Assembly: GCA_951406725.2 (NCBI GenBank) | Contig: OX597827.1 | Span: 78,244,001 to 78,308,000, forward strand | DNA from: Octopus vulgaris | Lineage: Eukaryota | Direction: 5' to 3' | DNA length: 64,000 nt | Shown: piece after piece, positions 1 to 64,000 of the stretch | Numbering within the stretch: the first letter of the stretch is position 1 | Layout: every line of letters starts with the position of its first letter | The notes under the pieces: model-generated | The model's input: the letters and a program-made list of their open reading frames with translations, nothing else | What the model was told of the DNA's origin: nothing | Database searches by the model: none | Translations under genes and position numbers: made by a program

Positions 1-124
1 AACACTTCCTTGGATTGGCCGGTTTCTCTAAAATCCCTCAGATTATAAAATATCTTCACTCTTCATTCTATACTCGGAGACTGAGATGTCTTGTGTTCTT
101 AGATCAGCTGCCATTTATGTAAAC

Positions 125-231
125 TTATATACATGTCTGTTTACATATATATATATACAGACACACACACACATGTATGTATATGTATATATATATATAT
201 ATATATGTGTATATGTACATACATGTATGCA

Positions 232-273
<42 letters not shown>

Positions 274-518
274 TATATACATACATACATCTGAAATAAC
301 TATTACAAAAAGAATTTAGCTGAGTACAAAAATATAAATCTGTTACTCTCCAGTTATGAAAGTGTGTTTGTGTTGTATAATATATATGTATAGCATCCAT
401 ACATGTGTGTGTATGTATATATATATACACACACATATATATATATAAACACACGCACTCATATATATGTACATACATATATATATACATATATGTATGC
501 ATGTGTGTGTGGGTGTGG

Positions 519-562
<44 letters not shown>

Positions 563-600
563 CACACACACACACACACACAACACATAGTACACACACT
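125..600. repeat. Compound (TA)n/(CA)n/(TG)n microsatellite
   Basis: Long runs of TATATA, CACACA and GTGTGT; source of the spurious YIYI/THTH ORFs. Similar tracts at about 5590-5785, 6180-6295, 7015-7200, 34615-34840, 46795-46910 and 62700-62800. Confidence 0.97.
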
Positions 601-1295
601 GTTCTATGTACGCAATGTGTTTATGAGTAAAACTATCCAAAATATCCCTTCCCTTTATTTATCAGGGGTCAACACAACAGGGGACAGCTTCCACCAGTAT
701 CCCCTCATCCCCAAGTATTTTCCGTTTCTGCCACTGCATTACCAATAACTATCAGGGAGGAGGAGGAGGAAGAAGAAGAGATAGTATGCGTGTGTGTGTG
801 GGGAAGAGGTCAGGTTCATCGTTTCATTGTATTTCACTTCACTGTTGATTGTATTTCAAATGGCACCTGAATTATAGAACCTGGTTTGTCTGCTGTTGGA
901 CATAGAATAACATATCTTGTGTGTGTGTGTATGCATACATGTGTTTATATATAGGTTTCTCTCCATTTCTACTGTAAGTTTCTGTGTGAAAAATGGAAAC
1001 ATGAAACTCAGAGTAGTGCTGGAGAGAACCTCCAGCTTTGAATAAATGAATATGTTCTATATATACTCTAATATATGTATTGAGTACCTTTCTTGCTCTT
1101 GTAAATTCAAATGCTCACGTGTGTGTGTGTGGATTTATATATATATATATATATATGAACATCAGGCATAAACATATTTATGTAAACAGCATGCATACAC
1201 GTTATATATATACTTTCTTATTTTTAAGCCAACAACCCATTAAAAATAGTGACAACGATGATGATGATGATGATAATAATAATAATAATAATAAC

Positions 1296-1456
1296 GTCAT
1301 GCTCTGTTTAGCTTGATATGAGGTCACCATGTCTTTCACATTTGGATGTGATGCATGTGTCTGGTGTACCCTTATCAGACGGGTAGTAACTATGGGTATA
1401 TTGGGCTTTGTATATTTGTAACCCAGCATCACTTTGATGGCATGTATCGCTATCTT
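1296..1456 (-). mobile_element. Fragment of interspersed repeat family G, embedded in (AAT)n
   Basis: Reverse-complement match to 43520-43680 (CCCGTCTGATAAGGGTACA core); flanked by (AAT)n/(AAC)n. Confidence 0.85.
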
Positions 1457-2495
1457 AACAACAACAACAACAATAATAATAATAATGATGATGATGCTTG
1501 AGATTGTATTGCTGTGTAATCTTGAGAAACCTCAAAATGTGTAGTTTTATGTCGTTGGTGGTTGTGGGGGTTCACTGTTAACGTCGACAGTAACTTTGGT
1601 GTAGTGTGGCTGTTGGAGACTAGGTAGAAGCCTTTGGGAGTAGTTGTAGAGATCACAGGCATAGTGTTGGTTGTCAGCACTCCAAGCAAGGCAACTATTT
1701 CACATACCCCCCCACCCCCAACAAGCCATGGCCCATCACTACTTTCATTATTTTCTTTTTGTTTTGAAATCTTGCACCCTCAGGGCCACTGTCCCCTGTG
1801 GGTGCACCCATGCTACATCACTGGTATAAATGTCAATGACCCTTAATAAAACCAGCGATCGGATCTTTCACAAATCCATTCTGACTTTAGTATGACTGCT
1901 CATTAACAGCTGATAACTCACTATGAAGTGCAGTCTTTTAATTAATTAACATTGCATTAGTTTATTATGTTTCGGCCATTGATCAATAATGAGTTTTAGG
2001 TTGAAATGTAGTTTGAGTCATCAGTTTGTCAGCTTTTAAAGTGTTTGTGGTTCTTAAGTTATGGTCTAATGCCTATTTCTTTTGTCCATTGTAAACTTCC
2101 ACCTGACCCTCCACCCTCATGACAGAGGACAGTCCAGTGTAAAATGTTAGTAACGAGCTTTTGTTACTGCATCCAGCTAGCCTTTACTCAACAACCACTA
2201 TAATTACTAACCCTACCATAGAATCTTCTAGTAATGCTACAACGTCCCCTGTTGAACAAACAAGTTGTTTACCAAACCTGTTTGAGGCCCCCAGCTCACC
2301 TCACTCGCTGCTCCCTACTAAACCACAGATCCTTTTCCCATTCCTCTCTCCACAATTATAACTCTGTAACTCCCTCTTAGTCTTCCCCTATTTCCTCCCT
2401 ACAAATGTCAGCCTTACTGGTCTGGGAACGCCTGCAAGGGGCTCTGCCCATCAACCCACTTCTGAGGACTAAGTAGTCAAAAGAAAAAAGCAATT

Positions 2496-2790
2496 TCTTA
2501 CCCCCATCGTTTTACGTTCTTCTAGAATGGTCTGCAACTTCCCAAACAATTTCGGCCAATTCATTGATCTCTCTTTCACGCATGTTTCTGGAATCCTGCC
2601 AACGCCATCGTGAGAGTCGCAAAGATGTTAAGTGCTTCATAGATCAATTGAAATCATTAAACTCTTTCTCTCCATAAACAAACCTAATCATATGCAAATC
2701 AGTTGTCACAGCCTCTCTGTTGGCCAATGGAAATGAAATGTGTGTAGATACATAATATGAAATGTGGAGAATTCCGGAAAGCAGCTGACT
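2496..2790 (-). promoter_or_regulatory. Candidate promoter and first exon of a minus-strand gene extending off the left edge
   Basis: Minus-strand ATG GGG|GTAAGA donor (GT at 2501-2500) in unique sequence with some CpGs; octamer ATGCAAAT 2692-2699, CCAAT 2724-2728, TTCCGGAA 2772-2779. Confidence 0.35.
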
Positions 2791-2857
2791 ATCAAAAAAC
2801 AAGTTAACTCAGTTTCCATATAGTAAGAATTTAATATTGTATCTACCTACAAATATA

Positions 2858-3228
2858 GGCACAGGTGTGTCTCTGGTAACCACCTGGTTCTGGGTTCAGT
2901 CCCACTGTGTGGCACTGTCTTCTACTAAAGCCTTGGGCCAACAAAAGCTCTCCTACCCTGATGTAATCTCCAGGGATAAAAGCATCCAGCAACAGGACCT
3001 CCGTAATGCCATGATGGACCGTGAAGTCTGGCGTAGCATGGTAAATTCCATTGTCTCGACCACGGTCAAACAATGATGATGATGATGATGTGAATGGATT
3101 TGGTAGATGGAAACTGAAAGAAACTTGTATATAAGATATATATGTATATAAATAATTACTGGGGTTGATTCATTCAACTAAAAATTGCTCCAGCATGGCT
3201 GCAGGCTAACTGAAAAAAGTAAAAGAGA
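2858..3228 (+). mobile_element. Degenerate tRNA-derived SINE family A, interrupted by an RTE fragment
   Basis: GGTTCTGGGTTCAGTCCCACTG head and GCTCCAGCATGGCTGCAG...ACTGAAAAAAGTAAAAGA tail match 22259-22680. Confidence 0.85.
2943..3090 (+). mobile_element. 5'-truncated RTE-clade LINE 3' end with (TGA)n tail
   Basis: Translates KLSYPDVISRDKSIQQQDLRNAMMDREVWRSMVNSIV, matching the RTE-type C-terminal AM.DR..WR motif, then TGATGATGA. Confidence 0.8.
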
Positions 3229-5642
3229 AATACCTTTAAGTCGTTTCCACATAACCCCTGCCCCATTTTTAAGAGGATTCACTTTGATACTAAACTCCCT
3301 TACACATTCCATATTTGTCCACAGTCCTTCACTGGTGTCTGTACTCTGAACAGTGAAGTACGCTACACTATATAAGATAATCAGAGACGGAAGAATGCTG
3401 AGGGTGTCCATGACCTTTGCAGGCCTTGACCAGGCTGGTGAGATTGATGGGGGTTGGAGAGGTGTAGGAAAAACAAAGACAGAGAAAGGGATTCTAGTGG
3501 GATGCAGTTCTGGGAAGGAACGGACTGGCTTACACATTTTGATCATTACAAAGTGTTAACTATGCATTAATATATGTATGTGCGTGTGTGTATGTATGTA
3601 TGTATATACATACACGTGTATACACATATCGGCAGTGAATTGGTAGATCCCCAGACTAAACCCTTTCCTATTATTTAGTTACTTTCCTTTACATTCTGAG
3701 TTCAAATTTCAGGAAAAAATTCAATAAAATATATCACTTATGACCTTGGCCAAACTCAAACCCACAACACTGAGGCTAAATTTTTTATAGTTGGTCATTG
3801 AGGGAGGTGGGGTCATTGACAATGACCTTTCACCTTCCAAACTGACCATAGGTTGGAAAGAACACTAAGCCATCTGGTCTGGAAAACTACATCAGATTAA
3901 ATCAGATTTTCACTGAAAATATTAAATTAATTACCAGTTATATACTGGGGTGATTTACATCAATTATGTCTTCCCCTCCTCCAGCAAAATCAGTGGCCTT
4001 GTGCCAAATTTTTTCATTATCATTGTTAGTATTATTTGTATTGTTTTTTAAGGCAGCAATCTGCTAAAACCGTTGGCCTGTCGGACAGTCATCAAATACT
4101 GGTGCCAGTCTAATTGACGGACCCCTTCCCCTAAACTTGCTGCTCTTCTGCCAAAATCTGAAACCCTTCTAAGGCAGTGAGCTTAGTGGCCTTTCTTCCT
4201 GGTCCTTTACGTTCGGAGCACAAATCCTGCTTTAGTCAACTTTATTTTTCATTCTTTCAGGTGTGATAAAATAATTCCCAGTTTGGTCCTGGGGTCAGTG
4301 TAATCAATCCCTCCCCCCACCTCCTCAAAATTGCTGACCCTGTGCCAAAATTAGAAAGAATTATTATGATGATGATGATGATGGCATGGCAGAATTGATA
4401 AATTGTTAGACAGATGCCTTACAATATTTCGTGGCATCAGTTTAGATTGTCAGTTCAAATCCTGCTTGGGCCATCTTCACTTTTCATTCATCCTGGGTTG
4501 ATAATTCAAAGAATCAGTCAACTTCCAAAGTGGATTAACTCAGCAACACTTAGTGCTAAACCCAGAAATCAATTAATTATGCAAATAATCCTGATTATTT
4601 CTTGCATATGGAGGAACATGTTAAGTTCTTGACAAATATGCAAACAGGCTTCAATTCTCATTGCAGCCTTTTCAATTTAGGGATCTCTCTAAAACCCTGA
4701 AACCTTAGACGCTTAAACGTCCTCCTCCTTCCCAAAGGGTTTCTCAACTGGTTTCTTATCATCGGTCATTCAGGTTAACTGAATATTTTCAAGGACCACT
4801 TGAGTGTAAAAACTAAGGAGATTCGAATAAAAATTAAAGAAAACAAAATCAATTAAACATCGTTTAACGCAGTCTGATGGCGGACAGGATAATGAAATAT
4901 ATGAATGCAATAACAAAGTTTTAAAAAATCTTCATGCCACAGAAGATTTGTCTGTAGACCACTGATGGGGTCGTTGATGACATTATTATTATTATTAAGG
5001 TGGTGAGCTGGCAGAATCCATAGTGCACTAGGCACTGAGTTCAAATTCTGCCAAGGTCGATTTTGCCTTTTGCCCTTTTGGGGTTAATGAAGGAAGTACT
5101 TGTAGAGCACTGAGACAGCTAGCCCCTCCCCCTCAAAACTGCCGGCCTTGTGCCAAAATTGGAGAGAAAGGGCCAATAATAATTGTAAAAAAAAACAACA
5201 AAGGGGTGATTTCTCATAAGGCCACAAATCTTAAAAGGAATGTGTGTCTGTGGGGGGGGGGACTTGACTGGTTCATATTTTATCAGCTTTGAAATAATGA
5301 AAAACTGAGTTGTCCTTAGCCTGATTTGAACTCAGAACCTAAAGGGACACAACTGAATACCAAAGACAACTTAGTCTGGCATCCCAATTGTTGCTGCCAC
5401 AACACAACTTAATGATTTATCGATGATTTAAAAAATTGTTTAAAACGACCAGCTTGAAAATATAAAATATATTTTATATTTGTTTTACACCAACTTCAAA
5501 GCAGAAAGTCTAGCACCAAGAATTCTCATACTATCTCCTTGGTCCTTAAATATTCCCATTTCCAAAAGCACTGCTGCTATTTAATACATGTGGCTTTTAT
5601 ATATATATAAATACATGTATATAGGCACACATCCGTCTGCGT

Positions 5643-5690
<48 letters not shown>

Positions 5691-5699
5691 ATGCATGTA

Positions 5700-5733
<34 letters not shown>

Positions 5734-6178
5734 GGCACACATCCAACTGTGTATGCATATATATATGTGTATATGTGCACACAATATTATATTATATCAT
5801 ACTGAGTGGGACTTTGAGTTTTGCCTTTAAAAGTTTATTGAAGCAGTGAGACCAACTCTTCACTGGTTGAATAAACCATCAAAGATAAAGTTTCATCTCC
5901 TTTTCTGTTTTTTTTTTTTTTTTTAATCAACAATTTGGTTACAAAATACCGAACAATACATTTATATAAAAACCATGCTTTTGGATGCGTGTGTACGCAT
6001 ACACACATATATTATAGATATATGTATCTGTACAGGAGACATGATGGCCGAGTGGTTGAGGAGTTTACTTCTCAATCATGAGGTTCCAGGTTCAATCTCA
6101 CTGCATGGAATCTTGGACAAGTGTCTTTTAACATAACCTCAGGTTACCCCAGTTCTTATGACTGAAATTTACATTTTC

Positions 6179-6211
<33 letters not shown>

Positions 6212-6240
6212 AGAGAATGTAAAATCATATGCGCGCGCGC

Positions 6241-6285
<45 letters not shown>

Positions 6286-6790
6286 TGTGTGTGTTCAGAT
6301 ATGTATGGTATGTTTTCAATAGTCCAGGGATAGAAACCTACAAATGAGAGCCAGCGTTTTACCTTTGATCCCTCTCCAGTTTGTTGACGTCTCTCAGAGA
6401 CATCACTGTCCTGAACCCACAATAACCTCCCCCCCCCCCCACATCTACCACAGTCATTTGGGCTAATGACTCGTTAACTAAATTTACTTATAAACTAATT
6501 AAGTCCACCAACTGATTTTATTTATTGCTCTTGCATCATAAACATGTATATGTATGTGTGTGTAATATATATATATATTTACATATTTGATGCCAAGCAA
6601 AGCTAGAGTCCAACAACTGAATGTATAAGAACATATGTATGTGTCTATGTATATATATATATATATATCAAGTAAAGGTGATAAACCTCATTAAGGGATC
6701 ATAAATCCAATGAAAATACTGGTTAGTTACCAATCCACAGAAAGTTCAACTATAAGGTAACCATATAAACTGTAGTTCATATGTTTATAT

Positions 6791-7013
6791 ATTTAAAGAA
6801 TAAAGGAGAAAATGGATCTGTTATCTCAAAATGTATTTCTCATCAGTATATCCTTACTACCTCTGAAGAGATTCATCATATGATGATTTTAATTTTATGC
6901 TTTAATTATCTAAAGATTTCTGAATCGAAACAGCTGTCAGAGATGCTGTCAAATTTTATAATTAATAAATAATTTTATTAATTATCTCTCCATTTTCTCC
7001 TTATTCTTTAAAT
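6791..7013 (+). mobile_element. Penelope-type non-autonomous element with inverted termini and a minimal type I hammerhead motif
   Basis: Inverted ends 6791-6816 / 6989-7013; CTGAAGA 6863-6869; stem II GATTCA/TGAATC; GAAA-C-AGCT-G-TC 6927-6938; AATAAA 6964-6969; flanked by (TA)n. Confidence 0.7.
6861..6945 (+). ncRNA. Hammerhead ribozyme motif (type I, minimal stem III); stem I eroded
   Basis: Complete CUGANGA / GAAA / GUC core in correct order with a 6-bp stem II and palindromic AGCT stem III; only 2-3 bp of stem I remain. Confidence 0.6.
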
Positions 7014-7831
7014 TTATGTATATATATAAAACCATACACACACACACACACACATACACATATATATATATATATACACACACACACATATATATATACA
7101 CAAGTATATATTATATAAAAAATATATACAGGCACACACACACACACGTTTATATATATCTGCAATTGTGTGTGGGTATATCCGTATACACACATGTACA
7201 CATCCTCTCACATATTGTGTGTGTAATATTAAAAGAGGTAAAATAACAAAACCATGAAAATGGTATTGCTACTCTTCCCTTCCTCCCTCCTTTTTGCGGC
7301 CCCTGCTCCCCTCAAAACCCCAAGAAACTGTATCTGAAAGAATAGACAACCAGTTTGAAGTCTGTCATCCTCTCCAAACATGCCCCACACATGAAATGAA
7401 ACTGTTTGGACAAACATAAAAAGTATCTTTTAACTTTTGATTTGTATGGCGGTGTCACGTCACAACCCCTCATTCTTTAAAGGTGAAGTATGCTAAATAA
7501 AGAGAACAAACACATCTAGCTTCTTGTCTGTCTTTCTTCACTAAAATACATCGTGGGGGGGGGGCATGGCCAGGGCTTTGGTCATTGTTGTTTTTTTTTT
7601 TGCATGTGTTTGTTTTACACAGGTTCAGGCTATGGCTGTGTGGTTAAGAAGTTTGCTCCCCAACCTTGTGGTCTCAGGTTCAGTCCCACTGAGTCGTACC
7701 TTGGCCATGTGCTTTCTATAGTTCCAGAAATACTAAAGCCTTGTCAGTTGATCTGGTAAATGGAAACCGAAAGAAGCCCATCTTATTTATAAATGTATGT
7801 ATGTATGTATATATACAATATCTATACATAT

Positions 7832-8003
7832 ACAGGGTGTGGTGAATAGACTGTCATCTAAACTACACAAAAATGAAAATAACACTGACATCTCATTTGA
7901 AATACTAAAGAGTAAATTTATTCAATAAAATCGCCATTGGATCAATTACAGCCTCAAGATGACTTCAGAATCTCCTGCAACTCTTCTGGACAGTCTCCTT
8001 GGC
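7832..8003 (-). mobile_element. Tc1/mariner-superfamily transposon end remnant
   Basis: TA-CAGGGTG terminus; minus strand translates KETVQKSCRRF*SHLEAVID..GDFIE*, typical of Tc1/mariner transposase C-termini. Confidence 0.7.
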
Positions 8004-8075
8004 TGTATGTAGCTGGGGGTGGGGCACAATGAGTAATATTTACACCTTTTATGAATATGAGAAGAGAAATATATT

Positions 8076-8313
8076 ACAGTTCTATATTTAAGAGATGAGG
8101 AATTATTTACATTTGACGGATATTTGTCCTCATCTTGTTTGTTGATGTACCCTCCAGCCGTCATCAGATGTCTTGGGGAATTTTCGAACCTGGGTTCTCA
8201 TTCCTAAGGTATTTTTCGATGTTGTTGCTATTATTATTATTCAGGTCATTGCCTGGAATCGAACTCAGAATTTTGGGGTTGGTAGCCCATGCTCTTAACC
8301 ACTACACCATATG
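8076..8313 (-). mobile_element. tRNA-headed SINE carrying the 5' half of a hammerhead core
   Basis: Minus-strand A box TGGTGTAGTGG (8309-8299), B box GAGTTCGATTCC (8266-8255), (AAT)n spacer, then AAGACAT-CTGATGA-CGGCTG (core at 8167-8161). Confidence 0.75.
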
Positions 8314-8597
8314 TTCAATAGCTTGCAGAACACTATTTCAGAAAATTATCTTTCTCTTTGAGCATAAGAAAGACAAATTTAGTTGACTAAACCAAGATAA
8401 GGTTAGTTTTCCTCTCTCCAGAATTACATTTGAAAACAGACTCATACACATCAAAATCCATCCTTAAACATCACAGAAACCAGAAATGTTCAAACATCTA
8501 GATCAAATGAAAGAGGATCATGGCAAAATAGCACATGACAGGAAATATTCTCAATAGCATTTTCAAGATCTTCTTGATATATTTATGCACCATGTTG

Positions 8598-8815
8598 TTA
8601 ACCCTTTTGTTACTGTATTTATTTTGAGATGCACCGTGTTTCTTTCAATTATTTTAAATATAACAAATAATTTAGTAAAACAACTTAGTTAACATTAAGC
8701 TAGTGTTTGGAACATAAATTGTGACTAAGGCTTGGTGGAATATTTTAATTCCAAACGTATGAAAACAAGACATTTTACCACAGAGCCAGAGCCGGGTTAG
8801 TAACAAAAAGGTTAA
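8598..8815. mobile_element. piggyBac-like MITE
   Basis: TTAA-CCCTTTTGTTAC ... GTAACAAAAAGG-TTAA: terminal inverted repeats with TTAA target duplication. Related internal sequence at about 19240-19600, 21250-21390, 40640-40900 and 52335-52530. Confidence 0.8.
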
Positions 8816-9624
8816 AGAAAAAAAAATTATTGAAATAAATCATTACTCATTTTGCCTCAATTTAGACATTAGAAAATGAAAAACTTTCAAATTAGACATT
8901 AGTGTTGGGCAAAAAGTTGACTTGGGATCCAACAGAGAAAAGAATATTGATTGTTAAACACCAAAAATTATCCAGATAATTTCATTAGCAACCTCAATTA
9001 CTACTGGGTGACATTTGAGAAAAAAAAGAGTTAAGCTGCCACCTGTTTTAAACCTTCTCAGCTTCAACAAGAACTATGCTGATCAAATATTACTCCTAAA
9101 GATGGTGCAATACTTGTAGAGTGGTGATTTTAGGCAAATAAAAAAGGAATAACAAAAAAAAAAAAAAATCAGAAATTACTCATTTTGCCCCACTTCATCA
9201 CAGCTGTGTAGCAATTTCAAACAAAAAGAAGTATAAGAAATTGGAAATTACTCATTTTGCCCCACTTACCCGTCTCATCCACACATTGGTGCATCATTCA
9301 ATGTATTATATCCATGGACAAAACATTTGACTATCAACAGCCCCATCAACTTGGCTGTACAAACCACTTAAATATCAATGACTCTGTCCACTTGGCTCTA
9401 AGTAGGTACCACAGTGAGGCATTACTCAATATACACAACACTTAACTATCAACAACCCAGTTGACCAGCATAGTACAGATTGTACTGTTGTATGTATCCA
9501 TTGCCAAGACATTCAGCTGCCGTGAATATGTTAAAACTATGATTATATTTAGGCAGCTAGGATCTGGGTAAGATTATTATAATCATTATATTGAGGCAGC
9601 TATGATACAGGTAGATATTATTTA

Positions 9625-9820
9625 AGAGTTGGTGCCACACAAAAAGCACCTAGTAGAGTCTGTGGAGTGGTTGGCATTAGGAAGGACATCCAGTCATAGA
9701 AACCATGCCAGGACAGGCAATGGAGCCTGGTGCAGCCCCTGGCCTTACCAACTCTGGCCAAACCATCCAACCCATGCCAGTATGGAAAACAGGCTTTCAA
9801 TGTTGATGATGACTAAGATG
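9625..9820 (+). mobile_element. RTE-type non-autonomous repeat family C (older copy)
   Basis: GGTTGGCATTAGGAAGGACATCCAG core and CCAACCCATGCCAGTATGGAAAA...GATGATG tail. Confidence 0.85.
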
Positions 9821-9905
9821 TAAGAAGAATTATTTTAACCAATATAAACCAGCTAAAACCATAACCATTATATTTAAGAAGTCATGGAGTCCGTAAGCTC
9901 CCTAT

Positions 9906-10230
9906 TCATCATTATCATCATCGTTTAACGTCTGTTTTCCATGCTAGCACGGGTTGGTCAGTTCGACTGGGGTGTGGGAAGCCAGGAGGCTGCACCAGAC
10001 TCCAATCTGATCTGGCAGTGTTTCTACAGCTGGATGCCCTTCCTAACGCCAACCACTCCGTGAGTGTAGTGGGTGCATTTTACGTGCCACCGGCAGAGGA
10101 GGCTGGCAACAGCCACGATCGGTTGGTGCTTTTTACGTGCCAGGGGAGGCTGGCAGCCACCACGATCGGTTGGTGCTTTTTTACATGCCACCGGCACAGA
10201 AGACAGTCAAGGCAGCGCTGGCATCAGCCG
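9906..10230 (-). mobile_element. RTE-type non-autonomous repeat family C
   Basis: (CAT)n-CGTTTAACGTC...CCATGCTAGC...CTGGATGCCCTTCCTAACGCCAACC plus about three 5' repeat modules. Confidence 0.92.
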
Positions 10231-10682
10231 TCGTTATATAAAGGAAGTTAATTGGCTGAATTGTTAAAACAAGAATTACCTTGTGGTAATTATTCCAGCC
10301 GTGTCTTCTGGATTCAAGTTATTATTCAAGAAATGAATGACAGAATGAAGCTGCAGACAAAATGCCTTGAAACTTATTCTGAAGTCTTTTTATATTCTCA
10401 GTTCAAATCCTGTTGGCATCTCCACACCTTTTAGCCCTTCAGAGGAGAGAAAATAAATACCAGTCATGTCTTGGGTTAATTTATGCAACCATGCCCTTTC
10501 CAAAAAATATCAAATTTATCAAGTTTTCTATTTCTGATTCCCAGCCACTGAGAGCAATTATAAAGTAAGATTCTTTGTAATTACAATTGGAAGATATTAA
10601 AAAAAAACAAAAAAAAAGAACAGCTGAAATCAATCAGGATGTTTATTTACAATATTTACACACACAATCATTTGTTCCTTCA

Positions 10683-11312
10683 TTAAGATTTCTGTGAAGA
10701 AGAATGTTCGATTTTATGAGCAAACACAGAACTCTTGAGATAAAATCTTTGATGACAAAGCTCACACGAAAGCTGACGGCTGTTCTTGTGCCAGCGTTTA
10801 TGGACAAAGAAAGCACCTTTGGAGTAGAAATTCTTGCCACAGGTTTCGCATCTAAAGAGCCTTTCAACGTTTGCCATTTTATGTAATTTCTGGTGCTGCC
10901 AAAGTTGAGCTTTAAGTGTAAACTTCATCTCACATTTATTACACTCAAATGGTTTCACACAAAGCATGAAAAACTCGTGGGTTTTCAGACTGGAAAAGTC
11001 AGAGAAGAATTTTTTACAGAGAAAACAGTTGGGTTCCGTGAGGTTGGTGTGGGAGGAAGAATGTCTGTGTAAGAGTGTTTTGGTAGGGAACTGAGTAAAG
11101 CAGCTTGGACATGTATACGGCTTTAGTGCGAAATGGACTTTTTTATGTAAGTTTAAAGTAGTGCGGAGATGAAACCTTCGATGGCAGATTGAACAATTGA
11201 GCTTCTTCATTGGCCAATAAGACGGACTTTCACAATCAAAGGTTAAGGAAACAATCTCTTTGTCCTTCTTGTAAACAACTCTCTGTTGACTTGTCAAAGC
11301 CATATCAGACAT
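10683..11312 (-). CDS. C2H2 zinc-finger protein, 209 aa, six fingers (third is C2HC-like/degenerate)
   Basis: CSIC..H..H, CPSC, CFLC, CNKC, CETC and CELC fingers; in-frame TAA nine codons upstream of the ATG; minus-strand AATAAA at 10647-10642; candidate acceptor TTTTCCAG ending at 11672 and upstream donor CAG|GTAAAC at 15037/15036. Confidence 0.9.
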   Translation of the reverse strand: MSDMALTSQQRVVYKKDKEIVSLTFDCESPSYWPMKKLNCSICHRRFHLRTTLNLHKKVHFALKPYTCPSCFTQFPTKTLLHRHSSSHTNLTEPNCFLCKKFFSDFSSLKTHEFFMLCVKPFECNKCEMKFTLKAQLWQHQKLHKMANVERLFRCETCGKNFYSKGAFFVHKRWHKNSRQLSCELCHQRFYLKSSVFAHKIEHSSSQKS

Positions 11313-11744
11313 GTAGCTATCAAGGTTTTCCCTGAATTAATGACAAATATTTGTTGATTTCGACTTTATAAAACAGTTGAGTTTTTGGTTCAAATAATTA
11401 TTACCAATATTTTGATTCTTGTTCTTCACTTCTGGAGGAATGAGGTAATTATATCTGATGTTAAAAGGTTTTCACAAAATATTCAGTGTATAAACAGAGA
11501 AAATGCTTCCTGCAGGACAAATAATTGCCGTTTGGTTGTAGACTTTTCCCTGTTGGAAGCATTTGTCAAAACGCAGATTCATTAAATACTTCCATTGAAT
11601 ACAGCAAGAGTTTCTTTGGGTGTTGGAGGCCCGGAGAAGACTGAAGTGATGGTAGTTGGCAGGGAAATCAGCTGGAAAATAGAATTAAATACAGTAGTGC
11701 CTTGGTTTTCGAACAACTCTGATTGTGAATAAATCGTTCTTTAT

Positions 11745-12160
11745 ATCATCATCGTCGTTTAAGATCCACTTTCCATGCTGGCATGGGTTGGACAGTTTGA
11801 CTGAGGGCTGGCAAGCCAGAAGGCAGCACCAGGCACCATTCTGATCTGGCAAAGTTTCTACAGGTGGATGCCCTTCCTTATGCCAACCACTCCCAGAGTG
11901 TAGTGGGTACTTTTACGTGCCACCGGCACGAGGGCCAGTCAGGTTGTTCTGGCAACGGCCATGCTCAAAATGTGTTTTTTACATGCTACCTGCATGGGAG
12001 CCAGTCCGGTGGCACTGGCAATGACCATGCTCGAATGTTGTTTTTCACATGCCACCAGCACATGTGCCAGTAAGGCGATGCTGGCAACGATCACGCCCGA
12101 ATGGTGCTTTTCACATGTCACCGGCATGAGAGCCGATCTACAGCATGATCATGCTTGGAT
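11745..12160 (-). mobile_element. Family C copy with about five tandem 5' modules
   Basis: Family C core plus reiterated TTTTACGTGCCACCGGCAC modules. Confidence 0.92.
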
Positions 12161-12194
12161 GTATATGTGTGTATATATATTTAGATATATATAT

Positions 12195-12430
12195 ATACTA
12201 CAAAATTAGAAAATGGAGAAACATACTTAAATCAATCAAACATCAACCAACAGATGATACCCAATCAATACTTTATTACACCATTACAAAACAGTAAAGG
12301 CATTATACAAAATATATTGTAAATATAATTAGACAAGGAAATAGAAATATAAAATATAATATGTAATTATATCATATCTGACAGCTGTTTCGGCAGTAAG
12401 GGCAATCATGCCTCATTTAGATAGATAGAT
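12195..12430 (-). mobile_element. Penelope-type terminal-repeat remnant with disrupted hammerhead
   Basis: Minus strand: TATCT-AAATGAG-GCA..TGC-C-GAAACAGCTGTC-AGATA, then AATAAA (12277-12272) and the same CTCCATTTTCT end as 6791-7013. Confidence 0.6.
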
Positions 12431-12671
12431 AGATAGAAAGATATAAAGCGCAATTTATTTATGATCAGAAGCATTCGTAAACAGAGGTACTACTGTATTA
12501 AATGAATATGAGAAAGACAGGAGATAAAGTATGATTCATTCGTGATCTGAGTTGTTCAAAAACTGAGGTTCTACTGTATTTGTGTTATTTTAAAGAGTAT
12601 CTCTAATGGCCACATCTAATCATCCAAATCACTGAATTATATTTATTCCACTCTGTTCAACTGAAGACTCC

Positions 12672-12906
12672 CTAAGTGTTTCTCAATGACTTTTTACCTG
12701 TGGACCCCTTTCATTCCCACTTTACCCGTGTTTAAAAAAATCCTTTCATATTTTTATAATTAAATATTATTAGGAAGTGTATAAAAAAAAGTCATTAAAA
12801 TATTTTGTGTATTGAAGAAGTATAACCAATTTATTGCAGATAAATTTTAAAAACAAAATCTTACGTGACCCCAAAAGGGTCATCTGGACCCTGGTTGAGA
12901 ACATTT
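12672..12906. mobile_element. hAT-like MITE remnant
   Basis: Imperfect termini AAGTGTTTCTCAA ... TTGAGAACATTT with GGACCCC subterminal motifs. Confidence 0.55.
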
Positions 12907-13059
12907 GCCTCACAGCAATGATTGTCAACCAGGAGCCACATGGCCCTAGGGGCTGGCATGCTATATTTTTAGAAGACTTATTTAGACTTGGGCCTCTTCT
13001 GAGCCCTAAGACTAGAGGCTGGACCTCAACCTGATTTCCATAGCATATGATTGAGATTA

Positions 13060-13265
13060 CAACATTCCCCACTGGATGGGATGCCAGTCATTCACAGGGT
13101 TATCTTTCCAACTATTGCTGGAACTCATTTATAGCTGAGTGGACTGGAGTGACATGAAATGAAGTATTTTGCTCAAGAACACAATGCCCCACAATGGCCT
13201 TGGAATCGAAACCACGATCTTACGTCCATGATTTCAACATCCAAACCACAACACCAAATGCCTGT
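13060..13265 (-). mobile_element. tRNA-derived CORE-like SINE family F (degenerate)
   Basis: Reverse match to 30087-30215 (CAGCTGAGTGGACTGGAG...TTGCTCAAGAACACAATG). Further minus copies at about 49080-49325 and 60140-60336. Confidence 0.8.
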
Positions 13266-13629
13266 GGAGAAGCAATGTGGAAAAACACTGGACATATGGC
13301 AGCCTCAGAAGCTTATAAGGACAACCACTCACAAATTTAACTGACAGACTAATTAATCACTTTTGTCATTTTTCATTCTTTATATAAACAGCATAAATAT
13401 TGGTTTCACATTTTGGCACAAGGCCAGCAATTTCGAGGGAGAGATAACTCAATTACATAGACCCCAGGGCTCAGCTGGTCCTTATTTTATCAACCTTGAA
13501 AGGATGGAAGGAGGCAAAGTCAACCTCAGCAGAACTCAAACTCAAAACAAAAGCAGATAAAATGCTAAGCAGTTTGCTTGGTATGCTAACCATTCTGCCA
13601 GAAACAATAATATTTTATCAATTCTAACT

Positions 13630-13843
13630 AAGGCAGCGAGCTGGCAGAAATGTTAGCACGTTGGGCGAAATGCTTAGCGGTATTTCGTCTGTCTTTATGT
13701 TCTGAGTTCAAATTCCGCCGAGGTCTACTTTGCCTTTCATCCTTTCGGGGTCGATAAATTATGTACCAGTTGCCTACTGTGGTTGATCTAATCGACTGGC
13801 CCCCTCTCCCAAAATTTCGGGCCTTGTGTCTAGAGTAGAAAAG
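13630..13843 (+). mobile_element. tRNA-derived SINE family B
   Basis: AAGGCAGCGAGCTGGCAGAAA head, B box GAGTTCAAATTCC, TTTGCCTTTCATCCTTTCGGGGTCGATAAA body, imperfect target-site duplication. Older copies at about 4050-4360, 4996-5160, 13400-13600, 15570-15695, 16560-17000, 36505-36720 and 44425-44810. Confidence 0.92.
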
Positions 13844-16800
13844 AATATTTGATCTATTCTATGAAGATATTTGACATCAACATCTCCAACACCAAAACAG
13901 TGCAACACTTCATGTCAGAACTTCCATTTCATCAAAGTAGTTGGTGGGGCTAAAACAGAGAAAGGATGGGTAGCAGTGATGGTTTTTTTATTGTTTCAGG
14001 GTCTTCAGAAACCAGTGAAAGTTATTCTGAAACCAGGGTCCTGGCCTTAATGCTTGCAAGAAGAGTGATTCCTGCTGAGGACACTCAAGGACCAGATGGT
14101 GGGATTAAACCAGATGATAGATTAGTCCAACAGTCAGGGACCACGGGGTAGAGTGAAGCCAGATGACAGATTAATCTACCAACCAGGAACCAGGCGGTGG
14201 GGATAACCCACCCAACAACTCAGAATGTCAGAACAAACACCACAAGGCACTTTGTCCAAAGCTCTAAGAATTTCACCAGCCCACTCCCCTGGAATGGTAT
14301 CAAAAATGATGAAAGACTTTAGTGGGATCTGAACACAAGAAGCTGACAATTACAACGAAGACGACCAGAAGAGAAGATTTGATCGCAGCCAGGTATTAAA
14401 CACTTTCTAGATATTAAAAGCACCTCCTTATAATTCTCACACTGAGTAATGTGTGTGAATGTTAAGAAAGTTTTATTTTTTATAGAAATAGCTGTGTGAT
14501 ATGATACATATATATAATACAAAACCACATTCAATACACAAATCCAAAACCAAGAGAAGAAAAGGGACAAGGAATAACACAACAATTCAATACCAAGTTC
14601 CCCAGTTGGTTGCACATGGCAAGGTTCAATGAACCCTATTGAGTTTATGGCCGTATTTGCAAGGACCGGCCGGTTTATAAGCCATGAAAAACTCCCATAG
14701 TAGTACAAAGTTTAGCAAAATATGTCGCCGTATAATTATCAAAGTTTATCATCACTAACATTTCAGCCCAAGAACATTTAGGGTAATTAAATAGAAGTAA
14801 CAAGATATGGACAAAGCAAAGAGAGAGTGGCTGCGGCGACCAACAGTCGAAACGTGGGGAGTGAAAGAGTTGAGGATAAATACTTATCTAAAGTCCTATG
14901 TTTGCATTCAAAGAGAGGAGATTTATTGGAATAACAGAAACAAAAGGAGGAAGGAAGTTATTTAAGTGGAGTCATTTAAATAAATATTGCGTTGGATTAA
15001 CAGAATAGAAATTAAGAACAATAAGGAACTGTTTACCTGGGAATCGGGAAACATGTGAGCGGTGTAAGCCAAATTATGTCACTTGTTAAAATAATATCCT
15101 CAACAGATATTCACTTAATGGGAGAAATTTTATTTTATTTTTATTTTCATAAAAAAGACGTTTAAACTGTTTGCAAATAATAGTTTTCGATTGAAACTGA
15201 ATAGATCCTTTATTGTTTATATAAATAATTTTTCTTATTGGGGTTGATTGAATTTTTTTTTCCTGTCGATTAATTTCATGCCTACAAAACTTTCAACAAT
15301 TAACTGGATTCTACAAGAACAGATGCATTCGATCATTATCTTGCAGAGAGGCATGACCACCACACTAATACACTTAGGATTCAAACTCTTGCTGCTTGTT
15401 TTTATTCTGGATGACAGAATTGTTTGAGTAACAACGGAGAATGCCTCGATAGTTTGTCGAGTTTCTGAGAAACCAAGTATTCGGGTAGATCTGGTTGGTT
15501 ATACCTTTTTCCTTGATATTCGTGTACATGTGTTTATTCTAAAAATAATAATTATTAACTCAAACACATTAAGGCGGCGAGCTGACGAAGTGCTTAGCGG
15601 TATTTCGCCCGTCGCTACGTTACTAGTTCAAATTCCGCCGAGGTCAACTTTGCCATTCATCCGTTCGGGAACGATAGAATAAGCACCAGTTGAACCATTC
15701 ACGAGGTCATATATCCCTGAAAGTTTCATCCGAATCTTGTCCATGGACAAAAAAATAACAAACAAACACGACTGAAAACAATACCCCCGCTTTAGCGAAG
15801 GCGGGGGTAATAACAATGATAAACACTATGTAGGGGGTAACTAGACTTTTGGACCACCCTGTAGTGTCGATAAAATAAATGCCACAGTTAAAACTGTCTG
15901 TATCGATTTATTTTTCTATAATCCATTGTAGACATGAATGGGATTTTGAATACAAGGGGGGTGTTTCAGCTGGAATCATTTCTCTTTATTTGTCGCTGAC
16001 GCTTTCTTTTTTTCACTAAACATAGACATCACACCCAAAACTCTGCACCATGACTATCAATGTTACAGCGACACACTGTCTATTATACGTTTATAATTTA
16101 ACATGACATCTTTTTCTTGTGGCGTGTCACACGAGGAAGGTCAGTATCTGTGACATCTGGAACTGGGAGGCAGACAACAGACTACAGCTTGGAAATTATC
16201 CTTGAACTGGAGACATGTTCTGTAGGTTTACAAAGATGAAACTCTACCAAAGTCAGCCAAGAGCCAGACGAGCGTGTTAGACAGGGCGACGGCTTAACGC
16301 CAGATTCCTAACCAAACTGATGTTGTTGCTTCGCCTTAATTCGGCTCTTATGAAAACTTATGATCAATCACAGACCTTCTACCTTGTAAATGGTACTAGA
16401 ACCTCATTATACAATACTAGCTTTTTTCCTTAAAAGAATAAAATAAAGCTGTGTGTAATTTAACAGAAATTACTTGCTATTTGTAGCAGTTAGTGAGAGC
16501 ACTGATGGTTGGTTAAGTCCTTGCAGGATAAGAGAGTTGATGGCACTTTGGACAATAATGTGGGCTTCAAATTTTGGTACAAAGCCAGCAATTCTGAGGG
16601 AAGAGGGAAAGTCGATTACATCGACTACAGTGCTCAACAACTAGTTCTTTATTTTGTCAATCCTGAAAGGATGGAAGGTAAAGTTGACTTTGGTGGAATC
16701 TGAACTTAGACCGTAACGAGTCAAAAGAGATCTATGCATTTTGTCCGACGCGCTAACGATTGTATTGGCTTGCCGCCTTAGACAATAATAATTCTTTCTC

Positions 16801-18029
16801 ATTTGTGGCACAAGGCCAGCAGATCCGATTGAAAGAGCAGGTCGATTACATTGACTCCAATACTTGACTGGTACTTCATTTTATCGACCCCGGAAGGGTG
16901 AAAAGAAGTCTACTTTGACGGTATTTGAACTTAAAACGTCAAGAAAGTCGAGATCCAAAACAAGTCCTATATAGTATTTGTCAGGCGCTCAAACGATTCT
17001 AGAAGAATAAATACTTAATAGTTCTTCAATGGAATTTAATTTACTTAGAAGAAAGATCGAGTCAATCTCAACTCGATTTAGACTCACAAGAATTACCTCT
17101 CCTTGGTTTTATATTTTAAAACTCCCTTAAAGGAAGGTTTTGTCTACAAATTACTTGAAAACATCGCAGTTGAACCAAAGTATTCAACTCACGATTTAAC
17201 GTATGTCAGACTATACCATCAATATATGTATTTTGCATGTAAGAACGCTCACTTAAAGATTTCTCTTTCGGCATAATGTCCACTGTTACCATTTCATGGT
17301 CTTCATATTTCTTAAAGAGAATTCACTCAACTGAATGACTTACTCCTAACTTAAACTGAGCATTTCGCGCAGATTACAAAAATCCGTGGGTAGAAATCAA
17401 CGTGATGCTGAGTACTATTGGAATTGCAGGAGCAGTCCACCCGACGGCCTTTTATACAGCTTCCGTCTCTCCAATTTCACTCACAGGACATGGGTCAAAT
17501 CCAAGGCTATAGAAAATGACATCTGCCCAAGTTGTCACGCAGTGGAATCGAACTCGAGATCTCGTTGTTGCGGAGCCAACGTCTTAACTGTTTGGACATA
17601 CTAAATCTTACTCCAAAATAGTAAAAAATAAAATAAAAGATGCCACATCTTTTTCTTAATTTAATTCAATGTCATAATGTCGTGGGACACACACACACAC
17701 ACTGAAACGAAATTGAGTCTGGGGAGTATATAATGAAATTATAATGGATGTCTTCCAGAAATTTCGTTGAATTTATCCCTTGTGACTGCTTAGCTGTTTA
17801 CGGAATCATAGTTTTTGTTTTAACTTTAAAATAATATATGATGAGACATGTTTTATGAAAAAACTGTCCGAATTGAGCGTTAATGAAATAATATTTCACC
17901 ATAAACATTCCTAAAGCAAAAACAATACAGGATTATCGACCGACTGAAATATAATGGCTAAGTGTTTAGAAGAGAGAAATCCAATCTGTGTATATATTAG
18001 CATATTTTCTCGGTCTGTCTATTGTATTT

Positions 18030-18230
18030 GTTGGCATGAGTCATCGCAAGGAAGAAAGAGAAGCTAGTTAATTAAAATCGAAAATGGCTGCCGTGCTTGT
18101 TACCATCAACGTGACCTCATATACATGTCCCTTATCATTGGCTAATTTTGATGATGTCATTAGTTTCGAGAATGCTGATTGGCTGCAAGATAATCACACT
18201 TGAAAACCAGTAGATAAAGCTGACGTCTAT
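18030..18230. promoter_or_regulatory. Motif-dense promoter-like region (AP-1, YY1, RFX-like, CRE-like, two CCAAT boxes)
   Basis: TGAGTCA 18037-18043; AAAATGGCTGCC 18081-18092; GTTACCATCAAC 18099-18110; TGACCTCA 18112-18119; ATTGG 18137-18141; TGATGTCA 18152-18159; CTGATTGGCT 18175-18184; TGACGTC 18221-18227. Confidence 0.65.
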
Positions 18231-18611
18231 GTGATTAAAAATATGTTGATTTATTAAAATCTGTGCTTGTAATTAATTAAGATTTAGTTAAGTATTCAGA
18301 CAACAGCTCCTTTCTCCTCTCTGTCCTCTTCCTTTTTCGTTCCTGGTTAATTAAGTACACTAAAATAATGACAATCAGCCATGTTGGTATTTTTTTGAAG
18401 CAGTTTCTAAAAGATTATTTCACAGGGAAAAAGAAATTAAGAGAAATTCTCTATTTTATTCAAAATGGTTTTTCCCCCCCTTTCTTTACTTCGCTAATGA
18501 TTTCTTCATTAGGCAAGTAGCTTCAGGCAGTTGTGAGTGACTTGGAACTAAAGCTTTGGCAGTTAACTCTAGCAGAGGAATAGATGGAAAGCTCACATCC
18601 AAGAATCCAAA

Positions 18612-19011
18612 CTTCTTCTTTTCTTTTTCTCCTTCTTTTCTTCTTCTTCTTCTCCTTCTTATTCTTCTTCTTCTTTTTCTCCTTCTCTTTATTCTTCTTC
18701 CCCTTCTCCTTCTTCTTCTTCTCTTTCTCCTTCTTCTTATTCTTCTCTTTCTCCTTCTTCTTATTCTTCTCTTTCTCTTTCTTCTTCTTCCTTCTTCTTC
18801 TTCACCTTCCTCCTCCTTCTTCTTCTTCTTCTTCTTCTTTCTTCTTCTTCTTCTTCTTCTTCTTCTTCTTCTCCTCCTCCTCCTCCTCCTCCTCCTTCTT
18901 CTTCTTCTTCTTCTTCTTCTTCTTCTTCTTCTTCTTCTTCTTCTTCTTCTTCTTCTTCTTCTTCTTCTTCTTCTTCTTCTTTTTCTTCTTCTTCTTCTCC
19001 TCCTTCTTCTT
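18612..19011. repeat. (CTT)n/(CTC)n polypyrimidine microsatellite, about 400 bp
   Basis: Nearly pure pyrimidine strand; explains the poly-L/F/K ORFs. Confidence 0.98.
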
Positions 19012-19660
19012 CACAAGGCTATTGAACTTGCCTGATAATTAATTGTCTGGTGCAGCCTGAGGCTGGATGGTGATAACGATGGGAAGGGATTAATTATTTC
19101 GCATTCTCCAAGGTTAGGCTGACTATAATCTCATGGAGGCAAGTGATGGAAAATTCTCAACGCTTTTGTTTTAATCTATTCCTGATGATGGATGGCAGCC
19201 CTGCTGCTTAACGGTTTTGTTGCAAGATTTCTCTTGAAATACCGTCTTTGTTTCAATCAATTATGAAAATAATGAAGAATTTAGCAAAATAACATGGTTA
19301 TTATTAAGCTGGTGTTTAGAGCATAAATTAACATGAAATTTTGAAAGGCTTTGTTTTAACCCTTTTGTTTGCATATTTCTGTTGAGATACACAGTTTTTC
19401 TCTCACTTAATTCCAATTTATTTCCTGTTAATTTATGTTCCAATCACCAGCCTTAATAAGGAAGAATTTTGCAAAATAAATTTGTCATTTGGAACAAATT
19501 ACCATGAAATTTTGAAGGGAGGTTTTAATTTAAGATTACATTAAAGAGAAAATTACTATTTTAGATCTAGGGGTAATCTTGTGTTTGGGTATCAAAAAAG
19601 TAAGGGTGGAAGACATTTAAGGGAAAACTTAGATTCCCCTTAAATAAAATAGTAGTTTGT

Positions 19661-19894
19661 TATTTCTTTATTGCCCACTAGGGGCTAAACATAGAGAGGA
19701 TTAACAAGGGCAGACAAAGGGATTAAGTCGATTACATTGACCCCAGTGCGTAACTGGTATTTAATTTAGCAACCCCCGAAAGAATGAAAGGCAAAGTTGA
19801 CCTTGACAGAATTTGAACTCAGAACGTAACAGCTGACAAAATACAGCTAAGCATTTCACCCGGTGCGCTAATGTTTCTGCCAGCTCACCGCCTT
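19661..19894 (-). mobile_element. SINE family B with target-site duplication
   Basis: Reverse family B sequence flanked by duplicated ATAAAATAGTAGTTTGT. Confidence 0.93.
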
Positions 19895-20316
19895 ATAAAA
19901 TAGTAGTTTGTGCCAATAAAAGAGCTTCTATGTTGCAGCTCAACCTGCTAGAAGCAAGAGTTAAATCTCCCTCAGTTTACTCCTTACCATATTAGATGGT
20001 ACAATAAACTACTCCCTACCAATGTAGATGGTACGTTAGATAATGTAGACTGGCACACAATATATCTGAAAGGTAAAATGGATGTAATAGTCATGGCTGG
20101 ACTCCTTTAATAATAAGTCTATGTGATCAGAAGTGATTTGAAATAAAAGAACAGTTGTATTAGGCATCAACCAACAACTTTAAAATTATGTCTTTCCTCT
20201 GTTGTACACACACACACACACACACATGTACCATCATAAGTACTCAAGCAGAGATATTATTGAGAAAGACTCTAAATGTTCCAAGGCAGGGCAGGATTAA
20301 AACCCATGAAGGCCCT

Positions 20317-20482
20317 CAGGGTTGGCTCAAAGTACCGGCAATTCAGGCAGTTACCCAGGGCGCCATGTGCTAGAGGGCACTAAGGAGGGCATGACAAAGA
20401 CAAGGAAATTTCCGCAATCCTCAGCCTGTACACGCCAAAGTTCAGCTTGCCCGGGGCACCAGGAACCCTATGGCTGGCTCTG
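20317..20482. mobile_element. hAT-like MITE nested in another element
   Basis: Termini CAGGGTTGGC / GCTGGCTCTG with perfect 8-bp duplication AAGGCCCT (20309-20316 and 20483-20490). Confidence 0.8.
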
Positions 20483-20774
20483 AAGGCCCTAAGCACATCA
20501 AAGATTTTGGTACCTCCCTATATATGTAATTCAAACTATAAACAATAAAGAACCATAAAATAATTTTTCGTTTTTCAATATGAAACAAAACTAACAGTAA
20601 GATGGAAAATAATGTTTATATTTGTATCCTCCCACTTTTATTTATATTTGCAAAGTTTTCTCCTAGTTTATTTTAATTGCAAAATCTTTAATCAGATCCT
20701 CACCATGACACCATGAACACTAAAAAATTATATTTCTAATCATATAAACTACTTTGAATATTATTTTAGCAAGT

Positions 20775-21014
20775 TTAATCCATTAGTATTTAATCCGGCC
20801 ACAACCAGCCCAAATATTCTGTGTCGTAGCTGACCAGATTCAACCTATCACACCCACCCTACAATGTCATTCTAAAAATATACAAACACACCATTGAAAT
20901 CTTGAAACTACAAAATTATGTGTAATTAGTTTAAAATTATGTGTAATTAGTTTTAAATTATGTGGATAAATAAACATAACATTTACCTGAATAATCTGAA
21001 TGCTGAAGGGTTAA
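20775..21014. mobile_element. piggyBac-like MITE (second family)
   Basis: TTAA-TCCATTAGTATTTA ... TGAATGCTGAAGGG-TTAA. Confidence 0.65.
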
Positions 21015-21780
21015 AGTGAATTCTTTTGTGCCATAAACCATTTACCACTTCTGTGGTTCCTTGCTTCTCTTGATCCCCCAAGAACATGCTTATTTTTGCT
21101 TAATGGTTTATCCAGCACTACACCTGGAGGAATATTCAGTGATTGGGATTAAGCAAAGTCAGAAGCGTTAGCAGGAACCAACAGCATTGTAGCAGAGCTT
21201 CTTTAGAACTTAACAAGAAAGAGACACACTCTGGACCAGGCTGTATTTAACTTTTTTGATGCCAACCCACCTGAGGCCATCCCTGCTTTACTGGTATAAG
21301 CTTCTTGTTTTAAAGTGAACAGAATTCAAATCCTCCACTAGAATTTCATGCTATGTTCCAAATAGCAGCTTAATAATGACAAAGTTAAATAACGGACAGA
21401 GTTTTGACTATTGAAAAAGTTGCAAGATGCAACGAAAATTTTAGGAAAATAAAAATAAGAAATAAGTGGAAATTTTACCGATGAGTGTGTTAAATTATAA
21501 GGCACAAAAAGAAAATGACTCTACCCGGACTCAGCAGAATATGCTTCAACATACAAACTCATATAAAAAATCTTGCAAACCAAATCCAAAAACGAAATAT
21601 TTTAAATAAATTCTTCGTTATTTACAAAATTAATTGAAACAAAGGCAGCAGTGTATGTCAACAGAAACATGGCAGAAATTTGAGATTCTGAGTTGGCTTT
21701 AACAAGAGAGAAAAGATTAAATAATTCTTGGGCTGACGTTGCAGAATGCAAAAATGAAATATTTGGGTGACAGAATATAT

Positions 21781-22189
21781 TTGTTTCTTTATTGCCCACA
21801 GGGGCCTAAACATAGAGAGGACAAACAAAGGGATTAAGTCGATTACATCGACCCCAGTGTGTGACTGGTACTTATTTAATCGACTCTCCGAAAGGATGAA
21901 AGGCAAAGTCGACCTTGGTGGAATTTGAACTCAGAACATAATGGCAGACAAAATACCTATTTCTTTATTACCCACAAGGGGCTAAACACAGAGGGGACAA
22001 ACAAGGACAGACATAGGTATTAAGTCGATTATATCAACCCCAGTGCATAACTGGTACATTTAATCAACCTCGAAAGGATGAAAGGCAAAGTCGACCTCGG
22101 CGGAATTTGAACTCAGAACGTAACGGCAGACAAAATACCGTTAAGCATTTCATCCAGTGTGCTAACGTTTCTGCTAGCTCGCTGCCTTT
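21781..22189 (-). mobile_element. Dimeric SINE family B insertion
   Basis: One full copy plus a repeated 3' two-thirds, both inside one duplication GTGACAGAATATATT. Confidence 0.9.
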
Positions 22190-22258
22190 TGTGACAGAAT
22201 ATATTACAAGTTCAACTGTTGTTGAGGCAGAATTAATGAATAAAATGTACCTAAACTA

Positions 22259-22420
22259 GGCGCAGGAGTGGCTGTGTGGTAAGTAGCTTGTTTACTGACC
22301 ACATGGTTCCGGGTTCAGTCCCACTGCGTGGCGCCTTGGGCAAGTGTCTTCTACTATAGCCTCGGGCTGACCAATGCCTTGTGAGTGGATTTGGTAGACG
22401 GAAACTGAAAGAAGCCTTTC

Positions 22421-22464
<44 letters not shown>

Positions 22465-22680
22465 ATGTGTTTGTGTGTCTGTGTTTGTCCCCCCACCATC
22501 GGTTGACAACCGATGCTGGTGTGTTTATGTCCCCGTTACTTAGTGGTTCGGCAAAAGAGACTGATAGAATAAGTACTGGGCTTACAAAAGAATAAGTTCC
22601 GGGGTCGAGTTGCTCGATTAAAGGCAGTGCTCCAGCATGGCCGCAGTCAAATGACTGAAACAAGTAAAAGAATAAAAGAA
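22259..22680 (+). mobile_element. tRNA-derived SINE family A, full length
   Basis: A box TGGCTGTGTGG, B-like GGTTCAGTCCC, internal (TA)(TG) tract, CAGTCAAATGACTG hairpin, AAGAATAAAAGAA tail; TAAACTA duplication. Confidence 0.95.
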
Positions 22681-22959
22681 TAAACTACAGAAATTGATCA
22701 CCTTCTTCGAAAGGAATAAACAGAAATCCATAATCTGGTTTTCTGTTCTAGTTTAAGTGTTTGAACCTGACAAGAAACAGCAAAATCCTATTCCAAAGTT
22801 TATTCTTTCTATTACACTCCCCCACCACCACCACCAACACAAACTAACATTGCTATTGTTGTTGTGCCCTAGAATTAGTTTCGGCCCCTTAGGTATGTGA
22901 TCAAAAACATTCTAGCCATGACCAACCATTACATCATTTTTGTATATTAGAGACTACAC

Positions 22960-24304
22960 AGTGGAGGCGCATGGCCTAGTGGTTAGAGCAGAGTGGGGGC
23001 ACATGGCCTAGTGGTTAGAGCAGAGTGGGGGCACATGGCCTAGTGGTTAGAGCAGAGTGGGGGCACATGGCCTAGTGGTTAGAGCAGAGTGGGGGCACAT
23101 GGCCTAGTGGTTAGAGTAGAGTGGGGGCACATGACCTAGTGGTTAGAGCAGAGTGGGGGCACATGGCCTAGTGGTTAGAGCAGAGTGGGGGCACATGGCC
23201 TAGTGGTTAGAGCAGAGTAGGGGCACATGGCCTAGTGGTTAGAGCAGAGTGGGAGCACATGGCCTAGTGGTTAGAGCAGAGTGGGGGCACATGGCCTAGT
23301 GGTTAGAGCAGAGTGGGGGCACATGGCCTAGTGGTTAGAGCACAGTGGAGGCACATGGCCTAGTGGTTAGAGCAGAGTGGGGGCACATGGCCTAGTGGTT
23401 AGAGCAGAGTGGAGGCACATGGCCTAGTGGTTAGAGCAGAGTGGGGGCACATGGCCTAGTGGTTAGAGCACAGTGGGGGCACATGGCCTAGTGGTTAGAG
23501 CAGAGTGGGGGCACATGGCCTAGTGGTTAGAGCAGAGTGGAGGCACATGGCCTAGTGGTTAGAGCACAGTGGGGGCACATGGCCTAGTGGTTAGAGCAGA
23601 GTGGAGGCACATGGCCTAGTGGTTAGAGCAGAGTGGGGGCACATGGCCTAGTGGTTAGAGCACAGTGGGGGCACATGGCCTAGTGGTTAGAGCAGAGTGG
23701 GGTCACATGGCCTAGTGGTTAGAGCAGAGTGGAGGCACATGGCCTAGTGGTTAGAGCAGAGTGGGGGCACATGGCCTAGTGGTTAGAGCAGAGTGGGGGC
23801 ACATGGCCTAGTGGTTAGAGCAGAGTGGGGGCACATGGCCTAGTGGTTAGAGCAGAGTGGAGGCACATGGCCTAGTGGTTAGAGCAGAGTGGAGGCACAT
23901 GGCCTAGTGGTTAGAGCACAGTGGGGGCACATGGCCTAGTGGTTAGAGCAGAGTGGGGGCACATGGCCTAGTGGTTAGAGCACAGTGGAGGCACATGGCC
24001 TAGTGGTTAGAGCACAGTGGGGGCACATGGCCTAGTGGTTAGAGCAGAGTGGAGGCACATGGCCTAGTGGTTAGAGCAGAGTGGGGGCACATGGCCTAGT
24101 GGTTAGAGCAGAGTGGAGGCACATGGCCTAGTGGTTAGAGCAGAGTGGGGTCACATGGCCTAGTGGTTAGAGCAGAGTGGGGGCACATGGCCTAGTGGTT
24201 AGAGCAGAGTGGAGGCACATGGCCTAGTGGTTAGAGCAGAGTGGGGGCACATGGCCTAGTGGTTAGAGCAGAGTGGAGGCACATGGCCTAGTGGTTAGAG
24301 CAGC
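22960..24304 (+). repeat. 32-bp minisatellite (about 42 units) made of a SINE 5' head
   Basis: Unit (G/C)AGTGG(G/A)GGCACATGGCCTAGTGGTTAGAGCA, continuous with the SINE body at 24305. Confidence 0.98.
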
Positions 24305-24587
24305 GGTTTCACGGTCGAGGGATCGCAGGTTCGAATCTCAGACCGGGCGATGTGTGTGTTTATGAGTGAAACACCTAAGCTCCACGTGGCGCCGACAGAA
24401 GGTAATGGTGAACTTCTGCTAACTCATTCGCCACAACTTTCTCTCACTCTTTCCTCCTGCATCTTGCAGCTCACCTGCGACAGACCAGCGTCCCGTCCAG
24501 GTGGGGAAACTATATGCCAAGGAAACCGGGAAACCAGCCCTTATGAGCCAGGCAGGGCTCGAGAAGGAACAAACAACAACAACAACA
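22961..24587 (+). mobile_element. tRNA-derived SINE family D1 with amplified head
   Basis: B box GGTTCGAATCT near 24328; V-domain-like CCTGCGACAGACCAGCGTCCCGTCCAGG; (AAC)n tail; imperfect duplication AGAGACTACACA / AGGGGCTACACA. Confidence 0.92.
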
Positions 24588-24624
24588 GGGGCTACACAAT
24601 CCAATTTGTCTTCTTTTATATATA

Positions 24625-24772
24625 ACACTGTAGGGATTACGGTGATGCACTTGCATAGCAAGTGACCTGATCTGAGATCGTGTGCCGGAACGAAAACAAT
24701 TGCAGCGTGGAAGGTGTTTATAAGGCATTTAAGAAACACACAAAAACCGTTACATTCAGTATTTATGCTTTT
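24625..24772. mobile_element. Probable DNA-transposon (mariner-like) end fragment
   Basis: Recognised as a repeat-like segment only; no second copy or paired terminus in the window. Confidence 0.35.
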
Positions 24773-25013
24773 TCGCAATAAATACGACGCTTAATTATTT
24801 TTTTATTATTTACTTTCACAAAAGGTAGAGCATTTGACTAAATGCCTTTCGGTATTTAATTACGATGCCTCCTTTCAGAACTTAAATCTCGTTGGAATCA
24901 ATTGCACCCTTCATTCGAACGATGAAGAATAAATTAAAGTACAAGTCAACTGTTGGAGTTGATTTCCATTCTTATTAGACATTAAGAAGTCTTTTAAAAT
25001 AATTTAAGTATTA

Positions 25014-25160
25014 AGTCACTTAGCGGTTCGGCAAAAGTGACCGAAAGATAAGTACTGGGGCTTACAAAGAATAAGTCCCGGGGTCGATTTGCTCGACTAA
25101 AGGCGGTGCTCCAGCATGGCCGCAGTCAAATGACTGAAACAAGTAAAAGAGAAAGAGAAA
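25014..25160 (+). mobile_element. SINE family A 3' fragment
   Basis: Near-identical to 26206-26355. Confidence 0.93.
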
Positions 25161-25169
25161 ATTTACTTC

Positions 25170-25246
25170 CTACATGGATATATTTAACAGAAGGGAAAAT
25201 TTCCCCTCGACACCGCTAACTGCTGCATCGCTGTTATTCGGTATGT
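25170..25246 (+). promoter_or_regulatory. Candidate promoter and non-coding first exon for the 31576 gene
   Basis: TATATTTAA near 25179-25187, kB-like palindrome GGGAAAATTTCCCC 25193-25206, CpG-containing short segment, donor TCG|GTATGT at 25240/25241 followed by T-rich sequence. Confidence 0.5.
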
Positions 25247-25944
25247 TTCTGTGTTTTTATATTTCTTTAAAATGTTTTGTTTTTCTGTCTTGCGATTGTC
25301 AAAAAAATTTAAAAAGAAAATGTAAATATTTCAGAAATGTTTCTTCTCAAATCATTTTTGTTATCAAACATGAATTTGTTTAAGTTTTTTGTTTACAAAA
25401 CGACGTTTCAATATTCAGCTCTTTTGCTTTCACTATTGAAAATGTCGATTTTGACATCTCTGTTTAATATTTGAAATTATGTTTCAATATTTTGTTTTAT
25501 TTATAACGCTGTTTCCGAACTTAACGACTCTTGTGTATTTAGACGAATTTATGTAGCGAAAGTTTCCCTTTTTTTCTTAAATTAATGCATTTTCTGTAGT
25601 CCGTTATTTTAAAATTTAAAATTCTGTTAACACTTGATGTTTTTATAGGAATATGTGAGTTCGTATCACAGTGACAGCAGTCTTACTATCTCCACTCTTA
25701 GTCGCCTCCGCTACTATAATGGCCTCAGTTTTTTTTTTGGGGGGTGGGGATCAACTCAAGCATGCATTCCTGTTATGCCCACCTCTTCTCTTTACATTAT
25801 AAATATTATTATTATATCAGCGGAGTTGCAGCCGTCAACTTGCAAATAGTGGGCCGTTAACCGTGTTGATTTCAGCTGGGTAAGTTTCTATATTAACATC
25901 CGCACGATTTTCAATAAGAAAAAAACCCAAAAAAACTCTCTTAT

Positions 25945-26362
25945 AGGAGTGGCTGTGTGGTAAGTAGCTTGCTAACCAACCACATGGTTCCGGGTTCAGT
26001 CCCACTGCGTGGTATCTTGGGCAAGTGTCTTCTGCTATAGCCCCTGGCCGACCAATGCCTTGTGAGTGGATTTGGTAGACGGAAACTGAAAGAAGCCCGT
26101 CGTATATATGCATATATATATATGTGTGTGTGTGCATATGTTTATGTGTCTGTGTTTGTCCCCCTAGCATTGCTTGACAACCTATGCTGGTGTGTTTACG
26201 TCCCCGTCACTTAGCGGTTCGGCAAAAGAGACCGATAGAATAAGTACTGGGCTTACAAAGAATAAGTCCCGGGGTCGATTTGCTCGACTAAAAAAAGGCG
26301 GTGCTCCAGCATGGCCGCAGTCAAATGGCTGAAACAAGTAAAAGAGTAAAAGAGAGAGAGAG
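25945..26362 (+). mobile_element. SINE family A, full length
   Basis: High identity to 22259-22680. Confidence 0.95.
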
Positions 26363-27485
26363 AGTTATTTTGGTTTGAAAAAAAAAGGAGGGAGGGTGCT
26401 CGCCCCCACCCTTTTCCAAACCAAAATAAGGGATTTGCAGCATATTAGGAGGCCAGGGTACTTGATACCACACAAAAAAATCCGATTTTTGGGGTTTTTT
26501 TTCCTTTTTCTTAGTGAAAATCGTGCAGGTGTTAATATAGAAATTTACCTTCAGCCATCCCAGGTCTGATAAGCTAATGGATGCAGCCCATTTCTCCAGA
26601 CCGATAAAGAAAATAGCCATCGATGCTTGAATGAAGCTGTTTATTTTTACTTTGTCAACAAACCACACCCTGTGTCATTTCATTTGGGGGTCAGGAGACT
26701 TGAGACAAAACAACTGCGTATGTATGTGTGTGTATACACACAGACACAAACACACTGCTTATTTTAGGTCTGTTTTTCCATGTTTAGATAAAGTACCTAA
26801 CTACGGTACTTTTCAGATGCTATGAGTACAGAACTTCATATTTCGACCCCACCCCACCCTTTTCTTTTCTCCCAGTTATTCCTCTCCCTTTTAAACACTT
26901 GCCTTTGACATACATCCTTCATTCCCAATATCATCCGTCCCCACTTTATTTTCTACTGGTTACCCTTTCTGTGCCACCATTTATCTCTTCCTTTCCCTTC
27001 ATCTACATCTTATGATTGCCATATCTTATTCTTAATACCCTTTCATATCTGCCACTTATTGTCCCCCCCACCACCACCTTGGTTCATCTCTCACTATATC
27101 CATCCCTGTGCACCTCTGATGCTCTACATCTCACCCTCTCTCCCCACTCTGCTTTTACCTTCACCCTTACACACCATCTCCCTATATCTCATCTATCTGC
27201 AGTTTTATTCATTCACTGCTCTCCAGCCTTTCTCTGCTGCCCCCTAACACCCCCTCCTCTATCCTGAGCCACCTCTGTTTCTTATCAGCTTCATCCCAGA
27301 CTCTTATTTACCATCAACAACACCACTACCCTTCTTCTTTACTGCCACCTTTACCTTCATCTCCTACAAACCATCCCTGGAATGGCATCCAACGGTAGAA
27401 ACTTTGCCAAAGCAGGAACTGGAGCTTGCCACAGTTGCCCAGCTTGTTGGACCCAGGCAAACCATCCACATCATGCTAGCATGGA

Positions 27486-27672
27486 ATCATCATCATCATT
27501 GTTTAATGTCCGCCTTCCATGCTAGCATGGGTTGGACGATTTTGACTGAGGGCTGGCAAACCAGACGGCCGCACCAGGCTCCAATCTTGATGTGGCAGAG
27601 TTTCTACAGCTGGATGCCCTTCCTGACACCAACCACTCCGAGAGTGTAGTGGGTGCTTTTTACGTGCCACCG
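27486..27672 (-). mobile_element. Family C copy
   Basis: (CAT)n tail and CTGGATGCCCTTCC core. Confidence 0.92.
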
Positions 27673-27739
27673 GAATATAGATGTTAAATGATGATGATGA
27701 TGATGATATATATATATATGTTTGTGTATATGGCAAATG

Positions 27740-27885
27740 AAAGACGGAAGATGGAATATACGAGAGAATTTATTATTAATCATGACAATTATTTCAACAC
27801 AGCATTGATCCCTCACGGGTGAGACACTCATCATCTGGTTCAGGTGTATCCAGCGATGCAGATGTATCTTGTCAGGTGATAAATA
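27740..27885 (-). mobile_element. Penelope-type terminal-repeat remnant with decayed hammerhead
   Basis: Minus strand: TTATCAC-CTGACAA-GATACA...TGTGTT-GAAA-TAATT-GTC-ATGATTA then AATAAA (27774-27769). Confidence 0.55.
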
Positions 27886-28000
27886 GACACAACTCGTTAA
27901 AATAACAGTTCCACAATGTAACTTCTCATTTTGTAGAAAGAAAAGCAACCAGACAGAGGAAATATCTTTCATTTAGATAAAAGATCAAAAATAAAATCCC

Positions 28001-28385
28001 AGGAGTGGCTGTGTGGTAAGTAGCTTGCTAACCAACCACATGGTTCCGGGTTCAGTCCCACTGCGTGGCATCTCGGGCAAGTGTCTTCTGCTATAGCCTC
28101 GGGCCGACCAAAGTTTTGTGAGTGGATTTGGTAGACGGAAACTGAAAGAAGCCTGTCGTATATATGTATGTATATATATGTGTGTGTGTGTGTGTTCGTC
28201 CCCCTAGCATTGCTTGACAACCGATGCTGGTGTGTTTACGTCCCCGTCACTTAGCGGTTCGGCAAAAGAGACCGATAGAATAAGTACTGGGCTTACAAAG
28301 AATAAGTCCCGTGGTCGATTTGTTCGACTAAAGGCGGTGCTCCAGCATGGCCACAGTCAAATGACTGAAACAAGTAAAAAGAGAG
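28001..28385 (+). mobile_element. SINE family A, full length
   Basis: High identity to 25945-26362. Confidence 0.95.
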
Positions 28386-28854
28386 AATGGGAAACAGAGA
28401 AACAAACACACATACACATTGTATGTATGATGATATGCAAAGGGTCATGAAAAGATCCTTACTAGAAATATCATTAAGGGAACACATTCGAAATGAAATA
28501 AAGGACTAGAGTGAATTATGGGATCAAAGCACAAGCTCTGCTGGGCCGGACATGTTGCCAGGTTCACAGTCACAGGTGGACCCTTGCAGATGCCGAGTGG
28601 TATCTAACAGATTGGAAAGGGCCACTTGGAAGGCCTCCTCAGAAATGGGAAGACAATTTAGGTCAAGTGGGAAAAGAATGGTGCAACTAAGATGGAATTG
28701 GAAATGCATTATGACCAATGGTGTTTACAACATCTGATTGTCTGGTCAGTACCATGATATATGTAATATATCTATCCGTCCGTCCGTCCATCCATCCATC
28801 AAATTATCTATCTATCATTATATGTATGTTATATATATATATTATATACAGGGT

Positions 28855-29243
28855 CGTGCCAGCCTCGCCTGGCCTCTGTGCCGGTGGCACGTAAAAAACA
28901 CCATCCGAGCGTGGCCGTTTGCCAGCCTCGCCTGGCCTCTGTGCCAGTGGCACGTAAAAAACACCATCCGAGCGTGGCCGTTCGCCAGCCTCGCCTGGCC
29001 TCTGTGCCAGTGGCACGTAAAAAACACCATCCGAGTGTGGCCATTCGCCAGCCTCGTCTGGCCCCTGTGTCGGTGGCACATAAAAAGCACCCACTACACT
29101 CACGGAGTGGTTGGCGTTAGGAAGGGCATCCAGCTGTAGAAACACCACCAGATCTGACTGGCCTGGTGCAGCCTTCGGGCCTCCCAGACCCCAGTTGAAC
29201 CGTCCAACCCATGCTAGCATGGAAAGCGGACGTTAAACGATGA
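28855..29243 (+). mobile_element. Family C copy with four near-identical 63-bp 5' modules
   Basis: GCCAGCCTCGCCTGGCCTCTGTGCC(G/A)GTGGCACGTAAAAAACACCATCCGAGCGTGGCCGTT repeated, then core and GGACGTTAAACGATGA tail. Confidence 0.95.
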
Positions 29244-29914
29244 GGTGTGGAAGGAGGGAAGTAAACTACCATAACTCTATCTATAAATTGTGACCAAGAA
29301 ACTTAACTCTTTCATTTTAAAGAAATATTTACCAGAGACAGTGGCCAGTTGCATCCCTCTTTAAAATGTAAAAGTGGGCCTCAACTATCTTTCAAGCCTG
29401 TTCACTAATGAGGCGACAAGGGAATCCTGCTAGAAATAGCAGTCAGATCTCCTTCAAATAACACTGATGCTTTAAAATGAGGACACATTAGGTAATGGAA
29501 GTCCTAGTATTCTTTAAGAGATGAGGCAGTCAAGGCTGGATGGTCTCTTCACGTGAGTGTGCTCAATGAAGCTTGGCTTGGAGTTAAGTAACACAACCTT
29601 TACACAAGGAGCTACAACGGTCGAAGTGATGGAGTTATGTCCCCTGAAATCAAATCTTGACAAGTTATTTGTTGTTCACACCAACTGGAAACACCACGTC
29701 TAGATTTAGAGTCGGGTATAAACCGGGTGGAAGTCAGCAACATCAGCGAAATGGCTCCATGGCTTCTACTTAGGAAATAACGCAAAAGTCTTGAAATATA
29801 TTGTGTTTTAGATAATCCCTTGAATAAATATTTATTGCTTCCTAGATCTCTGTTGGCAATGGCAAGAGTATTTGTTGTACTTCATTCGGTTTTGGTTGAG
29901 AAGAAAGGAAGACC

Positions 29915-30262
29915 GCGGTTAAGAAGCTTGCTTCCCAACCATGTGGTCTCAGGTTCCATCCGACTGCATGGCACTTGGTGCGAGTGCCTTCTGCTATAGC
30001 CCTGAGCTGACCAAACCCTTATGAGTAGATCTGCTAGACAGAAACTGAAAGAATTCCATCATGTGTTTGTGTGTGTGTTTGTGTATGAAGGTACGTGGCT
30101 TGGTGGTTAGGGCATTTGGCTCACGATCGTAAGGTTGTGAGTTCAATTCCTGGTAACGCATTGTGTCCTTGAGCAAAACACTTTATTTTACGTTGCTCCA
30201 GTCCACTCAGCTGGCAAAAACCAGTAGTACCTGTATTTCAAAGGCCAGCCTTGTCTCACTCT
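29915..30262 (+). mobile_element. Family A 5' part followed by family F SINE
   Basis: 29915-30060 matches the A head; 30087 onward has A box TGGCTTGGTGG, B box GAGTTCAATTCC and CORE-like TGTGTCCTTGAGCAAAACACTT. Confidence 0.85.
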
Positions 30263-30299
30263 TGAATAACTTTGTATTGTCTGCTGATTAAAAATTTAT

Positions 30300-30350
<51 letters not shown>

Positions 30351-31575
30351 GCACTTTGTTTTAGTATCTGGTTTGCAAGATTCTTTATGTGAATTCCTGT
30401 GTTGAAACAAATTTTGTTGTGTCCAGGGATATTAACACACACACTGGTTCAGTTTCACTCCTTTAGTATTAGTCAGTTGGTTAAATATCCAACTAATTGA
30501 CAGTTTAATTTGGTTAAACAGTAAGTAGTTTGATTTGTCTTCGTTTGTTAATCAATTGGTTCGTTAGTTGTATATTTAACCAGTCGACTAATAACAAAGG
30601 AGTGGAATTGAACCAGTGCATATATATACACACACACACATATGTATTGACTTCTCCTATGAAGGAAAATGCACACACACTTTACATAGTTTTAATATAT
30701 TTTAAAATAAATTTTATATTGTGTTTGTTGACCAGTTTTGCTTTCACTAAGCAAAAGCGAAACCGGTTGACAAACACAATATGAAATTTATTAAAAAAAT
30801 ATATAAAATGTGTGCATTTTCTTTCTTTGATTTGTTATATATATATATATATATATATATACCCTTTATATTTCCAGGTAATTATTTTCTGCTGCCATAT
30901 GGTACTGCACCAAATTCACTACCAGTGCTTCCCTTTCTTGGAAAACTGTGAAGAATTAGAAACCATGTCATGCCACGGTGATTGTCTGGAAATCAAATTC
31001 AACCAAATCTTTTACTGAAATACCAGTCTTGTATAGTTTTAATTTCTGAAATGTGTTGAGAATAAATGTTGCAAGCAATTTCTCTACAGCTGAAGTTATC
31101 TAAGAACATACGTAGTAAATGAAACCAAAGTTTTTTAATATAACTAATGGAAGATATTTCTAATATTCTAAACAAAAAAGAGCATTGCTTTCCACTGCTA
31201 TATAATTACTGCAACTAGTACAAATAATAATATTAATTTTGGTGCACTTGGTACAATACCCTGACCGTTACCTAAAACACCGAAGCATACTAGAATTGGC
31301 TACACACATTGTCAATCTGCAAAAAAGTTTCATCCTGAGTGAATCTTAAGAAAGGCTTTTTAAGATGTGAGGAGACTTGTCGCCAACATTCAGAATCCCT
31401 GCTAATTAGTATGTAACAGCTTTTGAATAGTAATAAATTTGTATTTGATTTACCATTTGTGTTTTGAAAGTCAACTCGTACCTTTCTGCTGCCTGAAGGG
31501 AATTGTATCCCAACCCTGAGTTTATTTATTCCTGCCCCATTTGAAATATTTGATTCGTTGATTGTCAGATAAAGA

Positions 31576-32277
31576 ATGGAAGGTCCCGATACTCCTGAAG
31601 ACCCTACTAAAACTTATTTGTGTCAAGCTTGCAACTTAAATTTCAAAGACTTTCACGAATGGAAACTCCACCTGACTACTCATCCAGTCACCAAGTACGA
31701 ATGCAATTTCTGTTTTTCTTCTTATTCAAACAAAACGGATTTCTGGGAACATATCAAAACTCATACCAACTCTTCAACAGCCGTCAAATATTTTTGTTCG
31801 AAATATCCTCTGGAAATGAAAGAACAAACAGCAGAGGAAGAAAGTGAGCAAACTGGCCCCGAAAAAGGGGTTGTTGAAGCTGACACTGGTACAGAACCAT
31901 TAAAAACGAATTCTGTTTGTAATTTGGACGCTATGGCAGAACATTCCGTAATGTCTGTTGAAGAAGAAGAACCAGTCATGGCTACTGATGTTGATCAACT
32001 TGATGGTGGTAAAACTGATGAAGATAGTAAAGCTGATGATGAAGATGATGAAAATTTTGATGATGAAAGTCCTGATGATGAAAAAACCAATAATGATCCC
32101 CAATCTGCAGATGCCGCGGCAAAGCAGTGCAGATGTCAATTCTGTGACAAGTCTTTCCCTAGTGCCTTCTTGTTCAAAGTACATTTAAAGAAACACTGTT
32201 TGCCCTTAACCTATCTACAGGTAAAATGTCTCGGGGAGTCAGTGTCTCTAGGAATCCTTGTTGGTAAATCTGACTAA
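31576..32277 (+). CDS. C2H2 zinc-finger protein with dispersed fingers and acidic linker (233 aa if unspliced)
   Basis: CQAC..H..H, CNFC..H..H, D/E-rich tract, CQFC..H..H; acceptor TTGTCAG ending 31568; in-frame TAA just before the ATG. A strong phase-0 donor CAG|GTAAAA at 32220/32221 makes the C-terminus uncertain. Confidence 0.85.
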   Translation: MEGPDTPEDPTKTYLCQACNLNFKDFHEWKLHLTTHPVTKYECNFCFSSYSNKTDFWEHIKTHTNSSTAVKYFCSKYPLEMKEQTAEEESEQTGPEKGVVEADTGTEPLKTNSVCNLDAMAEHSVMSVEEEEPVMATDVDQLDGGKTDEDSKADDEDDENFDDESPDDEKTNNDPQSADAAAKQCRCQFCDKSFPSAFLFKVHLKKHCLPLTYLQVKCLGESVSLGILVGKSD

Positions 32278-32299
32278 TGCCAAAAGAATTATGGCAGAT

Positions 32300-32722
32300 A
32301 CAACTGTTGGGTAAATTTTATATATATGTTCTGCCAGCTGGTAGAATGGACACACACCACAAAAATAATACCTATTGCTAATTGCAGTAAAACCGACACA
32401 AATCTGTCTGTTGGTAGAAGAGGGCAATATAACAAATACAGCTACCTGTTGGTAGATAGGACAGTACAGCATATACAGATGCATCTACCAGTTGGTAGAA
32501 TGGAGTACATAATACCCAAATATTTCTCATTTCTGGCAGAAATAGCAAGACATCTGGCAAATGTTTCTACCAGTTGGTAGAAAGGACAGTACAGCAGATA
32601 CAAATGTCTCTACCGGTTGGTAGAAGGGACAGTACAGCAGATACAAATGTCTCTACTGGTTGGTAGAAAGGGCAGTACAGCAGATACCAACGTTTCTACC
32701 GGTTGGTAGAAAGGACAGTATA
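32300..32722 (+). repeat. 43-bp minisatellite with CTACC-N4-GGTAG hairpin per unit
   Basis: Units start at 32567, 32610, 32653 and 32696; more diverged units at 32331, 32404, 32442 and 32485. Confidence 0.9.
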
Positions 32723-32984
32723 ACCAACTGTAGCCATTCACAGTATTCCAACAAAGACTTTGCATTTGATCCCTATGGGATTAATAAGCACCAGTAATAA
32801 AGTCCTGTTGAGCAATTTATAGTCCAATGATCAATCATTGTATTTTATTGAACATCTCAGGATTGATTTTAAAAACATTTTTCGGGAACAATTTTCATTT
32901 TTTAAATAGTTTTCATTTCTTTTGCAATAAAATAAAATAAAATGAAATATTTTGTTTTCCCCCCTTGATTTTACTCTTAAGGAC

Positions 32985-34000
32985 TCTGTTGTTGTTATTT
33001 AGCTCTACGCCAGCGCTGATACACCAGACCTATGATCAAAGATGGTCCATCCATGACCACCCTGTCTAATTGTATATCTCAGATTTCATTAACCTTTCTG
33101 TTTTAAAGGAATTTATAATTTAAGGAAACTCTGACTGGTTCAGCAACCACATACAGGCCCTTTCCTTGTTGGTGTTGGGGGTATAGTGTTGTTGTTTGAC
33201 CCCAGCTCAGCTGTGATCAAGTAGACCTAACGTCATAGACATTCCAACCAGGACCACATTCTCTAATGTACCCTTTGCTAAGATGTGATTTAAAGAAATT
33301 TGGCTGCTATTTCTAACAGTTCCAGCAACAATGTTGATGTTCCCTTAATGGGTCTTGGTGGTATTAGCGTTGTTGTTTACAGCCCTAGGTCATCCCTGAT
33401 TGAGCAGAATTAGGATCAAATTACCCCATCTTATTTTCAAGAACAGAGTACCTTGGACTACTTATTTCAGTGTGTCCTTCCTTTTTTTCACGATGCCATT
33501 TAAGGGACTTCCTTGCAAATTGAGTCACTGCACCCAGGATTTCTCATTGCTTTGTTAACAACACTTGTTGTTTAGCCCCAGGTCATCCACAACTGAGCAG
33601 ACCTATGGTTAAAGATGTTCCAATCATGACCATCCCTTTTTTGTTTTGTTTTTGCCAGACACAGTGCATCTAGGACTACATTATCCAATATGTCCAACCG
33701 CATTGTGATGGTAGGTGATTTGAGGAGGTTTAGCTGTTGCTTCTTGCTGGTCAGGTAATGACCATGCCACTGATCCTTACAACACAAACCATTGATGGAA
33801 TGCCTGTATGTTGTCACACAATCTGTTAGAAATAGCAGCCAAATTTCCGTCCACTCGTACCTTGCTGTCTCAAAGAAGAAAGGACACATAAGATAATATA
33901 CTCTTAGATATACAATGCCTTGATAACAGACAGGATGAAATACCTTTGTCCCTGAGTTTGCTCAGTAAGTACTAACTCAGGGCTAAACAATATCAGCAAC
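32985..34000. mobile_element. Cluster of old SINE-like family E fragments in both orientations
   Basis: Recurrent TTGTTGTTTAGCCCCAGGTCA..CAGACCTATGATCAAAG..CCATGACCA and TTTGGCTGCTATTTCTA motifs; also at about 19930-20150, 29420-29600, 36100-36500, 38240-38630 and 58010-58210. Confidence 0.75.
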
Positions 34001-34087
34001 TGTTACTTTTTCTAATGAATATAGACAATACAAGGGAAGCTATTCAGCTATGAAATCTAAACATGGAAGAAGTTGGATTTATATTTC

Positions 34088-34171
<84 letters not shown>

Positions 34172-34882
34172 CTTGTCGTGTGATAGCACTCCTTAATTCC
34201 CTCCCAAACTTACCTCTCTCTCTCTTTCCAAAATACTACAGATTGGACAATGAATTTCCCAGACAAATTAATTCTGAAAGATGGGACAGTCATGGTTCGA
34301 TACCTGCAACCACAGGTCTACTTTATGAAGGATGAAAGCCGACCTGGAGTAAGTGGTGGTGGTAGTGGGTAACAAACTCATGTCAAGAAGTGCAAGGGAG
34401 AGAACTCCATACCTTACGTTAAAAAGTTGAACGGATTATTTCCAAGGTGAGTTTAGTGTTTGATGATTATGGTGACTCAGAGTGGATGTATGAAAGTGGG
34501 GGGTGGGGTGGGGTAAAACCATTAACATCCAATCAACTGTGGTACCTGTAAGATGCATCATCAGGGATGATTCTGGGGTCTTAGGAAGTTTTGGGTCATT
34601 CCACTGATTCCGCAATACATACATGCACATACGTACACACACACACACACACATGTTGATGTGCACATTTGAATATTAATACACATACATTAATCAAAAA
34701 CATACATTCATGCAGCAATTGCAACATTAGCATACACATGCATATAAACATACATCCATGTCTATATGCATACATATGTGCTTGCATATGTACATATATA
34801 CATGGGCGCTTGTGTGCACGTACAAATACACACGCACACCTGGCTTACCTGTAAACATATTGAATGCCATGTATACAATATA

Positions 34883-35240
34883 TGTGGAAGTGCAATGGCC
34901 CAGTGGTTAGGGCAACAGACTTGCAGTTTCAATTCCCAGACCGGGCGTTGTGAGTGTTTATTGAGCAAAAACACCTAAAGCTCCTCAAGGCTGCAGCAAG
35001 GGGTGGTGGTGAACCTGCTGTACTCTTTCACCACAACTTTCTCTCCCTCTTTCTTCCTCTTTCTGTTGTACCTGTATTTCAAAGGGCCAACCTTGTCACA
35101 CTGAATCTCCCTGAGAACTATGTGAAGGGTACACATGTCTGTGGAGTGCTCAGCCACTTGCACATCAATTTCATGAGCATGATGTTCTGTTGATCAGATG
35201 AATTGGAACCCCTGTCGTCATAACCGATGGAAAGCCACGA
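34883..35240 (+). mobile_element. tRNA-derived SINE family D2 (older copy)
   Basis: Matches 47968-48352. Confidence 0.9.
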
Positions 35241-35659
35241 TACAACATATGTATATACACCACTTTACAAATGTGCCACGTATATTGTATACAGGTTTTC
35301 TCTTTGAAAAATGAACTGCATACAACTGAAATACGAATTTGAAAAAATCCACACATGGCACACAGGACCGATGCACATTTTTCTCCTTGGCACTCAATGC
35401 GTTAAGGTTGTCTAAGTTCCAATTGCAGAACCTGATTCTGGTATGGAAAACAAGTTTTTTTCTTCTTTTCATCATCTTCTATTGTAGCAACCATGTCAGC
35501 ATGAATGTCCTTGGGGGCTAAACCCTTTTTCTGAAGGTACTTGATAACACCATGTTGACTAATTTTGTCCATTTTCAAGAGAAGTCACTACTAGTTACTT
35601 TTGAAGAGATCTTTGGACAGTCAGATGTCAATTAGTTGGAAAGCAACAATGCAGTTATT

Positions 35660-36010
35660 AACAAGAACACTCAGAGAGCACAAACCTCCACCAAGGCAAC
35701 ACCAACAATTAGCTGGGAGAGGATTTTTAAAATTAGAATATCTGAAATAAACTCAATTGCTCTCACAAACGAGAATATTAAAAATGAACCCAACTTCTCT
35801 CAAAAATTAAGTTAAAAAAAAACAGGAAAAATAATCTAGAATCCTTGTCCGGTACCGGATCGATCCCAAAATCTAATCAGTTTGTGCCAGTCATGAGGCC
35901 AAACATTCCTGAAAGTTTCATCCGAATCCATCCAGTGGTTCTTGAGATATCTTGTCCACAGACAAACATGACTGAAAACAATACCTCTGCCTTCGCTAAG
36001 GCAGAGATAA
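35660..36010 (+). mobile_element. Helentron/DINE-like non-autonomous element
   Basis: Subterminal AACCTCCACCAAGG and 3' hairpin CTCTGCCTT-CGCT-AAGGCAGAG; related fragment with hairpin at 15695-15812. Confidence 0.5.
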
Positions 36011-37041
36011 TAATAGTTAAAATTTATGCAGGCAAAGTTTCCCAACCCTAGCATTGCTCCTTCATGGTCAGGCTATGAACTTTTCAGCCCACCCTTGTAC
36101 ATAATGTTTGAATAGAAGACAGGATGGTCGTAGGTGGAACATCTATTGATCACAGATCTGATGGGTCTCGGTTAACCTAGGGCTATACAGCAACATTAAC
36201 ATTAGATAATGTAGTACTAGATATACTATGTACAAATAAATGATAGGATGATCATAGCTGGAATGTCTTCTATTTTAGCTCTGTTGTATCTAGGCTAAAC
36301 AACACCCCAACACAAGCATCTGAGTAGTCACAAGATCTGCTAGAAATAGCAGTTAAATCTCTTCCTTTTATAAAGGAATGCCACATTGGATAACGTAACC
36401 CTAGACATACTTAGTCTGAAATTAGGATAGAATGGTAATGGCAGGAGTCCTTTGATTATGAAGGTGCTCGAACAGGGCTGACCTGAAGCTAAACAACAAC
36501 ACATATTGGTTTCAATATTTTGGCATAAGGCCAGTAATTTTAGAGGAGGGGCATAGTCAATTACATCAACCCCAGTGCTTAACCGGTACTTATTTTACTG
36601 ACTCTGAGATGAAAGGCAAAGTTTACCTTGGCAGAATTTGAACTCAGAGCTTAAAAACCCAAAATAAATGCTGCTAAGCATTTCATCTGGTGCGGTAACG
36701 ATTCTGCTGGATCACTGCCCCCAACACCACTAACATTACATACTATAGATCCTTGGTTCCCAAACTTTTTCCCATTTTTTTGGAGGCTTTGCAGACCCCC
36801 ACCCCACCTCCAAAATGAAAAAAAATCAGAGAAGACGAACAAAGCAAAATGACCCTGTATAAAATAATTTTTCATGAGATAAAATTTTACTGATAAAATA
36901 AAAAATTTCAGTGAGAGGGGTGAACTTGTTTGATCTGTAATATGTCCTCAATATTAGGCTGCATTTTTAATAAGGTGACCCTCATACCATGCACAACATC
37001 CAGTTGATTGTGAGCCCTTGTTTTAATTGCAGGTAAAGTTG

Positions 37042-37346
37042 TTCCTTCTTCTTTTTGTTTGTTCCTTCTCAAGCCACGCCTGGCTCATAAGGGCTGGTTT
37101 CCTTGGCGTATAGGTTCCCCACCTGGACGGGATGCCGGTCCGTTGCAGGTGAGCTGCATGATGCAGGAGGAAATAGTGGGAGAAAGTTATGGCAAAAGAG
37201 TCAGCAGAAGTTCGCCATTACTTTCTGCTGGAGCCATGTGAAGCTTAGGTGTTTCACTCATACACACACACATCGCCCAGTCTGAGATTCGAACCCACAA
37301 TCCCTTGACCACGAGTCCGCTGTTCTAACCACTAGGTCATGTGCCA
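37042..37346 (-). mobile_element. SINE family D1 with single head
   Basis: Reverse match to 24275-24587; duplication CAGGTAAAGTTG. Confidence 0.92.
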
Positions 37347-37350
37347 CAGG

Positions 37351-37785
37351 TAAAGTTGCAAAAGCTGTCTCACATTCGTACATTATTGCAAATGGAACAA
37401 TGAAATTGAGGGCCAATTTGGTGACATCTGGATAGGACTGCATCATTTCAATCCAGAATTCACTGCAACACATATTACAGAAGGCGTTTTTTTACACCTC
37501 CACCATTCAGCAAGTCGATAAACTGTTTTTTGAATGGCGTAATCTTCTGGCGGAAGGTCAACAACAGAGATTGCAAAGGGATTGGGGATGAAAAGATGAA
37601 CTTCCTTGAAGTTTTGTAGGTCGGAGAATTATCTTTGAATTTCAACATGAAGAATTAAGACATGTTGTTTCATTATGTCAGCATCAAATCGAAGGCCATC
37701 TTCATCAAGGAAAGTATTGAGGTTTGGAAATGGTGCAAATTCTCACATTCCAATTTAGAATGCCACAAATGGAGCTTGTACATAA
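37351..37785 (-). pseudogene. hAT transposase C-terminal remnant (hATC dimerisation domain)
   Basis: Translates ...NPFAISV...EFWIEMMQSYPDVTKLALNFIVPFAIMYECETAFATL, the FW..YP...AL..PF...Y.CE..F motif; contains a stop. Confidence 0.85.
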
Positions 37786-39229
37786 ATAATGTTTGAATAG
37801 AAGACAGGATGGTCATACCTGGAACATTTATTGATCACAGATCTGATGGGTCGCGGTTAACCTAGGACTAAACAATAACACTAACATTAGATAATGTAGT
37901 CCTAGATACATCATCATCATCGTTTAACGTCCGCTTTCCATGCTAGCATGGGTTGGACAAATAAATGATAGGGTGATCATAGCTGGAATGCCTTCTATTT
38001 TATAAGTGAGGTACATTTGTGTTATTTGTCTGCAAGCATGGGGTATAGTGTGGACAGGGGTACATTCTGGGCTGTCTGTCTGGAGGAGGTGTAAATTAGG
38101 GGTTCTGTGTAGTGCGTGCATGTTCAATAGTTCTAGTTTTAGCTAAAACTGGAAAACCTAGGGTTTTGAACATTATAAATCTGCAAATTGGTGACCCCTT
38201 TGCGGACCCCAGTTTGGGAATCAAGGCTATAAATATATAGACACACTGTATTTGAATATTAGATATGATGGTCACAGCAGGAACGTAAATGATTGTAGGT
38301 CTGTTGGATCAGAACTGACCCGGAGGTAAACAATATTGATATTGCAGTCCAAAGTACTGTCATTATACTAGATATGATGGCCACCGTTGGAACCCTTTGA
38401 TTGTAGACCTATGTGGAGATCTATCAATTGTACATCATTGCTTGAGTCCCAGTGAAATTATAAGGGGAGGAGGGTGAACTTTACATCAAAGCTATTTGGT
38501 AATAGAAACCAAAAAGGTCCAGTTCTCCCTTAAATCAAACCCCATTGTTTAAAAAGGAAACATTGAACGTCTTGTACGTCGCTGATCATAAATCTGCTGA
38601 ATCAAGACTGATCTGGGACGAAACAACGGTACTTATTTAGTTGTCTTGTAATAACAAGAATTGTCTAAGTCGAGCGAAGGCCTTAATTATCTTGCTGTCG
38701 CTTTCGAAAGAATAACACAAAAAATATTTGTTACCATTGTAAAATAAACACAGATCAAATAAACTATTTAATTTGGAAGGAAATGAGCCACTGAGGAATT
38801 CACTGAAATCATTTCAGATTATGGTTCCTTAAAGCTTGTCCACTTCGTGCAATTTCGTCATAAATCGGATTTTCACGAAGATCTTTCGTTCAGAAATTGC
38901 GAGAGAAAATTATTTTTTAACAATGTAAGCACATTTCAGATAATTAAACGAAAAATATTTTTGATAAACATGGAATTTCAGTTTAGTTTGAATAAAAAGG
39001 AAAAAAAAAAAAAATCGTATCAATTTCAATTGTGACTTTGTCTGCGTGTGTGACTCTCTATGACCATTAGGCAGAAACGGTGTAAGCAGAAAATGTCCTC
39101 TCAAAACATTTTGTGCTGGCATTGTTTAGTTTATTGGTTGATTAAAATCAACGTTAACCAAGAAACCAATATATTAATGTTCAAATCCTGTAATAATTAT
39201 CAAAAAATTATAAATAAGGATATTTAAAG

Positions 39230-39354
39230 GTGAACTTATAATAAAATCATAGATTTTAATAGTCGAAAGTAGTTGGTTGTTATCTCCCTTACTTGATGTA
39301 GCGAGCTGTCGTCCCTACCCCGACGAACTGTGTTGCTGGTCAGAGCAGGTAAGT
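39230..39354 (+). promoter_or_regulatory. Candidate non-coding first exon for the 45353 gene
   Basis: CpG-enriched unique region with consensus donor CAG|GTAAGT at 39348/39349; strong acceptor TTTTCTTTTGCAG ending 44878. Confidence 0.55.
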
Positions 39355-40939
39355 ACGATAACAACGACAACTCTACTGACGACACTCCTCTGTCCCGGTC
39401 ACAAACCCTGTCTACAATGCTGCCTTGTAACGGTTCGATTCTCACATGTGCTTCCCGGCCACAGCTAAGGCCGTAGTTAATTAAAGTCACATCGTTGGTT
39501 GCGTTAGTAAATCGACTGAGTACGTCAGACATGACAGTTGAAATACGAAATGTCTCCCCGAGACCTCATCTCTCTCGGGGTAAACTCTGGCTTCTGCTCT
39601 TACTGCCACTAATCGCATCCCACCTATCTTCTCATCTATCTATCTCTCTCTCTTTCTACATATATATATATCACTCTCTATCTTTCCTTTCTTTCTTTCC
39701 CTCTCAACGCAGTTTCAGCTTAAACCAACGTCACCAATCTTCCCACCGCTGAGTTCACTTTTGTGTTAAGCACAGAATAAATGTATATTTTAACAATGGG
39801 AGAAGGAAGGAACGCAAAACTTAACAAACGTTTTCAGAATATATTATTTATTGACATTGCATAATTTTATCTAATAAATGCAATGCTAAATCAGCGGGAC
39901 ATGGAATCGGAACGTATTCTAGGTGGAGGAACATAAGCAATAGCGGAAAGTAACACATATGCATTTGTGTGTTCTGTTTCCAAATGTTTTGGTATAATTC
40001 CGGCTTTATGGTGTAGGGCCCTGTCAAAAACTGATCCTTCAACTTACCAGGTAGTGACACTCCCACTCATTAATCTACCTGCCCAGCTGATAGTGACCCT
40101 GACAGAAAATTGAGCTGACCACATAACAGTTTACGAACATAGTCGTTTATCTGTAACACTTACTACCCGCCTTCGGTTTTAAGTTATCGTTATTTGCGCG
40201 AAGGACTGAACCAATGTGGTGGTTATTTACGTTAAATTAATTACAATAGTCATGTTTTAAATCAAATGTTTTCTATCTTTTTGCTTTTGTGCTGCTCTGC
40301 ATTGTGTATACAAAGTTTAAAAAAAAAAACGTTTTGGATTTCTAAAGTTTAGAAAAAATACCGGAAACTATTGTTTGCGTTTTATTATTAATCATATCTT
40401 TGTCTAACAAACTTGAAAATAACATGTTTTTCAAGACGCTCAACCATCAGTATGGATTTTCTGGAACTTTAAATGTTTTAAAATCGACGGCACGCCTCGA
40501 TCCCCTTTAAATGCTCCTTTTTACAACCACTACTTTGAAACTATTCCTTGGAACCTCATATTCCAGTCTTATATAAAAATGGGATTTGATCGAGTAACTT
40601 TTATGATTTCTTCGTGGGGATCCGCTCCTACTGCTAGGGTAACCGTATTTGTGGCAGTCGATGCCATTGGCCACAGCATCGTTTTGTTATATTTCTCTTG
40701 AGATATTCTGTTTGCTTCAATTAATTCTAAATATAATGAAAAATTCAGTAAAATAACTTTCTTGTTATTATTAAGCTAGTGTTAGGAACATGAATTAACA
40801 CTAAGTTTTAATGGAAGATTTTAATTCAGAACTTTTGAAAACCTGACTTTTGTCCTACATAGCCAGGGACGTCAGCCCTCGGCAGATTGGTATCAAAAGA
40901 AACGCATTTTGATAAAGGCCACTTGATGTGTTTATCGTC

Positions 40940-41092
40940 GGTCACTTCATGATCGACCTTCATCACTGCTTCCTATGTCTCCCTTACTCCCTTCAATAGG
41001 CCCCTTCTAGTTGGATCACCATCGTCAGCCTTCATACACAAAACATGACCATACCAGTGCAGTCTTCTCTCTTGCACACTACATCTGATTCT
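40940..41092 (-). mobile_element. RTE-clade LINE 3' coding remnant
   Basis: Translates IRCSVQERRLHWYGHVLCM (RL.WYGHV motif). Confidence 0.8.
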
Positions 41093-41099
41093 CATTTCT

Positions 41100-42330
41100 T
41101 GTAACAGTACACTTGAACTCCATCATTCATATTTTTTAAGTTTTCCTTTAGAAAAACTTCATGGAGAATTGATCTTCATCATCTTTTGGCTACGACTTAT
41201 ACTTACACTTGAGACCTAGAGCTTGTGCCAAATGTTTTGTTCCATCATTGGTGTCCTAAGCCCAGCAGTTGTAGCACCACTTGAAGGGTTTTGACCATCA
41301 TTTTAGAAAGATACCCATAGTTTCTGTTTCCATGGGTTGACACCCAAATGGTGATTTAGCTAGCAGGCTACTCTGGGTGTCTTGGACCATGACTGGTAAG
41401 GTGCAGCCATCTTCCTGCTATTTAGTTATTCAACTACTAAGGGCAGCGATCAGTGTGTTGTTCATTGGTCACTTTCTACTGGCAATTGATGCTGATGGTC
41501 ATCTAGAATATCTGAATGTAGCAGCCATCAAAAGGTCATTTCCATGGACTGACTGAGGATCCAAGATTCACATTCTTAAAGGAGAATTGTCATAGTTGCT
41601 AAAATTCTCTTCAGCTGTCTGGACAGATTAGAGGTCCAGATATTCTTCAGAGATTCAAGTGCTTTCTGTACAAAACAGCTCCACATATCAAGTCCCTCTA
41701 AGACTGCTATGATTGTTCTAAGAAACTTGCTTAAGCTAGACAACTTCAATGGTCTTTAGTAGCTTATGGCCAACTGTATTATAGACCAAGTATTCTGTTT
41801 CCTTGGCATTGAGGTATGGCTTGATTTTGTTGCACATAATTTTGATGGAAGGGCCTGAGCATCTGTGATTTCATCTAACAGTAAAATAACATTGTCAGTA
41901 AAGTGTAGAGCAGTGTCACCAAGCTTCCTTGGTGTAATGGTGAAGTCCAGCTCCTCATAGCCTCCAGATTAAACTTATGCTCTTCTTTACTTATTTATGT
42001 AGGTTGGACAGGTCAGCAAATACAGTTTCTTGTTGCATCACAAACCCATGTCATTTCATTTGTAAATCTCCATGTTCTCAACTTCAACCATTGAAGTTGT
42101 CTAGCTTAAGCAAGTTTCTTAGAACATTCATAGCAGTCTTAGAGGGACTTGATGTGTGGAACTGTTTTGTACAGAAAGCATTTGAATTTCTGAAGAATAT
42201 CTGGACCCCTAATCTGTCCAGACAGCTGAAGAGAATTTAACATTCCTGGGACTGCTTCTTTTGATAAATGGTCTTTTCAAAAGCATTTTGCTTCTTCCCT
42301 TCTACATGGCAGAGTAATTTATTCCACTTT
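41100..42330 (-). mobile_element. Degenerate LINE reverse-transcriptase region containing a 152-bp inverted duplication
   Basis: Minus-strand TALHFTDNVIL near 41915-41883 resembles the RT (Y/F)ADD box; arms at 41602-41753 and 42087-42238. Confidence 0.55.
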
Positions 42331-42354
42331 TGTAAAGTTTGTCTATTTATTAAG

Positions 42355-42815
42355 GTACCATGTAAAAAGCACTGGCACTGGTACTGGGGCCACATGAAAA
42401 AAAAAGTTCAGTACACTCTGTAAAATGGTTGGCGCTAAGAAGGGCATTCAGCTATAAAAACCAAGCCAAAACAGACAATGCAACCTATTTCTTTACTATC
42501 CACAAGGGGCTAAACAGAGAGGGGACAAACAAGGACAGACAAATGGATTAAGTCGATTATATTGACCCCAGTGCGTAACTGGCACTTATTTAATCGACCC
42601 CGAAAGGATGAAAGGCAAAGTCAACCTTGGCGGAATTTGAACTCAGAACATAAAGACAGATGAAATATCGCTAAGCATTTCGCCCGGCGTGCTAACCATT
42701 CTGCCAGCTCGCTGCTGACAATGCAACCTGGTATGGCCCCTGGCCTTACCAGCTCCTGTCAAACCGTCCAGCTCATGCCAGCATGGGAAATAGATGTGAA
42801 ATGATGATGATGATG
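42355..42815 (+). mobile_element. Family C copy split by a minus-strand family B SINE (42487-42716)
   Basis: 13-bp duplication GACAATGCAACCT at 42474-42486 and 42717-42729. Confidence 0.9.
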
Positions 42816-43519
42816 ACAATTGTTAGTGTCCTTAGATGCTACATTATAACCTATTTTCTGTTGTTGACTTCATTGTAGATGCAGAAGGGATGAATAGCAA
42901 AGAATGTCGTTTCACAAGCAGGAGTGCCCCAGTTTAATGTTTATTTGCCATAGTGCCAGGTTGACTCATACTCTGTGAGTGAAAATGGGTAGATGGAAGC
43001 TGTAGAGAAGCCTGCCAGATGGGTTGTAGTTGTAATTCAAAAGGAGACGGCCTTGTTACACCCTGTGTGTCACACTGATTCTATTTATGTTAATGTTCAG
43101 CCATTTGCACAGAAATTCAGGAGTGGGTAATTCAGTTGATCAAACAACAGAATCCTCGTGGTTGAACGACAAATCCACCATCTCCGCTATCTGATTCTTA
43201 CGTAATCAGCCATCATGAATGATACGTGTGTCAGCAGTTGAAGATGGGATAGGATCACATTTTCCTAACTTTCATATTGATTTTAATCAATTTTAGAAAC
43301 CTCCTTTAATCTTTCATTTTAATCTCCAAAATAAGATCAATTTAGTTTATCATGTTCTTTGTCTGTTTTAGTTATTTATATAATTTATCTTTATACTTCA
43401 GATTACTTATTAAATATAAAGTACCAGTCAAGTACTGGGGTCAATGTAATTGACTAACACTCTCCTTGCTGGCCTTGTGTCAAAATATGAAACCATTATT
43501 ATTATTATTATTGTTATTA

Positions 43520-44052
43520 TTGAGTGATAGAGCAGTGCATGCCATCAAAGTGACACTGGTGTAAATGAAGCCCAATATACCCATGATGACCACCCGTCTG
43601 ATAAGGGTACATCAGGCACATGCATCACAATCATGTGTGTGTAACATGGTGATCTTGTATCAAGATAAACAGCGCATGACCTTGCAGGTGGGGGCCAAGT
43701 TAGAATTTTCATCCCAAAAGGTTACTGAATAAGGGTTGTTTAAGGATGTTGAACGAAATACCCATGTGTCCAGAGGTGAATTATTCAAACCTCAATGAAT
43801 TCCTCTCAACACATGGCTATGATGCTCCCCCACTACTTCTGCTCATGATCAGAGATGCACATATCATTAGCCACTAAAGGACATGCTCAACTTGTTAAGG
43901 TCAAGCAACTGACAAGCAAATCTGTGGTATTGAGCAGAATATTTGCTGTAGCTCATCTTTTATACCAAGACAAAACAATGTACATGATAACACTTCCAAT
44001 CAGTTAAGATTAGAAGCCACGGGAGACACTGCCTGGTACTGCATCAGGGCAT
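43520..44052. mobile_element. Interspersed repeat family G inserted in (TAT)n
   Basis: Second partial copy at 1296-1456; both flanks are ATT microsatellite. Confidence 0.85.
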
Positions 44053-44055
44053 TTA

Positions 44056-44394
44056 TTATTATTATTATTATTATGCTAGTGCATGCTCATTTAGTTAGCA
44101 AGTAATTCATCTTGATTTTTGGTACAAACAAGTCTCTTCAAATCTCCAGAATCTTCCTTAGGATTCTTGCAGAATATAGAATGTTACTTTTCTGCAAGTC
44201 AACAATGCAAGTTTCAGTCTTTTATATAACATTTTAGGTTTTGTGCTAACGTGCACCAATTACCCCATAGAAATAATTGTTGTGTTGGTCTTCCACACTC
44301 TCTTCGGCTCTCTGGCTAAATCCTCGTATTTCTCAATTTTTTTCATATTGACTCGGTTGTCATAGGGAATTGCAAAGTCCATGATCTTACACTT
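44056..44394 (-). mobile_element. R4/Dong-like LINE 3' end (REL endonuclease remnant) with (TAA)n tail
   Basis: Translates KCKIMDFAIPYDNRV..KIEKYEDLARE..RVWK...VIGA...LQKSNILYSARILRKILEI* (stop at 44140-44138). Confidence 0.85.
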
Positions 44395-45352
44395 ATTCTG
44401 TGTCTATGATCTTACAATTATTATTAAGGTGGCAAGCTGGTAGAATCGTTAGCATGCTGGGTGAAATGCTTGACTTTGCCTTTCAACCTTTCAGAGTCAA
44501 TAAATTAAGAACCAGGGAAATATGGGTCAATGTAATCGATTCGTCCCCTCCCCCCAAATTTCAGGCCTTGTACCTTTAGGAAAAAGGATTATTATCATTA
44601 TTATTCTGGCAGAATTGTTAGCACACTGGACGAAATATGCTTAGTAGCATTTTGTCCGTCTTCTGTTCTGAGTTCAAATTCCACTGAGGTTGACTTTGCC
44701 TTTCATCTTTTCGAGGTCAGTAAAATAAGTACCAGTTGAACACTGGGGTCAGTGTAATCAACTCATCCCCTCCCTCAAAATTGCTGCCCTTGTGGCAAAA
44801 TTTGAAACCATTATTATCATTAATATTATTATTATTATTATTATCATTATTATTTATTTTATTATTTTTCTTTTGCAGAGATGACAAGTTTCATCCAATT
44901 TGTCCTGGATGCCATTTTGGAGTTGGAATTCCAAGACTCTCCATTTCTTCTGTCAACAAAGCAGCTTTCTCTGTGTCCTTCCCAGATTTGAAAAAAATAT
45001 CTTCATTAAGATCTTCCAGTATTTTCTATCAATTTAATTCCTGATATACACTTAAGGTTCCATCAATCTGATCAGATTATTGGATTATCAACGTGACTCC
45101 TTGTTAAAGACTTTTCTTCACAAAACAGTGAATGGAAATTCGGGCTTTCAGTCTCTTCTCATAAAATTAATATCCTAAGGTGCTGTTGGTCTTCAGAGAA
45201 TTGTCATAAGAAAAGATTTGTCTCAAGAGAAGGTGAAGGAGGAACAAGAATACAGACATTTTTGTTTGAAACAAGAATTTAAAATATTGTTTGTTGCATC
45301 CACTGGAAAAGTAATTAAAGTGAACTTGCTTTGTTGTTTTGTGTGAAGAATT

Positions 45353-46567
45353 ATGTTTTCTGTGCAGTCTGTGGGGAAACAACCACCATTGAATTATTCT
45401 GAAGAAGAAAGTGTGGACGATTCTAGTGCCATAGCATGCAATATTGTTGCCAATTTTGTTTCAAACACTAGCAAACCACCAGCCAAGAGAGATAAACCTT
45501 TCAAATGTGGTATTTGTCGAAAAGGGTTTACGTTGAAGGCTTATTTGAGTCGGCACCAACTTGCTCCGGAGGCTGGCAAACATTTCAACTGTCCATTTTG
45601 CTCAAAAGTATTTCCTCAGAGAGACCGTCTTGACAATCATCAACGAACTCACACAGGGGAGAGACCTTTCACCTGTGACGTGTGCACCAAAGCTTTCTCT
45701 CAGAAATCTCACCTGAACACACACAAGCTTATCCATACAGGTGTGAAACCCTATCACTGTAGTTTGTGTCCGCGTGCGTTCTCACAGAAGGATCATTTGA
45801 TCAAACACCATCGGACACACACTGGGGAGAAACCGTTCCACTGCCTCGTCTGCAAAAAGGCTTTCAGCCAACGCACGCACCTTAAGAAACATGAGCTGAT
45901 CCACGCCAATGGTGGCAGTGGCAAACGAGGAGGAGGAGGAGGAGGAAATGTAGCCAATCAGTTTCAGCAGCATCATCATCATCATCACCATCCACATAAC
46001 CATCAACATCATCACCATCACCATCACCAGCACACACCTGTCAATACGACAAATTCATGTCCTCACCACATGCCAGCCTCACAACAGCAGCAGCAGCAAT
46101 CACACGTGACTGGATCCTGTCCTCATCACACTCCGCAACAACAAACACAGCAACAACAACAGCAGCAGCAGCAACAACAACAACAACAACAGCAACCGCA
46201 ACAGCCACAACAACAACCACCACCACCACCACCACAGCAACAGCAGCCGCAACAACAACAACAACAACAACCACCACCACAGCAGCTACAACAACAACAG
46301 CAGCAACAACATCAAGCTAACTGTACAATTGCGATGAACAACAATAATTCTACTCCGCCACCATCATCATCACCTCCAGCCGTGACCCATCAACTTGGTC
46401 CTCGACCCGAGAGCAGTTACTCCGCTTGGAAGAGAAGTCTACAGCCTGGCACCAACTGGAATTCTTCTAACTGGTCAGCTAATACACAGTCCCCTTCGTA
46501 TGGCGTTGGTCAAAGTAAATGTGAAAACCAGGAGGCAGTTCATAGTATTCAGACATTGCTACAATAA
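45353..46567 (+). CDS. C2H2 zinc-finger protein, 404 aa: one degenerate plus four canonical fingers, then poly-G/H/Q/P tail
   Basis: TGERPF, TGVKPY and TGEKPF linkers; in-frame TGA three codons upstream of the ATG; uninterrupted ORF. Confidence 0.95.
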   Translation: MFSVQSVGKQPPLNYSEEESVDDSSAIACNIVANFVSNTSKPPAKRDKPFKCGICRKGFTLKAYLSRHQLAPEAGKHFNCPFCSKVFPQRDRLDNHQRTHTGERPFTCDVCTKAFSQKSHLNTHKLIHTGVKPYHCSLCPRAFSQKDHLIKHHRTHTGEKPFHCLVCKKAFSQRTHLKKHELIHANGGSGKRGGGGGGNVANQFQQHHHHHHHPHNHQHHHHHHHQHTPVNTTNSCPHHMPASQQQQQQSHVTGSCPHHTPQQQTQQQQQQQQQQQQQQQQPQQPQQQPPPPPPQQQQPQQQQQQQPPPQQLQQQQQQQHQANCTIAMNNNNSTPPPSSSPPAVTHQLGPRPESSYSAWKRSLQPGTNWNSSNWSANTQSPSYGVGQSKCENQEAVHSIQTLLQ

Positions 46568-46791
46568 GACTCCCACTCCCTCTCTGTCTCATCCTCTTCC
46601 TCCACCTCCTTTATGAACTCATTAAATCCCTCAGTATTACTATGTCAGCCAAGCAAACACTAATGAACTACCGATGTGACAGCAATGATGCCAGGGTCAA
46701 AGACCCCTAAATTGAACAGTTTCTCTCAGAATATTTAAACTGACAATAGAGGGGTTGCCTGTGAAATGTTTTAAAATCCTCTTTCTGCTAT

Positions 46792-46829
<38 letters not shown>

Positions 46830-47022
46830 GCAGAGACACACAAACACATTCCTACATGCATATGTTCATACATGGACACAAATATACATGTGTGTGTGTA
46901 TACATTCAAACATATATGCAGACATGCTCTAAAGTTGTAATTCTTAAAAGGTAACATACAGTTTAATCTCACAAACTAATCTCTCTCTTGTCTCCACATA
47001 CACACTATGAGTGTGTGTGTAA

Positions 47023-47059
<37 letters not shown>

Positions 47060-47967
47060 CACTCACACACAGACAAACAAGTAGAAAAAGAAGCAATTAC
47101 ATTCTGAAGTTTTAAAGTGTTTGTTAGAAGGCAATATATATATGTATGTATAATGTAACTTTATAAACTAGTCTGTCTTGTATTCACATTATTATTTACA
47201 CACACAAACACACACGCATAGAATTATGTAACCAATTATATGTATACATACACACACACATGAAGAGACAGACACAACAAAAAAACAGAGACTTGGGGAC
47301 TGAATCACTTCATCGGAACTTCTCAGTGCTTTTCAGTTTGGCTCTTTTTGCAGAAATTTGTTGAAAATCTGCCAAAGTTTAAAACCTGGAATTGAGTGAA
47401 GTCTGAGGAAATCAGGGTCCACGAAAATCTATCGGGGATGAACAAAGTGGTGGCCATGTTAGGAAGGGAAAAAAAAATGTTGAGGGATCTCTCTAGGGGA
47501 GATTTACACTGAAGGGGGTAACACTGAGAGAGGGAGAGAGAAGTAATGGACTTTTGAGGGGGTCCAATGCAAGTCACAGACAATTTTAGGAGGAGGGGGG
47601 GCTAGAGTTCAAACTGGAGCGGGGTGGGGGGAGGTTCAAATGGGTGCAAGTGTGGGGGGGATGAAGATAATAATTGCTTCAGTTGGCAAGGAATGATTTT
47701 TCTCTATATTTCTTTCTCTCTCTCTCTCTCTCTCTGTCAAAAATGGCAGGTTGCGAAGTGTGACAGGGCTTGGAACATGTTAGGCAAATGTAAAGAAGCA
47801 AAAGAGGAAAGACTTTGATCTGATCTGTTTGATACGTAAATGATTGATTGGTTTATACATGTAATAGATGATGATGATGGTGATACTCGTGTAAGAAATT
47901 GGGGGGGGGGGTTGTAAGTAATGATGTTTGAGGTAGGGCTAGAAAGACATGGAGGTAGTTAGGTCTA

Positions 47968-48352
47968 GTGTGGAGGCGCAATGGCCCAGTGGTTAGGGCA
48001 GTGGACTCGCGGTCATAGCATCGCGGTTTCGATTCCCAGACCGGGCGTTGTGAGTGTTTATTGAGCGAAAACACCTAAAGCTCCACGAGGCTCCGGCAGG
48101 GGCTGGTGGTGATCCTTGCTGTACTCTTTCACCACAACTTTCTCTCACTCTTACTTCCTGTTTCTGTTGTACCTGTATTTCAAAGGGGCCGGCCTTGTCA
48201 CTCTCTGTGTAAAGCTGAATATCCCCGAGAACTACGTTAAGGGTACACGTGTCTGTGGAGTGCTCAGCCACTTGCACGTTAATTTCACGAGCAGGCTGTT
48301 CCGTTGATTCGGATCAACCGGAACCCTCGTCGTCGTAACTGACGGAGTGCTT
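47968..48352 (+). mobile_element. tRNA-derived SINE family D2, full length
   Basis: A box TGGCCCAGTGG, B box GTTTCGATTCC, body ending GTCGTAACTGACGGAGTGC; duplication AGTTAGGTC. Confidence 0.95.
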
Positions 48353-48749
48353 CCATATCCAGTTAGGTCCAGATCTCCGACAAACTTTACATGCTACATT
48401 GTTGACCTGTTGAAGCCATATTAGCAGAGATAAGTGATTAGGTGATTAAAACTCGTTATGGTGAAAATGATGTATTTATGCATGTATGAATTTTTTTCTG
48501 TCTTTTTTTTTTCTTTCTTTTTTGCCAATTTCCATTTGATTACAAGTCTTGTATTTTGTTAATACACATTTCATTGCTCTCGTCTGCTTTAGAAGCTTTC
48601 TTCTACAATTTTCTTGTGTTTTCCTTTCTTGTTTGTCTTTTCTCATATACTCCCTCCCACACCATCCCCCACCCATGTTGACTTGTCATTCCTTACATGA
48701 CCACCTCTTCGGCTCTGCTTGAAGCAAACATCCACCCAAGTGCTGGTGG

Positions 48750-49047
48750 GATCGAGTGGTAAGAAGTTTGCTTCCCAACCACATGGTTCTGGGTTCAGTC
48801 CCCCTGCATAGCACCTTAAGCAAGCGTCTTTTACATCTATGAGTGTTTGTGTCTGTGTTTACACCCCACCACTGCTTGACAACCGGTGTTGGTGTGTTTA
48901 TGTCTCCATAATTTAGCAAAAGAGACTGGGAAAATAAGTACCCAGCTTTAAAAATAGGGTCCTGGGGTGGATTCATTCAACTAAAAATCTTACTAGGTGG
49001 TGCCCTAGCATGATGGCAATCTAATGACTGAAACAAGTAAAAGATAA
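48750..49047 (+). mobile_element. SINE family A, degenerate
   Basis: Head and ATGACTGAAACAAGTAAAAGA tail recognisable. Confidence 0.85.
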
Positions 49048-49357
49048 ACATCTTAAAGTTTGTCATGAGCCCCGTGACCCATAAGGTGGCCCAGAGCTTA
49101 AGCCAATTTCCTGAAATTATAATTCTCTCTGCCCCTTTGAACGGAATGTCATAGCATTAAGTTCCCAGGGATTACTGGAACTTATTTACAGCTGAAGAGA
49201 GGGGAACATTGTGAAATTAAATATTTTGCTTAAGAAACAAAACACAATACCCAATCCAGGAATTGAAACCACAATCTTACGACTGCAAATGCAACATCCC
49301 TAGCCACCAGGCCACATACTTTCACCTACCAAGTATCTACAGTTTTATATTAAGATT

Positions 49358-49822
49358 GTAAAAAGCACCATCCGACCGTGGCCGTTTGCCAGCCCCGTCT
49401 GGCACGTAAAAAGCACCCACGACACTCACGGAGTGGTTGGCGTTAGGAAGGGCATCCAGTCGTAGAAACATTGCCAGATCAGACTGGGCCTGGTGCAGCC
49501 TTCTGGCTTCCCAGACCCCAGTTGAACCGTCCAACCCATACTAGCATGGAAAGCGGACGCTAAACGATAATGATGATTGTGAGAGAGTTTGAGGGTTATT
49601 TAGGTTGCATGTTTATAATACAGACATTCAATTGCTGGTGCCATGTAAAAAAGAAGCACCCGGTACACTGAGTAAAGTGGTTGGCATTAGGAACGGCATC
49701 CAGTTGTAGAAACCTTGCCAAAACAAACAACGGGGCCTGGTGTGGCTCCTGGCCTTGCCAGTTCCCGTTAAGAGATCCAATTCATGCCAGAAGGAAAATC
49801 GGACGTTAAATGATGAGGATGA
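49358..49822 (+). mobile_element. Two tandem family C copies (49358-49575 and 49630-49822)
   Basis: Both carry the GGTTGGC.TTAGGAA.GGCATCCAG core and GGACG.TAAA.GATGA tail. Confidence 0.9.
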
Positions 49823-50666
49823 TTCAAGTGTCCAGTACACACTTTATTGAATGAGAGAGTGTGTTAAGTGTAATATTACAAGATGTGAATGTAAATATGT
49901 TGGTAACTACTACTACTACTACTACTGCTGCTACTGTTGTTTTATTTACTATGTAACTGCTGAGGTTTTATGGCTGTGTGGTTGAAAGAAGTTCATTTTG
50001 TAACCATAGTGTACTAGACTCAGTCCCACTGTGTGGGATTTGGGGTAAGTTTTTCCAATAATGGTGATGTGTTGTTCAAAGCAGAAATTGTACAGAAGCC
50101 TGGTACGTGTGTGTGTGTGTGTTTGCTTTATCAAGTAATTTAGTGCATCAAAACAAAGCGACCCGGTAATGTTCATTGAAAAACTTGAACCAGTAATAAC
50201 GACTCGAATGGTGTTGTTGCTGGGGAGTGTATACAAAGGGAGGTAATAAGGGTAGCGCTATGCCTCGGTGAAGTTTGACCTGGAAAGAATTACGGTCAAT
50301 CGAGGTTTAATGGACTAATTACATATACACACAGGTATGCATACACTGTATACGCACAAGGGTGTGTATATATATATATATAAGTGTAGTGGTCACTAAA
50401 GTGGCTGAGGGTGCTAGTCAGCACCAGCATTGCTAGAAATAGGTGTCAAAACAACACTTAGCCACGTAAGAGCACTTTTCTAACAGCCAGCAAAGAGTTG
50501 TTTTGACTCTTATTTCTAGCAATGCTGATGCTCACTAGCACCCTCAACCACTCTAGTGATGACTATACTTGTTGCCTTCCTTTTGATTGTTAATTGCAAA
50601 TAGTCACCTTATATATATATATATATATATATCCCATGGAGGGTTGCACTCACAACTCCTATCTCA

Positions 50667-50707
<41 letters not shown>

Positions 50708-50744
50708 CATAAATACATATATATAAATATATTGTTTATATATA

Positions 50745-51580
50745 TATATTTTTATTTGTTTCAGTCATTTGACTGAGGTCATGCTGGAGCACTGACTTTA
50801 GTCGAATAAATCGACCCCAGGACTTATGTTTTGTAAGCCTGCTGAGACCCCCTTTGGTCATGACTGACCATGGGATTGCACCTAGAAAGTTACTCTCCTA
50901 GGCACACGTCCAGGCAAGGTTGTTTCATGGAAGATCAGCAGTCGCCCATGCATACCATGCTTCCCCTCTCCACACCATTGATGTTATCCAAGGGAAAGGC
51001 AAAGGGGCCGTTACAGCTTGGCACCTGTGACATCACAACTCATTTCTACAGCTGAGTGAACTGGAGCAACATGAAATAAAGTGTCTTGCTCAAGAACTCA
51101 ACACGCAGCCTGGTCAAGGATTCGAACTCACTACCTCACGATTATAAGCTCGACGCTCTATTGGTCGCTTTTGCCGAACTGTTTAGTTACTGGGATGTAA
51201 ACACACCAGCATTGGTTGTCAAGTGATGTTGGTGGGGGTATAGAGAAACACAGACATGTCATCATCGTTTAGCATCCGCTTTCCATGATGGCATGGGTTG
51301 GACGGTTTGACTGAGGACTGGTGAGCCAGAGGCTGCACCAGGCTCCAATCTGGTCTGGCAAAGTTTCTATAGCCTGATGCCCTTCCTAACACCAACCACG
51401 CCGAGAGTGTAGTGGGTGCTTTTTACGTGCTACTGGCATGAGGGCCAGTCAGATGGTTCTGGCAACAACTACGCTCAGGCTCAAAAGGTGTTTTTACGTG
51501 CTAACTGCACGGGAGCCAGTCCGGCGGCACTGGCAACAACCATGCTTGAATGTTGTTTCTCACGTGCCACTGGCACATGT
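50745..51580 (-). mobile_element. Nested SINEs: family A interrupted by family F (50841-51160) and family C (51258-51580)
   Basis: Segments match the respective families on the minus strand. Confidence 0.85.
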
Positions 51581-52810
51581 GTGTCTGTGTGTATTTTGGA
51601 GTCTTTGAGATGAAGCTCTTCTTGAAGACTCCTTCCCTTCTGATATGATGCTCACGTGAAATTCCAAGGATTTTTCTCCAGCACCTTTAGTGAAAGACAT
51701 CCAACATTTTGGTGATTGCTGTAGTGTTGTTCCATGTTTCACTTACCCATTGTTTTATCGGTAGCACGATGGCATGGTGCCATGACCAATGCTACTTGAT
51801 GTGATGTTCAGTTGGATTCACGAAACAGATTTCATCCATTCTGCATTTGACATGAGCTTCAACATTCATAATATCCCAACCATACAAAAATCACCCAGTA
51901 GACTCTGCAAAGTGGTTAGCATTAGGAAGGGCATCGTGTTGTAGAGAAACCTTATAAAAACAAACAATAGAGCTTGGTACAGTTCTCTATCACACTGGAT
52001 CCTGTCAAATTGTCCAACCCATGCCAGCATGGAAAATGAATGTTAAATGGTAATGATGAGGATGATATGTGAAATAAGCAAAGAAGAGCACATCAAGACC
52101 GCATGATCAGGGATTATCTTAAAGAATACCACTGAATCATGTAATACAGGGTTAACCTTGATATATTGACCCAGCCATAAATCACCTCCCCCTGCTGACA
52201 TCATACATCACATGACACCAAGGTGATCCTATAGTTCTACCTTTACACTGTGTCCACAAATGGTCGTGGACATTCCCTTGGATTTACTACTATTTGTCAT
52301 GATCCTGCTGAGAATCCACATTATGGACTAATGTCAACCCTTTTGTTACCATATTCCTATGGAAATACACAGTGTTAATTTTGAAAATATTGAAGAATTT
52401 GGTGAAATAATTTTGTTGTTGTTATTAAGTTAGTCCTTGGTAAATAAATTACCATGAAATTTTGAAGGCAGTTTTTAATTTAGAACATTTTAAAACCAGA
52501 AGCTTATACCATGGAACAAGTGGTATCAGAAGATTTAAACATACTTCAGTTTAAACACACACACATATATATCACTTCAGTAAAGTATGGACATTTAATT
52601 AGCTGCCTACCAGAACAATGGGGAGAGAGAGGAATATAAGCATATTTCAGAGTATCTATAAATGCTGGGTGATGTGTGTAGGGGAGAAGAGCAATATAAT
52701 ATACACACGTTACAGGGTATATATATATATATAAGACAAGGTATAAATAATAGTTATTACATATTTTTATATTTTTTTTAGAGTATATTTGGCTAACAGC
52801 TGTTTCCAGT

Positions 52811-53337
52811 TACTACAGCACTCTGTTGGTTACGAAGACGAGGGTTTCAGTTGATCCAATTAACAGAACAGTCTACTCATGAAATTAACGTGCAAGTGGC
52901 TGAGTACTCCACAGACACGTGTACCCTTAATGTAGTTCTCAGGGAGGGTTGGCATTAGGAAGGGCATCTAGCTGTAGAAATTCTGCCAGATCAAGATTGG
53001 AGCCTGTTGCAGCCATCTGGTTCGCCAGTCCTCAGTCAAATCGTCCAACCAATGCTAGCATTGAAAGCGGACGTTAAACAATGATGATGATGATTCAGCG
53101 TGACACAGAGTGTGACAAAGCTGGCCTGTTGAAAATACAGGTACAACAGAAAGAGGAAGAAAGACAAAGAGAAAGTTGTGGTGAAAGAGTACAGCAGGGT
53201 TCTCCCCCTGCTGGAGACTTGTGGAGGTTTAGGTGTTTTTGCTCAATAAACACTCACAACACTCGGTCTGGGAATCGAAACTGCAATCCTACGACTGTGA
53301 GTCTGCTGCCCTAACCACTGGGCCATTGTGCCTCCAC
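52811..53337 (-). mobile_element. SINE family D2 containing a plus-strand family C fragment (52945-53093)
   Basis: Duplication GCTGTTTCCAGT; inserted into a long palindrome. Confidence 0.9.
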
Positions 53338-54349
53338 GCTGTTTCCAGTAGTCATTATAGATATGTTACTTATAGGTTTACTCAAATGGTCTATTGATAA
53401 GCTGAGAAAAATTGGACAATCCCAAAAAATAAATGCTACTTTAGTCAGAGCCATTTCTGGCTATAATGTAACAGAATGCAGTGCTTTACTTCGTTATAAC
53501 CAGAAATGTCTCTGACAAAAATAGTATTTATTTTTTTAGGCAGTTCAATTATTCTCAACTGATTAATAGACCAATTGAATAAACCTATCAGTAATGTACC
53601 TATAATGGCTACTGGAAACAGCTGTAAGCCAAATTTACTCTAATAAAGGAGAAATACATAATGCAGTTAAATGACTGAAACAAGTAAAAGAAAAGAATTT
53701 GGGAGCAGTTGGATATGTTAGGCCCCTAGGACATGTTTTACATAACAATTTATGAACTATTGATGATCATTATCGATTGACCTGTCAGAAATACAACTCA
53801 TTGCTTCACTACATTTGTGATGGCAAGAGACACGAGGGAGTCTTTGTAACTCAGTGCAGAATAAATATCCCAAAGAACATCCTTTAGAAAGCGATTTATC
53901 AGTTTTTGTCCCACCAGTGTTCCACTTTATGATACACATATGTGATGGCAACAGTTTGGTTTTCAGTAATACCGGCACTTGATTGTTATCTTGAATACAA
54001 GCAGCACAAATGTGGCTTTCTGATCTTGTTGTGGACTCCCAGTCTTTTAGACAGATGTGATCGATGATGCAGCAGGTGTTACAATATTGTTTGAGTAAAC
54101 TTGCATTTGAAGTTTCATTCTGCTTTCAGACACACATTCTTTGCAACACACACACACACATGCACTGTTTCCCCCCACCACTCTAATCATCCACATTTTG
54201 AATCCCTCCCCACCTCCTCAAATTTTCTCTATTGTCAATTATCAGTAATTCAACAAAAACATTAGCCATGTCACTCCCACAGGTCTGGGAAAGTCTGTAA
54301 AGGCCCTTTACACAGTCCTAGACCAAATCATTAAAAGGAACAGACTTAT

Positions 54350-54513
54350 TTGGTTTAGAACTTTATTTCACAACCATGTAGTCCTGGGTTCAATTCCATT
54401 GCATGGCACCATAGGCAGGTGTCTCTACCTTGGACAAGTTTCTTCTCTCATAGTATTAGGTTGACCAATGCTATTTGAGTGGAATTGGATGGATAGACAC
54501 AGTATGAAGTCTG

Positions 54514-54552
<39 letters not shown>

Positions 54553-55120
54553 TCATCATCATCATCGTTTAACGTCCGCTTTCCATGCTACCATGGGTCG
54601 GACAGTTTGACTGAGGACTGGCAAGCCAGAAGGTCGTACCAGGCTCTAATCTGATCTGGCAAAGCTTCTACAGCTGGATGCCCTTCCTAACGCCAACCAC
54701 TCCGAGAGTGTAGTGGGTGCTTTTACGTGCTACCCGCACAGGAGTCAGTCACGTGGTACTGGCAACGACCACGCTTGAATGGTACTTTTTACATGCGACC
54801 GGCACAGGAGCCAGTCAGGTGGCACTGGCAATGACCATGCTCGAATGGTACTTTTTATGTGCCACTGGCATGGGAGCGAACAATTTATACAAACACACAC
54901 ACACACATATATATAATTGTTTGTGTGTATGTCTTTGTTTTTATCTTGACCCCCCCACCACCACCACTGCTTGATAACTAGTGTTGGTTTGTTTACATCC
55001 CCATAACTTAGCTGTTCAGCACAAGCTAATAACAGAATAAGTACTGGCATTGACTTGTTCAACTAAGCTCTCAGGGTGATGCTCCAGCATGTCCATTGTC
55101 CAATGGCCGAAACAATTAAA
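54350..55120 (+). mobile_element. Degenerate family A SINE interrupted by minus-strand family C (54550-54875)
   Basis: A head before and A tail after the family C copy, which sits in the internal (TA)n. Confidence 0.85.
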
Positions 55121-56152
55121 AGCTGATAATGGTTAATTCAATTAACACATGTCCTTCACCAGCAGAGAGAAGATAAACTGAAATGGGATGCTTGAGTAGA
55201 AATGGCAGAGGACGTAATAATAATAATAAGAAGTATATAAGAGAAGGAAAGGGAAAAGCCAGGAATGGAAAACTAAGGAAAAAGAAAAGAAAGGATGAGA
55301 GGAAAATGAGGAAGATGTAAGGAGAAATAAAGAAGTGAGAAGAAACAGCAGTTTGTGGAGAGAAAATAATATTGTGATGGAGAGGAGGAAAGTATATGAT
55401 GAGAAACATGGCTTTAAACAGACAAGAGAGAGAGAGAGAGGAGAACACAAGAGTGTCTGTGAAGAAGAAGAAAGCCATAGCTACGAGATTGGAAAGCGTG
55501 ACAGTTCAGCCATGAGGCTGAGAGAATCTGGCTTCCAGGCCAAAATTCTTGTCATAGAGATGGGAAGTGAAAGGATTGGTGGTGGGGGGTCTACGATTTC
55601 ATGAAATGGCTCTCAAATCCCGAAAGAAAAAGAACCAGGGCTCTTAAGACAAGGGCCAAAGACGCTGAGAAGAGTTCCCACTGAATTTGGTCAAAGGGGA
55701 ATGGAAGTGAATTTCTGAAGACATCATTTACCAAACAATCAACTGGCGTCTCAGACTGAAATGGCTGTAGCATCTAAGACATCTTGGCTCTGGGACACTT
55801 TAACCACCCAGGAGGATTGCAATACAGATAGAAACACAGAATGTGGAAACAGAGGGATATCCAGGAATCATGACTTGGATATGTCTTGTCCCCCTTAGAG
55901 TGTAAAAAGTTATGGATTGAAACACTTGGGAGGATGGCCGTGGGGTTGCTTCTCGAAGGACCTGCTCTTCAAATCTCCCTCCAGTTTCTCACTACTTATA
56001 ATAATAATGAAATTATTGCATACAGTGTTCAGGTGCACCACAACTTGTCAAAAGGGCAGATAAAGTATATGCAGTAATGTACAAATGTCTGGAAAGCGAA
56101 CAGTGTATTGACATTTTCCTTTACCAATAACACTAATTTCGAATATTAGTTA

Positions 56153-56505
56153 CATCATCATCATCATCATCGTTTAGCGTCCGTTTTCCATGCTAGGATG
56201 GGTTGGACGGTTCAACTGGGGTCTGGGAAGCCCGAAGGCTGCACCAGGCCAGTCAGATCTGGCAGTGTTTCTACAGCTGGATGCCCTTCCTAACGCCAAC
56301 CACTCCGTGAGTGTAGTGGGTGTTTTTTATGTGCCACCGACACAGGTGCCAGACGAGGCTGGCGAACGGCCTCGCTCGAATGGTGCTTTTTTATGTGCCA
56401 CGGACACGGGTGCCAGACGAGGCTGGCGAACGGCCACGCTCGGATGGTGCTTTTTATGTGCCACCGGCACGGAGGCCAGGCGAGGCTGGCACGGCCACGA
56501 TCGTT
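56153..56505 (-). mobile_element. Family C copy with three 5' modules
   Basis: Very close reverse match to 28855-29243. Confidence 0.95.
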
Positions 56506-56639
56506 ACATTAATATAAATCCCTAAATATTTAGTTTTACCGAAAAAGCTCTTACTGCCCCCTTTCTTCTATATAGCCTCCTAAAATAAATAAATCCACAC
56601 AATACAATCTCTATCAAAAAGCTATTTTCATCAGTGACA

Positions 56640-56838
56640 TTATATTCGGCCAACACCGGTTGCTAAGTTATCTCTCTTAGTGACTCTCCATCATTCATTG
56701 TGAATCTGTTTCTTTCAAAAATCCTTCCCTCCTCATCTTCAGCCTCTCTCTCCCTATATATATCTAATCTACATGTGTTTAGTATATAATACTATATCGC
56801 CTTATATACACTACTATGTATATCCGTTGTCGGTAAGT
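56640..56838 (+). promoter_or_regulatory. Candidate non-coding first exon for the 61242 gene
   Basis: Unique sequence with scattered CpGs ending in donor TCG|GTAAGT at 56832/56833; acceptor TTTGTTTGTAG ending 60494. Confidence 0.5.
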
Positions 56839-58224
56839 CCATATATATACAGTTTTTGTTTCATAGCTCAATGTCGTAAACAGGTTCAATAAATAAATAA
56901 CTTCAGTTTATTCCCCATTGTTTATATAAAAAACAGCGTACTTTTAGTGAATATTAGATGAGAACCGCTGTAAAAGGTCAGATATAATGTCGATTCCGAG
57001 TACTGTGCAGGGTTGTTTACATATATATATGCATTTGGGATAGAACAGAGATCGCTGTTTTATTCAAAACTATTTTTTGATGTTGCACACACACACATAC
57101 ACACAGAGCAATATGCTCTACTTAATTTATATTGTAGAAATAAATTTGTATGTTCGAAGCTGGTGATCAACTCGGTCGCTTTTTCGTTTTCACTTTTTTT
57201 TAGTGATTAATTTTAAATATCCAGTTTTCAAATTTTAGATTTATTTATCTATACAAACAAACAAACACACACATACACAGAACTGTTTACATCTTTCTTG
57301 CTGTTATTATCATTAATACATTTCCTCATTATATATATATATATATATATTGAGAGAGAGAGAGAGAGAGAAAGATACATAGATAGATAGAGAGGGAGAG
57401 TGGGGAGAGAGCCCTGAAGGCCTCTTCATCCGAAATGTCTGTCCAGCAGCCCCTGACTCCACTAAGATGGCCTCTCAGTGCATCTGTTGACATTAGCTCT
57501 GTAATGATCTTTAATTCAAATATCGTCTTTTTTCCCTCCTCGTCGACTCCAATTCTTATTGACTCTCGATCACTAAAATTTTTGTCACGAAACTTGACCC
57601 CTAAAATGTCTATTTCCATCCACTGTTGTCCCTCTCCCTTCTCAACATCCACAATTCAGTATTGTCCTTTTTCCTCTCCCTTCTCTCTCTCCCCTTTTCC
57701 CCCCCTTTCTCTCTCTTTTCACCCTCGCCCGCCATTTCCATTCAATCCCTCATCAACAGACATTAACATTTGGTCTTGAACAGCAAAACAATCCTTATTT
57801 GTTATTTTCCCAGCCGAACATTTAACAGTGCAAACGGCAGACAAACGCTCTTTATGTACTTTCGTTTCTCCAATGTTTTGAGTTCAGTCACGCCTGGGCA
57901 GATAAATTCTTTCTTCTCTGCGGTCAATTTACTTTTCACAGGGTTTACCTTTCACAGTCATTGATTCTGTTTTTTTACTTTACAACGAGATCCAACCAAT
58001 AAGAGAAGATCGCTCGCTTGACCTTTTAATCTACTAGAAATAGTAGCCAAATGTCCATCAAGTCTTAAAACAAAAAACAAAGAAAAAAGACATTAGCGGA
58101 TAACATAGTCGGAGGTGGTGGGGGGTATATTGACTTTAAAAAAGGACGTAATGGTCACGGTTGGTGTTATAAATCTTACTCAGTCATGCCTAACTTGGGG
58201 CTAAACAAGCAGAGCCGTTCGTCA

Positions 58225-58960
58225 GGTTTGAAACTGAGATGAGATGGTGATCCCTGGTGGTCTTTGCAGGGTGTGTGAGACCAGGGCAATTGGTTCTGTT
58301 GCCAGTTGGTGGTTGCAGGGAATACTTAGAGGGAAGGGGTTAAACGCAGAGCTGACATTCAGGGAAAGAAGGCAGGACTGTTTGGGCCTGGGAGTGGATG
58401 CAACATGGGAGATGAAAGGAAAAGAGAAACAAGTTGCTCGAGAGAGTTTGATTGGAAGGTGGAATGAGATGAGATATCTATGAGGAGCAGAGGCCATTGC
58501 AGTAATGGTAGAAAGGACTGAGAGGAGACCATCTATCTGTGAAACAAAAGCTCTGTGTGTGTGTGAATGTGACTTCATGTCAGTTATTTCAGTAGACTTT
58601 CTCTGGGTGTAATCTAGAAGGTCTTTGTGTAGCAGCAGCTGCAGCGGCACTGTCACACCACATTTGTGGCAGGGAGCACTTCTGTTGTGGCCCTCAGCTG
58701 AGCTCTTTAGAGAGTTATTGTTAAGGGCAGAAGAAGCTGTGTAGGTACTGGCATGGTGGTTGGTTGCCTTTTGACTCACAAGGCATGGGGTAACAGCCTT
58801 ATTAGTATCCCCACCCCAGTAAGTAGTCTGTGGAGTGGTGGTGGTGATATAACTTGATGCTCAGTTTTGTTTGGTTGGTGAGAATTAGTGACATGGAAGA
58901 AATGGGGAAGAAGGATTGTGCGTTATGGTGGTGAGAGGAAGGTGCCACAAGTGAGTTTGG
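58225..58960 (-). mobile_element. Possible decayed LINE ORF1 (zinc-knuckle) remnant
   Basis: PCL.SQK..NHHAST..LKSSAEGH...CHKC resembles eroded CCHC knuckles; composition differs from flanks. Confidence 0.3.
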
Positions 58961-59079
58961 TGTTGGTTTTAGTCCTACATCGATCATGATTGAGCAAATC
59001 TATGATGAAAGATTTTTTTTTTCTTCAGTTGTGCTCCCATCCATCCATGTCCTTTTCTAGACACTTCCTTTCCTTTCTT

Positions 59080-59590
59080 TCATTGGACACTAAACTCTGC
59101 TTGCGAAGACCTGTTGAAGCAAGTGAAATCGATATCAAAATCCAATTCGATGACTGGCATCCATGCTGATGGAGCGCTAAGAGCACCATCCGAGTGTGAT
59201 TGTTGCCAGAGCAACAAACTGGCTTTCGTGCCGGTGGCATGTAAAAAGCATCATTCGAGCATGATCGTTACCTGTGTCGCCTTACTGGCACTTGTGCTGG
59301 TGGCACATGAAAAAAAACATTCAAGCGAGGTTGTTGTCAGTGCAGGTGGCACATAAAAAGCACCATTTGAGCGTGGCTGTTGCCAGTACTGCCTGACTAG
59401 CCCTTGTGCCAGTGGCACGTAAAAAGCACCCACTACACTCTCGGAGTGGTTGGCGTTAGGAAGGGCATCCAGCTGTAGAAACTCTGCCAGATCAAGATTG
59501 GAGCCTGGTGCAGCCATCTGGTTCACCAGACCTCAGTCAAATCGTCCAACCCATGCCAGCATGGAAAGCGGATGTTAAACGATGATGATG
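59080..59590 (+). mobile_element. Longest family C copy (five diverged modules plus extra 5' sequence)
   Basis: CATTGGACACTAAACTCTGCTTGC leader, modules, core and (GAT)n tail. Confidence 0.92.
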
Positions 59591-60884
59591 AATATATCTA
59601 GGACTACAGTATGTTATAATTTATATTCTTCAGAGTGTGATTTGGCTGCTATTTCTGTAGTTCAAGTTGTATGTTCTTCATATGTATGGGAATGTGATGT
59701 GGGTTTTTAGTTCATTGTGATCATTGAAGCTTATACGATCTAAACATTATCTTGAGACATCTCTTATCCATTTTGTTTTTGGACAGAACACTATATTCTG
59801 CATGACCACAGTTCACCTGTTTGTCAGAAATATGTACCAAAATATGTGGGGGGGTGTTACCTATGATAGACTGTTAGAATGTTACCTGGCACTTAGGGCC
59901 TTCTTTTGTAAAAGTGTTAGGTATGTGGAAGATAATAAAATAATCTCATATAGTCTGTAGGGAAGAAAGACAAAATATATCTTATATCCATTTCACCCCT
60001 TTAAATCTGAATTAAATACTGACCCTGGGCCTTAAAAATGTGTTGATGCTTTAGTGAGACATTATGGATATCACAGTGTTGACCAGTCCAATGCATGTTA
60101 TACATTGCTGGTCCATCACATTGTTTTTAGCTTTTGAATGATGACACCCTGCTGGTCAGGCAAGCATGCCAACATTCTCACTGATTGCAGGGTTACCCAT
60201 TGACAGCAGAATGGACTGGATCGACGGGAAATGAAGTGTTTTGCTCAAAAACACAATGCACCACCTGATCCAGGAATTGAACTCGTGATCTAGTGATTGT
60301 GAGTATGCTACTCTTACCACTAGGACATGTGCCTTCCAGTATACATTATGGATATAGTGAGGTAAAATAGGGGAAACCCAGAAGTTTTTTTAATAGAAAT
60401 GTAATGAGTTGTCTGTTGTTCCCCCAACTTTGTATGAAACTCCTTACCAATATTTACCTGGCTATTATTTATTTGTTTTTCTGTTTGTTTGTAGGAATTT
60501 GTTGGAGGTATGAGAAATAGTCACCTTGTTCAGGGGTCCTGTGAACATCAGAAGAGAAAGTTTAACGAAACATCATCCTCTCTCCTCTTCACATACAGAA
60601 CTGCCGTTCACACTTGAGTGATGACATCTTGGAGTAGAAAGACAACCTCACTCGGTGGAGTCTAGTCTACTGGAAACTAAGATCTCATAGCAAAGTAGCT
60701 GTGTGTTGTATGTTTGTTCCACTGCTGGATCTTCTCAAACTCTTTTCTCATGTGATATCATGGATATAAAATGGAGATTGGCAATTAGAGAAAGAGCTCA
60801 CAGGAGAATATTGTTGAAATCTATTCTTTATTAACCTGACAATAACACAGCAAGGTATTCTGTCATAGCAATCTGCAAGGTATA

Positions 60885-61036
60885 TCAGCGCACAAGAGGA
60901 TACTATACTATATTACAACATAATACTATACCATCAACCTACAATATAACACTGTATTATATAATCAACCCACAAGAGGATATCATGCTATATTAGCCCA
61001 CAAGAGGGTATCATGCTATATTAGCCCACAAGAGGA
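60885..61036 (+). repeat. Short tandem repeat (about 28-bp unit, four copies) upstream of the 61242 ATG
   Basis: A(G/A)CCCACAAGAGG(A/G)TATCATGCTATATT reiterated. Confidence 0.85.
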
Positions 61037-61241
61037 ATTTTTTATTTGTATTTCTGTTTTTCTTTCAAATTTTAAACTGAAAACCCAAGGTTACCTCTGC
61101 AGTGTATATGTGTGTGTATGATAGAGGTTTATAGTAGCAGTGTGTTGTACATATTAGGAGTTTGTGGTGTTTACTAGAGGTGTGTAGTGCATTGGAGAGA
61201 AGCGGGTGTGCTGTGTCTGGTAGGAGAAGCACTGCTCAAAA

Positions 61242-62480
61242 ATGCAGTTTCCTCAACGGGAAGCTCGAAATTTGCATCTGCAGGTGGGGGAGCAGGTATT
61301 TCCTGAGACTATCGGTCAAGAACAGCGCCATCCAGCACACCATCACCACCAACACCACCATCAGCAACACCAACAACATCAATCCCATAGTCACTACTCC
61401 AGCAACCAGCCGACTCAGTACAACAATCCAAAGATTAACTACAATGGCACTTCGGTGAAAGATTCCAGTGACAAAAGAAATAAAAGACCTGCACATTCTG
61501 GCATGGCTGATGCTGCCGGCAAGGATACGACTTCTTCATCATCAGTGACATCTCATTCACAAAACCTTTTCCTGCAATCACACTCAGCTGTCAAGAAAAA
61601 CTCTATATGTAGCCCCAGCGGCAGCAGCAGCAGCAGCAGCAACACTAACAACAACAGCAGCAGTGGCTCTGGCGGGGGAGGTAAAGGCAATTCCGGCCTG
61701 AAACTGAACTTGAGTTCTGGTGGTCACTACAGCCTCAACAGCAGCACTCTCAGCAACAGTGTTCTCAATGCCAGTGTCTTTAACTCAAAGCCATTGTTTG
61801 CAGTGCAGAAGTCTCAGCATCAACAACAACAACAGCAGCAACAGCAACAACAACAAACTCAACAACAAACTCAGCAACAACAACAACAACAGCCGCAGCA
61901 ACAACAACAGACTCAACAGCAACATCAGCCGCCACAGCGACACCAGCCGCACTCCTACACCAAATACTCTCTCAACAAACCATTTCATTGTAACATCTGC
62001 GGCAATCCGTTCTTACGTCGTCGAACTATGGAAGTCCATGAGAGGACCCATAGCGGCATCCGGCCCTTCGGTTGCAGCATGTGTTCGCGCCGTTTCTTCC
62101 AAAAAGACAAGTTAATCATTCACGAAAGGACTCATACAGGGGAGAGGCCCTTTGGCTGCGTGTTCTGCTCGAAGCGCTTCGCTCGTCGGGACACCCTAAA
62201 TATCCATATCAGAATCCACACGGGGGAGAGGCCCTATGTGTGCAGCTACTGCTCAAAGGGTTTCTCTCAGAAAGACAAACTACAGATACATGAACGAACT
62301 CATTCCGGTGTCAAACCATATCATTGTTCTATTTGTGAAAAACTGTTTGCACGGAAAGATGCGCTAAATGTGCATCTGCGCACCCATACTGGAGAGAAGC
62401 CCCATCGCTGTGAATTCTGCGGGAAACAATTCTCCCAACGAGACAAACTCATGCTGCACAAACAAACGCATTCTACTTAA
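61242..62480 (+). CDS. C2H2 zinc-finger protein, 412 aa: H/Q/S/G-rich N-terminus and six C-terminal fingers
   Basis: Six canonical fingers with SGIRPF, TGERPF, TGERPY, SGVKPY and TGEKPH linkers; AAAA-ATG context; AATAAA at 63003-63008. Confidence 0.96.
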   Translation: MQFPQREARNLHLQVGEQVFPETIGQEQRHPAHHHHQHHHQQHQQHQSHSHYSSNQPTQYNNPKINYNGTSVKDSSDKRNKRPAHSGMADAAGKDTTSSSSVTSHSQNLFLQSHSAVKKNSICSPSGSSSSSSNTNNNSSSGSGGGGKGNSGLKLNLSSGGHYSLNSSTLSNSVLNASVFNSKPLFAVQKSQHQQQQQQQQQQQQTQQQTQQQQQQQPQQQQQTQQQHQPPQRHQPHSYTKYSLNKPFHCNICGNPFLRRRTMEVHERTHSGIRPFGCSMCSRRFFQKDKLIIHERTHTGERPFGCVFCSKRFARRDTLNIHIRIHTGERPYVCSYCSKGFSQKDKLQIHERTHSGVKPYHCSICEKLFARKDALNVHLRTHTGEKPHRCEFCGKQFSQRDKLMLHKQTHST

Positions 62481-62703
62481 TAGTCCACCCATTTCTGACT
62501 CTCATTTCATTTTCATAGTTGTTTCATTTTAACCAGGTACATATTCTCTGTAAATATATATTTGTGTGTGTGTGTGTATAAAAACATATGTGTGTATACA
62601 TATGTGTATGTGTGTTTCAATAACTATGATGATAATCCACCAATGATCACTGTGTTCAAATCCTGGATATTAACATGAACAGTGTACAGAAATAACTACA
62701 AGC

Positions 62704-62737
<34 letters not shown>

Positions 62738-63246
62738 CATACACACACATACATACATATAGATACATAAAGATACGTACACACACATATGTATAGATAT
62801 ATATTATTAACTCAGCGTTATGAATTATGAACCAATTACAGTCAAAATATCATTGGAATGTTTTGTATTCCGTTGTCCGTTCCAAGTGTAAAGGAACAAT
62901 CCCTAATGCTCCCCATACAGGGGGTTACAGGGGTCCTTTGCACTGAAGGTACAAAAGACAACATCCGGTCAAAAAAGAAACGAAAAGCTTTTTGGTAGCA
63001 GTAATAAAAACCTGAACTAAATGCTGAGAACATTATGATGCAAAATATAATTACATATAATAATAATCATAATAAAACAATACGAGTGCTTCCAGCTGTC
63101 TGCTCCTTTTTTTCCTGGCTCATGACCCCTTCCCTAGACATCTTGTATTCTTCTGTTCAACACACAGTATTTTGTGATGGTCTGTCATGTGACTTGTGTT
63201 TTATATATTTACTGTTGGCAGTGTTCTACACACTGTCACTGAAAAT

Positions 63247-63548
63247 TAAAAGCACCATCCGTTCGTGGCCGTTGCCAGCCTCGCCTGGCCCCCGTGCCGG
63301 TGGCACGTAAAAAGCACCATCCGTCCGTGGCCGTTTGCCAGCTTCGTCTGGCACCTGTGCAGGTGGCACGTAAAGAGCACCCACTACACTCACGGAGTGA
63401 TTGGCGTTAGGAAGGGCATCCAGCCCTTAGAAACACTGCCAGATCAGACTGGGCCTGATGCAGCCTTCTGGCTTCACAGACCCCATATGAACCGTCCAAC
63501 CCATGCTAGCATGGAAAGCGGACGCTAAATGATGATGATGATGATGAT
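63247..63548 (+). mobile_element. Family C copy
   Basis: Two modules, core and (GAT)n tail. Confidence 0.95.
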
Positions 63549-63569
63549 TACTGCAGTACGGATTTGTAT

Positions 63570-64000
63570 AATCTTGGTATTTTTCCACCAAAAATATACC
63601 AACTCCTTCAAACGAACTTTATACAAAGGAAGCTGCTAGAGAAGATGAATGACCTCATCAGGGACAAGAGATGGAAAGCTGCCTTCTATTATGTCTGCAC
63701 ACAACCACTCACAGATTCTGAGTATTTTGGGATTAAGTCTTGAAGAGTCTCACTCAGGACCAAGGAAAATTGGAAACCTTTCAAACTGACTGCTTGGTTC
63801 TCATATCCAGACTGAAAGTCTGTAAGTTCTCCGTCTCCTTCTAACATAAGTTTAGCTCTGACACAAGCAGATGACAAAATTCAGAGAAGTCTTTGTTCTA
63901 ATCCGATGAGACTGAAGGCTTATACAGGGTAGGAAATGAGAACTGGGATACACTACTAAGGGGATATTCGATCGGGTTTACATCAGCATCAGTAGGGAAA
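63570..64000 (+). pseudogene. Decayed N-terminal coding region of a Penelope-like retroelement (runs off the window)
   Basis: Across frameshifts: FSTKNIPTPSNELYT / KLLEKMNDLIRDKRWKAAFY...EYFGIKS* / EVFV.SDETEGLYRV...WDTLLR. These match my recollection of the YS.KNIP.P, RMRWKA.F, YGFKS and ADKT.NLY blocks upstream of Penelope-like RTs. Confidence 0.7.

Follow-up and report, generated by a model that had tools for sequence, protein, structure and literature searches.

Positions 6668-7013 of the window, i.e., of the whole 64-kb stretch of Octopus vulgaris DNA that was analyzed, are read here as an insertion derived from a Penelope-like element (PLE) that is likely a member of the Hydra clade; it consists of pLTR and tail, is truncated at the 5′ end, and is partly inverted. 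Its hammerhead is of the minimal type I, has a 57-nt helix II, is predicted to cut only as a dimer, and is likely a weak cutter. We assign this reading a probability of roughly 0.86. The PLE-type anatomy of the family, with its two arms, two fixed 3′ ends, and (TA)n targets, was observed directly in the copies, and so was the physical link of the arm and tail to a broken RT-GIY-YIG gene. The window copy is ordinary repeat debris, and its family context is the useful part.

Anatomy of the Insertion

The features of the insertion are listed in Table 1. The first-pass annotation had placed the limits of the element at 6791 and 7013 and had described a self-contained, non-autonomous element of 220 bp with inverted ends of 25 bp. 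The letters of these ends were described correctly: the stretches 6791-6815 and 6990-7013 (25 and 24 nt) are near-perfect inverted copies of each other, with one bulged A. They are not terminal inverted repeats, however; the left and right "inverted ends" represent the same element end twice. The limits had to be moved as well, since family sequence continues to the left of 6791 as an inverted segment of ~125 nt, which ends in (TA)n at ~6668. In the window copy, the minus strand carries the tail and a stub of 23 nt, to which a forward arm of 196 nt is attached. What had been taken for a self-contained element is, in the reading preferred here, a truncated and partly inverted piece, pLTR plus tail, of a full-length Hydra-type PLE. 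The Jukes-Cantor (JC) distance of the window copy to the column majority is 0.064 and the family median is 0.054; the family is thus an old one.

Table 1. Features of the insertion and its flanks, in window coordinates.
Positions	Strand	Feature	Basis
6650-6668	.	(TA)n target, left flank; target-site duplication not readable	Sequence
6668-6793	-	PLE tail of ~125 nt, inverted; in the long copy L117 located between pLTR and ORF start	Family alignments
6794-6816	-	Inverted-arm stub, the terminal ~23 nt of the pLTR; responsible for the apparent left terminal inverted repeat	
6818-7013	+	Forward pLTR arm, 196 nt, ending at the short 3′ end of the family	
6839-6846	-	Spurious second core, not a family feature	Column check
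6848-6853	+	Possible distal strand of helix I; candidate partner 6941-6946, beyond a 7-nt bulge	Predicted folds
6861-6862	+	Helix I 5′ strand, 2 bp with 6939-6940	Columns, descriptor, covariation
6863-6869	+	Hammerhead core CUGANGA	Sister columns (majority letter in 40-48 of 48 copies)
6870-6926	+	Long helix II: six closing pairs, 57-nt spacer, predicted interrupted stem	
6927-6938	+	GAAA, self-complementary helix III (6930-6937), UC; predicted cut after 6938	
6954-6985	+	AT-rich hairpin holding AATAAA	
7014-7030	.	Right flank: (TA)n, then (CA)n	Sequence

Copies of the Family and Their Ends

A search of the genome yielded 692 first-look candidates, 40 of which were scored, and the main matches were 82-91% identical. 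An exact 21-mer of the tail occurs 25 times in the genome, and the copy number of the family is estimated to lie in the low hundreds. At the 3′ side, copies stop at one of two fixed ends, located either where the arm ends (short end) or after the tail (long end). Both run into TA or CA repeats, and not into poly(A) in the copies that were inspected. The 5′ ends vary among copies. Preferential insertion into (TA)n, 5′ truncation of the pLTR, inverted copies, and a one-sided tail were all found, as in PLEs. Among 45 tail-anchored matches, which were drawn from 55 loci selected by their tail and include one insertion counted twice, an inverted partner adjoins in 27, and 23 of these partners stop at the short end; a nearby inverted partner is absent in the remaining 18.

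The 5′ ends are not distributed evenly. Of 67 arms, 12 begin at the A of the motif TCAGTT, in a 6-nt window ~60-61 nt upstream of the core, a clustering that was matched in none of 20,000 uniform draws; these 12 arms represent 10 insertions, at least one of which (L057) looks like a chance extension. Only seven arms reach upstream of this cluster, and 51 of the 67 ends are scattered further downstream. No enrichment was found at the predicted cut site, with 4 of 67 ends located within 5 nt of it (4 of 71 breakpoints in another count). TCAGTT at the cluster is Initiator-like in that it fits the consensus known from Drosophila, and in related groups, several truncated copies have TCAGT or TCATT close to their 5′ ends, as judged by eye. 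A palindrome, GTTAAC, also sits at the cluster and could be an alternative cause of it, via inversion joints or alignment starts. The forward arm of the window copy begins ~17-19 nt downstream of the putative transcription start.

The Hammerhead Motif

The core letters CTGAAGA (6863-6869, plus strand, confirmed by sequence and column check), the strands GATTCA (6870-6875) and TGAATC (6921-6926), which close helix II with six pairs, the segment GAAA-CAGCTG-TC (6927-6938), and AATAAA (6964-6969) are all exactly where the first-pass annotation had put them. CUGANGA, GAAA, and UH follow each other in the order of a minimal type I hammerhead, and the G10.1-C11.1 pair is present. When the descriptor check that had been proposed was run, a loose type I descriptor matched only once on both strands of the 64-kb window, i.e., at 6863-6938, and at least one match was obtained in 2 of 100 dinucleotide-preserving shuffles of the window (mean 0.02), so that the match exceeds what chance would give. 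The covariance-model check proposed alongside it was less favorable, as a search of the window copy with Rfam gave no hammerhead match. Of 19 sister copies, a single one reached 19.8 bits with Hammerhead_1, with 43 nt inserted in loop 2, where the cut-off of the model is 34 bits.

At the level of the family, the core is well-preserved. In 48 other copies spanning the motif, the core letter of the window copy is retained in 39-48 copies per column, the lowest value being found at a CpG site, and the core is thus the majority state. The earlier identification was thus right: the motif is a type I hammerhead of the minimal kind known from PLEs, and its helix III is palindromic. The family consensus on which that identification was to be checked has kept the core but has a helix I of just 2 bp. 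The short helix I had been regarded as a sign that this particular copy may be inactive. A weak copy is indeed likely from the fold predictions discussed below, but copy-specific decay is not the explanation: because 2 bp is the majority state of the sister copies, the short helix I is inherited from the master element. An additional helix I of 6 bp after a 7-nt bulge is predicted in two sister copies; positions 6853 and 6946 weaken it in the window copy, and no compensatory changes in its distal strand were seen among the sister columns.

A second core, pointing the other way on the minus strand, had also been noticed. Its letters are present at 6846-6839, but it requires C6841, which occurs in none of the 48 sisters (47 have A and one has a gap), and no helix II follows it. 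It was rejected as a feature of the family.

Predicted Folding

The eight letters of helix III are predicted to self-pair at -11.1 kcal/mol. In the window family, the core can also pair with the cut site, resulting in a predicted off-fold, and the active fold of the monomer is predicted to lie 11 kcal/mol above it. In three family copies, the active dimer fold is predicted to be less stable than the best dimer by 7-11 kcal/mol per RNA; among them is the window copy, whose value is rough, as its constrained fold lost one pair. Because the active fold is predicted to be disfavored in all three copies, weak cutting is predicted as a trait of the family. The window copy, with a lone, weak motif that would depend on a dimer, is most likely inert. 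In three sister groups, the double hammerhead is the predicted energy minimum.

Long Helix II as a Feature of Many Hammerheads

A pattern describing the long-arm motif (core, 42-62-nt spacer, six-letter helix III with free middle) matched 7,317 times in the genome vs. nine times for the reversed control. By eye, helix III is a Watson-Crick palindrome in 83 of the first 100 matches listed, has TG in 15, and is neither in two. The TG either still pairs by G-U in the dimer or reflects CpG decay. In nine groups, 51 of 54 majority cells of helices I-III pair, with a shuffle mean of 26 and 51 being reached in none of 20,000 shuffles; the groups were defined by hand, are related, and were partly found by W/W or S/S patterns in helix III, and the shuffle figure is to be read as support and not as a probability. 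All four Watson-Crick palindromes are found in the middle of helix III across the groups, with three or four pair types per column. The helix II arm measures 50-63 nt in the long-arm set and 57 nt in the window copy. Two sister groups are tied to Hydra-like endonuclease sequence (L117, minus strand; L219 and L220).

Several members of this set were observed in other settings. An abundant family with a CATATG helix III (L117:5053, minus strand; L128-L154) often occurs as inverted pairs and lies ~580 nt downstream of a Hydra-like endonuclease; for this family, the structure of lowest energy is predicted to be the double hammerhead. At L221 (G000:C1:40931795-40938492), L135-L137, L150-L152, and L155-L157, units of 532-535 bp that lack an ORF and contain one long-arm hammerhead each are arranged in tandem. 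These 534-bp arrays have a CAATTG helix III and a 7-bp helix I, contain up to 13 units in a row plus one inverted unit, end at two sites in (TA)n, and can carry an inverted arm. Two neighboring units that were compared are 99% identical. In L141 and L152, the arrays begin exactly at the 5′ strand of helix I and not at the cut site. The CAATTG arrays are a good candidate for a retrozyme with circular RNA. In L191 and L192, the core deviates in that A9 is separated from the start of the long helix II by about five additional unpaired letters, and helix I barely pairs.

The Parent Element and Its Coding Region

In the long copy L117, ORF pieces (1374-4507), which are 36-70% identical to the intact L122 frame described below, come immediately after an inverted arm, a forward arm, and the tail; in L119, L120, and L121 an inverted arm lies beside ORF pieces. 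Longer copies have an AT-rich body upstream of the arm, which in L085 and L086 leads to a broken coding region; these two copies link the ORF to the AT-rich body that adjoins the arm in L031, an inverted pair that has no ORF. No intact full-length copy of the exact family of the window was found, and the path from pLTR to ORF was pieced together from L117, L085, L086, and L031.

The ORF pieces are 30-70% identical to the intact 955-aa frame of a sister family (L122) and contain RWK, DKT, the RT catalytic region, a CxCx5C linker, a GIY-YIG-type motif, CxxC, and CxH. RWK and DKT, in the N-terminus of the RT, are present in the pieces of L117; the linker as well as CxxC and CxH, around a conserved E and N, are found in L085, L117, L118, and L119. 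By these motifs and the homology to L122, an RT followed by GIY-YIG is encoded in one ORF linked to the repeat. A further trait of the Hydra clade is an endonuclease devoid of a CCHH zinc finger. In the endonuclease here, there is no CxxC between GIY and YIG; L122 has one Cys there, and the window family has two Cys ten residues apart. A search of a large protein set gave 51 homologs of 538-815 aa, and Pfam and PDB searches of the ORF gave no significant match, Pfam being blind to the RT. The parent of the window family is likely a Hydra-clade PLE, a membership that rests on motifs. The Neptune clade, a first guess from the cysteine linker, was dropped on published clade definitions.

The L122 family (L122:1914-4778; L123-L125) is a young Hydra-type family whose open frames reach 955 aa, comprise an RT and GIY-YIG, and contain Asn-rich insertions; its 3′ region is long and AT-rich. 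No hammerhead of this intact-ORF family was found within the 10-kb loci. A separate short-loop minimal hammerhead at L122:1696 (plus strand), ~220 nt upstream of the intact ORF and across a (TA)n, is probably another PLE end. L117 also contains a 415-codon helicase-like frame (7559-8803, minus strand), by eye of the Helitron kind.

Comparison with Known Elements

Hydra-clade PLEs are characterized by RWK, DKT, CxCx5C, CxxC, and CxH, by (TA)n targeting, and by canonical hammerheads, and truncated inverted copies are a known pattern of PLE insertion (Craig et al., 2021; PMC8557442). The window family resembles them, including Hydra-1_Obim, in the C-terminal GIY-YIG after the RT, in all of these protein motifs, in its (TA)n targets, in the sense-strand type I hammerhead near the 3′ end, and in the truncated inverted copies. 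There are differences too. In the published Hydra hammerheads, loop 2 is 3-10 nt long and helix I has at least 3 bp, as against a 57-nt helix II spacer and 2 bp in the window family, and the hammerhead of Hydra-1_Obim has a different sequence. Hydra elements are generally <3 kb, whereas in the window family the ORF region alone measures ~3 kb (~3.1 kb in L117) and is accompanied by a 2-3-kb AT-rich 3′ region. The PLE tail is quoted as 30-40 nt, compared to ~125 nt here (PMC8557442).

Minimal PLE hammerheads were reported to be inactive alone and to cut weakly as dimers (Cervera and De la Peña, 2014; PMC4209133). Those of Drosophila virilis Penelope and other PLEs share with the window family the type I core, G10.1-C11.1, a small palindromic helix III, and the dimer requirement, which is predicted here. 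Pairs on opposite strands 100-700 bp apart are described for them as in the window family, and the D. virilis motif likewise has a 2-bp helix I. Their helix II, however, has 6-8 bp preceded by an extra unpaired base, whereas the set described here has no extra base and an arm of 50-63 nt (PMC4209133). D. virilis Penelope also has an internal promoter in its pLTR (PMC2377424).

A long loop 2 is also found in the hammerheads of spike moss PLE-X1, two motifs of which have a loop 2 of 29-36 nt and are marked as non-canonical (PMC8557442, supplement). Unlike the window family, PLE-X1 is a plant element, EN-deficient, rDNA-targeted, and devoid of a palindromic 6-nt helix III. Searches of openly accessible papers (not of Repbase or Dfam) turned up no hammerhead with a long helix II in Hydra PLEs or cephalopods; examples may be present in the supplements to the hammerhead and retrozyme papers of 2014, 2020, and 2026. 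Thus, the long helix II has a precedent in PLEs but, as far as we found, has not been reported for Hydra elements.

Non-LTR retrozymes have a type I hammerhead in a low-GC repeat (Cervera and De la Peña, 2020; PMC7229834; Li et al., 2026, preprint), as is the case here. The sister CAATTG family, tandem and without ORF, fits this class, although its 534-bp units exceed the ~300 bp quoted for retrozymes (PMC7229834); the window family, which is dispersed and ORF-linked, does not. For Poseidon, a PLE of the green anole, reverse transcription was shown in vitro to begin at two sites inside the RNA, by which the tail is defined; mainly uncut RNA serves as template, and hammerhead cleavage needs protein (Frangieh et al., 2024; PMC11167929). 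Poseidon resembles the window family in the two 3′ ends defining a tail, in the position of the tail toward the ORF start, and in the uncut main template proposed here. It differs in belonging to another clade and in an ORF that begins inside the hammerhead.

A Proposed Model for the Origin of the Short Copies

The mRNA of the parent element would start at the Initiator-like site in the upstream pLTR and run through the ribozyme, the tail, and the ORF. The RT of the element may prime at nicked (TA)n DNA and begin copying inside the RNA at one of two sites, i.e., the end of the arm or the end of the tail. On the 5′ leader, the end of the RNA would limit copying to no more than ~220 or ~330 nt. 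Head-to-head joining of two of these short copies, one per start site, would then result in a palindrome-like insertion. Short copies would thus arise when the RT copies the leader of an mRNA that has not been cut and stops at the transcription start or before reaching it. As the cut site is contained in the forward arm, the template was presumably uncut RNA, and an origin in the mRNA leader is likely because the cluster of 5′ ends is located upstream of the core instead of at the cut site. The model also draws on the internal promoter of D. virilis Penelope and on the internal RT starts and uncut template of Poseidon. The function of the ribozyme would be one for the parent, likely the release of unit-length RNA from tandem transcripts via two paired helix III palindromes.

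Alternative Readings

Perhaps the copies belong to a separate, non-autonomous, retrozyme-like element of ~220-330 nt that borrows the PLE protein. Most copies are short, their 5′ ends cluster at one site, a true tandem and ORF-less hammerhead repeat of ~534 bp does exist in this genome, and a recent preprint argues for an origin of animal retrozymes from pLTRs (Li et al., 2026). Nevertheless, we consider such an element improbable. The window family is dispersed and not tandem, and no head-to-tail array of its arm was seen in the mapped loci; its copies run unbroken into the long 3′ region and adjoin the ORF; and most 5′ ends (the 51 of 67 mentioned above) lie scattered downstream of the cluster. 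A MITE with 25-bp terminal inverted repeats, in which the hammerhead letters would be incidental, could explain the long hairpin that the 223-nt stretch forms by pairing of its own ends (z -6). It was rejected and has very little left in its favor, as arm lengths vary, the tail is usually one-sided, fixed length, terminal inverted repeats, and target-site duplications were not found, 18 of the 45 tail-anchored matches lack an inverted partner nearby, and the linked protein is an RT-GIY-YIG protein and not a transposase. The warning in the first-pass annotation that this retroelement could be mistaken for a MITE was correct.

The Rfam model of U8 snoRNA (RF00096) matches 6840-6954 over its whole length with 22.6 bits (E 0.031), which raises the question of a divergent U8 gene or pseudogene. 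The score is below the 41-bit cut-off, however, none of 19 sister copies matches at E up to 10, and the U8-like letters are minority substitutions of the window copy (6841, 6845, 6853, 6878, and 6882). Since the substitutions concerned are private to the window copy, both the U8 likeness and the minus-strand second core are considered spurious, and a U8 origin, which was rejected, is the least credible of all readings. Finally, the window copy might have been co-opted for trimming the long 3′ UTR of a neighboring zinc-finger mRNA. It lies between two convergent C2H2 zinc-finger genes, of which the plus-strand one ends ~800 bp before the window, its core is intact, and a contig of a run with another organism label carries the stretch with one change. 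Yet, it is a lone copy without a dimer partner, its active fold is predicted to be disfavored, and an intact core is common among the sisters (19 distinct intact-core motifs were assigned to the window family). Co-option is thus very unlikely. The preferred reading remains a 5′-truncated, partly inverted insertion from a Hydra-type PLE.

Genomic Context of the Window Copy

The two convergent C2H2 genes are located at window positions 10683-11336 (minus strand) and at L217:7261-9198 (plus strand), the latter with a 646-codon frame and a long finger array. A tandem array with a 32-bp period and more than 40 copies, GC-rich and G-skewed, is found at window positions 22829-24400. In each of four runs that were guessed to be RNA, contigs span ~6678-7005 without interruption over the predicted cut site and include neighboring unique stretches; strand, ends, and level are not visible in contigs, which therefore carry no weight in the reading above. 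The contig with the other organism label contains the same insertion over 6678-7005 with one substitution (6941), and runs with two more labels contain about half or more of the words of 6678-7005.

Implications

A large set of hammerheads is missed by standard models because of the long arm. A tentative proposal, which we consider possible but rather doubtful, is that a helix II of 50-63 nt marks a distinct active sub-class of dimer-cutting hammerheads, common to several Hydra-type retrotransposons and their 534-nt retrozyme parasites. In such hammerheads, the long arm would be an RT docking site or a tertiary partner licensing cleavage, and the short copies would document, across the genome, where transcription starts and where the RT begins internally. 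If so, more than 7,000 long-arm copies in one genome would have been missed by Rfam and by short-loop descriptors.

Natural variants that are predicted to be strong (three groups) and weak (the window family) are available, which makes the role of PLE hammerheads testable side by side. The clustering of 5′ ends at a start-like site offers genomic support, from another clade, for the copying of uncut RNA from internal starts that was described in vitro. The uncut-leader model would also explain why such pieces are mistaken for MITEs.
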